Source of the DNA: Candidatus Krumholzibacteriia bacterium
GTDB taxonomy: Bacteria; Krumholzibacteriota; Krumholzibacteriia; JAJRXK01
Assembly (NCBI GenBank): GCA_041484665.1
Contig: JBGPIA010000014.1
Coordinates: forward strand, 1-64,000
Reading direction: 5' to 3'
DNA length: 64,000 nt
The notes beneath the pieces are model-generated. The model did not search any database, had not been told where the DNA came from, and saw only the letters and a list, made by a program, of their open reading frames with translations. Of the stretch, positions 1 through 64,000 are shown piece after piece (the stretch's first letter is position 1; every line of letters begins with the position of its first letter). The position numbers and the translations under genes were made by a program.

Positions 1-61
1 CGGCTTCCCGCCAGTAGGGCTTGGCCAGCGTCCTGGCCAGCCACGACTTCCTCGAGCTCAT
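1..61 (-). CDS. 5' end of a hypothetical gene running off the window (MSSRKSWLARTLAKPYWREA...)
   Basis: ATG at 61 preceded by a GGGAGG RBS-like motif on the minus strand; only 20 codons visible. Confidence 0.3.
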   Translation of the reverse strand, partial: MSSRKSWLARTLAKPYWREA

Positions 62-140
62 CGGACACCACCTCCCAGGGGGTGCCCGACAGTGTCAGGC
101 GCCAGCGGTCAGCTCAACATGGGTTGCCCGAACGGATACT

Positions 141-757
141 CGGCAAGGCCCCAGGACCCTGGGACTTGCGCGGCGGGTGAAGCGGCAATCGTCCGTGACG
201 GGCGGCGCAGCAGGTTGCCCGTCGACTGCGAACGGCCGGATCGGCGGGGCCGGCTGGGGCGAATGGTGACTTCGAACAGCCGGATAGAGCACCCTCGACC
301 GAAGCCAACAACGGTGGCGAACGTCGGCAATGCCCCGGATCATCGGACCTGCCAGGCGCGTAGAGCGGCAAACGTCCGTGACGGGGGGCGCGTCAGGCCC
401 CCGGTGGACCGCGGACGGTCGGATCGGCGGGGCCGGCAGGGGCGAATGGCAACTGCGAACGGCCGGATCGAACGCCGCCGGCCGGTGCTATCAACGGCGG
501 CGAACGTCGGCAAGGCCCCAGACCCCGGGACTTGCGCGGCGGGTGGAGCGGCGAACGTCCGTGACCGACGACGCGACAGGCCGCCGATCGACTGCGAACG
601 GCCGGATCGAGCGGGCCGGCGAGGGCGAACGACGACTGCCAACGGCCCGATCGAACGCGGTCGGCCGGAGCCATCAACGGTGGCGAACGTCGGCAGGGCC
701 GAGGACCACGGGAATTGCGAGGCGGGTGGCGCAGCGAACGTCCGTGACGGTCGGCGC
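141..757. repeat. Higher-order tandem array: about 3.4 copies of a 183-bp unit, each containing four GCGAACG-like cores
   Basis: Units start at 141, 325, 508, 691. Cores at 185, 228, 272, 317, 368, 411, 455, 500, 551, 594, 638, 683, 734, with recurring 43/44/45/51 bp spacing. Confidence 0.9.
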
Positions 758-816
758 TCACGAAGCGCAGGGTGGCGACCCGTACCGCATCGTACGGATT
801 CGCTCCAGCATCCTGC

Positions 817-2112
817 TCACGCCTCCAGGTAAAGCTCCCCCGAGTCGCTGTCGTAGGCGAACAGCTCGGCGTAACGGCCCCACTTGATGGCCAGGTCGAG
901 TTGCAGCTCCGCCTGGTCGCCGAGAGCCGACTGGAACTGGTCGAGAAAGTAGCCGCGGTCGACGCGCTGGTTGTCGTCGCGCTGCAACGTCTCGTAGATC
1001 TGGTTGATCATGGGCAGCCGCAACGTGCGGCTCGCGATCAGCTCTTTGCGCGCGAGGATGCTGGCGTGCGCGTAGGTCTGCCCCAGCGGGGTCAGGGAGA
1101 GGTCTCCTTCGTGCACCATGAGCAGCCCCATCAGCTCGCCAGCCTCCACGACGGGCAGCAACACGTCGAGTCCCATCCTGAGCTCGCCGCTGAGCCGGTG
1201 CAGATCGGCCGTCCCGCCCTCGGCAGCTACCGTATCCACGAAGCCGGCCAGGGCATTGAGCCGCGCGGCTGGCAACCGCCTCATGCCCGGCTTCAGTGTC
1301 TCGGCTTCCGGCGGCGTCCGACCGGCGACAGCGGCGTAGACCTTGTCGACGATCGCCTGGAACGCGGTGTCCTTGCGCATGCGTGGATGCTTCAGCCCGA
1401 CGGCCATCTCGGTCAGGATCTGGCCCGGATCCTTCCCCATCACGATGATCCGGTCGGCCATGAACACTGCTTCCTCGATGTTGTGGGTCACCATCAGGAT
1501 GGCCTGGATCGGCAGCGTGTGGCTCTGCCACAGCTCCATCAGCTCGCCGCGCAGACCCTCGGCCGAGAGCACATCCAGCGCGGAGAACGGCTCGTCGAGG
1601 CAGAGCAGCTCGGGCTCGACGGCCATGGCCCGCGCGAAGCCGACCTTTTGGCGCATGCCCCCCGAGAGCTCCCGCGGGTACGCCGTCTCGAAGCCGTCGA
1701 GCCCGACCATGTCGATCAGCTGCAGGGCACGCTCCTGGCGCGCCTCGCGCTCGACGCCGCGGGCCTTGAGCGCCACCTCCACGTTCTCCTGGACGCTGAG
1801 CCACGGGAACAGCGCGAAGGTCTGGAACACGATCGCGGCGTGCGGATTCACCCCGCTGAGCTCGGCTCCCTTGTACAGCACGCGGCCAGCCGTAGCGCTG
1901 TTGAGGCCGGTGATGATCCGCAGCAGCGTAGATTTCCCACAGCCCGACGGGCCGAGCAGGCACACGAACTGCCCTTCGCCGACGGACAGCGATACGTCGC
2001 TCACTGCCACGAATCGTTTGGGCTCGCGGCCATAGGCCTTGGTCACGTGCTCGACCACCAGCAGATCCGAGGCCCCCACCGCAGGTGGCGCCGCCGCTGG
2101 CACCTGGCTCAC
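817..2112 (-). CDS. NitT/TauT-family ABC transporter ATP-binding protein with C-terminal associated domain
   Basis: Walker A GPSGCGKS, LSGGMRQ signature, LDEPFSALD, VTHN; C-terminal WGRYAELFAYD typical of this subfamily. Confidence 0.93.
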   Translation of the reverse strand: MSQVPAAAPPAVGASDLLVVEHVTKAYGREPKRFVAVSDVSLSVGEGQFVCLLGPSGCGKSTLLRIITGLNSATAGRVLYKGAELSGVNPHAAIVFQTFALFPWLSVQENVEVALKARGVEREARQERALQLIDMVGLDGFETAYPRELSGGMRQKVGFARAMAVEPELLCLDEPFSALDVLSAEGLRGELMELWQSHTLPIQAILMVTHNIEEAVFMADRIIVMGKDPGQILTEMAVGLKHPRMRKDTAFQAIVDKVYAAVAGRTPPEAETLKPGMRRLPAARLNALAGFVDTVAAEGGTADLHRLSGELRMGLDVLLPVVEAGELMGLLMVHEGDLSLTPLGQTYAHASILARKELIASRTLRLPMINQIYETLQRDDNQRVDRGYFLDQFQSALGDQAELQLDLAIKWGRYAELFAYDSDSGELYLEA

Positions 2113-2229
2113 CTCTCCTCCCGTGTCATGCCCATCTCCTCCTGGCCGATCCTGCCCGTTTTCTGGCTCGTTCCATCCGACGCCGGACGCGCACCCTCCG
2201 GCCGCGAATTCACATCGCCCGCCGGCGTC

Positions 2230-3957
2230 TCACTCCATCCGATAACGCGTCTCGGCCAGTCGGTACAGTCGGTGCCAGAATGCGCGGTTGATGCCGATGA
2301 CCGTCGCCACCAGCGCGAGTGTTCCCGCCAGCAGCAGCGAGTAGTTTCCCGCCGCGGTCGCCCGCGCGATGACCGATCCGATCCCGACGGTGAAGTGGCT
2401 GCGGCCGCCGAACTCGACGTACTCGGCCACGATGCTGGCGTTCCACGCGCCGCCCCCCGAGGTGATCAGCCCGGTGACGATGTAGGGAAACAACGCCGGA
2501 AGCACCAGCGTGCGCCAGCGCTGCCCGCGCGGCAGACGCAGCAGGTCGGTGGTGTAGCGAAGGTCCGTGGGGATCGCCGCCGCGCCGGCGATGATATTGA
2601 ACAACAGGTACCACTGCGTGCCCATGAGCATCAGCAGCACCGCGGCGAGATTCAGGCCGCCCGGCAGGTGCAGCAGCGCGAGCAGCACCACGGGAAACAG
2701 CGCGGTCGCCGGGATCGCGGCCAGGATCTGGGCCAGCGGCTGCAAGAACGCCGCCAGCCGCGGATTGGTCCCGATCGCCACGCCCACCGGTACGGTCCAC
2801 AGCAGGGCCAGCGCGAGCGCCGCGGCGACGCGTCCGCAGGTGGCCAGCAGCCCAGTGCCCACCGCCCCCCATTCGGCCGGCGCGACCCGCGCGAGCAAAA
2901 GGCCGGCGTGGTAGGCACCGTATGCCACGGCCGCGGCAACGACGGTGGCCAGGACGATCACCGCCACGGAGAACCGCTCGGGACCACCCGCCTCGTCAAG
3001 GCCCGCCACCGCGACGGCGGCGCGGCGCCGCAAGCGCGCGTCGAGCCACTCGCTGAACGGTCCCCATACGCGCTCGGCGAACTGCTCGAGGACCGCGGAG
3101 CGGGCAAGGATCTCGTTGAACCACGACGCCGGAGCCGTGCCCCCTTCCAACATCTCCACTTTGAAGCGGTCCGCCCGGGCGAGCAGCGGCCTCCAGACGA
3201 GCTGATCGAGGAGCACCACGATCAGGACCAGCACGCCGACACCCAGGAGCACGGCTCGGATGTCGCCACGGGAGGCGGCGGCCTGCAGGTAGGAGCCGAG
3301 CCCGGGCAGGCGGAAGTCACGAGGCCCCACCCTGAACGTCTCCGAGGCCATCAGGAAGAACCAGCCGCCCGCCCAACTCATGATGCTGTTCCAGATGAGG
3401 CCCAGTGCCGCGAAGGGCAGCTCCAGGTACTTCAGCTGCAGCCACGGCGAGAAGCGATAGACGGCCGATGCCTCGCGCAGCTCCGTGGGAATCGTGCGCA
3501 GCGACTGATAGAAGCTGAACGTCATGTTCCACGCCTGCGACGTGAAGATCAGCAGCACGGCAGCCAGTTCGGCGGCGAAGCGGTCGGGGAGCACCGCCGT
3601 AAGGCCGAGCAGCACGACCGGGAGGAACGACAGGATGGGAACGCTCTGCAGGACGTCCAGCAAGGGCATCAACACGATCCGTGCGCGGCGGCTGCGCGCA
3701 GCGGCATAGCCATAGAACAGGCTGAACAGCAGGGAGAAGGCGTACGCCCACGCCATGCGCCCGATGGACTGCGCGGCGTACCAAGGCAGCGCCCGGGGCT
3801 GCAGCGAGATCTCGGGTCCCTGGACGGCGGCCGGTGCGTGGATTCCCAGCCGCAGGCCGAGGCCCAGCAGAGCAATGAGACCGACGAGGATCACGCCGTC
3901 GGCGGCGGTAAACGCCCGCAATCTCGGCACCGCGGGGCCGAATCGCAGTCGCCGCAT
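2230..3957 (-). CDS. NitT/TauT-family ABC transporter permease (two fused TM domains)
   Basis: PLLDVLQSVPILSFLP, WNSIMSWAGGWFFL, GGAWNASIVAE motifs; start MRRLRF after GGAGG. Confidence 0.92.
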   Translation of the reverse strand: MRRLRFGPAVPRLRAFTAADGVILVGLIALLGLGLRLGIHAPAAVQGPEISLQPRALPWYAAQSIGRMAWAYAFSLLFSLFYGYAAARSRRARIVLMPLLDVLQSVPILSFLPVVLLGLTAVLPDRFAAELAAVLLIFTSQAWNMTFSFYQSLRTIPTELREASAVYRFSPWLQLKYLELPFAALGLIWNSIMSWAGGWFFLMASETFRVGPRDFRLPGLGSYLQAAASRGDIRAVLLGVGVLVLIVVLLDQLVWRPLLARADRFKVEMLEGGTAPASWFNEILARSAVLEQFAERVWGPFSEWLDARLRRRAAVAVAGLDEAGGPERFSVAVIVLATVVAAAVAYGAYHAGLLLARVAPAEWGAVGTGLLATCGRVAAALALALLWTVPVGVAIGTNPRLAAFLQPLAQILAAIPATALFPVVLLALLHLPGGLNLAAVLLMLMGTQWYLLFNIIAGAAAIPTDLRYTTDLLRLPRGQRWRTLVLPALFPYIVTGLITSGGGAWNASIVAEYVEFGGRSHFTVGIGSVIARATAAGNYSLLLAGTLALVATVIGINRAFWHRLYRLAETRYRME

Positions 3958-4031
3958 CGGCACGCCTCCGGTGGGCGCAGGAGCGGAGTGCCTCCCGCAC
4001 GATGGGCATTGGGCGAGGGCGCGGAGTGGCC

Positions 4032-4904
4032 TCAGCCGCCGATCGCGTACGCCAGGCTCGTCGCAAGGGCCGTCTGGATCTTCGTCCAGGCGACCGGCTG
4101 GCGCAGGGGGAACCGTTGATTGACCTCCAGCTCGATCCCGGCGTAACGGGTCTCGGGGAACAACCCGCGCAGCGCTCGGGTGTGGCCGTCGGAGGTCCCC
4201 CGGTACGGTGCGTTGCGCCGGATGCGCAAGCCGGGCAGGAGCACCGCCAGGGCGCTCCGCCAGCGCTCCACCAGGTCCACCTCCCACGCGCGCGCGGGAT
4301 CGTAGAGCAGGCCGATGTCGACGTCGCGCACCTTGCGGCCGAGCACCGGCGTGAAGGTGTGCACGGAGACGTGCACCACGCGAAAGCCGAGGTCGACGGT
4401 GCGTTGGATCCCGGGCGCCACGGGCAGACGGTAGGGCAGGTAGTAGCGTTGCAACAGCTGCATGCGAGTCATTCCGTCAAGCACCCTGGTGTACGCGGAG
4501 AAGAGCTCTCGGCTGTCGGCAGAGCGGTTGAGGTCCACGAGCAGGCGGCTCACCTCGCCTGCGTGGACCGGCGTTTCCAGCCGGCGGCCGAGGCGCCGCG
4601 CGAGCTCGAGCGCGCCCGGATCCCAGGACCGGTGGGTCTGCAGCACGCCCGGATCGCCAGCGAAGAGGCCACGCAGGGCCGCCGGGACGCGGTTGCGCGC
4701 GTGCTCACAGGTAATCAGCAGCGCAGCGGGGAGCTCCACGTCGCCGCCCCGCGGGGGCGGGGTAGCGCTGGGACGACGCCGCGTAGCGGTTCTAGGGCCG
4801 CGGCGTGCAGCAGCTTCTGCGCCACGCCGCGCAGCTCGCTGCGCCCCGCGCCGCGCCCCTCGCCGATCGCCGCCCGCAGCGGCGTTCCAGTCAGATCGCG
4901 CCAT
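4032..4904 (-). CDS. N-formylglutamate amidohydrolase family protein (start uncertain: 4904 ATG or 4739 GTG)
   Basis: ITCEHA, HRSWDPGA, SRLLVDLNRS, SVHTFTP, IELEVNQ motifs. Confidence 0.88.
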   Translation of the reverse strand: MARSDWNAAAGGDRRGARRGAQRAARRGAEAAARRGPRTATRRRPSATPPPRGGDVELPAALLITCEHARNRVPAALRGLFAGDPGVLQTHRSWDPGALELARRLGRRLETPVHAGEVSRLLVDLNRSADSRELFSAYTRVLDGMTRMQLLQRYYLPYRLPVAPGIQRTVDLGFRVVHVSVHTFTPVLGRKVRDVDIGLLYDPARAWEVDLVERWRSALAVLLPGLRIRRNAPYRGTSDGHTRALRGLFPETRYAGIELEVNQRFPLRQPVAWTKIQTALATSLAYAIGG

Positions 4905-6351
4905 GGAACGAGCGCCCTTCCGCCAAGCAGGCACCCAGCTCAGCAACCATGGGGTGGAGAAGCTGGCGTGGCACGCGCTCGCCACGCTTTCCCTCCATGC
5001 CGAGGCTACGCAGCATGCGCCGGGAAAGACAACCCTCCGTGACGATCGTGCGCAGCGGCTGCAGGGCCTGCAGCGAGTGCAGCGGGCGGAGCAGGTGTGG
5101 CTCACGGGAGGCGCCCGCACCGGCTACCGAGCCCCCGCCCGCGCCCGCACCCGCGCCGGCTACCGAGCCCGCGCCCGCGCCAGCCACCGCGCCCGCGCCG
5201 GCCACTGCGCCCGCGTCGCCCACCACACCCGCGCCCATAACCGCGCCCGCAGTCCCGCCCTTGGGCACTTCCAGCGCCTGCGGAAGCAGCGTCTCGACCA
5301 GATGCTGCCACAGCTCGCCCGCCCGCGCTCGCCCGCGGCCTGGGAAGCCGAAGCTGTCCAGGTACGCGCGGTCGCCAATCACGGCGCGGTCGGCATCGCG
5401 GATCACCTCCAGCAGGATCTCCGCCAGCGGCTCCGCTCGCCACTCGCGCTGGTTGCCATACGACGTCCACCGCTCCGCCACCAGCGCCTTCAGCACCGCG
5501 ACGATACCCTGCGCGACGGCCAGATCGGCCTGCGGGCACTCCTGCATGTCCAGCAGGCGGATCTCGATGGCGTCGCGTGCGAAGCGCGCGATCGCGCCGC
5601 GCGCGTTGAGCCACTCCTCCTGCAGGATTTTGCCAGGGTCGAACGGGGCGATGTCGGCGTAGAGACGCTCCAGCACTTCCTGCTCGTACTCGCGGCGGGT
5701 GAAGACGGGCTCGGGGATCACCAGCCCGGTGAGCGAGGGGATGCGCCCGCAGTTCTGGCGGTAGACCCACAGGCGCGTATCGAGCAGCCCGGTGACCTCG
5801 CCGTCGGCGATGGGCGAGCTGGCCGACAGCGCCGGCAGGATCGGCAACGCCAGCCGCACCGCGGCGTGCAGGCGGCCGAACTCCTCGTCCCCGTTGAACG
5901 CCAGGTTTACGTGCATGCTCTGCAGGTTTGCCCAGCCGTGGCCGCGGCAGTCGAAGATGCGGTTGAACGCCTCGTAGATTTCGCGGTTGTCGTGGGGCCA
6001 CAGGCGCATCTCACGGTGGGGATCCATCCACGGATGCATGCCCCCCGGCAGCAGCATCCCGTTCCACCGCGCAAGCGCGCCGTTGATGCGGGCGATGTCC
6101 TTCTGGAAATCGGCGGCCACACCTTCCAGCGTGGCGACCGGGCCGTTGGTCTTCAGCTCCAGGACGTGCAGCACCAGCTCGTTGGACCAGCCGATCGCGC
6201 CGGTCTCGAAGTCGCTCACCTGCTTACCGGCTTCCTGGCAAAGCAGCTGATCGACGACGGGCAGCACGTCGAGCCGCTGGCGATCGACGACCATGTACTC
6301 CAGCTCGATGCCGAAGCCCGCAAAGAGTCCCAGGATGTCACCGCGTGCCAT
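4891..6351 (-). CDS. Glutamate-cysteine ligase family 2 (GCS2/YbdK-like carboxylate-amine ligase) with Gly/Ala-rich insertion
   Basis: GIELEYM, NELVLHVLELKT, GMHPW, SMHVN, SASSP, RGAIARF, IEIRLLD motifs. Confidence 0.9.
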   Translation of the reverse strand: MARGDILGLFAGFGIELEYMVVDRQRLDVLPVVDQLLCQEAGKQVSDFETGAIGWSNELVLHVLELKTNGPVATLEGVAADFQKDIARINGALARWNGMLLPGGMHPWMDPHREMRLWPHDNREIYEAFNRIFDCRGHGWANLQSMHVNLAFNGDEEFGRLHAAVRLALPILPALSASSPIADGEVTGLLDTRLWVYRQNCGRIPSLTGLVIPEPVFTRREYEQEVLERLYADIAPFDPGKILQEEWLNARGAIARFARDAIEIRLLDMQECPQADLAVAQGIVAVLKALVAERWTSYGNQREWRAEPLAEILLEVIRDADRAVIGDRAYLDSFGFPGRGRARAGELWQHLVETLLPQALEVPKGGTAGAVMGAGVVGDAGAVAGAGAVAGAGAGSVAGAGAGAGGGSVAGAGASREPHLLRPLHSLQALQPLRTIVTEGCLSRRMLRSLGMEGKRGERVPRQLLHPMVAELGACLAEGRSFHGAI

Positions 6352-6372
6352 GTGCTGCCTTCGCTGCAGCCA

Positions 6373-7836
6373 TCAGTGCCGCGCCTTGAGCAGCTCGATG
6401 CGCCGCAAGAACCCCGACATGATCGTCAGGTAGAGCTGATCCTTCAAGACGGCGTCCTCCATGCCGGCGTCCACGTTTGGATTGTCGTTGACCTCCATCA
6501 CGTAGAAGCGCTTGCCGGACTGCTTGAGGTCTACGCCGTAGAGGCCGTCGCCGATCAGGTTGGCGGCTTGCACGGCCCGGGACACCAGGCCCGGGGGCGC
6601 CTCCTCCACCGGAAGCGCCTCGACGCGGCCGAACTCGTCCTTGCCCGAGCCGCCATTGCGCACGATCTGCCAGTGGCGAGGCGCCATGTAGTAGCGGCAG
6701 ACGAACAATGGCTTGCGGTCGAAGACGCCGACACGCCAGTCGAACTCCGTGGGCAAGAACTCCTGGGCGATCACCAGGTCGGAGCGCTCCAGCAGGCGCT
6801 GTACCTCCTGGCGCAGGCTTTCCAGGTCGTCCACCTTGACCACTCCCTGGGAGAAGGCGCTGTCGGGCTGCTTGAGGATACACGGCAGCCCCAGCTGGGC
6901 TGCGATCGCGCCGACGTTGTCGCGGTGCACGATGAGCGTGCGGGGCGTGCGGACCTCGTAGCGGTCCAGCAGCTCGGCCAGGTAGACCTTGTTGCAGCAG
7001 CGGAGGATCGACTCGGGATCGTCGATGACGACCAGACCCTCCTTGGCCGCCCGCAGCGAGAAGCGATACGTATGGTGGTTGACCGCGGTCGTCTCGCGGA
7101 TGAACAGAGCGTCGAACTCGGCCACGCGTGCGTAGTCGTCCTTGGCGATGAGCTCGGGCTGCATGCCCAGAGCTTCCGCCGCCCGGGCGAACCGCCGCAG
7201 CGCGCGCTCGTCGGAGGGCGGCTGCGCCTCGGCAGGGTTCTGCAGGATCGCCAGGTCGAAGCGCGGCGAGCGGCGGCGGCGCACCTGGGGACGCCTGCCC
7301 GCGAGATACTCGCCGGCCACCTTCAGGATGAACGGCCGGTGGAACTCGGGCACCTCGCTGACCGCGATCGGCTCGATGTTTTGGAGGATCCACTTGCTCT
7401 TGCTGTGGGCGAAGTGGGCGCGCAGCAGCGGCGAGTGGAACAGGTTGAACAGGTGCTTGCTCAGGCGCCGGTAGCGCTTGGCCAGGCTCTGCCCGAAATA
7501 GATGCTCAGGACGAACTTGCGGGATGCGATCGGCGCGAGCGCGTGCTGGATCAGCTCGTCGAGATCGTCGGAGACGAAGCGGATCGTCGTCTGTGACTTC
7601 ATCTCCTGGATGGTCGAGACGTCGGGAATGGGGCGGTGCCCGCGCGCCTCGGCCAGCAGCGAGACGTAGTAGCCCAGGCTCTGGTAACGGTAGGAGCGGC
7701 TGAGGTTGAACAGCTTGACGTTGCGCAACTCGCTGTAGGCGGGCTCGGTGAGGTAGGCCCTCGCCTGCACCACCTGCACGTCGGGAATCTCCAGCGGCCA
7801 GTGGGCCGGCGTCTGGACCACCACCAGAATCGGCAT
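6373..7836 (-). CDS. RimK-family ATP-grasp ligase with N-terminal RLAN-like domain
   Basis: YQSLGYYVSLLAEARGH, LFIRETT, LKQPDSAFSQGV, QEFLPTEFDWR, YGVDLK, EVNDNP. Confidence 0.92.
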   Translation of the reverse strand: MPILVVVQTPAHWPLEIPDVQVVQARAYLTEPAYSELRNVKLFNLSRSYRYQSLGYYVSLLAEARGHRPIPDVSTIQEMKSQTTIRFVSDDLDELIQHALAPIASRKFVLSIYFGQSLAKRYRRLSKHLFNLFHSPLLRAHFAHSKSKWILQNIEPIAVSEVPEFHRPFILKVAGEYLAGRRPQVRRRRSPRFDLAILQNPAEAQPPSDERALRRFARAAEALGMQPELIAKDDYARVAEFDALFIRETTAVNHHTYRFSLRAAKEGLVVIDDPESILRCCNKVYLAELLDRYEVRTPRTLIVHRDNVGAIAAQLGLPCILKQPDSAFSQGVVKVDDLESLRQEVQRLLERSDLVIAQEFLPTEFDWRVGVFDRKPLFVCRYYMAPRHWQIVRNGGSGKDEFGRVEALPVEEAPPGLVSRAVQAANLIGDGLYGVDLKQSGKRFYVMEVNDNPNVDAGMEDAVLKDQLYLTIMSGFLRRIELLKARH

Positions 7837-7837
7837 C

Positions 7838-8695
7838 CTAGATTCCCGCCCTCTTGCCGCGCCGGTCGCCTCCGCGCGGCGCGGCCTCGCGCGCTGCGCT
7901 TGCGCCCTGCTCGGCCTCGCCCGCCCCCACGTCCCGGGTTTCCTGCGAGCGGGTCTCGCCGTCGCGCGCTCCGGTCGCGTGCGCCTCGTCCTCACGCGGC
8001 TCGATGATGAGCATGTTGCCGTCATAGGTGAGGATCCCCAGCAGAATCGAGCCGATGAGCCGGTCGAGGCTCACCACGTACTCGTGCGCCGACGACACGG
8101 GGTTGGGCTGCATCGGGTCGGCGACGAGCACCTGCCGCTGCTTCTTGTCGTAGCCGCAGAGCACCACGAAGTGCCCGGCCGGCTCGCCGCGCACGTCGTC
8201 GGGCTCGTCACTCTCGCCGACTTCGCGCATCGTGCGGTATAGGTAGGTGGCGCTCAGGCCGGTCAGGATGGGGATCTGGCGCTTGAGGTAGCGGCGGATC
8301 AGGTTGGGCGTGAGGTCGTCGAAGCGCACCTTCCCGCCGAGGTCGAGGAACTCCTGATATGCGTGTGAGGCGGCGCGCAGCCGCACGTTGGACTTCGCTC
8401 CGAGCTGGCGGGCGAGCCGCTCCTTGAGCGCCGGCGCGCGATCCGAGAACCACGTGGGGTCGAAGACCTGCAGATCGTAGGTGTAGATGGTGGCGTCGTA
8501 GCCCCGGTGCAGTGCGTGGTTGGCCAGCTGCACTGCGAACGTCCCGCCGGTCGGCAGCCGGGGCGTCTCGGCGATGACTTGCTCGAGGGGCAGCTCGTCG
8601 CCGAAGTACCGATACACGGCGTGCAGGCACGTGGGCCCGCACGTGGTTGGATCGGGCTGGGGGAGGATGTCGAGGTGGAGGTGACGCTTGAGCAC
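7838..8695 (-). CDS. Peptidase C39-like (papain-fold) protein
   Basis: QPDPTTCGPTCL catalytic Cys, GHFVVLCGYD His, VADP Asp; GTG start inferred; stop abuts the RimK start. Confidence 0.85.
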   Translation of the reverse strand: MLKRHLHLDILPQPDPTTCGPTCLHAVYRYFGDELPLEQVIAETPRLPTGGTFAVQLANHALHRGYDATIYTYDLQVFDPTWFSDRAPALKERLARQLGAKSNVRLRAASHAYQEFLDLGGKVRFDDLTPNLIRRYLKRQIPILTGLSATYLYRTMREVGESDEPDDVRGEPAGHFVVLCGYDKKQRQVLVADPMQPNPVSSAHEYVVSLDRLIGSILLGILTYDGNMLIIEPREDEAHATGARDGETRSQETRDVGAGEAEQGASAAREAAPRGGDRRGKRAGI

Positions 8696-8989
8696 GAGGA
8701 TTGCGGCGGCGGACGTCCGATCTGCAGCGCAGGCGTACGCAACCGTGGCGGCATCATAGCACGCGGGGTGCCAACTGGCGACCGAAGGTGAGCTGTGGGG
8801 GCGGCTGGGACGATCGAAGCCCCCTGGAGCGGTGCCGCGCCGGACGCACCGGCCGCGCCGGCCGCACCGCGGGAGTTGCGCGGGCCCCCGGGCTCGCCGG
8901 CCACATCGCAGACCGCTGCGCGCCGGGTCCGGTCTGCCGCAAGCTGCTGCGGGCCAGCGGGCCCCCGCAGGCCAAGCTCTGTTGCAGCT

Positions 8990-9390
8990 GCGCCCCGTAG
9001 CGCGAGCTCGTGCAGCTCGCCGCTGGCCGGATCCCCCTGCAGCACCCGGTGGTTGTTCGTGTCGGCGATCCAGAGCGTCCCCGGGGCCAGTCGCGATCCC
9101 GCCCGGCTCGCACAGCACCGCGGGATCGCACGGCGGATGTTCTGCGGATCGCGCGCCGAGATGAACGTGGCCGAGTGCACGCCGATCACCGCGACCGGCT
9201 GGTCCTTGAAGCGCTCCTCGATGCGCTGGAGCCCGGGGTGCACGTACAGGCAGTTGATGCAGCAGTAGGTCCAGAAGTCAAAGACGGTGACGCGGCCCCG
9301 GAGGTCGCCAGCGACGGTCAGCGGCCGGGGCGTATTGAGCCACGTGAAGCCCGCCTTGAACTCCGGGCAACGCAGCTTGTCGTCGCCCAT
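8990..9390 (-). pseudogene. Internally deleted thioredoxin-like/NHL-repeat (NHLRC2-like) gene remnant
   Basis: FDFWTYCCINC and VIGVHS thioredoxin-like N-terminus joined to one terminal NHL blade; LCEPGGIATGPG and TLWIADTNNHRV lie in different frames; no proper stop. Confidence 0.75.
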
Positions 9391-9632
9391 GGCGGGATCC
9401 TCTTCCCCCCTCAGGGAGGGGTGCCTGCGTGGTGGCGCCCGAAAAGCGCTCGGCGGGCGAGCTTGGAGCGGCCCCCGGGGGGGGGGCTGGATCTTGATAG
9501 GTCGGGGCGCGGGAAACGAGGCAAATCGCCCACCGGCCGCCCCGCCGAGGCAGGGCGAGCGCCCTGGGCGCAACGACGCCCATCCGGCGCGCGAGCGCCG
9601 CGGGGCGCACGAACGGCGCCAGTCAGGCGCGG

Positions 9633-10862
9633 TCAGAAGCTGAACGAGGCCTGCAACGCCGGCAGCACGTATTCCCGTGTGAACTTCCCTGCGTCGTCGG
9701 TCGCCTGCACGACAGCCTTCAGTACCAACTCACGCGAGGCGTGGTAGCCGATGCCGCCCTCGATGCGACGGACGTTCTGATCCCACGTGACGTCGCCCTT
9801 CTCCGGCACCTTGGAGAAGCGCAGGTCGTCGTAGCGCAGCGCCACGTACCAGCCGGGCAGGAAGTCGTACGTGCCGTCCACGTAGAACGCGGTATTGCCC
9901 AATCCGTCAGCGCGCAGTGGCGTCTCGAAGTGATTGACGAACACCTCGCCGTTGAGCGTGAGGTGCCCGAACGAGGCCTCGGCGCTGCCGATCCACAAGC
10001 GCTGCAGATAGTGGTCCACGCTCCCGCCCGCCGGCAGATAGGGCTGCACGTCGCGGGCGAGGTAGGCACCCTGCGCGTAGGCTACCGAGGCCTTCAGGCC
10101 GGACAGGAACGCGCAGCCCAGCTTGGCGTGCAGGGAGAGATCCTCGTTGGTATCGGGGCCGGCCACCGGCGCTGCAGGCGGCCCCACGGTCACGCCGGCG
10201 GAGTATTCGATTTTCCCCTCGGTGCCAAGCACGTACACGCCGTGGTTCCAGCACGAGTCGTAGATGGTGGTCACGGCCGCGTAGGGCGCCCCACGGGCCT
10301 TCCCCTGCGCGTCGGTGTAGTACACCCCCGTCTGGCCGTTGCCCTTCTGGGCGAGCAAGGCGTCGAGGTCCACGGGCAGCATCTTGCTCGTGAGCGACAT
10401 CTTCCAGTAATAGGCCAGCGGCACGCCGATCAGGGGATTCTTGCTGGAGTAGACCCGGGTGGCCCACGCGCCGTCGTGCGTCGGGATGCGTCCTCCCTCC
10501 AGATAGAGCTCGCGGGACGCGAAGGGCTGGTGCAGCAGATAGGCGCCGTACAGGCGCACCGGCGAGATGCTCGCGTCGCTCACCAGGATCTGCACGAACG
10601 CCTGCGTGCGCCCGCTGGCTCCTTCCACGAACACCCGCGTGCGCACCAGGTCGAAGCCCGAGTCCTGGAAGTTGGTGGTGTTCTCGTAGCGGAGATTGTC
10701 CTGGCCGACGGCCACTACGTCCACCAACCCGCGTACCCGCAGGGGCATCTGCGCCAGCGCCGCGTCGTTGACCGCGGCCAGCACCAGCGCCCCCGCCGCC
10801 AGGGCCATCCCACGAGCGATCCGCCTGTATCCGGCGAGACGCCGGTCCCGTCGATGGAGCAT
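9633..10862 (-). CDS. Putative outer-membrane beta-barrel (porin-like) protein
   Basis: Signal-peptide-like N-terminus, alternating aromatic beta-strand pattern, C-terminal LQASFSF; alternative start 10808. Confidence 0.7.
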   Translation of the reverse strand: MLHRRDRRLAGYRRIARGMALAAGALVLAAVNDAALAQMPLRVRGLVDVVAVGQDNLRYENTTNFQDSGFDLVRTRVFVEGASGRTQAFVQILVSDASISPVRLYGAYLLHQPFASRELYLEGGRIPTHDGAWATRVYSSKNPLIGVPLAYYWKMSLTSKMLPVDLDALLAQKGNGQTGVYYTDAQGKARGAPYAAVTTIYDSCWNHGVYVLGTEGKIEYSAGVTVGPPAAPVAGPDTNEDLSLHAKLGCAFLSGLKASVAYAQGAYLARDVQPYLPAGGSVDHYLQRLWIGSAEASFGHLTLNGEVFVNHFETPLRADGLGNTAFYVDGTYDFLPGWYVALRYDDLRFSKVPEKGDVTWDQNVRRIEGGIGYHASRELVLKAVVQATDDAGKFTREYVLPALQASFSF

Positions 10863-10877
10863 GATCCGGGCGACCTC

Positions 10878-12746
10878 CTAGACCTCCGCGAGCTCGCGCT
10901 CGGGGCCGGGCGCAGGGACGGGGGCCGCCGCCTGCAGCACGATGGTGAACTCACTGCCGCGCCCCAGCGTGCTGGTGACGCGGATCTCGCCGCCGTGGCC
11001 TGTCACGATCGCCTTGCACAAAGCAAGCCCCAGGCCGAAGCCCTGCGACCCGAACTGGTTCTTCACCGAGGAGTGGCGGAGGATGTCGCCCACCTCGTAG
11101 ACCTTGTCGAAGATCCAGTCGAACTCCCCGGCCGGGATGCCGATCCCGGTGTCCCTGACGCTCCACAGGACCCGGTCGCCCTCGCGGCGGAGTGCGACCG
11201 TGATGCGCCCGCCGTCGGGGGTGAAGCGGATGGCGTTGTCCAGGAGGTGGGCGAACGCCTGGGCGATCCGCCCGGAATCGACCCTGGCCCGCACGGGGGA
11301 GTCCGGGAGCGCGGCGTCGATGCTGAGGTGGCGCCCCTTCATGCGCGGGGCGCGCGCGGCGATCTCGACCTTCGCGATCTCCCGCAGGTCGGCCGTCTCG
11401 AATCCGAAGTCGTAGATCCCCTGGTCCAGCGCCGACATGTCCAGCATGTTCTGGACGAGCTGGTTGAGGTCGGTGAGGTGCTCCTGGATCACCGCCGAGG
11501 TCTCCTTGACGTCGTCCGGCAGATCTCCCAGCACGCCGCCGCCGATGAGCTGGTTGAAGCCGGAGATGATCGTGAGCGGTGTCTTGAGCTCGTGCCCGGC
11601 CAGCGCGATGAAGTTGCTCTTCATCTTGTCGATGTTGCGCAGGTGCTCGACGTAGCTCTGCAGCGAGGCGCGCATCTCGATGAAGCGCTTGCCCAGGAAC
11701 GCAACCTCGTCGCTGCCGCTGATCTCGAGGGGATGGTCGTAGTCGCCGCGCCCGACCTGCGCAGCCGCGCGCACGATCGACGACAGCGGGCGGGTGATCC
11801 CCGAGGCCAGCAGCCACGAGGCCGAGAAGGTGACCGCCAGGGCCACGGCGCCCAGGGCGGCCATCTTGGTCTCCAGGCTCAGCACCGGCGCGAGCTCGTG
11901 GTGGAGCTCGCGGCCCAGGAATGCCACCAGTCCGTCGGCGCCGTCCACGCCGCTGACCTTGACTGACACCATGAGGTAATCGGTCTCGCCGTGGCGCATG
12001 GTCGAGGCCTCGCTCATGGCGAAGCCGGAGGGCCCCAGCGCGCTCTCGGGGCGTTCGGAGTGTTGCAGCGCCAGGTGCGCGTCTTGCGTCGCCGACTCGG
12101 GGAAGGTCGAAACAAACTCGCGCCCGCCGCGGGCGAGGCATATGCGCGCGCTGGTGAGGCGCTGCACCTGATCGGCGAACTGCGTGTCGAGGAGGCGGCC
12201 GATGCGCAGCACCGCCTCGAGGCGATCGTTGAGATACACGGGCACCACCGCCGCCACGGCGAGATGGCTGCCGCTCTGGTAGACGTCGGTGACCGCGCGG
12301 CCGCCCTGCGCGGCGCGGATCCCGCCGCTGCCCAGCGCGGGGTCGCCCAGCTCCAGCTGCAGGTCCTGGTCGGCGATGGCGATGGGCTTGCCCGCGGCGT
12401 CGAAGATCTCGATGAAGTCGGCGCCGGTGATCAGGAGGAACTCCCGGGCCACGCCTTTCATCGTTGGGCCGAACTCCTCGCCGCGCTCATCGGTGGGCAC
12501 GGAGAAAGTCGCGAAGAAGCGCGGGTCCTTGGCCGTCACGGTGGCCATGGTCAAGAGCTCGTTCTGGCGCGTGGTCAGCAGGTTCACGAACACCGCGCCC
12601 GCGTCGGCGAGACTGCTCTGCACGCCGTGCTTGATGGTGCCGGTGCCGATGTCGTTGGTGATGGCGAGGAAGACGACCAGCAGTGCGCTCAGAGGGATCG
12701 TCGTGAGCACGACGATCCGCGTCTTGAGGGATCCGAAACGGAGCAT
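10878..12746 (-). CDS. HAMP-domain sensor histidine kinase with periplasmic Cache-like region
   Basis: Two TM segments, HAMP (ITRPL...DEV), H-box AGHELKTPLT, N-box LLDNAIRF, DTGIGI and GFGLGL G-boxes. Confidence 0.93.
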   Translation of the reverse strand: MLRFGSLKTRIVVLTTIPLSALLVVFLAITNDIGTGTIKHGVQSSLADAGAVFVNLLTTRQNELLTMATVTAKDPRFFATFSVPTDERGEEFGPTMKGVAREFLLITGADFIEIFDAAGKPIAIADQDLQLELGDPALGSGGIRAAQGGRAVTDVYQSGSHLAVAAVVPVYLNDRLEAVLRIGRLLDTQFADQVQRLTSARICLARGGREFVSTFPESATQDAHLALQHSERPESALGPSGFAMSEASTMRHGETDYLMVSVKVSGVDGADGLVAFLGRELHHELAPVLSLETKMAALGAVALAVTFSASWLLASGITRPLSSIVRAAAQVGRGDYDHPLEISGSDEVAFLGKRFIEMRASLQSYVEHLRNIDKMKSNFIALAGHELKTPLTIISGFNQLIGGGVLGDLPDDVKETSAVIQEHLTDLNQLVQNMLDMSALDQGIYDFGFETADLREIAKVEIAARAPRMKGRHLSIDAALPDSPVRARVDSGRIAQAFAHLLDNAIRFTPDGGRITVALRREGDRVLWSVRDTGIGIPAGEFDWIFDKVYEVGDILRHSSVKNQFGSQGFGLGLALCKAIVTGHGGEIRVTSTLGRGSEFTIVLQAAAPVPAPGPERELAEV

Positions 12747-12767
12747 CGCGCGCTCCCCGGCAACTGC

Positions 12768-13529
12768 CTACAGGCTCAGGTCGAGATGGGTGACGCCGTC
12801 ACCGACGACGACCTTGACCGTCTTCTCGCCGCGCTCGGGGTGCCAGAGCCGGACCGCGTACATTCCCGGGGGGACTCCGCGCAGCTGGAAGTTGCCGTTC
12901 TCGTCGGGCTGGACGACGAGCGGGCCCTCCACCACGTAGATGAAGGCGGCCATGTTCGCGTGGATGTCGCAGAAGACCTTCACCAGGCCTGGCTGGTCGA
13001 AGGTCACGCTGCGGAACTTCCCCTTTCCGTAGCGGCCCAGATCGAAGCGCTTGGCCTTCGAGTAGGAGAACACATTGTGGAACACGGGATCGAAGTTGAA
13101 GAAGTCCACTGTCGTGCCCACCGGGATCGCCAGCACGCGCGGCACGAACGCTTGCCCCACTTGATTCAGCTGCGGATGGCGCCGCGAGGCCAGCTCGCTC
13201 CCCGCCGGGCCCGTCTCGGCCACGTAGATCACGACGTCGCGCGCGTCGTTGGCCGCCTCATGCTGATCCATGGCGCCGGCGTGGGTGCCCGCCATCCCCG
13301 GATACGGGTTCGTGGAGGCCTCGGTCGAGGCTCCCGACCAGGGAGCCAGGGTGACCTGCCCTTCGATGCTGCCGGCGCGCGCCAGCGGAGGGGCGCCAGC
13401 GGTCGCGATCGCGATCACCGCGGTTGCGACCGCCACCATCACGAGCGCGAGCTCGGGCGCCCGCGGGGGACGCTTCCCTGCGGGGGTCAGGCGGCTCGAC
13501 GCGGGGCCCGTGGAACGGTTTGGAGTCAT
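12768..13529 (-). CDS. Secreted cupredoxin-like / carboxypeptidase-regulatory-like domain protein
   Basis: Signal peptide, FVPRVLAIPVG, NFDPVFHNVFS, VFCDIHANM (His/Cys/His/Met), then GNFQLRGVPPGMY...WHPE. Confidence 0.8.
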   Translation of the reverse strand: MTPNRSTGPASSRLTPAGKRPPRAPELALVMVAVATAVIAIATAGAPPLARAGSIEGQVTLAPWSGASTEASTNPYPGMAGTHAGAMDQHEAANDARDVVIYVAETGPAGSELASRRHPQLNQVGQAFVPRVLAIPVGTTVDFFNFDPVFHNVFSYSKAKRFDLGRYGKGKFRSVTFDQPGLVKVFCDIHANMAAFIYVVEGPLVVQPDENGNFQLRGVPPGMYAVRLWHPERGEKTVKVVVGDGVTHLDLSL

Positions 13530-13567
13530 GGTCCTTCAGTGCAGGGAAAGGGGGACGCGCCCGCTCG

Positions 13568-13583
13568 CGCAAATCGCGTGCCA
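13568..13583 (-). promoter_or_regulatory. sigma54 (-24/-12) promoter
   Basis: Minus strand TGGCACGCGATTTGCG matches TGGCACG-N4-TTGC, about 40 bp upstream of the 13529 start. Confidence 0.75.
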
Positions 13584-13838
13584 GCCCTCCCCCGCCCAAC
13601 CGGGTCCCGGGGCGCGGGACGATTGACCCTGCGGTGCGTTGCACCTAGGCTCTCGGGGCTCGATGGGATGGGATCTCGGCCGGACCGAGTTTTGGCATCG
13701 CCTGGGCTGGGCCGATCCGCGCGAGCTGCTCGCCGTCAGGTCCGGACCCCCATGGCCGCACGAATCCTGGCCAGACGGAAGAAACCGATCCGCACCCGGG
13801 CCCCTGGCGGGCCAGCCGGCCTGCGCGAAAGCCACCCG

Positions 13839-14609
13839 ATGGACGATCAGCAGCCCCCGCGCAAACGCGCCGTCATCTGCGACATCGACGGCGTCCTGCT
13901 CCACGACAACCGCCCCCTAGCCGGGGCCGAGACGTTCGTGCAGCGCGTGCTGGACGCGAGCCATCCGCTGATCCTGCTCACGAATTACCCATCGCAGACG
14001 CCCGCGGACCTGCAGAACCGCCTGGCCTCGGCGGGCATCGAGGTGCCTGTCTCGTGCTTGTACACCTCCGCCATGGCCACGGCCGCATTCCTCAAGCGGC
14101 AAGATGGCCGCAAGGCCTACGTCATCGGTGAGGGCGCGCTGACCCACGAGCTGTACGGGATCGGCTTCACCATGACCGACGCCGACCCCGATTTCGTGGT
14201 GGTGGGCGAGACGCGCGCGTACAACTGGGACATGATCCAGAAGGGCGCGTTCCTCGTGCAGCAGGGGGCGCGGTTCATCGCCACGAACCCCGACGTGTCG
14301 GGGCCGCGCGCCCATCCGTCCTGTGGAGCGCTGTGCGCGCCCATCGAGCGCATCACGGGCAAGCGACCGCTGTACCTCGGCAAGCCCAACGCGTGGATGA
14401 TGCGCGCCGCCCTCAACAGCATCGGGGCGCACTCCGAGGAGGCGATCATCGTCGGCGACAACATGAGCACCGACATCCTGGCGGGGGTGCAATCGGGGAT
14501 CGACACGATCCTGGTCCTGACCGGCGTCAGCCAGCGCGCCGACCTCGACCGCTTTCCGTTCCGCCCCACGTACACCTTTCCGACGGTGGGCGACATCGAT
14601 ATCTTGTAG
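13839..14609 (+). CDS. nagD: HAD-IIA hydrolase (NagD-like nucleotidase)
   Basis: ICDIDGVL, LTNYPSQT, ATNPD, GKPN, VGDNMSTDI motifs. Confidence 0.9.
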   Translation: MDDQQPPRKRAVICDIDGVLLHDNRPLAGAETFVQRVLDASHPLILLTNYPSQTPADLQNRLASAGIEVPVSCLYTSAMATAAFLKRQDGRKAYVIGEGALTHELYGIGFTMTDADPDFVVVGETRAYNWDMIQKGAFLVQQGARFIATNPDVSGPRAHPSCGALCAPIERITGKRPLYLGKPNAWMMRAALNSIGAHSEEAIIVGDNMSTDILAGVQSGIDTILVLTGVSQRADLDRFPFRPTYTFPTVGDIDIL

Positions 14610-14787
14610 GGCCCCCTGAGGCTTCCCGGGCCCCTAAAGCTCCCCGTTCCAGTCGGCCCCTGCGCCCATGTTCCCTGCGTCCGCGTTCCCTGCATGCTGG
14701 CCCCCCTGAGCCGATCTGATCCCCCACTTCATGGCCTCCGGCATCCCCCCCCGTCCCCCCTAACCGGCTTCACAAAGGAGTCTGCAC

Positions 14788-15312
14788 ATGGCTCGACCGA
14801 CCCCTCGTTCCCGTCACGCCCTGATCCTGCTGGGCTGCCTGTTTGCCGTCGTTCTGGCGGCGCAGGCGCATGCCCTTGGCTCGAAGAAGAAGGAGAGCGC
14901 GCCCGGCGACGCCTCCAACGATCCCTACGCCAAGGGCATGGACGCGGTGAAGCAGGGCAACTATGAGGCGGCGCGCGACTTCTTCGGGGACGCCAACAAG
15001 TCCAAGAAGGACGACCCCGACATCCTCAACATGCTCGCCTACACCCAGCGCAAGACCGGCCGGCTCAACGACGCCTTCGCGAACTACACCCGGGCGCTGG
15101 AGAAGCGCCCCAACTTCCCGCAGGCGCGGGAGTACCTCGGCGAGGCGCACTTGCAGGCGGCGCTGGAGTCCGTGGAGGCGCTCAAGGGCGCCGGCCCCGA
15201 GGGCGAGCAGAACATGAAGGCGCTGATCTATGCGCTGCAGCAGTCGGCGGCCAAGTACCCCACCGTCCGCGCCGACGAGCTGCCGCAGGAGGCCGGGACC
15301 CTCAAGTGGTGA
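14788..15312 (+). CDS. Secreted tetratricopeptide-repeat protein
   Basis: Signal peptide, TPR helices (DILNMLAYTQRKTG, AREYLGEAHL); AAAGGAG RBS. Confidence 0.8.
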   Translation: MARPTPRSRHALILLGCLFAVVLAAQAHALGSKKKESAPGDASNDPYAKGMDAVKQGNYEAARDFFGDANKSKKDDPDILNMLAYTQRKTGRLNDAFANYTRALEKRPNFPQAREYLGEAHLQAALESVEALKGAGPEGEQNMKALIYALQQSAAKYPTVRADELPQEAGTLKW

Positions 15313-15797
15313 CACGCCGGCGAGCGAGCGGCGCGCGCCGGGTGCGCCGGGCGCGGGGGGCTGGGCGCAAGGCCAACCCCCCGCGTACGGCCGCGACCGC
15401 CGGTGGCACGCACGTCTCTCACGCTGCGCGCGGCACGCGCGGCGCTAGCCCGCAGGCCCTCTTGCGCCGGCTGCGCGCCTTCTGCCTCGCCCTGCCCGAG
15501 GCCAGCGAGACCGACGCCTGGGGGCACCCCAACTGGCGCGCCGGCAAGAAGACCTTTGCCGTGCTCGAGACCTACCGCGGCGAGCTGGTCATCACCTTCA
15601 AGGCGCAGCCACAGGAGCAGCAGCTGCTGGCCGACGACCCGCGCTTCTTCATCGCACCGTACGTGGGCAAGCATGGCTGGCTGTGCATGCGCGTGGGCGA
15701 GCGCGTCGACTGGAAACTGACGCGGGAGCTGCTGCTGCGCAGCTATCGGTTGGTAGCGCTCAAGCGCATGGTGCAGGCGCTGGACGCAAAGCGCTGA
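15306..15797 (+). CDS. MmcQ/YjbR-family DNA-binding protein (start uncertain)
   Basis: CLALPEASE, WGHPNWRAGKKTFA, APYVGKHGW, SYRLVA. Confidence 0.85.
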   Translation: MVTRRRASGARRVRRARGAGRKANPPRTAATAGGTHVSHAARGTRGASPQALLRRLRAFCLALPEASETDAWGHPNWRAGKKTFAVLETYRGELVITFKAQPQEQQLLADDPRFFIAPYVGKHGWLCMRVGERVDWKLTRELLLRSYRLVALKRMVQALDAKR

Positions 15798-15920
15798 GAC
15801 CGCTCGCGGGGCTTCCACCCGCTGCGCTTCGAGCTGGAGGGTGTGCGCTGCGCGATCCTCTGGATTGCACGGGAGCGCTGGCAGATCCCGGCGCCGTCGC
15901 ACGGGCCGGGCGCCTGGCCG

Positions 15921-16445
15921 CTACAGCCCTACCGGCTCGTCGACGAAGCTCTCGGGGCCGGCGCCGGCGTCCGGCGGCAGCTTGTCGAGCTCCGCCTGGA
16001 CCAGCTGCTGGTGGAGCACCTCGTCGTTGCGCAGCTCCTCGAACAGCGCTTTCACCGCGGCGTCGCCCAGGCGCGGCAGGGCGGTGGCGAAGAAAGCGTG
16101 CGCTTTCTGCTCGCAGCGCAACGCCGCCTCCATCGCTGCGCGCGGGGTCATGAACGCGCGGGCCTCATCGTAGTCCGGAGCCTCCACATCCCACAGCATC
16201 GCCCGCGTGACCTCGCGCGGCGCGTCCTGGAAGAGCGACCGGCGATACGCGGCCAGGGCGGCCCCGTGCTTCGCCTCGTTGGCGGACATGAAGCGGAAGA
16301 ACGCAGCCGCTTCCGGCGTATGGTGGACGTCCATCTGCACTGCGAACTCGTCGTAGCGCTCCATGGCCTCCTCCTCGATCAGGACCGCGCTGTCGAGCGC
16401 GTCGCGCAGCGACAGCCGGGAGAAGTCGATGCCCGAAGTGCTCAT
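15921..16445 (-). CDS. Ferritin-like / rubrerythrin-family diiron protein
   Basis: AVLIEEEA..RY, NEAKH, RCEQKAH, DEVLH diiron motifs. Confidence 0.85.
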   Translation of the reverse strand: MSTSGIDFSRLSLRDALDSAVLIEEEAMERYDEFAVQMDVHHTPEAAAFFRFMSANEAKHGAALAAYRRSLFQDAPREVTRAMLWDVEAPDYDEARAFMTPRAAMEAALRCEQKAHAFFATALPRLGDAAVKALFEELRNDEVLHQQLVQAELDKLPPDAGAGPESFVDEPVGL

Positions 16446-16564
16446 GGTCCGCCCTCTCTCGCGGAACGCGGCGGGCCTGCGTACGCCCGTCGCGTGCCGG
16501 CCGCGTGCCGTTGGATCCCGCAAGCCGGCGGCGTACCGCCCGCCGTGTTCCGCCGGCCGCGTCG

Positions 16565-17452
16565 TTACTTCTGCACGAACAGATCGAGGATGCGCTCGCG
16601 CGGGAGCGCCTTTGGCCGCAACGCTTCCTGCCGCTCCCGTACCAGCGCGTCGTAGGTGGGCGGCGGGTCGGGGTTGCGGTAGAAAACGCCGGTATAAAGC
16701 TCCTTGCCGTAGGCCTGCGCCAGATCGATGGCCTTCAAGCGGTCGCCGCCCTCGTGGCCGAGGCTGGCCAGCGGCTTCATCTTCGCCTTGTGTGCTTTGA
16801 GCAGCTGGTCCTCCTCGCCGAAGGTCACGCAGGGTGACTGGATATTGATAAAAGCGAAGCCGGGATAGCGGATGCCCTCCTCGATCACGGCGGCCAGACC
16901 CGTCATATCCGCCGGAGTGCCCTGGGCCACGAACGGCGCGCCGTAACTGAGGACGTACAACAGCGGGTTCACCGGCTCCTCGAGACTGCCCAACGGCGAC
17001 GTGACGGTCGAACGCCCCCGCGGCGACGTGGGCGAGAGCTGGCCCTTGGTCAGCCCGTAGATCTGATTGTCCATCACCACGTAGGTAAGATCGACGTTGC
17101 GTCGGATCGCGTGCGCCACATGACCGCCGCCGATGGAAAAGCCGTCCCCGTCGCCGCCCGCGACCAGCACGAGGAGAGCGGGGTTGGCCATCTTGATCCC
17201 CTGGGCGATGGGGAGCGCGCGCCCGTGCACGCTGTTGAAGCCGTAGGCCGTTGTGTAGCCCGGGATGCGGCTGGAGCATCCGATCCCCGAGACGAAGGCG
17301 ATCTCGTGCGGCGGCCGCCCGACGGCCGCGAGCGCGCGGTACAGGGCCTGCAAGACGCCGTAGTCCCCGCATCCTGGACACCAGATGGGCTTGAGGTCGC
17401 TCTTGAAGTCCTTGGCCTCCATCGAGGCTGTGGCACCGTTGGTCGGAGTCAT
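16565..17452 (-). CDS. korB: 2-oxoacid:ferredoxin oxidoreductase beta subunit
   Basis: WCPGCGD, SGIGCSS, HGRALP, GGDGD, DNQIYGLTKGQ, SPCVTF. Confidence 0.92.
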   Translation of the reverse strand: MTPTNGATASMEAKDFKSDLKPIWCPGCGDYGVLQALYRALAAVGRPPHEIAFVSGIGCSSRIPGYTTAYGFNSVHGRALPIAQGIKMANPALLVLVAGGDGDGFSIGGGHVAHAIRRNVDLTYVVMDNQIYGLTKGQLSPTSPRGRSTVTSPLGSLEEPVNPLLYVLSYGAPFVAQGTPADMTGLAAVIEEGIRYPGFAFINIQSPCVTFGEEDQLLKAHKAKMKPLASLGHEGGDRLKAIDLAQAYGKELYTGVFYRNPDPPPTYDALVRERQEALRPKALPRERILDLFVQK

Positions 17453-17460
17453 CGTAGGCC

Positions 17461-19251
17461 TCACTCCTGGGGTTGCAACGACTGCGCGCCCCGGCGCTGC
17501 AGGATGAGCGCAGCCTCGCGCAGCCACGCCACGATCTCCGTTGGCAGGAACGGGTTCGCCCCGCTACGGCACATGGACTCGATCCCCTTGGGTACGTCGA
17601 GGACCATGCGCAGGATGCAGTAGAGCTGGCCTTGGTGCGATTGCTCGACGACCAGGCCGGCTTGCGCTCCGGCGAAGAAGTCGCGGTAGATCTCCTCGGC
17701 CACGGGATAGACCAGGTACGGGACCAGCAGTTTCACGCTGAACCCCTCCGCGCGAGCGAGCGTCACGGCTTCGCGGCAGACGCCCGCGGTGCTGCCCCAG
17801 CTCACCAGCGCGAGGGGTGCCCGCGGGTCACCCTCGATGCGGAAAAGGTCGGTGCGCCGTTTCAGCGGCTCGAGCTTGCGGAAGCGCTTCTCGTTCATGC
17901 GCGCGTGGACGGCGCCGCTGGCGGTGGGCGCTCCGTCCTCGTTGTGCTCGATCCCCGATCCCAGGTAGTTGCCGCGCAGCATGCCCGGATGGCTCACGGG
18001 GCTCACGCCCGACTCGGTCTGCCGGAAGCGGACGTAGTCCTCCAGCTCGAGGGCGTTGGGCCGGCGGCGCTCCTCAACGGTGAAGCGCGACGTGTCGATG
18101 GGGTCGACGGTCTCTTTGCGCTGGGCGATCTCCTGATCGGACAGGATCATCACCGGCGTCTGATAGCGCTCGGCGATGTTGAACGACTCCACGGTCACGG
18201 CAAAGGTGTCGGCCACGCTGGTGGGCGCGAGGACCGGCCGCAGCACGTCGCCATGCGCCGAGAAGCAAGCCTGGAAGAGGTCGGCCTGTTCCGATTTGGT
18301 CGGAATGCCCGTCGACGGCCCACCACGCTGCACGTTGACGATCACCAGCGGCAGCTCGCAGATCGTGGCCAGCCCCATGATCTCGGTCTTGAGTGACACG
18401 CCGGGCCCCGAGGTGGCGGTCATGGCCTTCTGGCCGGCGAACGACGCCCCCAGCGCAGCGCCGATACCGGCGATCTCGTCCTCCGCCTGCAGCACCGACC
18501 CGCCGTACTTCCAGATCTCGCGCGAGAGGAACTGCATGATCTCCGTGGATGGCGTGATGGGGTAGCCGCCGAAGAACTGACAGCCGGCGAACAGCGCCGC
18601 CGCGCCGCACATCTCATTGCCATCGGTAAGGAGCTTGCTCCCCGGGCCGTCGATCGCGCGGTCCATCGCCATGGCGCGCTTCAGCGGGTGCTCGGTGGCG
18701 TGGGCGAGGCCGGCGTTGAAGGCGCGCTCGCTACCTTCGAGCACCTCCGGGCCTTTCTTGGCCAGCCGCTTGCGGATGCCTTTGAGGATGCCCTCGCGGC
18801 CCATCCGCAGCCAGCCCGCCAGGAGCCCCAGCACGATCGTGTTCTTGGCGCGGTCGGTCCCCGCCGTCTGCTTCGCCAGATCGCCGATGGGAAGCGCGAT
18901 CGTCTCGGCGGGCGTAACCCCCACCAGCGGGAGGCGGTCGGGAGCTACGCCTGTCTTGCTGTCGTAGACCACCACCGTGCCGCCGCCCACGGGCAGCTCG
19001 GCGCCGAACTTCAGAAAGTCGTCCCAGTTGAGCACGACCACGAAATCGAGCGTGCCGCCCGGGTTGAACACCGGCCGCGTCGAGACACGTACGCGGCACG
19101 ACGACTCTCCGCCCCGGATCTGGGAGCCGAAGCTCTTGGTCATGATGGCGTGGTAGCCCTCGGAGGCGGCGGCAGCGATGAGCGATTCTCCGGCCGAGAC
19201 GATTCCGTCGCCGCCGGACCCGACCATGCCGATGACGATGTCCTGGATCAT
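17461..19251 (-). CDS. korA: 2-oxoacid:ferredoxin oxidoreductase alpha subunit (fused gamma domain)
   Basis: GSGGDGI, SQIRGGES, YPITPST, AEDEIA, TATSGPG, QRGGPSTGIPT. Confidence 0.92.
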   Translation of the reverse strand: MIQDIVIGMVGSGGDGIVSAGESLIAAAASEGYHAIMTKSFGSQIRGGESSCRVRVSTRPVFNPGGTLDFVVVLNWDDFLKFGAELPVGGGTVVVYDSKTGVAPDRLPLVGVTPAETIALPIGDLAKQTAGTDRAKNTIVLGLLAGWLRMGREGILKGIRKRLAKKGPEVLEGSERAFNAGLAHATEHPLKRAMAMDRAIDGPGSKLLTDGNEMCGAAALFAGCQFFGGYPITPSTEIMQFLSREIWKYGGSVLQAEDEIAGIGAALGASFAGQKAMTATSGPGVSLKTEIMGLATICELPLVIVNVQRGGPSTGIPTKSEQADLFQACFSAHGDVLRPVLAPTSVADTFAVTVESFNIAERYQTPVMILSDQEIAQRKETVDPIDTSRFTVEERRRPNALELEDYVRFRQTESGVSPVSHPGMLRGNYLGSGIEHNEDGAPTASGAVHARMNEKRFRKLEPLKRRTDLFRIEGDPRAPLALVSWGSTAGVCREAVTLARAEGFSVKLLVPYLVYPVAEEIYRDFFAGAQAGLVVEQSHQGQLYCILRMVLDVPKGIESMCRSGANPFLPTEIVAWLREAALILQRRGAQSLQPQE

Positions 19252-19540
19252 GGGTGCCTCTGCGGGAACGGCGCGCGCAACCCGGCGGCGCGCCCTTGTC
19301 GTGGGAAAGGGCCTGGGAAAACGGAAGGGGGCGCCGGGGCTGCGCCACCCGGCGCCCCAGGGCCCACGGGCTCGTGCCAAGCTAGGAAACCGCGGGGGCG
19401 CGATCAAGCCGCGTCACGAGCGGGGTGCGGTCGGGCCGGGCGCACATGCGAAAGCCGGGGAGGCTTCCCTCCCCGGCTTTCTGGACCCGCGGCATCGGCG
19501 CATGCGTCATGCGTCGGAGTCCGTCGTGCTCGTTATGGGC

Positions 19541-20425
19541 CTAGTGCTGGTCGTACCGCTGCTTCAGCGCGCCCCAGCTCGAGTCGTTTCCGGGAACCGG
19601 ATTGTCGCAGCAGACACCCACACCCCAGATCAGCAGATTGCCCGGAAGGGTGGGATCCGCGGCGAACATGTCGGTCCAGGTCACGCCGCCGTCGGCCGAG
19701 TAGTAGTCCTTGCACAGCGACGGTGCGTTCCCGCTCAGCACGAGGGAGGGCACCTCGGGGCACGTCACCGCATTGACGAAAATGCCATACGCGTAGGTGT
19801 CCGCGAAGTCCGCGCAGTTGCACGCCATGTCCACGCCGAGCGACACGGTGGTGCCGCCGGGGGGCACGGCCACGTTGAACGTCGTCGTCGACTTGGGGCA
19901 GACCTCCAGCCCGGGCTTCGGGCACCCAGGTGTGGAGACGTCGGCCAGCTCCATGTCGGCGCTCAAGGTCACCGAGCAGGTCGTCGGGCGAGTCGTCGAG
20001 TTCGGGAAGTACATCGACACCCAGATGGTGATGACGTCGAACCCACGCGCGCCGTGGCAGAGGAACTGCTGGGCGGCGGCGTTGCTGAACGTGATCTTGT
20101 AGGCGTCTCCCGCCACGACCTTCTGGACTGCGCCGGGAGTGCCGCCAGGAACGAGGAAGTAGGTCGGCAGGCCATTCTCGCCGAGACGGAATTGCGGCTG
20201 GCGCGGATCGGGCGTTCCCGTGTACTGGCTCCGATCGGGAGTCCCAGCGGGGATGGGCCGCGCGAAGAAGGTCCCCCGGCCGGTGTCCGGGCTGGCGACG
20301 GCCGGACCCGAGCCGGAGCGGTGGTCGCTCGCGACGGCATTGACGGGCGGCTTGGTGATCAGATACGCAGTGAGCAAGACGACCGCCAACCCGGCTGTCG
20401 CCGACAATAGCCTTGAGACCTTCAT
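19541..20425 (-). CDS. Secreted Cys-rich hypothetical protein with C-terminal SWGALKQRY motif
   Basis: CAGGAGG RBS, signal peptide, about 10 Cys, ends VPGNDSSWGALKQRYDQH. Confidence 0.8.
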   Translation of the reverse strand: MKVSRLLSATAGLAVVLLTAYLITKPPVNAVASDHRSGSGPAVASPDTGRGTFFARPIPAGTPDRSQYTGTPDPRQPQFRLGENGLPTYFLVPGGTPGAVQKVVAGDAYKITFSNAAAQQFLCHGARGFDVITIWVSMYFPNSTTRPTTCSVTLSADMELADVSTPGCPKPGLEVCPKSTTTFNVAVPPGGTTVSLGVDMACNCADFADTYAYGIFVNAVTCPEVPSLVLSGNAPSLCKDYYSADGGVTWTDMFAADPTLPGNLLIWGVGVCCDNPVPGNDSSWGALKQRYDQH

Positions 20426-20922
20426 TGAGTACCTCCTGGTTGCTCGGAAACATCCTCCCGGCGCGGTGAAGCGCAAGGTGTGGTGGTGGGGCGGCGTAGA
20501 CCGGCAGGATGCCTGAGTCGACTGGAATACGAAGGAGCGAGACCGGCCGAAGTCTACACGGAATCGGGGGGCCGGGTCCAGGGCCGCGCGCTCCGGCGAG
20601 GGCGCGCCAAATAGGGAAGGGCTGGGCTGGAGCAGGGCTCCACCGCGTCCTGCGCGGGCTGTGCGGGCTGTGCGGGACCATCACCAAGGCCCCCGAGCCC
20701 GGGCTGGGCACGTAATGTCGGGCCGCCCAGGGCTGCAGTCTCGCCCGGATGCGGCCGGAGCGGTCGGACGCCGCCCCTGCCGCCGATGTACCCGCCTGTC
20801 GGCAACTGCGCTGCGGGCTTCGCGTTCGAGCCGCCAGGCTCAGGCGCGGCGGCGCGGGCCTGGCGGCCCGGACTCGGCGGCTTTGGCAGGCCGTCTCCGG
20901 ACGGCCGGGGAGGGCCTGCCGC

Positions 20923-21255
20923 TCAGGCCTTCCCGACCCGTGCCTCGAGCCAGGACTTCGTCATCCCGGCCTGGGGCCTGCTGGCTCGCCGCGGCGCGCG
21001 TGTCTGGGACGCGTCGTCCGCCGCCGGCGGCGGAGCCGTGGCCTGGCTCAGCTCCCGCTCGGCTCGGAGCCAGTCATCCTCGGAGCTGCCGGGTGCGCCG
21101 GCGCGGCCGAGGTAGAGTTCGTAGGCACGAGCCGCGATCTGCTCGTGGGTCGGTGTGCGCGGCCCCACGACCGCGTCGGTCGCCTCGGTCGCGCCCCTCT
21201 CCATCCTCGCGGCCGCCGTGGCCTGCTGGTTCTCGACTTTGTGCTTGCGGGGCAT
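20923..21255 (-). CDS. DUF2934-domain protein
   Basis: HEQIAARAYELYLGR...DDWLRAEREL signature. Confidence 0.85.
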   Translation of the reverse strand: MPRKHKVENQQATAAARMERGATEATDAVVGPRTPTHEQIAARAYELYLGRAGAPGSSEDDWLRAERELSQATAPPPAADDASQTRAPRRASRPQAGMTKSWLEARVGKA

Positions 21256-21461
21256 CGGAGGACTCCCTTCCTCACCAAATAACGTTGACCGGGTCATCAG
21301 AGAATCGTACCTGCGCGGGCTCGCCAGCGCAGTTCGGCACAGCCCGGGTCCGGCCGTCCGCAGCGCAGCGGAGACCCAAGCCACCGCAGGTGGCATGATC
21401 ACGGACGATGATGTCGGATGCTCGGCAAAGGTGCGGAGCGCTGATTCGAGGTGAGCCGTGA

Positions 21462-22145
21462 TCAGCCAGCCTGCTTTTCCGCCTGGGCGCGCAGCTTCTC
21501 GTCGGCAATGATCGCCACCTCGACGCGGCGGTTCAACTGACGTCCCTCGGACGTGTCGTTGCTCGCCGTCGGCCGGGTCTCGCCGAAGCCGAACGTCACC
21601 ATGCGCGCCGGCGCCACGCTGCGGTCCACAAGCGCTGCCTTGACCGCCATCGCGCGCCGCTCGCTGAGCCCCTGGTTGTACTCATCGGAGCCCTGCGAGT
21701 CCGTGTGTCCGTCGACGCGGATCACCGTGTCGGGGTACTTGTTCACCGTGGTCGCCATTTTGTCCAGCTGCGCGAGCACGTCCGCTCTCAACTCGGATTT
21801 GTTCGTGTCGAACAGCAGGCCGCTGTCGAAGGTGATCTTGATCCCTTCGCCCACGCGCTCGACCTTGGCGCCCTGGAGATCCTTGTCGAGCTCCTTGGCC
21901 TGGCGGTCCATGTAGTCGCCGATCACCGCGCCCGCGGCACCACCCACGGCGGCGCCGATGATGGCCCCTTCCGCCGTCTTGTCCTTTGTGTTGCCGATGA
22001 TGCCGCCCAGCACCGCGCCGGCGCCCGCGCCAATCATGGCACCCCGGCCCGCCTTGCTCGTAGCGCAGCTGCTGAGGATCGGCGCGATGGCCAAGAGCGC
22101 GATCAGCGTGGCGGTGAGGACGCCGCCCCTGCTCCGGTAACCCAT
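21462..22145 (-). CDS. OmpA-family lipoprotein with glycine zipper
   Basis: Lipobox LSSC, Gly zipper, LFDTNKS, GHTDSQGS..YNQGLSERRA, NRRVE. Confidence 0.92.
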   Translation of the reverse strand: MGYRSRGGVLTATLIALLAIAPILSSCATSKAGRGAMIGAGAGAVLGGIIGNTKDKTAEGAIIGAAVGGAAGAVIGDYMDRQAKELDKDLQGAKVERVGEGIKITFDSGLLFDTNKSELRADVLAQLDKMATTVNKYPDTVIRVDGHTDSQGSDEYNQGLSERRAMAVKAALVDRSVAPARMVTFGFGETRPTASNDTSEGRQLNRRVEVAIIADEKLRAQAEKQAG

Positions 22146-22297
22146 GTGGTGGACCTCCCCGCCTGACAAACTCGAGCCGTGCCCGCGCCTGAACTCGGTA
22201 CGGCGCCCGCCCCCGAAGGGGAAGGGGTGTCGGCGAACTCCAATCTGCGATAAGTTCGTCGCGTTCGCCAACGGTTTCTCCAGGAGGGGGCAGAGGA

Positions 22298-23278
22298 ATG
22301 GAACTGGGAATGATCGGACTGGGCAGGATGGGCGCGAACATGGCCGAGCGCCTCGTCCGCGGCGGGCACGTGGTGGTGGGCTACGCCCGCAGCTCGACGT
22401 CGTTGGAGCAGGCGGCTGCGCGAGGGGTGCGCCCGGCGCAATCGCTGCGCGAGCTGGTGTCCCAGCTGCGCGCCCCTCGAGCAGTCTGGCTCATGGTGCC
22501 CGCCGGCGATGCGGTGGATGCGACGCTGGCCGATTTGATCCCTCTGCTCGCGACCGGCGATGTGGTGATCGACGGAGGCAACTCCAACTACAAGGACTCC
22601 CAGCGCCGCGCCCAGCAGGCGCGGGAGCGGGGCATGCACTTTGTCGACGCTGGCGTGAGCGGTGGGATCTGGGGGCTGGCCGAGGGGTACAGCCTCATGG
22701 TGGGCGGTCCGGCCGAGGCCGTCGAGCGCCTGCGCCCGATCCTCGCGACGCTCGCTCCCGCTGTGGACCGCGGCTGGGGCCGTGTGGGGCCGTCCGGCGC
22801 CGGGCATTTCGTGAAGATGATCCACAACGGCATCGAGTACGGGCTCATGCAGGCGTTCGCCGAGGGGCTGGCTATCTTGCGGCGCAAGGAGGACCTCGAG
22901 CTGGACCTGGAGCAGATCGCCGAGATCTGGCGTCACGGCAGCGTGGTGCGCTCCTGGCTGCTGGATCTCATCGCCCGCGCCTTGCACGAAGACCAGGATC
23001 TGGCCTCGATCGCGCCCTGGGTCGCCGACTCCGGAGAGGGCCGCTGGACCGTGGCCGAGGCGGTCGAGCTCGATGTCCCCGCTCCCGTGATCACGCTGGC
23101 GCTGCTGGCGCGCCTGCGCTCGCGCGATGAGAAGTCCTATTCCGACCGGCTGCTGGCCGCCATGCGCCAACAGTTCGGAGGTCACGCCGTCAAGCACGAG
23201 GGGTCACCTCCGGAAACCGCGGCCGCAGCACCCGGTGGGACGACAGCCAAGCCCGCCGCCGGACCGGCCCGGCGCTGA
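22298..23278 (+). CDS. gnd: 6-phosphogluconate dehydrogenase, decarboxylating (short type)
   Basis: [42 protein letters not shown]. Confidence 0.95.
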
Positions 23279-23297
23279 CGGCCCGCAAGGAGCTGCG

Positions 23298-24764
23298 ATG
23301 GAGCACGGGCGCGTCCCCGCGAACCTGTTCGTGATTTTCGGCGCCGGCGGCGACCTGACGCAGCGCAAGCTCCTGCCGGCGCTGTTCCGTCTCGCCGGCC
23401 AAGGGGTGCTCGGCGAGCGCTACGCGGTGCTCGCCGTGGCGCGCGACGCGTCGCGCGACGACGTTGGCTTCCGCGCGCTGGCCCGCTCGGCGCTCGCCGC
23501 CAACGGCGCGGCGACCGACGCGACCACCGCGTGGTGCGATCGCTGCCTGTACTACCAGCCCCTGGCGGGCCCGGGCCCGGACGCGTACCGCGCCCTGGGA
23601 GCACGCATCGAGGCGATCGAGCGCACGCTCGGGCTGCCCGGCAACCGGACGTTCTATCTGGCCCTGCCGCCCTCGGCGTTTCCCGAGACGATCGCCCGTC
23701 TGGGCGAGACGGGGCTCAACCGCGCGCCGGGCTGGGTGCGCTTGGTGGTGGAGAAGCCGTTTGGACGCGACCTGGCCTCCGCCCGCGAGCTCAACGCGTT
23801 GGTCCACCGCTCCTTCGCGGAATCGCAGGTCTACCGGATCGACCACTATCTGGGGAAGGAGACCGTCCAGAACCTGCTGGTGTTCCGCTTCGCGAATACG
23901 GTGTTCGAGTCGCTGTGGAACCGCGACCGCGTGGAGAACGTGCAGATCACCGTGGCCGAGGAGCTGGGCGTGGGCCGCCGCGCCGGCTACTACGAATCGG
24001 CCGGCGCGCTGCGCGACATGGTGCAGAACCACCTGACCCAGCTGCTGACGCTCTTGGCCATGGAGGTCCCCCAGTCGATGGACGCGGACTCGATTCGCTA
24101 CGAGAAAGCCAAGGTGCTGCGATCGATCTCGCCGCTGTTGCGCGAGGACCTGGTGTTGGGACAGTACACGGCGGGGGCGTTGCGCGGACAGACGGTGGCG
24201 GGCTACCGCGAGGAGCCAGGTATGGCCCCCGGCTCCGCGACGGAGACCTACGTGGCCGTGCGCGTGGAGATCGACAGCTGGCGCTGGCAAGGCGTGCCCT
24301 TCTACCTGCGCACCGGCAAGCGCATGCCACGCCAGCTCACCCAGATCGCGGTGACCTTCCGCCGTCCGCCGGTCTGCCTGTTCCAGGCCTTCGACGCCTG
24401 CCAGATCCACCCCAACCGCCTCTTCCTGACCCTGCAGCCCGACGAGGGCTTCGCCCTGTACTTCGACGTGAAGAAGCCGGGCGAGTCCATGGAGCTGGAG
24501 ACGCTCCCGCTGCACTTCCATTACAAGGAGGCGTTCGGCGTGCTGGACGACGCCTACCAGACCCTGCTCTACGACATCCTCGTCGGCGACCAGACCTTGT
24601 TCGTGCACGCCGAGGAGGCCGAGGGTTCCTGGCGGCTGTTCGACCTGCCGGCGGCGCGGCGGCCCACCCTGAGCATGTACGCCGCCGGCTCCTGGGGACC
24701 GGCGCAGGCCGATGCGCTGCTCGCCCAGCGCGGGCACCACTGGGACGTCACGACTGCGCCGTGA
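23298..24764 (+). CDS. zwf: Glucose-6-phosphate 1-dehydrogenase
   Basis: [35 protein letters not shown]. Confidence 0.96.
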
Positions 24765-25693
24765 GCGTTCCCCACGACTTGCAGATGCGCGTGCTCCCGT
24801 CATCCGAGGCGGTCTTCGCTGCAGCGGCGGCGCGCTTCACCGCGCTCGCCCGCAACGCGATTGCCCGGCGCAAGGCGTTCCACGTGGCGCTGGCCGGAGG
24901 GAGCACACCCCGCGGGCTCTACCTGCTGCTGGCTGCGCCGCCGTGGCGGGACCGCGTCGAGTGGAGGCGCGTGCACGTCTGGTTCGGTGACGAGCGGTGC
25001 GTGCCCCCCGGCCACCCCGACAGCAATTTCAAGATGGCGCGCGACGCTCTGCTCTCGAAGGTGTCGATCCAGCCGGCCCACTTGCACAGGCTGGAAACCG
25101 GGAGCGTGCCGGCACGGGCCGCGGCGCGCTACGAGCGTCAGCTCGTCGCGGCGACGTCTCGCAGCGGTGGCCGCTGCGCCGCGGGGCGTCTGGACCTGAT
25201 CCTGCTCGGGATGGGTGGCGATGGGCACACGGCTTCGCTCTTTCCCGGGGCGCCCGATCTGGTGGACGAGCAGCGACTGGTCGTGCCCGCCATCGCGGCG
25301 GCACCGCCGCGCGAGCGGATCAGCCTCACGCTGCGCGCCATCAACCGGGCTCGAGCCGTGGTGTTCCTGGTCACCGGGGCCGAAAAACGTGACGCCGTCG
25401 CGCACGTCCTCGCGCAGCGCGCGCAGCTGCGAAAGGGCGGCCGCCGGGACAGTCTCCGGGGCACCAGCGGGGGCAGTGGCGCGGGGGGCAGCAGCCGGAG
25501 CAGCGGCAGGGGCAGCAGCCGGGGCAGCGGCGGGGATCGTCCCTTGAGCGGCGCGGAGCTTCTTCTCCCCGCCGCACTCGTGGCACCGCGGGGTGGAGCT
25601 CCGGTGTGGTGGCTGCTGGATGCGCAGGCCGCCGGGAGCGTGCTCAGCGGCGGACGCGGTGGCAGCGCGCGGGTCAGGCGCCGGCGCCGTTGA
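24761..25693 (+). CDS. pgl: 6-phosphogluconolactonase with Gly/Ser insertion
   Basis: [39 protein letters not shown] overlap with zwf stop. Confidence 0.92.
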
Positions 25694-26141
25694 CCGGGTC
25701 TTGCAGCAGGCGCTCGAGAGCGTCGAAGAAGCCCCCGACCTGCCTGCGTGCCATCGCGGTGCCCAACGGCGCCATCAGCCGGTAGATCCCCTTCATTTCG
25801 CAGCTGCACAGGTAGTCCACGCGGGTCCGGCCGTCGGCGCCGCCGACCCGGTAGTCGACCTCCATGACATTCCCTTGCGGAAGGCTGCCGCCCGAAAGCT
25901 GCAGGGCGATGTGCCGGGGTGGGTCGAGCGCGGTGATCTCCTCACGGAACTCCCGGATCCTCCCACCCTCGCGGATCTTGAGCGTGTAGGTCGAGCCCAC
26001 CTGAACGGGACCAGGGCGGTCGGGAATGAGGCCTTCGAGCCCCTTCATCCAGAGCACGATCTTGTCGGGCTCGTTCAGATACGGCCAGAGCTGCTCCGGC
26101 GTGCAGGCGAACTCCCTGGACAGCTCGATCTTCATCGCCAA
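25674..26141 (-). CDS. SRPBCC-family protein
   Basis: TPEQLWPYL..PDKIVLW N-terminus and C-terminal amphipathic helix. Confidence 0.75.
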   Translation of the reverse strand: MAMKIELSREFACTPEQLWPYLNEPDKIVLWMKGLEGLIPDRPGPVQVGSTYTLKIREGGRIREFREEITALDPPRHIALQLSGGSLPQGNVMEVDYRVGGADGRTRVDYLCSCEMKGIYRLMAPLGTAMARRQVGGFFDALERLLQDPVNGAGA

Positions 26142-26325
26142 CCTCCTGCCCTAGGAATGCCGACGCGGCGCCGCTGCGCTGCTCGCTCCCACCGCCACGC
26201 CGACGCCCCCGACGCATGCCAGTCCTTGCGCAACGTCCTCGCTCCGCGGCAACCTGCTCGTTGCAGCGGTGCGCCCTGAGCCCCCTTGCCCGTGGGGCCT
26301 TCGCCTGGGGCCTTCGCGCGACGTC

Positions 26326-26991
26326 CTAGCCCTTGCGTCGCGTGTAGTCGATCTGGATCACCTTGGTGTTCGTCTCGCCGATGTCGAGGTCGTGGATCTC
26401 GAAGCTGAAATGACTTTCGTCGACGATGCGGGTGACGTACTTCACGTGCTTGCCGACCTCGCCCGTCATGGGCTCGTCCATCTCGCCGTACTCGATCATC
26501 GTAGTGCCCGACTGGTCGAGCAGCCCCTTCATCGTGAGCATGGCCGTGCCCATGTTGTCCAGGGCCACGCCGACGTACTTCTTCTTGAAGTTATCGTAGC
26601 CGTGGATGCTGTAGCCCTCGTAGGGCTGTCCCATCATCTGACCCTTCAATTCCTCCATCACCCAGCGGCCGTCGACGAGCCACCGGAAGCTGGCGCTCCC
26701 CTTGCTCTCCATGGGCGTGGACTCGGGACCACCCATCCACATCTGCATCGTGGTGTCCCAACTGCCAATGAAGTAGTCGAAGCGGTGGTGGGGCTTCCCG
26801 GGAACGGTCGTCTCCATCCACCGTTTCTGCATCTGCGCCATTTCATCGGCCGTGGGGGGCTTGGCCGAGAAGTCCTCCGTCGCCGCGGCCTTACCTTGCG
26901 CACGCGACACGGCGGGCAGAGACGGGGTCAGGAGGCAGATCAGCAGCCAAGTCAGCAGACAGCCAGGGGCGAGCGCCAGCGATCGTCGCAT
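26326..26991 (-). CDS. DUF1579-family secreted protein
   Basis: Signal peptide; PGKPH..F..FIGSW, GYDNFKKKY, DNMGT, IDYTR. Confidence 0.8.
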   Translation of the reverse strand: MRRSLALAPGCLLTWLLICLLTPSLPAVSRAQGKAAATEDFSAKPPTADEMAQMQKRWMETTVPGKPHHRFDYFIGSWDTTMQMWMGGPESTPMESKGSASFRWLVDGRWVMEELKGQMMGQPYEGYSIHGYDNFKKKYVGVALDNMGTAMLTMKGLLDQSGTTMIEYGEMDEPMTGEVGKHVKYVTRIVDESHFSFEIHDLDIGETNTKVIQIDYTRRKG

Positions 26992-27013
26992 GATGGGGTC
27001 TCCTCTCGATCGG

Positions 27014-28283
27014 TCAGGGCAGGGGGATCTGGGGGCGCAAAGAGGTGGGCGGTGGGAGCACCTGCGTGCGGCCGAACAAAAGCCGCGCGGAGGCCTGCAG
27101 CTGCAGACAGCTGCGGCGCTCGCCCGCGGCGGCCGCCTCGAGGTTTGCTCGCGCCTGACACAGGTACACTTCGGCGACCGCGTCGGGGATGGCGCGGAAG
27201 TGGCCGTGCGAACCGGGCAGGATACAGGCCGCGCTCAGAAGCAGCGCGCGCGCGGTGAGCCAGCGCCGGCGGCGGGCACCGCGCCAGGGCTCCCGCTCCA
27301 GGTGTTGCAAGCGTGCGATCAGTCCCACCGGTCCGGCCATCAGGCCCATCTGCAGTGCGGGGTCGGCGCCGCGGGCATCCATGCGCCAGGCGCACCGCAG
27401 CAATGTGCGGCGGTAGGCCGGTGTGCGGTGGCGGAGCACCTCGGACACGGTCGCGTCGCAGCACAGCTCGCACAGCGCGGCAATGCGCCGGCGCGCCCAG
27501 ATCAACGGCGGATAGAACCAGTAGAGCGCCTGCAGCGCCTGCACGGCCGCCTGGACCCATAGGTCCCGCCGGCGCATGTGTGCCAGCTCGTGCAGCAGGA
27601 CGTGCTCCAGCTCAGCGGGGGACAGCTCCTGCACGAACGCGGGCGGCAGCAGGACCACCGGGGCGGCGCAGGCCGAAGACGGCCGGCGTGCGGACGCCCG
27701 CTTCGATCACCACGAGGGGCAACCTGCGCAGCCCGAGCTGTGCTGCGGCCTGCTCGAGCCCGCGTGCCGGCGCGGGGTGCTCGAGCAGCGTGCCGTGCTG
27801 CGGCAGCGCGCGGTGCAGGCGCCGTCGGCTCCGCAGCAGCAAGGATGCGCCGAGTGCAGTCCCCGCCAGCCACAGCAGCATGGCCCACCCGGCGGCCGAG
27901 ATCGCGGGGTGCGGCAGAGCGGCGCTCGCGCCGGCCATTGTGGCCATCGTGCTTCCAGGCGTGGTCGTTGCGACCGCCGGGAGCGTCGTGAGTGGCCTGG
28001 CCGCCGTGACCGCCATGGCCGCCGCGACCAGCGCCGCGGGCGGGCGGTGGAGCAGCGGGATGGACCAGGGCAACGCCAGAGCGAACGCTGGCGGCACGAG
28101 CAGCTTCAGCGGAACGAGCAGCCAGACTGCCAGGCGCAACTGTGGGTAGATCCGGCGCCCGAGCAGCTGGTCGAGCACGAGCAGCCCGGCGATGAGCAGG
28201 CTGGCCTGCCATACCGCAGCCAGCACCCACGCCACCCAGCCGGTGGCGAGGCTGTTGAGACCCTGGATCAGGGTGGCGGTCAT
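27014..28283 (-). pseudogene. BlaR1/MecR1-like M56 metallopeptidase, frameshifted near 27660
   Basis: TM N-terminus to PAVFGLRRP in one frame; VVLLP...LLHELAHMRRRD...ELCCD in another; one extra C in CGCCCCGGTG explains the shift. Confidence 0.85.
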
Positions 28284-28654
28284 CTCTGCCGCCCCCGGCG
28301 CGGCTCCCGGAGCATCCGCCGCAGCGCCGCGCGGTCCTTGGCACCCAGACGCTCCTCGGCGACGAGATGCTGCATCAGGGGACCGAAGGCGCCGTCGAAG
28401 GCGCGGTCGATCAAGCCGTGCAGTGCAAAGCGGCGCGCCTGGCGCTGCGAGAGCGCCGGCTCGTAGACGCTCACGTTGCCCTGTTTGCGCTCGCGCACGG
28501 CCCCCTTCTCGGCCATGCGCGACAGCATGGTCTTGGCCGTGGTGTATGCCCACGCGGTCTCGCCCCGCAGGTCGTCCAGCAGTTCGCGCGCCGTGGCCGA
28601 GCCGCGGCGCCACAGCGCGTTCATGATCTTCCACTCACCGTCGCTCAGCTGCAT
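28280..28654 (-). CDS. BlaI/MecI/CopY-family transcriptional repressor
   Basis: LSDGEWKIMNALW, WAYTTAKTMLSRM.EKG, FDG; ATGA overlap with the M56 gene. Confidence 0.92.
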   Translation of the reverse strand: MQLSDGEWKIMNALWRRGSATARELLDDLRGETAWAYTTAKTMLSRMAEKGAVRERKQGNVSVYEPALSQRQARRFALHGLIDRAFDGAFGPLMQHLVAEERLGAKDRAALRRMLREPRRGRQR

Positions 28655-28795
28655 GACCGCTTTCGGGGGCAAAGGCCTCGGTGCGGGGAGCGTCCGCTTT
28701 GTCTACCGGGTGCGCGGTGGTCGGCCAATCATCGGGCCGGTCCGGCTGCTTCCGGGCCCCACGGGCTGCTACCGTCTGCCAGTTGCGCGCGTCTG

Positions 28796-28840
28796 CTACA
28801 GGTGTAGAAGACCCTACTACGACTGTAGAAGAGACGTCAA
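28796..28840 (-). promoter_or_regulatory. sigma70-type promoter overlapped by two BlaI/CopY-type operator boxes
   Basis: CTACAGGTGTAG (28796-28807) and CTACGACTGTAG (28817-28828) match TACA-N2-TGTA; minus strand TTGACG-N18-TAGGGT. Confidence 0.8.
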
Positions 28841-29772
28841 GCCCCGTCACCACCACGGCCGGCCAGGCGCAGCATGGTCCTGGCCAGGCCGCGGAGCATG
28901 TTGGCTTCGCGGCGGTAGAGTCGCGCCCGCGAGAAGATCTCCCGAAATGCCCGCATGCGGGTCGAGATGGTGTGCGGCGCGGCGTAGCCAGCGGCCAGGA
29001 AGGCGGCCTCCAGATGCTGGTAGAGGGCCTCCAGCTCCTGGGCGGTGGCGATCTGGCTCGGGGGAGGCTTGCGCGTTTGCCGGGGCTGCACCCGCGGCAC
29101 GGACGGATCGGCGGCCAGGCGTGCCATGAACAGCTCGTACCCAGCCAAGAGCACCGCCTGCGCAAGATTGTAGCTGGGGTGCGCCGGGTTGCTGGGGATC
29201 CAGACCAGTTCGGTGCAGTGATCGAGCTCGGCGTTGGTCAGGCCGTCGCGTTCGTTTCCGAAGACCAGCGCCGTGCCGGCCGCAGCCGGCTCCTCGCTGC
29301 GGGGCGCAGCGGGGGCGCGCGCCAGGCCGGTCGCTCCCTGCGCGGTACGGGCGCTGCGCGAGCTGCCGCGGCCGCGTACGCTGCGCAGGCCGCCCGGGCT
29401 GTGCGCGTCGCGTGCGCCGCGCGTGCCGCGTGCGCCGATAGAGGCGCTCGCATCGCGCTCGAGCTCCCGCGCGATCCAGGCGCAGGCGAACTCGCGCACG
29501 GGGGTCAGCTCACGATGGAAGCGCTGCCGAACGGTGAACCCTACCACCTGCGAGCAGTCGGCCGCCGCGGAGGGAAGATCGGCGTAATGCGTCGCGCCGA
29601 TCAGGATCTCCTCGGCGTTGTGGCTGAAGATCATTGCTTCCTTGTGGTCCTCGTACTGCGGCGCCACCAGCCGCAGCGGCCCCAAACCGGTATTCTTGAT
29701 GGCACGGGCCACCGCGCCGACGTTGCCGCCGAACAGCGGCGCCACCAGCACTACGCAACAGCGCTCCTGCAT
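28837..29772 (-). CDS. trmJ: TrmJ/LasT (SpoU-family) RNA methyltransferase with low-complexity insertion
   Basis: NVGAVARAIKNTG, ALVFGNERDGLTNAEL, SYNLAQAV, EANMLRG. Confidence 0.85.
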   Translation of the reverse strand: MQERCCVVLVAPLFGGNVGAVARAIKNTGLGPLRLVAPQYEDHKEAMIFSHNAEEILIGATHYADLPSAAADCSQVVGFTVRQRFHRELTPVREFACAWIARELERDASASIGARGTRGARDAHSPGGLRSVRGRGSSRSARTAQGATGLARAPAAPRSEEPAAAGTALVFGNERDGLTNAELDHCTELVWIPSNPAHPSYNLAQAVLLAGYELFMARLAADPSVPRVQPRQTRKPPPSQIATAQELEALYQHLEAAFLAAGYAAPHTISTRMRAFREIFSRARLYRREANMLRGLARTMLRLAGRGGDGA

Positions 29773-29862
29773 CGCTCCCGCCTCCATCCCGAGTGCCATC
29801 CGGAGCTCGTTCCCGCGTGACAATCCCCGATTCGTCGCGCGTGCCGCCACGTCGTGCGTGCA

Positions 29863-30165
29863 CTACCAGCGTAGCTCGAGCTTGAGCCCCGCGGTTCCCG
29901 GACCCTTCCTGATGAAGACGTTCTCCCCGATGCGCAACCCCTGATCGCGGATGATCTGACGCATCCACGCCGGGAGCTGGTCCTCCAGCGAGCGGCGCTG
30001 GATCGAGATCGGACCGGTCAGCGCCGAATCCAGCGCAATGCGGTCGAGGATCGCCGATTCATTGAAGCGTGTCAGGTTGGAGTCGAGGCTCGTACGGTCC
30101 CGGCGCCGGGCGGCCTTGCAGGCCTCCCGCATGCAGAGAGCGATCTCTCGCCGCTGTAGATCCAT
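29863..30165 (-). CDS. Hypothetical 100-aa protein
   Basis: ATG after GGGGGA, protein-like composition (MDLQRREIALCMREAC...LKLELRW), co-oriented with neighbours. Confidence 0.6.
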   Translation of the reverse strand: MDLQRREIALCMREACKAARRRDRTSLDSNLTRFNESAILDRIALDSALTGPISIQRRSLEDQLPAWMRQIIRDQGLRIGENVFIRKGPGTAGLKLELRW

Positions 30166-30335
30166 CGTGATTCCCCCCGGTCCATTCCGTGCGGCGCGGC
30201 CGGCCGCGCGCGTTCGCGGGTGCTGGCGCGCGCACTCCTGGTGCCCCCGATTGTAGAGGATCGCGGCAGGCCGTGTCCTATCGAGGGCGCCGAGGTCGAG
30301 GCCGGACTGCGGTGGGCCGGATCGTGCCGCGATCC

Positions 30336-31949
30336 TCAGGACGCGCCGGTTGGGATCGGCGCCCTCCACCCCCGCCGCAAGGCCGGCAACAGCGCGAAAG
30401 CCGGCAGCGCAAGCAGGAAGGTCACGGCGAAGTACGGGCCGAAGCCCAACGGCTGCGCGGCAAAGCCCGAGAAGGCGCCCGCGACCGAGCGAGACAGCCC
30501 GTAGACCGCTGACAAGAACGCGTACTGCGTTGCGGCGTGCGCCTTCTCGCACACCGACATGAGGAACGCCAGGAACGGCGCAGTGCCCAGCCCTCCGCAA
30601 AACGCCTCGAGCACCGCCGCCCCCCAGACCACCGGGCGGGACGGGTGAAGCGCGGCGAAGGCGTAGCCGAAGTTCGAGACGGCCTGGAACAGGCCCAGCA
30701 CCCACAGCGCCCGGAAGATCCCCCAGCGCGTGGTGAGGAATCCGCCCAGCAGCGCTCCGACGATATTGGCCGCAATGCCGAAGGTGCCCAGCAGCAGCCC
30801 GATCTCGGTCGCCGACAGGTGCGCGCCGCGGTCGAGAAACGGAAACGTCATCATCGTCATTGCCGCGTCGCCCAGCTTGAACGTCAACGCGAACAGCAGG
30901 ACCGCGAGCACGCTGGGGCGCGCCAGCAGGCGGCGCATGCCGTCGTCGGACGCGCGGGCCACGCTGCCGGTGGCGGGACCAGCGCTGCCCGCCACGCCCG
31001 CCGTGCCCGCCACGTCCGCCCCGGCCGCCGCACGAGTCGACCGCGCCCCACGCAGCGCCAGTACACCAGCCACGATCAGGCCGATCAGCACCGCCAGCGG
31101 CGTGCGCAGACTTGTCGCCGCGCCGGCACGTCCCGCGAGAGCGTAGAACGCCCCTGCCACCAACAATGGCACGCCCATGCCGAGCAGCAACGACCGCACC
31201 ATGGGCCCGGCGGCGCCCGCACCCAACTCCGCCGGGCGAGGCCGGACATACAATGTGCTTACGGGCCGGATCCACAATGTGCACGCGGCCAGCGCCGTGA
31301 GAACGAGCGCCGCCGCTACCCATGCCGCCCGCCAGCTCAGCATCCCCGCCACGATCGGCACGCCGCTGCCGGCGGCGATCAGCGCGACGCGATACGCCGT
31401 AACGCGGATCCCGTTGGCCGGACCCAGCTCGCGCTCCTCGAGCATCTCGATCGTACCGGCATCGATGGCGATGTCCTGCGTGGCCGAGAGCAGCGCAACG
31501 CCGATCACCAGCGCCCAGATCAGCGGCGAGACCGAGCCACCGAATCGCACCCCGAACGCCACCACCAGCAGCGCCATCAGCGCGAGACACGCCGCCATCC
31601 AGTGCCGCCGCTGCCCGAAGCGATCCACCAGCGGGGCCCACAGGAACTTGAAGGTCCACGGCAGCCCGGCCAGCGCCAGCAGCCCGATGTTCTGCAGGCT
31701 CACGCCGAGCTTGGAGAAGGCCAGCGGCATCGCGTTGTTCACCAGGCCGAACGGCAGTCCCTGGGCGAAGTAGAGGAGGGCAACCCAGCCGTAGCGGCGC
31801 ATGGAGCTGCGGCCCGCGGGAACGGCCGCGGCCACGCGACCGGGCAGGGCCATCGGCGGGGTGGCCGACGGGGTGACCGGTGGGACGGCCGAATGGTTGG
31901 CCGGCGCGCCGGCCGGCGGCCCGGCCGGCGGCCGCGGCGCAGAGCTCAC
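30336..31949 (-). CDS. AmpG-like MFS permease (start 31949 GTG or 31802 ATG)
   Basis: LYFAQGLPFG, PWTFKFLWAPLVD, SATQDIAIDA, FKLGD, ATQYAFLS. Confidence 0.88.
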   Translation of the reverse strand: MSSAPRPPAGPPAGAPANHSAVPPVTPSATPPMALPGRVAAAVPAGRSSMRRYGWVALLYFAQGLPFGLVNNAMPLAFSKLGVSLQNIGLLALAGLPWTFKFLWAPLVDRFGQRRHWMAACLALMALLVVAFGVRFGGSVSPLIWALVIGVALLSATQDIAIDAGTIEMLEERELGPANGIRVTAYRVALIAAGSGVPIVAGMLSWRAAWVAAALVLTALAACTLWIRPVSTLYVRPRPAELGAGAAGPMVRSLLLGMGVPLLVAGAFYALAGRAGAATSLRTPLAVLIGLIVAGVLALRGARSTRAAAGADVAGTAGVAGSAGPATGSVARASDDGMRRLLARPSVLAVLLFALTFKLGDAAMTMMTFPFLDRGAHLSATEIGLLLGTFGIAANIVGALLGGFLTTRWGIFRALWVLGLFQAVSNFGYAFAALHPSRPVVWGAAVLEAFCGGLGTAPFLAFLMSVCEKAHAATQYAFLSAVYGLSRSVAGAFSGFAAQPLGFGPYFAVTFLLALPAFALLPALRRGWRAPIPTGAS

Positions 31950-33499
31950 GGCAGCAGGATCCCGGCGATGGTCGCCGTCATGAACGTGGCGATGCTGCCC
32001 ACGATCATCGCCATCAGCCCCAGCCGCGCCAGGTCGTGGCGCCGCGTGGGCGCGATGCCCGAGATGCCGCCGATCTGGATGGCGATCGAGGCGAAGTTCG
32101 CGAACCCCGACAGCGCGTATGAGCAGATGACCATCGACCGATACGAAAGCGGCTGGCCGGTCTTGAGGATCTCGGACATCTGCAGGTAGGCGACAAACTC
32201 GTTCACCACGGTCTTGATGCCGATCAGCTTTCCCACCGTGAAGCAGTCCTGCGTGGGGACGCCCATGATCCAGGCGACGGGCCACGACAGCGCGCCCAGC
32301 AGGCCCTCCAGCGATGCGCCGTGCACGCCGACCAGCTTGCCGCCCCACTGCACGACCGAATTGAGCATCGCGATCAGAGCGATGAACGCCAAGAGCATCG
32401 CACCGACGTTCAGCGCCAGCGTGAGTCCCTCGGAGGCGCCGCGGGCAGCCGCATCCAGCACGTTGGCGTCGATCTTCTCGCCGTCCATGCGGATCTCCCG
32501 GCCGGCCGTCTTGGGCGTCCCCCGTTCGGGGAGCACGATCTTCGAGCAGACCAGGGCGGCCGGCGCTGACATCACCGACTGGGCGATCAGGTGCCCCGCG
32601 ATATCGGGAAAATACGGACTGAGCATCCCCACGTAGGCCGCCAGCACGCCGCCGGCCGTGTTGGCGAAGCCGCCCACCATGACGGCCATGAGCTCGCTCT
32701 GGGTCATGTCGGCCACGTAGGGCTTGACCACCAGGGGGGCCTCGGTCTGCCCGACGAAGATGTTGGCCGCAGTGGACAGCGTCTCGGCACCGGAAGTCCT
32801 CATCGTGCGCTGCATGGCCACGGCGAAGACCCACACGACCCGCTGCATCAGCCCGATGTGGTACAGGATCGTCATCAGCGACGAGAAGAAGATGATGGTG
32901 GGGAGCACTTGAAAAACGAAGTTCTGCAGCGGGCTCTCGATGTGGCCGGTGATGAAGGAGCGAAACAGGAAGTTGGTGCCCTGCTGCGTAAAGCCCAAGA
33001 GCGCCATGGTCGCGTCGTTGAGCTTGTCGAAGATCCACAGTCCCGGCGCCGTCTTGAGTACGAAGAAGCCGAACAACAACTGCAGCGCGAGCCCCCACGC
33101 CACCAGCCGCCACGGCACGTGCCGGCGGTCGCGCGACAGGAGCCAGCAGATGCCGACGAACGCGACCAGGCCCAGAAACGAGATCGCGCGCTGGACGGGC
33201 GTGGACGGGACGTGCTGCGCGCGGCGGCGCGCGATCTCCTCCTGGATGGCCTGGGAGGGAGGTGCGGGGGCGGCACCGGAGGCGGCGCTGGAGTCGGGGC
33301 CAGAAGTGAGGGCGGCCGCGGGGCTGGAGTCGGCGCCGGTGGCGGGGCTGGAGATCGCGTCGGCTCCCGGTGCGCCCGCGGGCAGCGAATCCCGCGGCGC
33401 GACCGCAGCGATGGCCATCAGGCCGACGGCGCCCAGGACACCGCAGCAGACCAGGAAGAGCCAGATGCGCAGGCTCCGGCGCAGCGGAAGCGATCGCAT
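31946..33499 (-). CDS. NupC/CNT-family nucleoside transporter with N-terminal extension
   Basis: VLPTIIFFSS, SGAETL, NIFVGQTEAP, SVMSAPAA, NEFVAY, GFANFASI. Confidence 0.92.
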   Translation of the reverse strand: MRSLPLRRSLRIWLFLVCCGVLGAVGLMAIAAVAPRDSLPAGAPGADAISSPATGADSSPAAALTSGPDSSAASGAAPAPPSQAIQEEIARRRAQHVPSTPVQRAISFLGLVAFVGICWLLSRDRRHVPWRLVAWGLALQLLFGFFVLKTAPGLWIFDKLNDATMALLGFTQQGTNFLFRSFITGHIESPLQNFVFQVLPTIIFFSSLMTILYHIGLMQRVVWVFAVAMQRTMRTSGAETLSTAANIFVGQTEAPLVVKPYVADMTQSELMAVMVGGFANTAGGVLAAYVGMLSPYFPDIAGHLIAQSVMSAPAALVCSKIVLPERGTPKTAGREIRMDGEKIDANVLDAAARGASEGLTLALNVGAMLLAFIALIAMLNSVVQWGGKLVGVHGASLEGLLGALSWPVAWIMGVPTQDCFTVGKLIGIKTVVNEFVAYLQMSEILKTGQPLSYRSMVICSYALSGFANFASIAIQIGGISGIAPTRRHDLARLGLMAMIVGSIATFMTATIAGILLP

Positions 33500-33647
33500 G
33501 GGGCCGCAGTATAGGCCATCGCCCCCGCGGGCCCAATCGCTGTATATGAGGACGCGTGATGCCCGCGGCCCGCCGGGCGTCGAGTCGGTGAGCGGCGCAG
33601 GTGGTGGGCGCGCCACGGGCGGTGGGCGCAGCGCCGGCAGCAAGCGC

Positions 33648-33780
33648 AGCACTGCCGGCGGGTACGGCGCCCCGCCAGCGGGCGCGGCGGGTTTAGCACT
33701 GCCGGCGGGCACGGCAGGCGCCGCCAGCGGGCTCGGCGGGTTCAGCGCTGCCCGCGGGCGCGGCAGGCGCCGCCAGCGGC
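33648..33780. repeat. Intergenic 47-49 bp tandem repeat, about 2.8 copies
   Basis: AGC(A/G)CTGCC(G/C)GCGGG...CGCCAGCGG restarts at 33648, 33695, 33744. Confidence 0.75.
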
Positions 33781-34274
33781 TACAGTTTCAGGTCGCCGCT
33801 CATCTGCTGCGCCTTGCGCTCGAATCTCTTCTCCAGCGGCAGCAGCAGTGCCAGCACGACCAGCGAGATCAGCGTGCCGGTGACGGCCAGCGGGTAGAGC
33901 GCGCAGCCGGCCGCCGTGCCGACGGCAGCGGCCATCCAGATGGTACTCGCCGTGGTGAGCCCCCTGATCTCCATCCGCTCGCTGAGCTTCAGGATCGTCC
34001 CGGCACCGAGGAAGCCGATCCCGGCTGCGATGCCCTGGATCACGCGGCTGACGTCGGACGTCGTGGTCGGCTGGGTGCCCGGCGGCAGGTGCATCACGGA
34101 CAGCTCCGCGCTGGTGGCGACGAAGATGGCAGCCCCCAGGGCGACCATCATGTGCGTGCGCAGGCCGGCCCAATGGCCGTGGATCTGCCGCTCGATGCCC
34201 AGCAGGGCCCCCAGCGCGCTGGCCACGGCCAGGCGGATGAGCATATCGATGTTGGAATGCGCGATCACGTTCAT
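33780..34274 (-). CDS. MgtC/SapB-family membrane protein
   Basis: LGIERQ, AGLRTH, SRVIQGIAAGIGFLGAG, GLTTAS.W. Confidence 0.9.
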   Translation of the reverse strand: MNVIAHSNIDMLIRLAVASALGALLGIERQIHGHWAGLRTHMMVALGAAIFVATSAELSVMHLPPGTQPTTTSDVSRVIQGIAAGIGFLGAGTILKLSERMEIRGLTTASTIWMAAAVGTAAGCALYPLAVTGTLISLVVLALLLPLEKRFERKAQQMSGDLKL

Positions 34275-34357
34275 GGTCTTTGTCCCGCGGGGACCTGCGG
34301 CGCGGTTCCCGGGCACTGGATACGCGCCCATGCCCGCGTCCGCCGGCACCCGCGCGC

Positions 34358-36529
34358 TCAGGTGCCCAGCAGCGCCTCCAGCTCCTTCACCGTGTCGGCG
34401 AAGCGTTTCAACGCGGCTTCGATGGGGGCCGGCTGCGTGAGGTCGACTCCCGCCAGCTTCAGCAGCTCTAGCGGCGGGCGCGAGCAGCCGCCCGAGAGCA
34501 TCTGCAGGTAGCCGTCCACCGCCTTGGGACCTTCCGCCTTCATGCGGTAGGCGATGGAGATGCCGCTCGCCAGCCCCGTCGCGTATGTGTAGACGTAGTA
34601 CTTGTAGTAGAAGTGCGGGATGTAGGCCCACTCCATCCCATCGTTCTCGCCCAGCGTATAAGCCGGCCCGTAATAGCGGTGGATCAGGTCGGTGTAGAGC
34701 TGCTCGAGCGCCGTTGCGTTCACCGACTTGCCCGTCTCCACCATCTCATGCGCTTTGCGCTCGAACTCCGAGAAGAGCGTCTGGCGGTAGATCGTCGTGC
34801 GGATGCTCTCGGCACGTTTGGTGAGGAGGTAGGCCTTCTGCGCCTTGTCCTTCGCGGCGGTGATCAGGGCGTCGGCCAGCAGTGCCTCATTGCAGGTGGA
34901 GGCGATCTCGGCCAGGAACGGAACGTAGCGGAACGAGGAGTACGGCTGGTGGGTCATGGCCAGGTGGCTGTGCAGAGCGTGGCCGTACTCGTGGGCGAGC
35001 GTGAACATGTCGTCCAGGCTGTCCTGATAGTTGATCAGCACGTACGGGTGGCTCCCGTACACGCTGGAGGAGAACGCCCCACTGCGTTTGTCCTTGGACG
35101 GGTAGAGATCGAGCCATCCGTTGTGCGGGTCCAACCCCGTCTGCAGCACGTCGATGTAGCTCTTCCCCAGGGGCGCCAGCGCGCCCTCGATCGTGGTGCG
35201 GGCCTGCTCGAAGGGGATCTTGAGGTCCACCTGCGGCACGAGTGGTGTGTACAGGTCGTACAAGCGCAGCTCGGATACGCCGAGCACCCGCTTGCGCAGC
35301 TCCATGTAGCGGTGCAGCGGCTCGAGGTTCGCGTTGACCGTAGCGATCAGGTTGTCATGCACCGCCGTAGGGACGGCGTCCTTGTCCATGTAGGCAGCCA
35401 ACGCGGTGTCGTACCCGCGGGAACGCGCGTAGGTCACGTCGAGCTCCAACTGACCGGCCAGCGTGGCCGCCAGCGCGTGTTGGTACTGCCGCAAGGTCGC
35501 CAGGAACGCCTCGACGGCCTCCTTGCGCACTGCGCGGTTCTTCGAGAGACGGAACGCGCCGTAGTTGGCCTGCGTGAGCTGGATTTCCTTGCCCTGGTCG
35601 TCGTGCACCTTCGGCCACTGGATGTCGGTCAGCATGGCCGTAAACGCGTCCTCGTACCCCGACGGGATCTCGTTGAGGTCGATCTCGGCCCAAAGGTTGT
35701 CACCGGCCAGCACCAGGACGCGCTCGGCGTCGGCGGAGAGCGCCCGGCTCTTGCGCCGGCGCAGGTTGTCCAGGTAGGGCTTGTGCTTGGCCAGTCCCGG
35801 CTGCGCTCCGTAGGCCGCCGCCATCTGCGCGTCGGACAGCGCGAGCAGCTCGCTGCGCAAGAACGTCGCCTGCCCCATCAGCTCGTCCATCAAGGCCAGG
35901 CTGCGGTGCTGCAGCGACTGGAGCGCGTCGTTGGAGAGCGCGGTCGAGGTCTGCAGGTTGGCGTACAGCGTTGCCCGATTGATGCGGTCGTGGAGGCTGA
36001 AGTACAGCTCCATGCAGCGCGCCAGCGCCGCCGGGTCGGCCAGCTTGCCCTTGAACTCCGCGAGCTGCTTCAGCTCGCCCGAGAGCGCGGTCATCGCCTG
36101 GTCGGACGCCTGGTCGGAGGCGAACAGCGGCGCCAGGTCCCAGGTGTACAGGCTGGGGATTTTCGCGCGCTCGACGGTGGCGTCGGGGGTGTAGGCGGGG
36201 ATGGCTTCCGCCGCTGGTGTCGGCTTCGGCGCCGCAGCCGTGGGGTCGGGCGCCGCAGCCGTGGCCTGAGACACCGCAGCGGTGGGCTGAAACGCCGCAA
36301 CCGTCGCGGGCTGACCGGCGGGCGCCGGGGCGGGCGCGGCAGCCGACGCTGCGGCGTCCGGCATGGCCGCGAGCACGGTGGCCGCGAGCAGCAGCGCAGC
36401 CGCCAGCCCGGCGGCCGCCGCGCCCGAGCTGGCCAGCGCGTGCGAACCGTGCGCCGGATGCCGGGAACACCACGACGAAGACCACGGCGAATACAATGAT
36501 GCGCGCAGCGAACGGATCCACGTTTCCAT
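34358..36529 (-). CDS. pepF: Oligoendopeptidase F (M3B) with signal-peptide-like, Ala/Pro-rich N-terminus
   Basis: TWDL, KRSGAFS, HPYVL.NY, AHEYGHALH, AEIASTCNE, WAYIPHFY. Confidence 0.9.
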   Translation of the reverse strand: METWIRSLRASLYSPWSSSWCSRHPAHGSHALASSGAAAAGLAAALLLAATVLAAMPDAAASAAAPAPAPAGQPATVAAFQPTAAVSQATAAAPDPTAAAPKPTPAAEAIPAYTPDATVERAKIPSLYTWDLAPLFASDQASDQAMTALSGELKQLAEFKGKLADPAALARCMELYFSLHDRINRATLYANLQTSTALSNDALQSLQHRSLALMDELMGQATFLRSELLALSDAQMAAAYGAQPGLAKHKPYLDNLRRRKSRALSADAERVLVLAGDNLWAEIDLNEIPSGYEDAFTAMLTDIQWPKVHDDQGKEIQLTQANYGAFRLSKNRAVRKEAVEAFLATLRQYQHALAATLAGQLELDVTYARSRGYDTALAAYMDKDAVPTAVHDNLIATVNANLEPLHRYMELRKRVLGVSELRLYDLYTPLVPQVDLKIPFEQARTTIEGALAPLGKSYIDVLQTGLDPHNGWLDLYPSKDKRSGAFSSSVYGSHPYVLINYQDSLDDMFTLAHEYGHALHSHLAMTHQPYSSFRYVPFLAEIASTCNEALLADALITAAKDKAQKAYLLTKRAESIRTTIYRQTLFSEFERKAHEMVETGKSVNATALEQLYTDLIHRYYGPAYTLGENDGMEWAYIPHFYYKYYVYTYATGLASGISIAYRMKAEGPKAVDGYLQMLSGGCSRPPLELLKLAGVDLTQPAPIEAALKRFADTVKELEALLGT

Positions 36530-36575
36530 CGCCGACCCCCCTACCTGGCCTGCTCGACTCGATGTTGTCGCGGCC

Positions 36576-37955
36576 TCAACCGCCCACCGGAGCGAACCGG
36601 GCGGTGAAGTGCCGCAGGAACGGCGCCTGCTCGACGATGCGCATGCCCCGGATCGAGCTCTTGCGCGCCGCGACCTGCAGGATCGCCTCCACGACATAGT
36701 CCACGTGGCTCTGGGTGTAGACGCGGCGCGGGATGGCGAGCCGCACGAGCTCCATGGGCGCCTGCGTCTCCGCGCCCGTCTGCGGGTCGCGGTGGCCGAA
36801 CATCACCGAGCCCACCTCGACCGAGCGGATGCCCGCCTCGAGGTAGAGCTCGTCCACCAACGCCTGCCCAGGATACTGGTTGGGCGGAATGTGGGGAAGC
36901 ATGGCCTTGGCGTCGATGTAGATGGCGTGCCCCCCGGGCGGCTGGACGATGGGCACGCCCTCCTGGGAGATGTGCTTGCCCAGGTACGCGGTCGACGCGA
37001 TGCGGTACTGCAGGTAGTCCTCGTGCAGCACCTCCTCCAGGCCGATGGCGATCGCCTCCAGGTCGCGCCCGGCCAGCCCGCCGTAGGTAGGAAAGCCCTC
37101 GGTCAGGATCAGCAGGTTGCGCTCCTGCTCGGCGAGCTTGTCGTCGTTGGTGCACAAAAAGCCGCCGATGTTGGCCAGCCCATCCTTCTTGGCCGACATG
37201 GTGCAGCCGTCGGCCAGCGCGAACATCTCCCGCGCGATCGCCTTGACCGAACGGTCGGCGTAGCCCCGCTCGCGCAGCTTGATGAAGTAGGCGTTCTCTG
37301 CGAAGCGGCAGGCGTCTAGGTAGAGCGGGATGCCATGGGGCGCCACCACGTCGCGCACGGCGCGGATGTTCGCCATCGAGACCGGCTGACCGCCGCCGGA
37401 GTTGTTGGTGATGGTGAGCATCACCAGGGGGATGCGCTTGGGCCCCACCTCGGCGATCAAGCGCTGCAGCGCCTCCACGTCCATGTTGCCCTTGAACGGG
37501 TGCTGCACCTGCGGCTGCAGGGTCTCGGCGATGGGCAGGTCGCGGGCGATGCCGCCACGATACTCGATGTTGGCGCGCGTCGTGTCGAAGTGCGTGTTGT
37601 TGGGGACGACATCTTCCTCGTCGCACAGCAACGAGAACAGGATCCGCTCGGCGGCGCGGCCCTGGTGCGTCGGGATGACGTGCTTGAAGCCGAAGACACT
37701 CGCCACCGCGTCGCGGAAGCGATACCAGCTCTGGCTGCAGGCGTAGGCCTCGTCGCCGCGCATCACCCCGGCCCACTGCTCGGCGCTCATGGCAGCGGTC
37801 CCGCTGTCGGTGAGCAGGTCGATCAGGACGTCGTCGGACTTCACCAGGAACAGGTTGTATCCGGCCTGCTCCAGGATGTGGGCACGCTCTGGGCGGGTGG
37901 TCATCCGGATGGGCTCGACCACCTTGATCTTGAAGGGCTCGATGATCGTCTTCAT
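36576..37955 (-). CDS. tnaA: Tryptophanase / tyrosine phenol-lyase family PLP beta-eliminating lyase
   Basis: EPFKIKVVE, IDLLTDSGT, HQGRAAE, HFDTT, MSAKKD, EGFPTYGGL, LRHFTARF; substrate (Trp vs Tyr) not certain. Confidence 0.85.
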   Translation of the reverse strand: MKTIIEPFKIKVVEPIRMTTRPERAHILEQAGYNLFLVKSDDVLIDLLTDSGTAAMSAEQWAGVMRGDEAYACSQSWYRFRDAVASVFGFKHVIPTHQGRAAERILFSLLCDEEDVVPNNTHFDTTRANIEYRGGIARDLPIAETLQPQVQHPFKGNMDVEALQRLIAEVGPKRIPLVMLTITNNSGGGQPVSMANIRAVRDVVAPHGIPLYLDACRFAENAYFIKLRERGYADRSVKAIAREMFALADGCTMSAKKDGLANIGGFLCTNDDKLAEQERNLLILTEGFPTYGGLAGRDLEAIAIGLEEVLHEDYLQYRIASTAYLGKHISQEGVPIVQPPGGHAIYIDAKAMLPHIPPNQYPGQALVDELYLEAGIRSVEVGSVMFGHRDPQTGAETQAPMELVRLAIPRRVYTQSHVDYVVEAILQVAARKSSIRGMRIVEQAPFLRHFTARFAPVGG

Positions 37956-38052
37956 CGCGCGTCCCGCAGAGCGTGAGGAGGATAGCAGAGATCGCGGCGG
38001 GGAGCGCCGCGATCTCGTGAAGGAAGCGATAAAGGGCCGGCCAGCGTCGTGC

Positions 38053-38232
38053 TCAGGCCTCGATCATCTCGATCGCCTGGTTCGCGCAGGCGTCCACGCA
38101 CGCCTGGCACTCGGTGCACTCCTCCGCGTTCACCTTCGCAAGGTCCTCCACGATGGTGATCGCCTCGGTCGGGCAAGCATCGATGCAGTCCTTGGCGGCC
38201 TTGCAGAGGGTGACGTTCACACGAGCAGGCAT
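38053..38232 (-). CDS. 2x[4Fe-4S] ferredoxin
   Basis: CKAAKDCIDACP and CTECQACVDACA motifs; AAGGAG RBS. Confidence 0.85.
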   Translation of the reverse strand: MPARVNVTLCKAAKDCIDACPTEAITIVEDLAKVNAEECTECQACVDACANQAIEMIEA

Positions 38233-38750
38233 GGCGTTGTCTCCTTGGCGTGGTCGATGGGGGATTGCTGCTCCACTCCCGCCGGCTGGCACCGCCACAG
38301 CAGCCGGCAGCGCCCGCTCCGCACGGCCCGGCCCCCGCGGGGGAGCCGGGCCGCCGGTTGGGAGTGCGCGCTCGCGCGCGCGCCACAAAGCAAGGATACG
38401 GGCCGCCGACAGGCAAGCTGCTCGCCAGGACCAGGCCGGCAGGCATCGGCGCGATGCGGTACGCCGCAGCTGCGGTGCGGTACTCCGAAGTCGCCCTGCG
38501 GCCTGTCGCGGGCGCGCTGCGGTGCGATGCGGTACTTCGGGGGGGCGATGTGGTGCAATGCGGCCCGCCGCGCATGCCGTGCGGTGAGTCGCAGGTGGGA
38601 CCCGCTGCACCGCGGACGCAGCCCGGCGCCGCGAGCGCGCGTACAGCAGGGCGCGCGCAGCGCGCTGTGCGCGGCTTGACCCGCGGCCTTTGGTTCCTAT
38701 CGTTGCGCCGGCAGAACGCTGCCCGCGTGCGCGGCCCCCGGCGGAAGAGT

Positions 38751-38766
38751 TGGCACGAAGCAAGCA
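38751..38766 (+). promoter_or_regulatory. Possible sigma54 promoter upstream of nfnA
   Basis: TGGCACGAAGCAAGCA: correct GG/GC spacing, but TT replaced by AA. Confidence 0.4.
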
Positions 38767-38826
38767 AATCCGGGGGCCAGCGCCCGCCGCGAGCGCGGCA
38801 CATCACAATTCCAGAATCGAGCGCCG

Positions 38827-39894
38827 ATGAGCAGCACGAGCATCACCAACAGCCCGACCCCCGGCGCCGTCGAGCACGCCTGTCTCTCGACGGGCACCAA
38901 GTTCGCGATCCTGCGCCGCAGGATCCTCACCGCCGGGCAGGACGGCATCCTGGAGCTCGTGATCGATGCTCCATGGATCGCCCGGCACGCGCAGGCCGGC
39001 CAGTTCGTCATCGTGCGCACGTGCGCGCGCGGCGAGCGCATCCCGCTGACGATCGCGGCCTACGACCGCCGCGCCGGCACCATCACCCTGATCTTCCAGA
39101 TGGTGGGCTACTCGACGCGCCTCATGGGCGAGCTGCGCGAGAAGGACACGCTGCTGGACGTGCTGGGCCCGCTGGGCACGCCCATCCCCATCCACAAACA
39201 CGATCGTCCCGTCGTCTGCATCGGTGGCGGCGTGGGCGTCGCTCCGATCTGGCCCAAGGTCAAGGAGCTCCATGAGATCGGCAACGAGGTGATCACGATC
39301 ATCGGGGCGCGCACCAAGGACCTGCTGATCCTCGAGGACGAGCTGCGGCCGATCTCGTCGACGCTGCACGTCACGACCGATGACGGCAGCTACGGGCGCC
39401 ACGGCTTCGTCACCGCCGTCCTGCACGACATCCTGGCACAGCGCCACGGCCAGCTCGCTCTGGTGATCGCCGTGGGTCCCTTGCCCATGATGGAGGCGGT
39501 GGTCAAGGAGATGGCGGGCAAGGGCTTTCGCGACCCCTACGATCCCGCCCAGCACTACGACCCCGCGCGAATTCCGTGCATCGTGAGCCTCAACCCCATC
39601 ATGGTGGACGGAACCGGCATGTGCGGAGGCTGCCGCATCGGCCTGTGGGACTTCTCCAAGGGCCGCTACGAGGCCCGCTTCTGCTGTGTGGACGGCCCCG
39701 CCTTCGATGGCTACGCCGTGGACTTCGCCGCGCTCACGCAGCGCAATCGCCAGTACGCAGCCCACGAGGAGATCGCGCGAGAGAGCATCCGGGAGGGCGT
39801 CGCCCCACAGACGGCTTTGGAGCGCGTCGCGTTGCACGGCATCGCCCAGGAAAAGGTGGTGGCAGGGCATGGACCGGCCAAACAGCGTGGATGA
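38827..39894 (+). CDS. nfnA: NfnA/SudB electron-transfer subunit (ferredoxin:NADP+ oxidoreductase)
   Basis: AGQFVIVR, GERIPLT, GPLG, GGGVG, TDDGSYG, MVDGTGMCGGCR, CVDGP.F. Confidence 0.88.
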   Translation: MSSTSITNSPTPGAVEHACLSTGTKFAILRRRILTAGQDGILELVIDAPWIARHAQAGQFVIVRTCARGERIPLTIAAYDRRAGTITLIFQMVGYSTRLMGELREKDTLLDVLGPLGTPIPIHKHDRPVVCIGGGVGVAPIWPKVKELHEIGNEVITIIGARTKDLLILEDELRPISSTLHVTTDDGSYGRHGFVTAVLHDILAQRHGQLALVIAVGPLPMMEAVVKEMAGKGFRDPYDPAQHYDPARIPCIVSLNPIMVDGTGMCGGCRIGLWDFSKGRYEARFCCVDGPAFDGYAVDFAALTQRNRQYAAHEEIARESIREGVAPQTALERVALHGIAQEKVVAGHGPAKQRG

Positions 39895-41623
39895 CAAGTC
39901 GGCAGCCCGGCCTCGCCACCCGGCGCTGAAGCAGAAGACCAAGACGTCCATGCCGATACAGGATCCGGCGGTCCGCGCGCACAACTTCTCGGTGGTCGAG
40001 CTGGGCTATACCTCCGCGCTCGCGGCGAATGAGAGCAACCGCTGCGTAGCCTGCAAGGACCCTGCGTGCGTCCCCCTGTGCCCGGTCGAGATCGACATCC
40101 GCTCGATGGTCGACTTCCTGAAGGCGCAGGACTACGAGGCCGCCTATCAGGTCATAGCAAAGAGCAACCTGTTTCCGTCGATCACCGGGCGCGTCTGCCC
40201 GCAGGAGAGCCAGTGCGAATCCACCTGCATCCGCGGCGCCAAGGGCGAGCCTGTCGGGATCGGCTTCCTGGAGAAGTTCCTGGGTGACTGGGCGCGTGAG
40301 CGTGGGCTGCGGCCCAAGGCAGATCTGCCGCCGTGGAACGGCAAGCGGGTCGCCATCATCGGCAGCGGTCCGGCCGGCATGAGCGCGGCCGCCGATCTGG
40401 TGCGCTTCGGCTACAAAGTGACGATGTTCGAGGCGCTGCATCGGCCGGGAGGCGTGCTGATCTACGGCATCCCCGAGTTCCGTCTGCCCAAGGCGATCGT
40501 CGACTACGAGATTGATAACCTGCGCACGCTGGGCGTGCAGATCGTGGTCAACTGCCTGGTGGGCCGCACGATCCCCATGGAGGAGCTGGAGCAGGACTAC
40601 GACGCGATCTTCATCGGTACGGGGGCCGGCCTGCCGTACTTCATGGACATCCCGGGCGAGCAGCTCTCGGGCGTCTACTCGGCCAACGAGTTCCTCACGC
40701 GCGCCAATCTGATGGAGGCCCGCTCCTTTCCACAGGCACCGACGCCCATCCACGTGGGCAAGCGGGTCGCCGTGGTGGGCGGCGGCAACGTGGCGATGGA
40801 TGGCGCGCGCGTGGCTCTGCGTATGGGTGCCGAGCACGTGGACATCGTCTACCGGCGCACCGAGGACGAGATGCCTGCGCGCCGCGACGAGATCCACCAT
40901 GCGCAGGAGGAGGGCATCAACTTCCTGCTGCTCCATGCTCCGGTGGCCATCTACGGCGACGCGCGCGGCTGGGTGAAGGAAATCGAGCTCATCAAGATGG
41001 AGCTCGGCCAGCCGGACGAGTCTGGCCGGCGGCGGCCGGTCCCGGTGGCGGGTTCGAACTACCGGCTGCCGTACGACGTGGTGGTGATGGCGATCGGGCA
41101 GGGACCCAACCCGTTGCTGGCCAGACTCACACCCAGTCTCAAGACCAACAAGACCGGCAACATAGTGGTGGAGAAGCAAACCCTCGCGGTACAGGGCGTG
41201 GTGTCGTCGCTGGGCGGGGGGAACGAGCGCAGGCCGGCGGCCGGCAATGGCAACGGGAACGGCCAGGGGAACGCCCGCGAGAACGGCTACGGGAGCAGCA
41301 GCGGGAACAGCAGCGGGAATGGCCAGCAGGACAGCCACACCAAGCTCCACGCAGCGTCAGCGGAGTTCGGTTGCGGTCGCAGCGCCGCGGCGGCGGGTGG
41401 AGGGGGCGGAAAGGGTGGAGAGGGTGGGGTGCAAGCCGCCGCGGCGCGGCGCCGTCCGGTCATCTGTGCTGGCGGCGATATCATCGGCTCGCAGGCCGGC
41501 GCCGGCGGCACGGTGATTGCGGCGATGGGGCACGGCAAGGTCGCGGCGCGAACGATCCATCAGGCGCTGGAGCTCGCCGCGACCGCTGGCGAGCGCCCCG
41601 GCCCGGCCGGCGCCAGCAGCTGA
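39869..41623 (+). CDS. nfnB: NfnB/SudA (GltD-like) NADPH-dependent oxidoreductase with Gly/Asn-rich insertion
   Basis: RCVACKDPACV..CPV, GRVCPQESQCE, GSGPAG, YGIPEFRLPK, GGGNVAMD, AGGDI; downstream of nfnA. Confidence 0.88.
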   Translation: MDRPNSVDDKSAARPRHPALKQKTKTSMPIQDPAVRAHNFSVVELGYTSALAANESNRCVACKDPACVPLCPVEIDIRSMVDFLKAQDYEAAYQVIAKSNLFPSITGRVCPQESQCESTCIRGAKGEPVGIGFLEKFLGDWARERGLRPKADLPPWNGKRVAIIGSGPAGMSAAADLVRFGYKVTMFEALHRPGGVLIYGIPEFRLPKAIVDYEIDNLRTLGVQIVVNCLVGRTIPMEELEQDYDAIFIGTGAGLPYFMDIPGEQLSGVYSANEFLTRANLMEARSFPQAPTPIHVGKRVAVVGGGNVAMDGARVALRMGAEHVDIVYRRTEDEMPARRDEIHHAQEEGINFLLLHAPVAIYGDARGWVKEIELIKMELGQPDESGRRRPVPVAGSNYRLPYDVVVMAIGQGPNPLLARLTPSLKTNKTGNIVVEKQTLAVQGVVSSLGGGNERRPAAGNGNGNGQGNARENGYGSSSGNSSGNGQQDSHTKLHAASAEFGCGRSAAAAGGGGGKGGEGGVQAAAARRRPVICAGGDIIGSQAGAGGTVIAAMGHGKVAARTIHQALELAATAGERPGPAGASS

Positions 41624-41660
41624 TCCGCAGCCGCCCGCAGAGCGCGCACCGCGAAGTCTC

Positions 41661-42500
41661 CTATGCCGCCGCCGGCTTGCGCGCCTCGATGCACAGCATC
41701 GGGATCGTGAGGGCGAGGTCGCCGCGCTGCGCGGCGACAGCGTTGAGCTTGCGCTCCAGCGCGACGAACGTCGCCGCGACCGAGTCCGCGGCAACGATCG
41801 ACTTCCACGCGGGGACGAAACCCAGACGGATGAACCAGTGGCGCAGCAGTGCTGAACCGTCGGCAAAGCGCATGCGAAACGAGCTTGTGACGGCGTCCAC
41901 GACCTCGAATCCCGCGCCGGTGACCAACTGCCCGATCGACTCGAGCGTGCCGCGGTGGGCGATGTGGGCGTCGAGGGTGGCCAGCCGATCGGTCATGCCG
42001 AGCTCGACCAGCGTGGCGCGGTAGATCTCGTAGAACTCGCGCATGTGCCCCACCGTGTTGGTGGTGAGGAAGAGCTGCGCGCCGGGCTTCGCCACCCGAA
42101 AACAGGTGCGCAGCACCGCGTCCGGGTGATCGAAGTTGTTGATCCCGAGGTTGGACACGACGAGGTCGATCGACGCCTCGGGCAAATCGAGGGCCGCCGC
42201 GTCCTGCTCGAGCACGGAGACGTTGTCGATCTGGCGGTGAGCGACCTTGCGGCGCAGCCGCTGTACGGCGGTCGCCCAGGGATCCACCGCGATGACCCTC
42301 GCCTGCGGGCCACAGCGCTGTGCCAGCTCCAGGGCCAAGAAGCCCGTGCCGGTGCCGACGTCGAGGATGGAGAGGCCCGGCCGCAGCGGCAGGCGCTCCA
42401 GCAGCAGCAGGCCGAACGGCGCGGACCACAGCGGCAGTTCGTCGTAGAGATCGCCGAACTCGGGCGCTGTGGGATCGATGTCCTGGGCGTGCTCCATCAT
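41661..42500 (-). CDS. Class I SAM-dependent methyltransferase
   Basis: ILDVGTGTG, SIDLVVSNLG, KPGA. Confidence 0.85.
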   Translation of the reverse strand: MMEHAQDIDPTAPEFGDLYDELPLWSAPFGLLLLERLPLRPGLSILDVGTGTGFLALELAQRCGPQARVIAVDPWATAVQRLRRKVAHRQIDNVSVLEQDAAALDLPEASIDLVVSNLGINNFDHPDAVLRTCFRVAKPGAQLFLTTNTVGHMREFYEIYRATLVELGMTDRLATLDAHIAHRGTLESIGQLVTGAGFEVVDAVTSSFRMRFADGSALLRHWFIRLGFVPAWKSIVAADSVAATFVALERKLNAVAAQRGDLALTIPMLCIEARKPAAA

Positions 42501-42517
42501 CTTACGTGCCCCCGCTT

Positions 42518-42811
42518 TCAGGGCTCTTGAGCAAGCGTGCGCGTCGCGGCCTCCCGCACGGCAAGCTCGATGTCGCCGGGATCCGTCAACCGGAAGCCGA
42601 AGTGGCCGATGCCACCGGCGGCGCCGGCGGCCGACTCATTGCGCTCGAACGCGATGACATCGTGGGCTCCCGGTCCCTGCGCCTGGATGCTGCTCTCGTC
42701 GCGATCGTACTCCTTCATGCCGAACAGCTCCCGATAGAAGCGCAGCGACCGCTCGGGATCCGAGACGGCGAGGCTGATGTGGGTGAGTCCGTGCGTCTTG
42801 ACCATCGGCAT
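42518..42811 (-). pseudogene. VOC/glyoxalase-family gene, C-terminally truncated
   Basis: LTHISLAVSD..RS.RFY..LFG and GHFGF present; the final DPDG..IE strand is missing. Confidence 0.65.
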
Positions 42812-42869
42812 CTCCTCGTCTGCGCGGCCCGCGGGTCACCGGGTCACCGGGTGCTGCGGCCGCCGGATG

Positions 42870-43198
42870 GGACCGCGCCGCAGCGCGCGCACGGTCTCCA
42901 CGGCGTGCAGGAACAGCCGGCGCCCGACACCCCGGCCGTACAGCGAGGGGACGATCTAGAGGTGCTCGAGCCACTACCGCTCGCCCCGGTCCTCGAGCCC
43001 GTAGAAGCCCGCGACCGTGCCGGCGACCGCAGCAGCGAACACGACGTGGCGCTCAAAGTAGTCGGGGGAGACCTGGAGAGCTCCCTCCCATGCCTGCAGC
43101 CAGGCTGCCGGGTAGCCCCAGTGGGCCTTGGCCGCGCGCGTGATCTCCGTCAGCCGCGCCGCGTCCGCGACAGTCGCGCTTGCGAGTTCGAGTTCCAT
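42870..43198 (-). pseudogene. GNAT acetyltransferase remnant with two in-frame TAG stops
   Basis: AKAHWGYP..W, AGFYGL, then ER*WLEHL*IVPSLYGRGVGRRL (acetyl-CoA motif lies past the stops); 3' end degenerate. Confidence 0.8.
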
Positions 43199-43293
43199 CG
43201 TTCCCCCGCCCACCCGTTCCCGGCGCGAGTCCCGGCGCAGAGCGCAGCGTGCGAGCTGGCGTACCCCCAACCGCATCTCGCGGACGCGTCGCC

Positions 43294-43653
43294 TCAGGCC
43301 TGGTCGGCCTGCTGAGCGTCGGGCGCGAGATGGAACCGCTGCAGCGTGTGGTGGAGGACCGGGCCCAGCATCACACCGGCCAGCACCAGGAACACGATGC
43401 CGGCGAACAGCGCGTAGAGTCCCGCCAGCCACTTGCCCGCAATCGTGTGGAGCGGATCGACCGGCCCCATGCCTCCCAGCAGCATCGCGGCGTTCAGGAA
43501 GGCATCTGGCCAGGCAAGCCCCTCGACCCAGTGATAGATCGCCATCCCCACTGCGAGCGTACCGATGCCCAAAGGCAGCAACGAGAACCCGTGGGTGAGC
43601 ATCCGGCGGGCGAGCTGCCAGGGCCGGTGTGCCGGGGGGAGATCATGCGGCAT
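43294..43653 (-). CDS. Small two-TM membrane protein (ion-channel pore-like)
   Basis: TM - EGLAWPDAFLNAAMLLGGMGP - TM architecture. Confidence 0.7.
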   Translation of the reverse strand: MPHDLPPAHRPWQLARRMLTHGFSLLPLGIGTLAVGMAIYHWVEGLAWPDAFLNAAMLLGGMGPVDPLHTIAGKWLAGLYALFAGIVFLVLAGVMLGPVLHHTLQRFHLAPDAQQADQA

Positions 43654-43667
43654 CTTGGGCACTCCTC

Positions 43668-43955
43668 TCACATCCCTTCCACGAGGATCATCTTCGTCCT
43701 GGCCGCTGCGTGCCGCAGCGCCTTCGCTGGCCGGTAGGCCTCCGATTCCCACCACTCCCTGGCGCGCTGCGCCGTCGGGAACTCCAGCACGACGAGGCGC
43801 CCGGGATACCAGCCTCCCTCGAGCGCATCGACCCTGCCCCCCCGGACGACGTACTTCCCGCCGTATGCCCTGACGGTTGGGGCGGCGAGGTTCTTGTATT
43901 CCGCGTAGCGAACGGGATCGGTGACGTCGATGTCCACAATCACCAGAGCTGTCAT
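43668..43955 (-). CDS. DUF1330-family protein
   Basis: YGGKYVVRGG..LEG, VLEFPT..A..WW.S..Y, LVEG. Confidence 0.9.
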   Translation of the reverse strand: MTALVIVDIDVTDPVRYAEYKNLAAPTVRAYGGKYVVRGGRVDALEGGWYPGRLVVLEFPTAQRAREWWESEAYRPAKALRHAAARTKMILVEGM

Positions 43956-44018
43956 GGCTTCGTTCCTTGCCTTTGCGACCTGGTCGCGTCCGCCGCGCGT
44001 GCGGGTCGAGCCGCGCGG

Positions 44019-44309
44019 TCAGCCCGCCGAGCTGCGCTTCCAGCGTTCCAGTCGCGCAATCCCGCCGGTGAAGAGGCTGGCGAGCAGGCCCGGGAATCCC
44101 ACCTCGCGCAGCTTCCCTTTCACGCGCTCCTTCATCTGGCCGACGGTGAGATCCGGCATGGTGAAGCGCCCCTGCTGGTAGCAGTGGGAGCAGTACATGA
44201 CGCTCTTGCTGCCGTCGGCGTTCGTGCCCCCGCCCGCAGCATCGCGCTTGAGCGGCATCCCGCAGGACTGACACTTCTTGAAGCTCCGCCCTGATTCCAC
44301 CGGAACCAT
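44019..44309 (-). CDS. Zinc-ribbon domain protein
   Basis: CQSCGMPL, GTNADGS.S..YCSHCYQ.G.F, LERWK. Confidence 0.85.
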   Translation of the reverse strand: MVPVESGRSFKKCQSCGMPLKRDAAGGGTNADGSKSVMYCSHCYQQGRFTMPDLTVGQMKERVKGKLREVGFPGLLASLFTGGIARLERWKRSSAG

Positions 44310-44436
44310 CTCCTTTCGTGCGCGCTGACGTGCTCGACAAGAGCCGTGTCGCCTGGTCCGTGGTGTCATCTTTGGCTCGCCGTCGCGCTGGATCGGCTCG
44401 GCCGGCGATGTCCTCCGCTCGAATGCGCCTCCGCCC

Positions 44437-45861
44437 CTACCAGGTCCGCCGCAGAGGATGGGCCTCGGTATTGAAGACGACCAAGTCGAGATCCACGGTG
44501 GCTTCGGGGGCGAATAGCAGGTACAGGTACTTCAGCGTCTCGGCCAGGAAATAGCTGGGCATGAGGTCGCCCTGCTCTTTAGTCACCACGTCCTTGAGGG
44601 TCGTGTAGCCGGCATCGGTCCGGCAGTGCGCCACGAGCCCCTCGAAGAACGTCCGGCCCATGTCGAGGTAGCGCGGGTCCTTCGTGATCCAGTGGAGGCA
44701 GTAGGCCGACTCGATGATCTCGGGCCGCAAGGGGTACCCGGGATTCGTCACCTGCAGCGTCGTGTAATCGAGGACCTCGGGCTCGATCCCGTGCAGGCTC
44801 CACATCTTCAGGCACGAGTCCTGGAGCCGTCGCGCACGGTCGAGGTCGCCTCCCAGCGCCAGCACGGCCGGCAGGAATGCGTGCAGCGCTCCGAACTCCG
44901 TGGCCGTGCGCTTGGCGGTCGCCATGTCCACCTGACCGTACCAGAGTCCAGTGGGGGCGTCGTCCGCCAGATGCTTGTTGAGGGCGTGGAGGCTCGCCCG
45001 CCACATCCGCGCGCAGTCCTTGTCAGCGAAGAGCCGCGCGCCCTTCATGAGATACTCGTAGTACGAGTCAATCCCCCCGCCCACGTGGCTGGCCGGGCTG
45101 ATCCACTTGCCCGCCTCGACGTCGATCTCCTCACCCACCAGACCGAGCTTCGAGCGCCGCTCGTACAGCGCGACGAGGGCGTGCTTCGCCTTGTCGTAGA
45201 AGACAGGCTTGTGCGTGAGACGCGCAAGCGTGCCGAACTCCAGGAAGAGCGTCCCGATCTCGGCCGGGTTGGAGCGAGCGCCGCTGGTCGTGCCGGTCTT
45301 GAGATTCACGTACATGTAGGGCATGCCGGTGGGGGAGCCGAAGGCGGGTAGCAGCCGCGTCCCCAGGTCCTCCGCGAGCCGCAGCAGCCGCGCGTCGCCG
45401 GTCATCTGATAGCTCGAGAGCAGCCCGCCCAGGATGCGGATCGTGATCTCGAAGTTCTTGACCGAGATGTCCTTGTCGAAGGAGAGCTGCTCGGCGATCA
45501 GGGTCTTCGCCTTCTGCGCCTCGTCGGTGAGCCCCATCAGGATCAGCGTGTCCAGTGCGTCCACCGGCGTCATGCACAGGGACTCGCCGTACCAATCCCG
45601 AACGGTTCTGGTGACGGGCTTGAGCTCGTCGTGACCCCACGCGTACTGCGCGTACGCCTGCCATGCGAAGAGCAGCTCGGCGCGGATCCGGTCGGCGTAC
45701 TCTGCGCGCAACTCGGGCGTCCATGCGGAGTGATCCCGGGAGGCTGGCGCAGGGGCGGACCCCGATGCCGCACCAGCGCTGGCGGCCGACAACGAGGCGC
45801 ACAGCGCCCAGGACATGACGAAGACCAGGGACCGGGGTCTGATGACGGGCCTGGTTCCCAT
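44437..45861 (-). CDS. Secreted GH47 alpha-1,2-mannosidase
   Basis: AWGHDELKP, DALDTL, FEITIRILGGLLS, AEIGT..LEF, DSYYEY, LRPE, SYFLAETLKY, FNTEAHP. Confidence 0.92.
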   Translation of the reverse strand: MGTRPVIRPRSLVFVMSWALCASLSAASAGAASGSAPAPASRDHSAWTPELRAEYADRIRAELLFAWQAYAQYAWGHDELKPVTRTVRDWYGESLCMTPVDALDTLILMGLTDEAQKAKTLIAEQLSFDKDISVKNFEITIRILGGLLSSYQMTGDARLLRLAEDLGTRLLPAFGSPTGMPYMYVNLKTGTTSGARSNPAEIGTLFLEFGTLARLTHKPVFYDKAKHALVALYERRSKLGLVGEEIDVEAGKWISPASHVGGGIDSYYEYLMKGARLFADKDCARMWRASLHALNKHLADDAPTGLWYGQVDMATAKRTATEFGALHAFLPAVLALGGDLDRARRLQDSCLKMWSLHGIEPEVLDYTTLQVTNPGYPLRPEIIESAYCLHWITKDPRYLDMGRTFFEGLVAHCRTDAGYTTLKDVVTKEQGDLMPSYFLAETLKYLYLLFAPEATVDLDLVVFNTEAHPLRRTW

Positions 45862-45906
45862 GGGAGCAGCCTCCGATTCCCTGGCGGCCTCGATGGCAGA
45901 CGCGAA

Positions 45907-45935
45907 ACGCTAGAACGGCGCGCGGGCCGCGTCAA
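45907..45935 (-). promoter_or_regulatory. sigma70-type promoter for the GH47 gene
   Basis: Minus strand TTGACG-N17-TAGCGT. Confidence 0.5.
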
Positions 45936-45982
45936 TTGGTCGCTCCGCGCGGTCGCAACGCGGCAACGCCCCCAGCGGGCGA

Positions 45983-46357
45983 TCAGAGCTCGCCATCCAG
46001 CGGCGCCACACGGAATACCTGCCCGCCGGGCGCTTGGAAGAAGAAGCGCGTCGGGTCGGGATACTCGACCTCGCGCACACCGAAGGCCAGCAGCTGCGTC
46101 TTCAGCGCCGCGGGATCCTCCACCTTCAGCTCCATCCAGGTCGCCTTCAGGTGCTCGGCCTCCGAAAGCGTCTCCGCATCGGAAGTGAAGAACAGGCCGA
46201 GCACGAAGCCGCCGGAGAACTCGTACAGATCGAGGTCGGGACGCGGGCTGTCCAGTGGCCGGCACCCGAGGACCGTCGCATAGAACTCCCGCGCCTGGGA
46301 GCGCAGGCGCTCCGGGACCGTCATCTTGAGGTGATTGCCAACTCGAACGCTTTCCAT
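45983..46357 (-). CDS. VOC-like hypothetical protein
   Basis: AREFYATVLG, ELKVED, FFQAPGGQVFR; CAGGAGG RBS. Confidence 0.7.
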   Translation of the reverse strand: MESVRVGNHLKMTVPERLRSQAREFYATVLGCRPLDSPRPDLDLYEFSGGFVLGLFFTSDAETLSEAEHLKATWMELKVEDPAALKTQLLAFGVREVEYPDPTRFFFQAPGGQVFRVAPLDGEL

Positions 46358-46413
46358 GGTTCCTCCTGGAATGGGCTGGGGGCAGCCCCGCGCGCGCCGC
46401 GGGCTCTGTCGTC

Positions 46414-46887
46414 TCACACGTCGAGCTGCACGATGCGCGCGTCGATCGAGCCGCGCGTAACGGTAAGCAGAGCCACCGCCACCGGAAGCGAGAACCTGCG
46501 CGGGCCAGCGCTTCCCGGATTGACAAAGATGACTCCGTTGTGGCGCTCGACTGCTGGCCGATGCGAGTGTCCGGAGATGACCGCATGAAAGCCGGCGCCA
46601 GCGGGATCCAGGTCGAGGTCGTGCCGGTCGTGCACGACGTACAGGAGTACGCCTGCCACCTCGACCACCTCGGTCGCGGCAAGGGCATCGGCCCACGCTT
46701 CCCGATCGTTGTTCCCACGGACTGCCACGACCGGCGCCAGCTCGCGCAACCCCGCCAGGATGCTGGATGCTCCGATGTCGCCGGCGTGGACGATCAGGCT
46801 CGTGCCGCGCAGCGCGGCCAGCGCCTCATCGCGCAGGAGGCCGTGGGTATCGGAGATCACGCCGATCGATGTCGTGTCCTGGGTCAT
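46414..46887 (-). CDS. YfcE-type metallophosphoesterase
   Basis: ISDTHG, HAGDIG, VRGNND, GHSH, NPGS. Confidence 0.9.
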   Translation of the reverse strand: MTQDTTSIGVISDTHGLLRDEALAALRGTSLIVHAGDIGASSILAGLRELAPVVAVRGNNDREAWADALAATEVVEVAGVLLYVVHDRHDLDLDPAGAGFHAVISGHSHRPAVERHNGVIFVNPGSAGPRRFSLPVAVALLTVTRGSIDARIVQLDV

Positions 46888-47145
46888 GGAAGTCCTGCCG
46901 GGGGGAATGCCGTACAGCGTCACGCATCGAGCGGGCGGCGGGCGTGCTGCGCTCGTGCGGCGTGCGTGGCGGCGACTACGCTGGGGATGTCTCCCTCGAT
47001 TTCGCAAAGGGGTCGCCGCACAGATCGGAGCGCAGCCGCGCCCGTTCGCGGTCGATCTGCTCGGGAGTCGCACCCAGCTCGCCGAGAATGGACCCGGTCA
47101 CCGCCAGGGCCACTTCCCCCTCTCCGGAGAACCGGACTGTCCCGG

Positions 47146-47547
47146 TCACCGGCCTGTGAACAGCGTGCGCTCGTCGACGAAACAGAGCCGATTGCCGAAG
47201 GGATCCTCGGCGTAGAAGGACCGTTCGCCCCAGGGGCGGGTGACGATCTCGCCCGCGGTCTGGTCGTGCTTGTCGCCCGCCGCCAGGCATGCCAGCTCCC
47301 GCGCGCGCGCGTACACCGCCTCGAGGTCCTTCACCGCGAAGTAGACGTAGTCGGGGATGGGCTTCGCTTTGCCGCCCCCGCCGCTGGGATCCAGGACGGC
47401 GAGGATGACAGGGCCGCAGTCGAAGTAATGGCGGGCTCCGTGGATCCTCGTCCCCTTGGCACCCAGCAGCTTCGAGTAGAATTCGGCCGCCTTCTCCAGA
47501 TCGGACACCTGCAGCGTTACGCGGAACAACCGCGGAGCGTCAGCCAT
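47146..47547 (-). CDS. VOC-family protein
   Basis: VSDLEKAAEFY, YFAVKDL, PWGERSFY.EDPFGN. Confidence 0.88.
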   Translation of the reverse strand: MADAPRLFRVTLQVSDLEKAAEFYSKLLGAKGTRIHGARHYFDCGPVILAVLDPSGGGGKAKPIPDYVYFAVKDLEAVYARARELACLAAGDKHDQTAGEIVTRPWGERSFYAEDPFGNRLCFVDERTLFTGR

Positions 47548-47621
47548 CGCTCGTCTCCTTGGAATCGGGGGAGTTCCGGATCGCAGGGCGTCGCGCCGGC
47601 CGCCCGCGCGCGGGCGCCCCG

Positions 47622-48095
47622 TCACGCTCCGCCGAACATCGCCTTCGTCCGCTTCTCGATCTCCTCGGGCGACACGTCCTCCTTGTGGGTCCCGATGATC
47701 CAGACGTGGCCGAAGGGGTCCTCCAGGCGCCCGGAGCGGTCGCCGTAGAATTGGTCCTCCACGGGACTGAGCAGCTTCGCGCCGGCCGACAGCGCCCGGC
47801 TCGCCAGCGCGTCCACGTCCTCGACGTAGAGCGCGAGTCTCACCGAGGAGCCACCGAGCGACTGCGGGCTGTGGTTTCCCCATTCCAGGGACTCCTCGGC
47901 GAGCATGATCGTCGAGTCGCCGATGCGGATCTCCGCATGCAGGATCTTTCCGCTGGCATCTGCCAGCCGCCCCGGAAGCTCTGTCGCGCCGAACGCCTTC
48001 TTGTAGAAGTCGATGGCGCGGGCAGCGTCCCGGACGCCGATGTAAGGTGTCACTGCGTGGAAGCCTTCCGGGATGGGCTTCACTTTGCTCTTCAT
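47622..48095 (-). CDS. VOC-family (PhnB-like) protein
   Basis: VTPY, AIDFYKKAFGA, HAEIRIGDS, DQFYGDRSG...DPFGHVW. Confidence 0.9.
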   Translation of the reverse strand: MKSKVKPIPEGFHAVTPYIGVRDAARAIDFYKKAFGATELPGRLADASGKILHAEIRIGDSTIMLAEESLEWGNHSPQSLGGSSVRLALYVEDVDALASRALSAGAKLLSPVEDQFYGDRSGRLEDPFGHVWIIGTHKEDVSPEEIEKRTKAMFGGA

Positions 48096-48204
48096 GGGAC
48101 CTCTCCTTGTTGAATCAGCCTTGAGCCGGGGGAGTTCATTCCAACAGAGATTCGCGCGATCCAACTCGGCGTACCGGATGCCCGCGTGGACCACCATCGC
48201 CGCG

Positions 48205-50355
<2,151 letters not shown>

Positions 50356-50500
50356 GCCATCCCTGACCTGCTCACCTTGGTGTTCGCACGTATGGGGGCC
50401 GCCGGTGGGCGGGACGTCTCAGCCCCCCGGGTCCGGCGGCGCGGCTACTGCGTGGCTTCTGCGCGGCTTCAGGGTACACCGGCGGCGCCCCCTCCTCCAC

Positions 50501-50672
50501 CGTATCGTCCGGCCCCGCTGGATCGTCCTACGCCGGCCGTGTCGTCCTGCCCCGGCTGGGTCGTCCTGCCCTGGCTGGATCGTCCTGTCCTGGCTGGATC
50601 GTCCTACGCCGGCGGTAGTGTCCGGCCCCGGCCGGGTCGTCCTGCCCTGGCTGGATCGTCCTGTCCTGGCTC
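50501..50672. repeat. About 19-bp minisatellite (consensus TCGTCCTGCCCTGGCTGGA), about 9 copies
   Basis: Recurring TCGTCC cores at about 19 bp spacing between the kinase and methyltransferase genes. Confidence 0.85.
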
Positions 50673-50707
50673 GAGCTGCTGGTGGCTCTGGCCCTGCGGC
50701 AGGTCGA

Positions 50708-51481
50708 TCAAACGACCCCGCGAGCATGGGATGCCCGCCCCACGCGCAGGAGCAGCGGCCAGGTGATGCGCCGCGACCTCTGCGAGCGACCCCACTGCGC
50801 AGCAAGCTCTGCGGTCAGCGGCTCGACGGGGTCGTGGCCTTGCGCCTCGCGGTAGCGGATCGTCGCGGACCATGTCCCCAGGTACCCGAGCAGCTGCGGC
50901 AGGGTCCAATCCGCAACCATCTCGAAGGCCGGAGCCGGAAGCTCGTCGAACGGGAATGCGAGCATGCGGTACCCGTTCTCGACCAGGCGACGCGCCGGCG
51001 GCCAATAGGGGCCCACCACGTTCGAATAGAAACGTCGGATAGCATCGTCGATCGCCGCAGGCTCGATTCGCAGAATCGCGTAACACCAGACAGCCAGGAC
51101 GCCCCCCGGCGCCAGCACGCGGCGCACTTCGGTATAGAAGCGATCGAGGTCGAGCCAGTGCAGCGCCTGGGCGACGATCACCAGATCGATGGACGCGGCG
51201 TCGAGTCCGCTCGCCTCCGCCGGGGCAACGCGGTACTCGACCTGCGCGTGCGCGGGCGCCGCCGCGAGCTGAGCAGCGCTGGCATCGGTGGCGATCACCC
51301 GCCGGAAGTACGGCGCCAGGTCGAGCGTGGCCTGGCCGCTGCCGGCGGCGCAATCCCAGGCCAGCTCGCGTCGCGGGGCGAGGCCAGCCAGGTACGCGAA
51401 GAGCGCCGCCGGATACCGGGGGCGGTAGGTTGCGTACTCGGGGGCGATGGACGAGAAGTGGTCCGCGAAGGAGTCCCGCAT
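50708..51481 (-). CDS. Class I SAM-dependent methyltransferase
   Basis: DHFS, RPRYP, AWDCAAGSGQA, AQALHW, LAPGG. Confidence 0.9.
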   Translation of the reverse strand: MRDSFADHFSSIAPEYATYRPRYPAALFAYLAGLAPRRELAWDCAAGSGQATLDLAPYFRRVIATDASAAQLAAAPAHAQVEYRVAPAEASGLDAASIDLVIVAQALHWLDLDRFYTEVRRVLAPGGVLAVWCYAILRIEPAAIDDAIRRFYSNVVGPYWPPARRLVENGYRMLAFPFDELPAPAFEMVADWTLPQLLGYLGTWSATIRYREAQGHDPVEPLTAELAAQWGRSQRSRRITWPLLLRVGRASHARGVV

Positions 51482-51556
51482 GTCACGCGCGTCCCACGGC
51501 TTGCAGCCGCGGGTGCGACCAGGTGGAACGAGACGCGGTCGGGCTGCGGCGGCGGA

Positions 51557-52759
51557 TCATCCCGCTGCTCGCTCGTGCAGCAGCGCGACGATCTCGGCGT
51601 GCTTCCCGTGCTTGGCCCAGCCCAGGGGCGTGGCGTTGAAGCCCGTCTCCAGGGCGGTGATGTCGGCGCCGTGCTCCAGCAGAGCACGCACGGTCTCGAG
51701 GTACCCCCCGCCCGCCGCCAGGTGAAGGGGAGTCGGCGCGCCGTCCTGCGCGCCCTGCCTCGGGGCGGCGCCGGCCTCGAGCAGGGCGCGCGCTCCCGCG
51801 TGGTGGCCGTGCGTGGCAGCCAGGTGCAGAGGCGCCATCATCGTCGGACGCTCGCCGGTGAGGTGTTGCGTTTGGGCGTTCGGGTTCGCGCCGTGACGCA
51901 AGAGGAGGCGTGACGGCTCGGCCAGTCCCGCGGAAGCGGCGAAGAACAAAAGCTGGGTGCGCAGGTCGCCCACTGAGGCGCCAGCCGGTGCGCCGGCCCG
52001 CAGCTGGGTCGCCATCGCTGCCGGATCACCCGCAAACAGCGCCATCGAGAGATCCTCGACCGCGCCGCGGGCTCGCAGCAGGCTCTCCGTCGCCGTGTCC
52101 TTGCTCGCCAGCGCGAGCGCCAGAGGCGTCAGGCCCCACGCCGTATACGTCGTGACATCCGCTGCCAGGTCGAGCAGCAGTCGGACCATCTCCGGCAGGC
52201 GCCGCGCGACGGCGAGGTGCAGCGGCTGCGCCCGCGAGTCCAGGAATCCGAGTCGCCGCGAGAGCACCAGAGGATCGGAAGTCGCCAACGTGCGCACGGC
52301 GTCGCGGTTGTCCATGACCATCGCCGTGAAAATATCGAGCCGTGCGCCGGCTTCGTGCAGGTAGGCCGCCGTCGCGGCCCTGTCCTCGTGGAACTGCGGA
52401 GCCCATCTGACGACCGTCGCCCAACCCAGCGGAGAGAGGCGGTGCCAGCCATCGAGCGTCTCGAGGTCGGCGCCGCGCTCGACGAGCATCCTGGCGATCG
52501 CGGTGTGACCGCCCTCCGCTGCCCAGCGCAGCGGCGTACTGTCGCTCGCCGTCTCACGCGCGTGGATGTCGGCGCCTGCCGCCAGCAGTGCCGCGACGAT
52601 CTCCTGCAGACCGCGATGGGCAGCGAAGTACAGCGGCGTGCTGCCGAGGTAGGTGTCGCGGGCGGCCGCCAAGGCGGGTTGCGCGGCCAGAGCGCGTAGC
52701 ACTGGTTCGGTTTGCCTGCCGTTGATCTTCTCAAAGCGCTCGCCAGGGGACATGGGCAT
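51557..52759 (-). CDS. Ankyrin-repeat protein
   Basis: Multiple TPLH.AA..G...V..LL..GAD repeats. Confidence 0.88.
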   Translation of the reverse strand: MPMSPGERFEKINGRQTEPVLRALAAQPALAAARDTYLGSTPLYFAAHRGLQEIVAALLAAGADIHARETASDSTPLRWAAEGGHTAIARMLVERGADLETLDGWHRLSPLGWATVVRWAPQFHEDRAATAAYLHEAGARLDIFTAMVMDNRDAVRTLATSDPLVLSRRLGFLDSRAQPLHLAVARRLPEMVRLLLDLAADVTTYTAWGLTPLALALASKDTATESLLRARGAVEDLSMALFAGDPAAMATQLRAGAPAGASVGDLRTQLLFFAASAGLAEPSRLLLRHGANPNAQTQHLTGERPTMMAPLHLAATHGHHAGARALLEAGAAPRQGAQDGAPTPLHLAAGGGYLETVRALLEHGADITALETGFNATPLGWAKHGKHAEIVALLHERAAG

Positions 52760-52991
52760 GCGCGGTAGCCTGCTCGTGGGGGTTGAGTGTTCCGGGCGGA
52801 CCTCGGCCGGGCCCCTTGCAGTGGGTCAGCCATGATATATCGCGAAGACCAATCTGGGCGACGTGGACGCGCTGCGACCCGCTCGGACCTGCGCGGGCCC
52901 CTGGGGGTGACCCCAGTCGGTGCTGGGCGCCCGCGCCATGACAGAGCCGCTGCTTCGCCGCTCGCATCGCGCTCCAAAGCCGTCCCGGCGA

Positions 52992-53795
52992 TCAGCTCCC
53001 GAACGTAAAGTCGACCCGAAGCCGCGCATCAGCCGGTACGGTCACTTGCCGCTCGATCGTTCCCAGGATTTCGTGCCATGCCACGAGCGTGTAGACCCCT
53101 GGAGGGACCTCCTGGATGATGTACGCGCCGTCCGTCCCGGTCACGGCCGCGTACGCATTTTCGTGGACGACGATCCACGCGCCCTCCCACGTATGACCGG
53201 CGTCACACCTGACCTGGATGATGCCAGGCATGCGGAGCGTGATGGGCTGCCGCATCCCCTGGGTGGGGAGCGCGCGATTGAAGACGGTCGAGCCATTCAT
53301 CGTGCCGTGGGGGCTGTGCAGCAGTGGATCCAGGTTTCGCAGCTCAAGGGTCACACCCACTGGCAGCACCTGGACGTGGGGCGCAAACTCGCACACCGAG
53401 AGATCCAGCGTGCCCTGCGCTCCGGCTTTCTCGGGGCGGTTCTCGCCGCTTTGAACGCCCACCAGCCTGATCACGACATTGGCTACGGTCCCGTCCTCAC
53501 GCAAAAGCAGCGCCTGGCTGGGGCGCCCACCACTCCCACAAACTGCCTGGTCCTTTGTGATCGCGCGCGCGGCCAGGTGCGGCGCTGTTCCGATCAGACT
53601 CACCGTACCCACGACCGTTGCTCCCACCCCTGGCACGTACAGATCGTGGGTGCCGCTGCACGCGCAGAGCGCGAAGACCATCAACAGGCCTGTGCCAGGC
53701 AGCAGTCGTGCCGCGAGCGGACCTCGGCGCCTCCCGGGCTGTCGAGCGGCGCTCCTGGCGGCTGGCCTGGCAGTGCTGCGTTGCTCCGACGCCAT
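52992..53795 (-). CDS. Cupredoxin-like / carboxypeptidase-regulatory-like lipoprotein
   Basis: Lipobox-like LCAC, FAPHVQ, LDPLLHSPH, RCDAGHTWE, VPPGVYTLVAWHE. Confidence 0.75.
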   Translation of the reverse strand: MASEQRSTARPAARSAARQPGRRRGPLAARLLPGTGLLMVFALCACSGTHDLYVPGVGATVVGTVSLIGTAPHLAARAITKDQAVCGSGGRPSQALLLREDGTVANVVIRLVGVQSGENRPEKAGAQGTLDLSVCEFAPHVQVLPVGVTLELRNLDPLLHSPHGTMNGSTVFNRALPTQGMRQPITLRMPGIIQVRCDAGHTWEGAWIVVHENAYAAVTGTDGAYIIQEVPPGVYTLVAWHEILGTIERQVTVPADARLRVDFTFGS

Positions 53796-53802
53796 TCCCC
53801 CC

Positions 53803-54402
53803 CTACGCGCCCGCTTCGAGCTGCCAGAAGTCCGGGTAGAGCGTGACGAGCCCTGCCTCGTTCACCTGCAGTTCCCGGGCGAACCGGCCACCCGCGCTCT
53901 CGTAACGATACGTCGCCGCACCGGTGCGCCGGTAGAGCTGCTCGAGGGGTTGCAGCGTGAGACCCGGGAACGTGAGCCAGGCGGCCCGCAGGCTTGCCTC
54001 GTGCCCTACGGCCAGTCCCAGCCTGCGGATCGGTAGCAGGTTGGTCGACGGGCTGAACCCGAGGTCGACATCGATGCAACCCGTCACGTCGGGGCAATCG
54101 CGCCCGTTCAGCCGCCAGCGGCGCGCGGTGTCTACGGACAGCTCGATCTCGTGCGCCGCGCTCCCGATCGACCCGGCGACCCTGCCCGACAGCGTCTGCC
54201 ATTGCGCGTCGCATACCACCAGATAGTCGAGCCGGCACGGCTGCTGTCCGTGCACGAGCACCGCCGTCCCGCTCAGGGTCCAGCGTGCGTCTGCGAACAC
54301 CAGCCGGGCGAACTCGTGGCCAGGCATGTCGAGCCGGCGCCAGAGCACACAGTGGTCGGGCGGGCGCGCTGCGTCTGAGGGCATCGGAACTCGTGCGCCC
54401 AT
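53803..54402 (-). CDS. Putative glycolipid-binding domain protein
   Basis: WRRLD.PGHE, CD..WQT, CIDVDLGFSPSTNLLPIRRL, Q.Y.R, YPDFW. Confidence 0.85.
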   Translation of the reverse strand: MGARVPMPSDAARPPDHCVLWRRLDMPGHEFARLVFADARWTLSGTAVLVHGQQPCRLDYLVVCDAQWQTLSGRVAGSIGSAAHEIELSVDTARRWRLNGRDCPDVTGCIDVDLGFSPSTNLLPIRRLGLAVGHEASLRAAWLTFPGLTLQPLEQLYRRTGAATYRYESAGGRFARELQVNEAGLVTLYPDFWQLEAGA

Positions 54403-54449
54403 GACTTCGTCTCCTCCTCGGCCCGCTTTGCGACGTAGCCCGCGCGATC

Positions 54450-54644
54450 TCAGACCCGGGAGTCCTGCGGGCTGCGGAGGGTACGGATCAGACCCACGAG
54501 TCCGCAACCGAACGCGGCGGCGCCGAAGAACACGAGTACCAAATCCACCGTGCGCAGGTGCGCCGCGGCCCGTTGAGCCGCCAGCAGGCCGACGAGCATC
54601 GGACCGACGAAGACTGCAACACGGCGACGGGGGTGGGTATCCAT
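54450..54644 (-). CDS. Small two-TM hypothetical protein
   Basis: AAGGAG RBS, two hydrophobic segments (MDTHPRRRVAVF...RTVDLVLVFFGAAAFG). Confidence 0.55.
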   Translation of the reverse strand: MDTHPRRRVAVFVGPMLVGLLAAQRAAAHLRTVDLVLVFFGAAAFGCGLVGLIRTLRSPQDSRV

Positions 54645-54909
54645 GGATGGCTCCTTGTGGGCCGGGACGATCCGCGGCGGGCCGGGCCGGGCTGGCCAGC
54701 GCGACGCGGGGCCAAAGTATACTTCAGCTACGGCCGGTGCGTTCCACCCGCAGCAAGTCTGCGGGCGGTCCACTCGAGGTATTTCGTGAACGCCTCCGAT
54801 CGTCGTGCGTGGACGCCGCAACAAGCACAGTCACCCGCAGCTCGAGCCCTCGCATCTGCGGCCCCCCCTCGCTCGTGGTGACCCAAGTTCTCGCAGTGAG
54901 TCGAAGCGC

Positions 54910-55350
54910 TCACTCTGACCCTCGCAGTTGCGCCAGGATCTCGATCCCGTTCCACTCGCCCCAGCGCTCCTTGATCTTGCCGCCCTCGAACTGGACAATC
55001 TCGATTCCCTCGAAGCGAATGGTGCGATGGGTGGGCGCGATTCCCAGGAATGCGCCACCATGGGTCCCGGTGGCGGACCAACGGACGGCGACGCGTCCGC
55101 GGCGGGCGTCGATGAGCTGGTCTTTCACCGTGGCACGGAAGTCTGGGAAGGACTGGTACAACCCGCGGACTCCGCGCTTGAAGCCTTGCAAGTCGGGATC
55201 CCGTCCGGCCGGGCTGTGGTCGACGAACCCGGGAGTGTGGAGAGCATCGAATGCCGTAAGGTCCGCGCGCTGCCAGGCCACCTCGATCCATCGGCGCGTC
55301 GCCACCTCCAGCGCGGTCTCCTGTTCAACTGGATCGGTCGAGCCAGGCAT
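54910..55350 (-). CDS. SnoaL-like ester cyclase family protein
   Basis: FVDH, SFPDF, VAVRW.ATGTH.G.FLGIAPT, GKIKERW. Confidence 0.88.
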   Translation of the reverse strand: MPGSTDPVEQETALEVATRRWIEVAWQRADLTAFDALHTPGFVDHSPAGRDPDLQGFKRGVRGLYQSFPDFRATVKDQLIDARRGRVAVRWSATGTHGGAFLGIAPTHRTIRFEGIEIVQFEGGKIKERWGEWNGIEILAQLRGSE

Positions 55351-55475
55351 TGGAACACCTCCCCTTACTGGACGCCAGCGCACACGCGATCGGGCGCGCC
55401 TCGCAGAGACCGCAGCGCGCGTCTCCGCGGACAGCATCGCGCGGGTCTGCCCAGAAACCGCCGCGCGCGCTCCGC

Positions 55476-55616
55476 TCAAGGATGGACCACCTCGGGCATC
55501 GTTGCGACCTGTATCAGCCGCCAGCGGTCGTCCACCCGCTCGAGCAACGCCGCCTCGAGCAACGCCAGCGCGATCTCCTGTTGGGTCGTGGTCGAGTCCC
55601 TGGCGAGATGCCGCAT
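55476..55616 (-). pseudogene. Possible gene fragment (NTF2-like C-terminus)
   Basis: 46-aa ORF ending EAALLERVDDRWRLIQVATMPEVVHP. Confidence 0.3.
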
Positions 55617-55641
55617 GCGCGGCGCGGGAGTGCGGTGCGAG

Positions 55642-56019
55642 TCAGCGCAGGCGCCCCCGCAGTGTCAGCAGCAACACGATCTGAAGGATACTGCAGAGGG
55701 TACCGAACGGGAGAAACCACAGCGCGCCGGCCGCCGCCACCAGCATCGCGCCCCAGGCCCACGGCGCCCCGAGCCCAAACGCCACAGCGACCAGCAGCCA
55801 GCCCCAGCCATAGACCGCGAAAATCCCCATCATCAGCGTGCCGCGCGGATCCAGGCCAACTCGCCGGACCAGATGGCGCCACGGCCCCACTTGCCCCGCA
55901 TAGGGGCCCGACCTCGGAGTGATGAAGTCGCCCACGATGAGCGCACGGCTTCCGTCCAACGCCATCCAGCCTGCTTCGACCAGGGTGCACAGCAGGATGA
56001 GGATTCGCGCCCAGTGCAT
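55642..56019 (-). CDS. Hypothetical membrane protein
   Basis: About four hydrophobic segments; CAGGAG RBS. Confidence 0.7.
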   Translation of the reverse strand: MHWARILILLCTLVEAGWMALDGSRALIVGDFITPRSGPYAGQVGPWRHLVRRVGLDPRGTLMMGIFAVYGWGWLLVAVAFGLGAPWAWGAMLVAAAGALWFLPFGTLCSILQIVLLLTLRGRLR

Positions 56020-56170
56020 GGTGGCCCAGCTCCTGACTCTCAGCGGAGTGACGCCGTGCGGATCGCTTCCATCCCTTTAGTGGCCTGCGCTTCCACCGCC
56101 CACTGGAAGCCTCACCAGTTGTCTGCCCAGCCAACCCTGCGCGCCACGCCTGCAGCGGGCCCGACCCGCT

Positions 56171-56571
56171 CTACGCCCCCATCAGCGCGTATCGGTTGCC
56201 GTACGGATCCTCGAAGATCGCCTCGTTGCCCCACGGCTGTTTGACGGGCGGTCTCACGAACTTCACGCCCTTGGCGCTCGGCTCCTTGTAGGTCTCCTGG
56301 AGATGGTCCGCGTGGAAGACCCAAGTGGTTCCCTTGCCCACGTACTGGGCCGTCTCGCGCGCGCGCGCGCCTCACCATGCAATGCCGGCTCGGGCTTCTG
56401 CAGCACGATCCCCATGTTGCTCTATCCGCGCGGTGCCACGACCAGCCACCGAGCTCCGCCGCCGAACGCTGCATCTTGCCGCTTCTCCAGCCCCAGCGTC
56501 TCGGTGAACCAGCGGAGAGCCTCCTTGTGGTCCGGGACCGGGATCGTGACCAGGGTAAGTCTCGTGATCAT
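56171..56571 (-). pseudogene. VOC-family gene with a nonsense codon and a frameshift
   Basis: MITRLTLVTIPV.D...WFTETLG...PRG* (TAG 56422-56424); frameshift in a (GC)n run at about 56355-56370; resumes VGKGTTWVF...QPWG..AIFEDPYGN. Confidence 0.85.
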
Positions 56572-56865
56572 GGCGTCCTCCTGCGGCGCGCGGGGGACAC
56601 GCCGAGCAGCAAGAATGCGCTGGCACTCGCGCGCCCGTCAATCCACGCGCCCGGGACCGGCGGCCCGCCGGCGCGCGCTCGCCAACGGCCCGACTGCGTG
56701 CGCGCGTCACGCCCCATCCGTGCGCGCGTCACGCCCGGAACGATTCCGGCGCGCTTGCAATCGCCGCAGCCGCCGCCGACAATCGAACCAACCCGCGCGC
56801 GCGCCCGCGCGCGTCCGCCGGCCTGCAGCGCCGGCGCGAGCCCCCTCGCTGCGCAAGGCGACGAC

Positions 56866-58920
56866 GTGACCCACTCGGCCGCCCCGCCCCCTGCCCAGTC
56901 GCCCAATCCGGCGTCCGGGAAGCCCCTGTCTCGGGCATCCTCTGAACCGTCGTCCATGGCGTCCGCCCATCCGTCGTCGCTGCATTCGTCCCCGCCCTCG
57001 ACTCAGCCCTCGGGGTACCCCACCAAGCCACCGGAGAAGCAACCGCTCACGCCAGAGAGGCTGCGCGCGCTCCTACCGGAGGTGTGGGTGCTGGTCAAGC
57101 CGCGCCGGGGGATCCTCGGGCTAGGGATGCTCATTATGGTGGTCAACCGCATCAGCGGCCTGGTGCTGCCCGCCTCCACGAAGTTCCTCATCGACGACGT
57201 CATCGGAAAGCACGACGCGCACCTGCTGGGCCCGCTGGTGCTCGCGGTGATGGCTGCCAGCTCGGTGCAGGCCGTGACCTCGTTTGCGCTGGTTCAGCTC
57301 TTGAGCAAGGCCGCCCAGCGCCTCATCGCCGAGCTGCGCTGCAAGGTCCAGGAGCACATCGGGCGCCTGCCCATCGCCTTCTACGACGCCAACAAGACCG
57401 GTGCGCTGGTCTCGCGCATCATGTCCGATGTGGAGGGGATCCGGAACCTCATCGGCACCGGACTGGTGGAGTTCGCCGGCGGGCTGCTCACGGCGGCACT
57501 GTCGCTGGTGATGCTCCTGCGCATCAACTCGCGCTTGACGCTCCTGGCCTTGGTTGTGCTGCTCGTGTTCAGCTTCGGCCTGCGGAAGGCCTTCGCCATC
57601 ATGCGCCCCATCTTCAAGGAGCGCGGCAAGATCAACGCGGAAATCACCGGACGCCTGAACGAGTCCCTGTCGGCCGTCCGCGTCGTGAAGGGTTACCACG
57701 CCGAGCAGCGCGAGGCGGCGGTCTTCGCCGGCGGCGTGCAGCGGCTGCTCGATAATGTGCTCCGCACGCTCACGGCCACCGGCGTGATGGGTCTCACCTC
57801 CACCCTGCTCGTGGGCAGCGTGAGCGCCGCAGTGATGTTCGTCGGCGCGCGCCAAGTCCTGGTGGGGACGCTGACGCTGGGCGAGTTCATCACGTACACG
57901 GCGTTCCTGGGCTTCCTCATCGCACCGCTGTTCAACGTCGTTGGAATCGGGACGCAGATCGCCGAGGCGCTGGCTGGCCTGGAGCGCACCCGTGAGATCC
58001 TGCGCGAGAAACCCGAGGACCTGGACCCACGCCGCAGCATTGCGCTGGAGACCATCCGCGGCGAGGTGCGCTTCGAGGGCGTCAGCTTCGCGTACGACTC
58101 CAGCAAGACTGTGCTGCACGATCTGTCGTTTGAGGCGCGGCCTGGAACGGTGACGGCGCTGGTGGGGCCGTCCGGCTCGGGGAAGTCGACCATCATCGGC
58201 CTGATCGCCGCGTTCTACACCCCGACCGCCGGTTGCGTGCTCATCGACGGCACCGACCTCTCCGCCGTGCGCCTTCGCGACTACCGCTCGCAGCTGGGCG
58301 TGGTGCTGCAGGATACCTTCCTCTTCGACGGCACGATCCGTCAGAACGTCGCCTTTTCGCGACCGGCAGCCACCGAGGACCAGATCCTGGCTGCTTGCCG
58401 CATCGCCCGCGTCGACGAGTTCGCGGGTGGTTTCAAGGATGGCTACGACACGATCGTCGGCGAGCGCGGAGTAAAACTCTCCGGTGGCCAGAAGCAGCGC
58501 GTCTCCATCGCCCGCGCACTGCTCGCCGATCCGCGGGTGCTGATCCTGGACGAGGCCACCAGCAGCCTCGACTCGGAGTCGGAGGCACAGATCCAGGAGG
58601 GCCTGGCCGAGCTCATGAAGGGCCGAACCACCTTCGTCATCGCGCACCGGCTGTCCACGATCCGCAAGGCCGACCAGATCTTCGTGGTGGAGGATGGACG
58701 CATCGTCGAGCGCGGCACCCACGCGTCGCTGTACGCCAAGGGCGGCCGCTACTACGAGCTCTACACCAAGCAGCATGGACTGGAGTCCAACCTATTCCTC
58801 GCGCCGGGCGAGGGTGGGGATCGCGCCGAGCAGGACACCCGCACCGGCGGCGACGGCGAGCCGCGTCGTGCCGGCGGCGAGCCCAGCGCGCTGGACCTGT
58901 TGCGCCGGCCGCCGGGCTGA
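56866..58920 (+). CDS. ABC exporter, fused TMD + NBD (MsbA-like); start uncertain
   Basis: TM domain, GPSGSGKST, VLQD, LSGGQKQR, ILDEATSSLD, IAHRLST. Confidence 0.93.
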   Translation: MTHSAAPPPAQSPNPASGKPLSRASSEPSSMASAHPSSLHSSPPSTQPSGYPTKPPEKQPLTPERLRALLPEVWVLVKPRRGILGLGMLIMVVNRISGLVLPASTKFLIDDVIGKHDAHLLGPLVLAVMAASSVQAVTSFALVQLLSKAAQRLIAELRCKVQEHIGRLPIAFYDANKTGALVSRIMSDVEGIRNLIGTGLVEFAGGLLTAALSLVMLLRINSRLTLLALVVLLVFSFGLRKAFAIMRPIFKERGKINAEITGRLNESLSAVRVVKGYHAEQREAAVFAGGVQRLLDNVLRTLTATGVMGLTSTLLVGSVSAAVMFVGARQVLVGTLTLGEFITYTAFLGFLIAPLFNVVGIGTQIAEALAGLERTREILREKPEDLDPRRSIALETIRGEVRFEGVSFAYDSSKTVLHDLSFEARPGTVTALVGPSGSGKSTIIGLIAAFYTPTAGCVLIDGTDLSAVRLRDYRSQLGVVLQDTFLFDGTIRQNVAFSRPAATEDQILAACRIARVDEFAGGFKDGYDTIVGERGVKLSGGQKQRVSIARALLADPRVLILDEATSSLDSESEAQIQEGLAELMKGRTTFVIAHRLSTIRKADQIFVVEDGRIVERGTHASLYAKGGRYYELYTKQHGLESNLFLAPGEGGDRAEQDTRTGGDGEPRRAGGEPSALDLLRRPPG

Positions 58921-58929
58921 GACAGGCAG

Positions 58930-59237
58930 CCGACGGGGCCGCCGACGGGGTTGTCGCCGGGGCGACCGCCGGGGTCGGCGCTTGGGTTGCCGCCGGGGCT
59001 GCCGCCTCGGCCCGGTAAAATCGACCTCGGCCGACTCCCCCAGAAATGGAAAGCTCCTCCCGCCCCGCAGGATTGCGCGCGAACTCGTCGCGGCTGGCGA
59101 GCGCCCCGCAGACTCTTGCCATCACGCAGCGCGATCGTATCGGCGAGCGCAGTGTGCGTCGTTACCGCGACACCGAGCGCAGCGGCGATCATCGTCGTCT
59201 TCAAGCCCATGTTGAGCATGCTCGTGCAGATGTTCAT
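58930..59237 (-). pseudogene. Degenerate secreted-protein gene remnant
   Basis: GGGAGGAG RBS, signal peptide ..TALA-DTIALRDGKSLRG, continuing in another frame as LASRDEFARNPAGREELSI, then an Ala/Pro tail running into the ABC gene. Confidence 0.45.
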
Positions 59238-59415
59238 GCTCCTCCCGCGGCAGTGAGGTTCGCGCATCCAGAGCGTTTCCCCGATGGCCGGCCGAGTGCG
59301 TCGCAGTCGAATCTGGTCTCATGGCAGAAGGGGAACAGGTTTTCGCATGTGGCGCTGCCCGGCCACGAGGCGCCGATCCGTCTCCGTTGCGCCCCTGTCT
59401 GTGGCCGCGCTGCCC

Positions 59416-59490
59416 GGGTCAGTTGTCGCGCCGGCGGGGTCCGTCATTACGCTGGCGGGGTCGGTCGCCGCGCCAGCGGGGTCCGTCGCA
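59416..59490. repeat. 21-bp tandem repeat (GGGTC.GT....CGC.GGCG), about 3.5 copies
   Basis: GGGTC restarts every 21 bp. Confidence 0.65.
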
Positions 59491-59639
59491 TCAACGCCCC
59501 CTTTTGTGGCTGCCGCGTGTCCTCCACGGGGGACATCCGTGGACGGGGCTGTTGCACGGAGTTGACAATTGCCGGCGCCGGCTCGCGTAAGTCGTGGCGC
59601 GGCTGAAGATTCTGGCCGAGGCCGTCTTTGGGGCAGCCG

Positions 59640-59655
59640 TGGCACGCCCGCTGCG
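59640..59655 (+). promoter_or_regulatory. sigma54-type promoter
   Basis: TGGCACGCCCGCTGCG fits TGGCACG-N4-YTGC, about 55 bp upstream of ATG 59710. Confidence 0.55.
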
Positions 59656-59709
59656 ATGGGAACGCTCAGCAAGCCGTCGCAGCCTTCACCCCACAAGGAG
59701 GGTCGAGCC

Positions 59710-60375
59710 ATGAGAGCCAAGGGCATCCGCGCTACGAAGACCGCCCTCGCGCTGGCGCTCGGCGCCGCGCTACTGGCCGCCGCGCCGCCGCTCGTTCCCA
59801 CGGCCGCAGCGGACCGTGGCCGCTCGCGTCGGCACGATCGCGGCCACCAGCATGTCACGGTCGCCGCTCCGTACTCCCGTCCAAGCGTGGTCGCACCCGG
59901 CGCCTGGGCTGCCTTGGGCGCGCGGTACGCCCGGCCCGCCGTGATTGCGCGGTACGCCCGGCCCGCCGTGATTGCGCGGTACGGCCGGCCGGCCGTTGTC
60001 GCTCGCTGCGCCCGACCCGTATTCGCGCCGTGTCCCGTGGCCGTCGTGCGGCCGCGCTTCGTCGTGGCTCCGCGCTCCGCGTTCCGCGTAGTCGTCGCAC
60101 CAGAGCGCTCCACATGCCGCGGGTCGTACGCCGACGTTGACTTCGTCGAGGTCGATGGCAGCCGCTACTACTACAACGCAAGCTTCGGCTTCTACCTGGG
60201 AGGCCTCGCGCTGAACGTCCAGGTGAACAGCCGGCCCCCCGACGGCTACGCCTACTATGATCCCTACTGCGGGCGGGAGTTCTCGTCGCTGGACGATTAT
60301 CGCCACCACCTCCACGCCCACAGTCACCCGCAGGCCCTGACGCTGGTGCGGGCGGACTACGCGGACAACGACTGA
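59710..60375 (+). CDS. Secreted hypothetical protein with ARYARPAVI repeats and a C-terminal Cys/His motif
   Basis: AAGGAGG RBS, signal peptide, 27-bp tandem repeats, YYDPYCG..F.....Y..H...H. Confidence 0.7.
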   Translation: MRAKGIRATKTALALALGAALLAAAPPLVPTAAADRGRSRRHDRGHQHVTVAAPYSRPSVVAPGAWAALGARYARPAVIARYARPAVIARYGRPAVVARCARPVFAPCPVAVVRPRFVVAPRSAFRVVVAPERSTCRGSYADVDFVEVDGSRYYYNASFGFYLGGLALNVQVNSRPPDGYAYYDPYCGREFSSLDDYRHHLHAHSHPQALTLVRADYADND

Positions 60376-60384
60376 GGCGATGCG

Positions 60385-60540
60385 AGCCGATGATCGGGGC
60401 AGCTGATCGGGGTTCGTGATCGGGACCGGCGTTTCGGGTCGACGTTCCAGGCCGACGATCGGGGTCGACATCCCGGGCCGACGATCGGGGTCGACGATCG
60501 GAACTTGCGATCGAGCCCGGCGAATCCAATCGACGATGGA
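60385..60540. repeat. About 13-bp degenerate minisatellite (GATCGGGGTCGAC)
   Basis: Repeated GATCGG / GTCGAC cores downstream of the 59710 gene. Confidence 0.7.
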
Positions 60541-60796
60541 AACCGTAGGAGACCGCAGAGACCTGATGAGCTCGCGGAGTCGTTGTGGAGGAGCTGGGGT
60601 CGAAGACCTCAGGGGTGGAGGAACGGCGCGGCCACCAGGCTGCGCCGGGAGAGCGTGGTGGCAGCCAGGGCCCGGCCGTTGAAGGGACTCGCACCTGGGA
60701 TCTACACCAGGGTCGACACCCCGATGGAAGGACAACACGGCCGGGTCCTGGTTGGTTCGCGCCAGTTCTAGCGGGTTGGATCGGCCGAGCGTCCGC

Positions 60797-62023
60797 CTAC
60801 CGCATCGCGCGGAAAAACGCCCGGATATCCTCCACCAGAAGCTGCGGCTGCTCCTGCGCGGGGAAATGCCCGCCGCGCGGCATGTCCGTCCATCGCGTGA
60901 CGTTGTAGCAGCGCTGCGCCCACTCTCGCGGCACGATCAGGTCCTTCTCACCGGGGAACATCGCGATTCCCGTGGGCACCTCAATGCGCAGACCTGGCCC
61001 CAGTGGGTTCGCGTTTGGGTCGTGCCGCGACTCGTAGTACATACGGATCGATGAGTTGATCGTCCCGGTCACCCAGTACAGCGTGACGTTGGTCAGCAGC
61101 TCGTCCTTCGTGAAGCAGCGCTCCACGTCACCGCCGCAATCGCTCCACGCGCGGAACTTCTCCACGATCCACGCTGCCAGGCCTGCCGGCGAGTCGTTGA
61201 GTCCGTAGGCGAGGGTCTGCGGCCGCGTGCCCTGGATATGGTCGTAACCACCCTCCTCGTCCTCCCAGCGTCGCACGCGTTCGAGATAGTCACGCTCGGC
61301 CGCGCTGAGCTGCTCGGGCTGCGGCACGGGATTGGGCCGCAGCAGGTCCACGGTCCACAGATGGATGCCGGCGACGCGCTCGGGATAGAAGAGCCCCAAC
61401 CTGCTGGTCACGCCCGCGCCGATGTCGCCACCCGACGCACAGAAGCGGCGGTATCCGAGTACCTCGGTCATGAGCTTTGCCCACAGCGCGTGGACGTGCA
61501 CACGGCCGCGGCGCGCTGGCGGCTGCGAGAAGCCGAAGCCGGGCAGCGACGGAACCACCACGTCGAAGGCATCGGCTGGATCGCCGCCGAAGCGTGCCGG
61601 ATCGGCCAGCATCGGCACGATCTTCAGCATCTCGGCGAACGAGCTTGGCCAGCCGTGGGTGAGAATCAGCGGCAAGGGCTGCTGGCCAGCTTCTGGCTGT
61701 CCAGCCGCGCCGCGCTGCCCGGCCGCGCCTGACAACCGGCGGCTGCCTGATCCCGGACCTGCACCCCGCTCGTGGACGAAGTGGATGCGCAGGCCGTCGA
61801 TCTCGGCATGGAACTGCGCGAAGCCGTTGAGCGCGCGCTCCTGCGTGCGCCAGTCGAATCCGGCGCACCAGTACGCGACCAGGTCCTGCATGGAGGCAAG
61901 GCTGGCGCCGTAATCCCAGCCTGCGCCCGCGACCTCATCTGGCCAGCGCGTGCGGGCCAGCCGTTCCCGCAGGTCATCGAGGACCGGCTGGAGCACGTGC
62001 ACCTGGAAGGGATCGATGCGCAT
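60797..62023 (-). CDS. Epoxide hydrolase (EHN + alpha/beta hydrolase) with Gly-rich insertion
   Basis: L..TRWPD, FDWR.QE..LN, HGWPSS, SLPGFGFS, GGDIG, DSPAGL, GGHFPA.E.P. Confidence 0.92.
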   Translation of the reverse strand: MRIDPFQVHVLQPVLDDLRERLARTRWPDEVAGAGWDYGASLASMQDLVAYWCAGFDWRTQERALNGFAQFHAEIDGLRIHFVHERGAGPGSGSRRLSGAAGQRGAAGQPEAGQQPLPLILTHGWPSSFAEMLKIVPMLADPARFGGDPADAFDVVVPSLPGFGFSQPPARRGRVHVHALWAKLMTEVLGYRRFCASGGDIGAGVTSRLGLFYPERVAGIHLWTVDLLRPNPVPQPEQLSAAERDYLERVRRWEDEEGGYDHIQGTRPQTLAYGLNDSPAGLAAWIVEKFRAWSDCGGDVERCFTKDELLTNVTLYWVTGTINSSIRMYYESRHDPNANPLGPGLRIEVPTGIAMFPGEKDLIVPREWAQRCYNVTRWTDMPRGGHFPAQEQPQLLVEDIRAFFRAMR

Positions 62024-62411
62024 AGGGTCGCGGCGTGGGCGCGGGGGGGCCGAGCAGAGCGGGGTGGACGCCGCGCAGAACCAAGCGGCAGTGGTGTCCG
62101 TACCCGCTGGCGCCGCCGGACCGCGGGACCGTCCGTCCATCGCTGCGCCGACGCCAGTGTACGACCCTATTGTACGATGAGCGCGCTGCGACGTCCGCTG
62201 CGGAGTCGGGAGGAGTGCGCGCCGGGGACGGGGGCGGCGTGCCGGAGTGGGAAACGTGGCGCGGCGATGAGCGCGGGACAGGCACGTAGCGGGCAGCACG
62301 GGACAGTCACATTGCGATCAGCACAGGACGCGCAGTTGGCGATAGGCGCGGCGAGGTGTGACGGCAGCGACACCGTGCGCCGCCTTCGGTCGGCCTGACT
62401 GTCAGCTGCGA

Positions 62412-62714
62412 TCAGAGCTGAGCGTCGTAGGTCTCTGGTACGTCCCGCAGCGCGGCCCGGCGCAGAGTATCGAGCAGCTCGTCGAGCTTCAGACACTGCC
62501 GACAGTCGGCTTGCGTCGAGTCGCAGGGGACCCCATCGGCCTGGACCTTGGGGCACCGCGGCTCCCGCACGAAATCGGCCAGCTCGATCATGAAGCGATC
62601 GAGCTTCTGCCGCAGCGCGCTATCGGATACCTCGCGGAGCGTGCGCAGGAGCATCCACTCCTGGGGCGTGACCGCGACGTACTTCAGGCCTTTCTGCATG
62701 ACCTGTCCTTCCAT
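62412..62714 (-). CDS. Small hypothetical protein with four Cys (possible metal binding)
   Basis: C-x9-C-x6-C-x2-C pattern; alternative start MQKG at 62699 after GAAGGA. Confidence 0.65.
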   Translation of the reverse strand: MEGQVMQKGLKYVAVTPQEWMLLRTLREVSDSALRQKLDRFMIELADFVREPRCPKVQADGVPCDSTQADCRQCLKLDELLDTLRRAALRDVPETYDAQL

Positions 62715-62852
62715 GGTCGAGACAAAACCCGGATCGCGCGCGCGCCAGGCTCCGGCTCAACAAGGGGGTCCAGCTCGAAGGTAGTCATCGGACGGCGCGG
62801 AACCAAGCCGGAGGTTTCCCCAGGATTTCGCGGGAATCTTGAGGGTTTCTCC

Positions 62853-62881
62853 TTGACGGGGGGCCTCTCATAGGATACACT
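62853..62881 (+). promoter_or_regulatory. sigma70-type promoter of the DUF222/HNH-like gene
   Basis: TTGACG-N17-TACACT, 45 bp upstream of ATG 62927. Confidence 0.7.
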
Positions 62882-62926
62882 TGTCTTTACGTTGCACGAC
62901 CTCGCCTCCCAGCTTGGAGTGCAACC

Positions 62927-64000
62927 ATGCCGTCGCTGCTGCGGCCCCCGGGGCCGCCGGATCCCTGCGGCCCCCGCGGGGAAACCCTCGGCCTGGTCCT
63001 CTCGCCCCCACCGACCCCCGCGCCGTCGCGGTCCGCTGACTGGATTCGCCTGCTGCTGCCGTCCGCCGGCAGTGCGCGAGCTTCCGCGCAGGCCGCTAAC
63101 GCCGCGCTGTGGCAGCGCTGTGCCAAGCTCGTCTCGGAGCCCTTGCAGTTGCGCGCGGAGCTCTGCCGACTGGCCGCCCGATTTGCCGACATCGAGGGCC
63201 GGCGCTGGCTGGCCTACTCCAGCCGCTCCGACTACGCCGTCGAGCGGTTGGGGATCTCCGGCGGAGCCTTCTGCGATGCGGTGGGCGCCGGCCGGCTCTT
63301 CGCGCGCTGTTCCGCCGCGCAGCACGCGTTCCTCACGGGTTGCGCGAGCTACGCCGTCGTCGTAGAGCTGGCGCGCGTCCACGACCCGGCGTTCGTCGAG
63401 TCCCTGCTGCCCCGGGTGCACGGGCTGACCCGCAAGGAAGTGCGAGCGGCGATCCAGTGGGTGCTGGGAGATGAGCAGCGCGCCTGCGGTGGCGACTGCG
63501 AACGGCCGGATCGCGGCGGGGTGGCAGGTGACACAGTGGCTGTCGCGGGCTCCGACTGCGAACGGCAGGATCGAGGTGGGGCGGTCTGTGCACGTACGGA
63601 CGATGCGGAGGCCGACTGCGAACGGCCGGATCGAGGTGGGGCGGTCTGTATAAGTAGGGACGATGCAGAGGCCGACTGCGAACGGCCGGTTCGCCGACTG
63701 GTGCCCGACGCCCCGCCCTCCTTTATGCGCATCCGCTGGGACGGTCCCGCACTCCATGTGCACGTTATCGAGCGGACGCTGCAGTTCGCCTCCCTGCTCC
63801 TGGGCCGCGATGCCCCCCTGGACCAGCTGCTCGCCGCCATGGCGGCCGAGGCCAGCACCGAGATCGAGATCACCGTATCCGCCGAGGAGGCCTGCCGCCG
63901 GTTCGGCGTCCGCCTGCATGCCGAGGGCACCGACCTCGTGTCCCTGGCCCGGCGGGCCGCGGCCCACGGCGCCACCCAAGCTGACGCGACCGATGCCGCC
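62927..64000 (+). CDS. DUF222/HNH-endonuclease-like protein, 5' part (runs off the window; absent from the ORF track)
   Basis: Hand translation open to the window end: MPSLLRPP...RWLAYSSRSDYAVERLGIS...AFLTGCASY..VVELARV, then 4x DCERPDR repeats; GGAG RBS; HNH motif itself not visible. Confidence 0.65.
   Translation, partial: MPSLLRPPGPPDPCGPRGETLGLVLSPPPTPAPSRSADWIRLLLPSAGSARASAQAANAALWQRCAKLVSEPLQLRAELCRLAARFADIEGRRWLAYSSRSDYAVERLGISGGAFCDAVGAGRLFARCSAAQHAFLTGCASYAVVVELARVHDPAFVESLLPRVHGLTRKEVRAAIQWVLGDEQRACGGDCERPDRGGVAGDTVAVAGSDCERQDRGGAVCARTDDAEADCERPDRGGAVCISRDDAEADCERPVRRLVPDAPPSFMRIRWDGPALHVHVIERTLQFASLLLGRDAPLDQLLAAMAAEASTEIEITVSAEEACRRFGVRLHAEGTDLVSLARRAAAHGATQADATDAA
63493..63693 (+). 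repeat. 60-bp in-frame tandem array, 4 copies of the CGACTGCGAACGGCCGGATCG core
   Basis: Cores at 63493, 63553, 63613, 63673, separated by 39-bp more variable segments. Confidence 0.92.

Follow-up and report, generated by a model that had tools for sequence, protein, structure and literature searches.

The window analyzed in this study comprises the first 64 kb (64,000 nucleotides) of contig C14 of a 5.4-Mb genome with 70% GC (G000). At its right end lies the 5' part of a two-module HNH gene (62927..64000, plus strand), which continues beyond the window to contig position 65278 and encodes a product of 783 aa with two homologous modules and a C-terminal HNH domain. Module 1, assigned by homology as DUF222/ParB-HTH-like, spans 63131..63469; module 2, with a predicted ParB/Noc/KorB fold (64172-64579), and the zinc-binding HNH domain (about 64997-65125) are located past the window end, as given in C14 numbering, and all of them are on the plus strand. 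A sigma70-type promoter-like site, TTGACG-17-TACACT, is present at 62853..62881 on the same strand (one found vs. 0.0 in shuffles), and on its 3' side follows the leader word GCCTCCC, which is common to related genes and arrays. At the other end of the window, tandem-repeat search detected an array on the plus strand (the left array; 140..757) with 3.4 copies of a 183-bp unit at 79%, and positions 1..139 are occupied by the end of a multicopy IS66-family element, with no strand assigned, which splits the left array from its leader.

The gene had originally been predicted to be DUF222/HNH-like; the HNH part of this description was upheld at the family level, and the 783-aa protein itself gave no HMM match to PF02720 (DUF222). 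The protein alone matched Pfam HNH weakly (E 0.25), while 28 of the 32 family members in a 32-protein alignment matched it, and the zinc-binding and catalytic (His/Asn/His) residues of the domain are at least 90% conserved among these proteins. The two modules of the gene are homologous to each other (hhalign 97%, E 1e-10) and also to the module of a shorter HNH family that has only one (hhalign 97.9% for module 1 and 96.6% for module 2). Weak matches to DUF222 and to HTH_ParB were each found in 2 of 15 module-1 members, and among the one-module HNH relatives in 23/32 and 14/32, respectively. The structure model of module 2 (pLDDT 92) retrieved only Noc/ParB/Spo0J proteins in the top nine rows of Foldseek, albeit weakly (best E 0.62), and KorB/ParB/Spo0J proteins in the top four rows of a VIA search, with Z scores of 6.5-7.1 (below 8) over 91-110 aligned residues. 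PDB sequence searches with the modules returned nothing relevant. No Pfam family of the CTP-binding ParB N-terminal domain was detected in any of the 32 members, and no Y1/HUH tyrosine transposase, Nop or Cas family was matched by the protein of the gene or by family members. The gene family is multicopy in G000, with nine matches, several of them at contig ends, and with gene fragments, and it occurs in 1-5 copies per genome in seven of nine family relatives. One of the fragments, a 3' part of the gene with a stop codon, lies at C12:6800-8280 of G000, and its adjoining region presumably encodes a group II intron reverse-transcriptase.

A 21-mer, hereafter site A, had been reported to occur exactly at positions 223, 589, 63493 and 63613 and nearly so at 450, 63553 and 63673; all the exact copies were confirmed in the window, each of the near-exact ones carries one mismatch, and an additional copy with two mismatches, missing from that list, was found at 633. 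At up to three mismatches the window contains eight matches vs. 0.02 expected, and none of 100 shuffles reached eight; the genome-wide count in G000, the window included, is 22 sites at the same threshold. The 13-bp core occurs 22 times in G000 vs. 0.77 expected under an order-6 Markov model. Inside the gene, the mismatch scan placed linker copy 1 (exact) at 63493..63513, copy 2 (one mismatch) at 63553..63573 and copy 3 (exact) at 63613..63633, and copy 4, with one mismatch and with 17 bp identical to the source site described below, lies at 63673..63693, all on the plus strand. The 60-bp spacing of these copies and their DCERPDR reading frame had been described correctly. The supposed repeat-spacer layout with variable linkers was not, as 63552-63693 is a 60-bp tandem repeat of 2.4 copies at 91% identity; both window arrays are tandem repeats, and the 39-bp linkers are therefore not unique spacers. 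Nor did the imperfect palindrome prove significant: when four copies of 31 nt were folded, none was more stable than its shuffles (z +0.64, -0.56, -0.75 and -0.01), and the palindrome of the 21-mer is incidental. Other tandem repeats of the window, at 50505-50671, 33647-33779, 60421-60501 and 62270-62329 (periods 19, 49, 13 and 25), do not contain the A word.

The 21-mer had been regarded as the primary element, but the primary element is a fixed coding site 943 bp beyond the fourth linker copy, outside the window. This source site A (64616-64636 in C14 numbering, plus strand), located just 3' of module 2 and read as QLRTAGL, is the fifth copy of the word in the gene, in a different frame from the linker copies, and it is the 20-bp word at this fixed coding position that the 21-mer nearly reproduces. 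Across 11 close genes, the best self-repeat of the conserved region lies at profile columns 410-414. The idea that the conserved entity is DNA rather than peptide was corroborated, as synonymous conservation among 365 windows is highest at the source position (excess 0.42 vs. a median of 0.04), and the Arg codon of the site is CGA in 13/14 genes, compared with 11% usage. The site is intact within all 21 family genes. Its left half is near-constant, ACT[CG]C[GA]A[AG]C, its right half varies between paralogues, and at this coding position every paralogue has a site of its own. At up to three mismatches, 14 of the 21 family genes have their own 20-nt site recurring in their own locus vs. 2 of 777 control windows, although these 21 genes come from 8 related genomes with 15 distinct sites and are thus not independent; all the recurrences listed are on the same strand and mostly upstream, and the remaining 7 genes have no copy of their site in their own locus.

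Identity of the copies to the source extends from about -5 to +15 and ends abruptly on the right side, and some array units match a gene over about 30 bp, which points to copying. The copies often share departures from the source (A in G000, R-type in G008 and CAAAC in G002), and those of G000 differ from it at recurring positions, so they are not verbatim copies of the present gene. With profile-anchored sites, 124 of 126 copies lie within three mismatches of a source in their own genome and 107 match their own source best or equally well, a tally that is partly circular because the copies had been selected by match. A joint of linker copy and source was not found in Logan contigs of 4 of 24 runs, and such contigs drop rare variants.

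As had been anticipated, relatives carry their own clade-specific words both in the gene and between genes, as judged from genome-wide word counts. Exact 15-mers of site A occur 16 times in G000 and once in the other 20 genomes; the N site was counted 8-13 times in each of the four genomes that have an N gene and 0-2 times in each of the other 17. The G002 site CGAGCGTCCATCCA was found 18 times in G002 and once in the other 20 genomes, its CAAAC variant, which belongs to two G002 paralogues, nine times in G002 and not in four others, and word B 16 times in G000 and twice in nine others. In the five genomes searched for R-type variants, these track the resident gene. Most site types tested are scattered mainly in genomes with the matching gene; two genes, one in G001 and one in G003, have a site that is not dispersed. 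Word B is present twice in the linker of paralogue B, and the fixed position of the full-length protein, with LRTSA, agrees with word B; its source is known from protein alone, the DNA being absent from the G000 assembly, and paralogue B is predicted to carry GCGAACGTCGGC at the fixed coding position. For word C no source was found, as the candidate paralogue reads LRATRTSL and its back-translations gave nothing convincing. V-type units persist in G006 and G009, although a two-module V gene was not detected in either genome. The linker word GCTCCACGTTTTCC of a distant two-module subfamily occurs in 16 and 24 copies in G011 and G026, respectively (2 of 41 genomes), and no fixed source site was found for it. 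At four loci (L042, L150, L191 and L192), a one-module HNH gene has an asymmetric word at one position that differs between genomes, being N-type in G006 and a variant in G004 and G009; this word may be a recipient copy or the own site of that gene. Moreover, single A copies occur on the sense strand in variable stretches of unrelated genes at G000 C34:2623 and C20:33035, which we take to be DnaE2-like and anti-sigma-like genes, respectively.

One-module HNH genes, which are present in 35 of 121 genomes of the class, have sites of a different form. A perfect palindrome of at least 14 bp was found in 26/34 one-module genes (6.1 expected) vs. 3/21 two-module genes (5.2 expected), and 14 of the 26 palindromes, counted by hand, lie 11-14 codons before a CxxC. 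For two such palindromes, the counts are 100-171 and 26-33 in the respective clades and zero in two controls each. Two one-module genes of G000 (C8:19049-21016, and C24:14106-15659 on the minus strand) have perfect palindromes of 18 and 16 bp with three and four exact genomic copies, own gene included. One-module sites are thus palindromic and two-module sites asymmetric. In ParB-type proteins, palindromes are read by homodimers, and asymmetric sites can be read by two diverged modules fused into one chain; by analogy, the fused diverged modules of this family would read theirs, and the change from palindromic to asymmetric with module number favours readout by protein over hairpin or RNA-guide models. 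It is more likely that the predicted ParB-type modules recognize the site than that the HNH domain does. An acidic residue in a module-2 helix accompanies Arg at the site in 38/39 proteins vs. 3/8 with Gln (nominal p 2e-4), the best of all columns but one picked by eye and non-significant over a few thousand column tests. In addition, the genes with a V site branch from within those with an N site and differ by two changes in the helix, which represents one event only.

In the left array, besides A, two more recurring words, GCGAACGTCGGCA and GGCGAACGTCCGTG, are present, and the three words are related. On the plus strand, the A cores are at 225, 269, 408, 452, 591 and 635, the B words at 317, 500 and 683, and the C words at 184, 367, 550 and 733. 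Its flanks had been called unrelated, which does not apply among themselves, where they form the 183-bp repeat, and does apply with respect to the gene, with which there are only matches of 21-36 bp. Because the matches to coding sequence are this short, the array is not a decayed copy of it, in agreement with the original prediction. None of the three observations named there as contrary to it, namely a word not enriched at HNH paralogues, a gene lacking a nuclease domain and a left array that is just a decayed copy of the gene with alignable flanks, held in full, yet the arrays share promoter and leader with the genes. Of the 16 ends of the IS66 element that were found, the one at the end of C30 is the only one sharing the 8-bp target duplication at 140-147 with the start of C14, and the C30 end contains four more sites together with the upstream leader module. 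Judging from these contig ends, the left array is the far half of a locus split by the IS66 element. Overall, IS66 target duplications pair the contig ends C30-C14, C5-C19, C35-C30 and C36-C11.

Arrays in relatives have 2-8 units, often 35-39 bp apart, that alternate the sites of paralogues on one strand. They combine the sites of the several paralogues of a genome, and their units repeat two or three self words rather than diverse spacers. A promoter pattern, consisting of a CAAAC-N4-TTTG-like box and GCCTCCC, precedes 13/16 array loci and 8/16 gene loci, a pattern that was derived from these same sequences and has no background rate. The perfect box CAAAC-N4-GTTTG occurs twice at a gene start in G000 (C2:752291 and 752321); this gene is presumably DinB-like, and the doubled box before it suggests that the box may be the LexA box of the lineage. 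A copy of word B is found at the end of the same DinB-like gene. The G000 arrays follow a 250-bp module, with what we take to be a sigma54-like motif, that likewise precedes paralogue B, although the leader-module search in G000 was circular, 7 of its 10 matches being training copies. In G002, arrays and genes share leaders of 82-94 bp at 80-84%. In three genomes (G006, G009 and G001), an array lies directly before a dnaE-like gene (L135, L114 and L193), with words and unit numbers that differ among the three.

A 409-column leader common to six arrays was considered as an RNA scaffold and rejected, as it folds but shows a double change in just 6 of 111 pairs. At L049 and L110, an opposite-strand remnant, which we take to be the frameshifted C-terminus of an integron-integrase, lies upstream of the array promoter. 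GC skew was too weak to orient the sites relative to replication. Binding to double-stranded DNA does not by itself explain why the arrays are oriented on a single strand behind promoters, and the only account we can offer for this orientation is that the arrays would share their origin with the 5' ends of the genes.

The comparative evidence strongly supports a real gene-and-site system, as read from related genomes. On balance, the 21-mer, a near-copy of the fixed site, is probably the docking site of the protein of its own gene. It is highly probable that the protein binds as a single-chain pseudo-dimer, with each of two predicted ParB/Noc-type modules taking one half-site; if so, duplication of the module would have freed the site from palindromy. 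It is plausible, although we hold it slightly less than probable, that the HNH domain nicks DNA close to bound sites and that the ensuing short-range copying and duplication spread both sites and gene. According to this proposal, the HNH domain would nick at or next to bound sites, and repair would copy 20-30 bp from another bound site or duplicate the stretch between two sites, so that sites would multiply where they are tolerated. The same nicking activity would disperse the gene too, and arrays would be gene-less derivatives that also soak up protein. Tentatively, and with more doubt than for its parts, the system can be regarded as a candidate new class of selfish element, in which the protein would read an address in its own coding sequence via two ParB-type domains and the HNH domain would write this address, and at times the whole gene, elsewhere, with paralogues sharing arrays behind damage-inducible promoters that would be rewritten as the resident genes change.

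Several features could also arise if the site were an operator by which the protein represses its own gene, with arrays as selected decoys or regulatory sites and copies made by slippage and host recombination instead of by the nuclease. KorB represses via its operators, and the drift of copies to a consensus rather than to the letters of the gene, often seen in G000 A, G008 R-type and G002 CAAAC, is what binding selection would produce. The arrays with differing words at the same place before the dnaE-like gene in three genomes, and the promoter pattern of the genes at array and gene loci alike, point in the same direction. However, the matches to a gene of about 30 bp exceed the core footprint, the 100-171 copies per genome in one-module clades exceed regulatory need, variable linkers of unrelated genes contain copies as well, and the HNH residues are retained; such an operator system is rather unlikely. 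The arrays might otherwise be neutral remains of decayed HNH elements, enlarged by minisatellite expansion, with a word that has no function. The leaders that arrays and genes have in common (in G002, and the paralogue B module in G000), the tandem-repeat nature of both window arrays and the gene fragments in G000 would fit such remains. The fixed source and its synonymous constraint, the mixing of several paralogues' words in one array, and the presence of different words at one position of a second HNH gene in different genomes are left unexplained by them, and no decayed coding sequence was found around the arrays, which makes neutral remains very improbable.

The remaining alternatives dispense with protein readout of double-stranded DNA. 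A guide function, whereby RNA from the gene or the arrays would pair with DNA and direct the HNH domain as in TIGR-Tas or IscB, would suit the footprint of about 20 nt, the 35-39-bp array period behind a promoter, the single-strand orientation and the weak similarity of the HNH domain to IscB. It is nevertheless improbable, as no conserved RNA structure was found at the site in 19 sequences, Rfam gave no matches in five loci, the units are two or three repeated self words instead of diverse spacers, and the predicted fold is of ParB type with no Nop or Cas family match; furthermore, a guide would give no reason for the palindrome/asymmetric switch with module number. The hairpin analogy to REP/RAYT drawn in the original prediction did not survive, since the repeat has no hairpin (z -0.75 to +0.64) and no consensus structure and is accompanied by no HUH transposase. 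Recognition and cutting of a single-stranded hairpin, as in REP/RAYT, could explain why a nuclease is accompanied by cognate repeats that are dispersed, clade-specific and combined in mixed arrays as in REP/BIME, and copy 4 can form a 6-bp stem. Against it, folding is no better than in shuffles, the two-module sites of relatives are non-palindromic, the enzyme is an HNH protein with no Y1/HUH family match, and copies are direct rather than in inverted pairs; such a system is extremely improbable here.

Protein readout of the source site with nick-driven spreading, our preferred interpretation, can be compared with several known systems. ParB-parS, Noc-NBS and KorB-OB resemble it in the predicted fold of module 2 and the weak HTH_ParB matches of relatives, and ParB-parS also in the many genomic copies of a 16-20-bp site, which is usually CG-centred here, parS being centred on CG. 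Unlike in ParB, Noc and KorB, there are two modules per chain, an asymmetric site, a C-terminal HNH domain and no match to the ParB N-terminal domain, and the site lies within its own gene and is multicopy and paralogue-specific. In REP/RAYT (REPIN, BIME), a nuclease gene is paired with its own dispersed short repeat and arrays are mixed; the present system likewise pairs a nuclease gene with its own dispersed clade-specific repeat, apart from the exceptions in G001 and G003, but has HNH instead of an HUH tyrosine transposase, no hairpin, and a master copy in the coding sequence instead of flanking it. The HNH nickases I-HmuI and I-BasI are homing endonucleases, in which a mobile nuclease has a separate DNA-binding part, and in the autorepression of I-TevI and the origin-in-gene initiators lambda O and P2 A a protein binds a site in or beside its own gene. 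Both arrangements are similar to the one here, whereas the target of a homing gene is destroyed on insertion and here the gene keeps its site, intact in all 21 genes, and the site multiplies, provided that it is the target; moreover, unlike homing and origin-in-gene systems, no intron, intein or replicon was seen.

The short-period arrays behind a promoter, in company with an HNH nuclease, are reminiscent of TIGR-TasH and CRISPR; the differences are that diverse spacers and Nop or Cas matches are missing, that the arrays lie away from the gene and that their units are self sites. The DUF222/REP13E12-HNH proteins (PF02720 + PF01844) share with the present one a C-terminal HNH domain, the multicopy state and a module homologous to that of one-module proteins, and differ in that this protein has a duplicated module and no DUF222 match. 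By analogy, the system is most like ParB-parS in recognition and most like REP/RAYT in its nuclease and private repeat, and it departs in defining features from ParB-parS, REP/RAYT, CRISPR/TIGR and homing genes. REP13E12 regions are described as having no defined function and as gene-conversion hot spots with 87 events (PMC13061034), and REP13E12/HNH/DUF222 is listed among repetitive elements (PMC10589994). In the literature searched, which covered few subscription papers, neither a cognate site for DUF222 proteins nor a description of this gene-site system was found.

If the binding site of each such protein lies within its gene, at a coding position that can be predicted, the substrate could be read from the gene and tested. 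To our knowledge, DUF222/13E12-type HNH genes are common and multicopy and have no known function, and a gene family of unexplained function would thereby gain a testable mechanism. If true, this would also account for dispersed repeats of a lineage-specific class, which reach 171 copies per genome here, and DNA reading by ParB-type domains could be studied on many matched protein-site pairs. A route from palindromic to asymmetric 20-bp recognition within one chain is suggested by the two-module form, which is relevant to nuclease design; were the selfish-element reading true, a protein and its site would be naturally paired in each gene, and the two-module form would amount to a single-chain nuclease for 20 bp whose halves evolve separately.

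Two further repeats of G000 are separate from this system. Ten parS-like palindromes, GTTCCACGTGGAAC at up to one mismatch, are clustered within 0.9 kb at C20:42202-43053, apart from site A, and presumably represent the parS cluster of the chromosome. The most strongly over-represented 14-mers of the genome are TTGAACGGGTTGGG and its variants, whose opposite strand reads PNPFN, and these are probably a repeated protein motif unrelated to the HNH-gene family.
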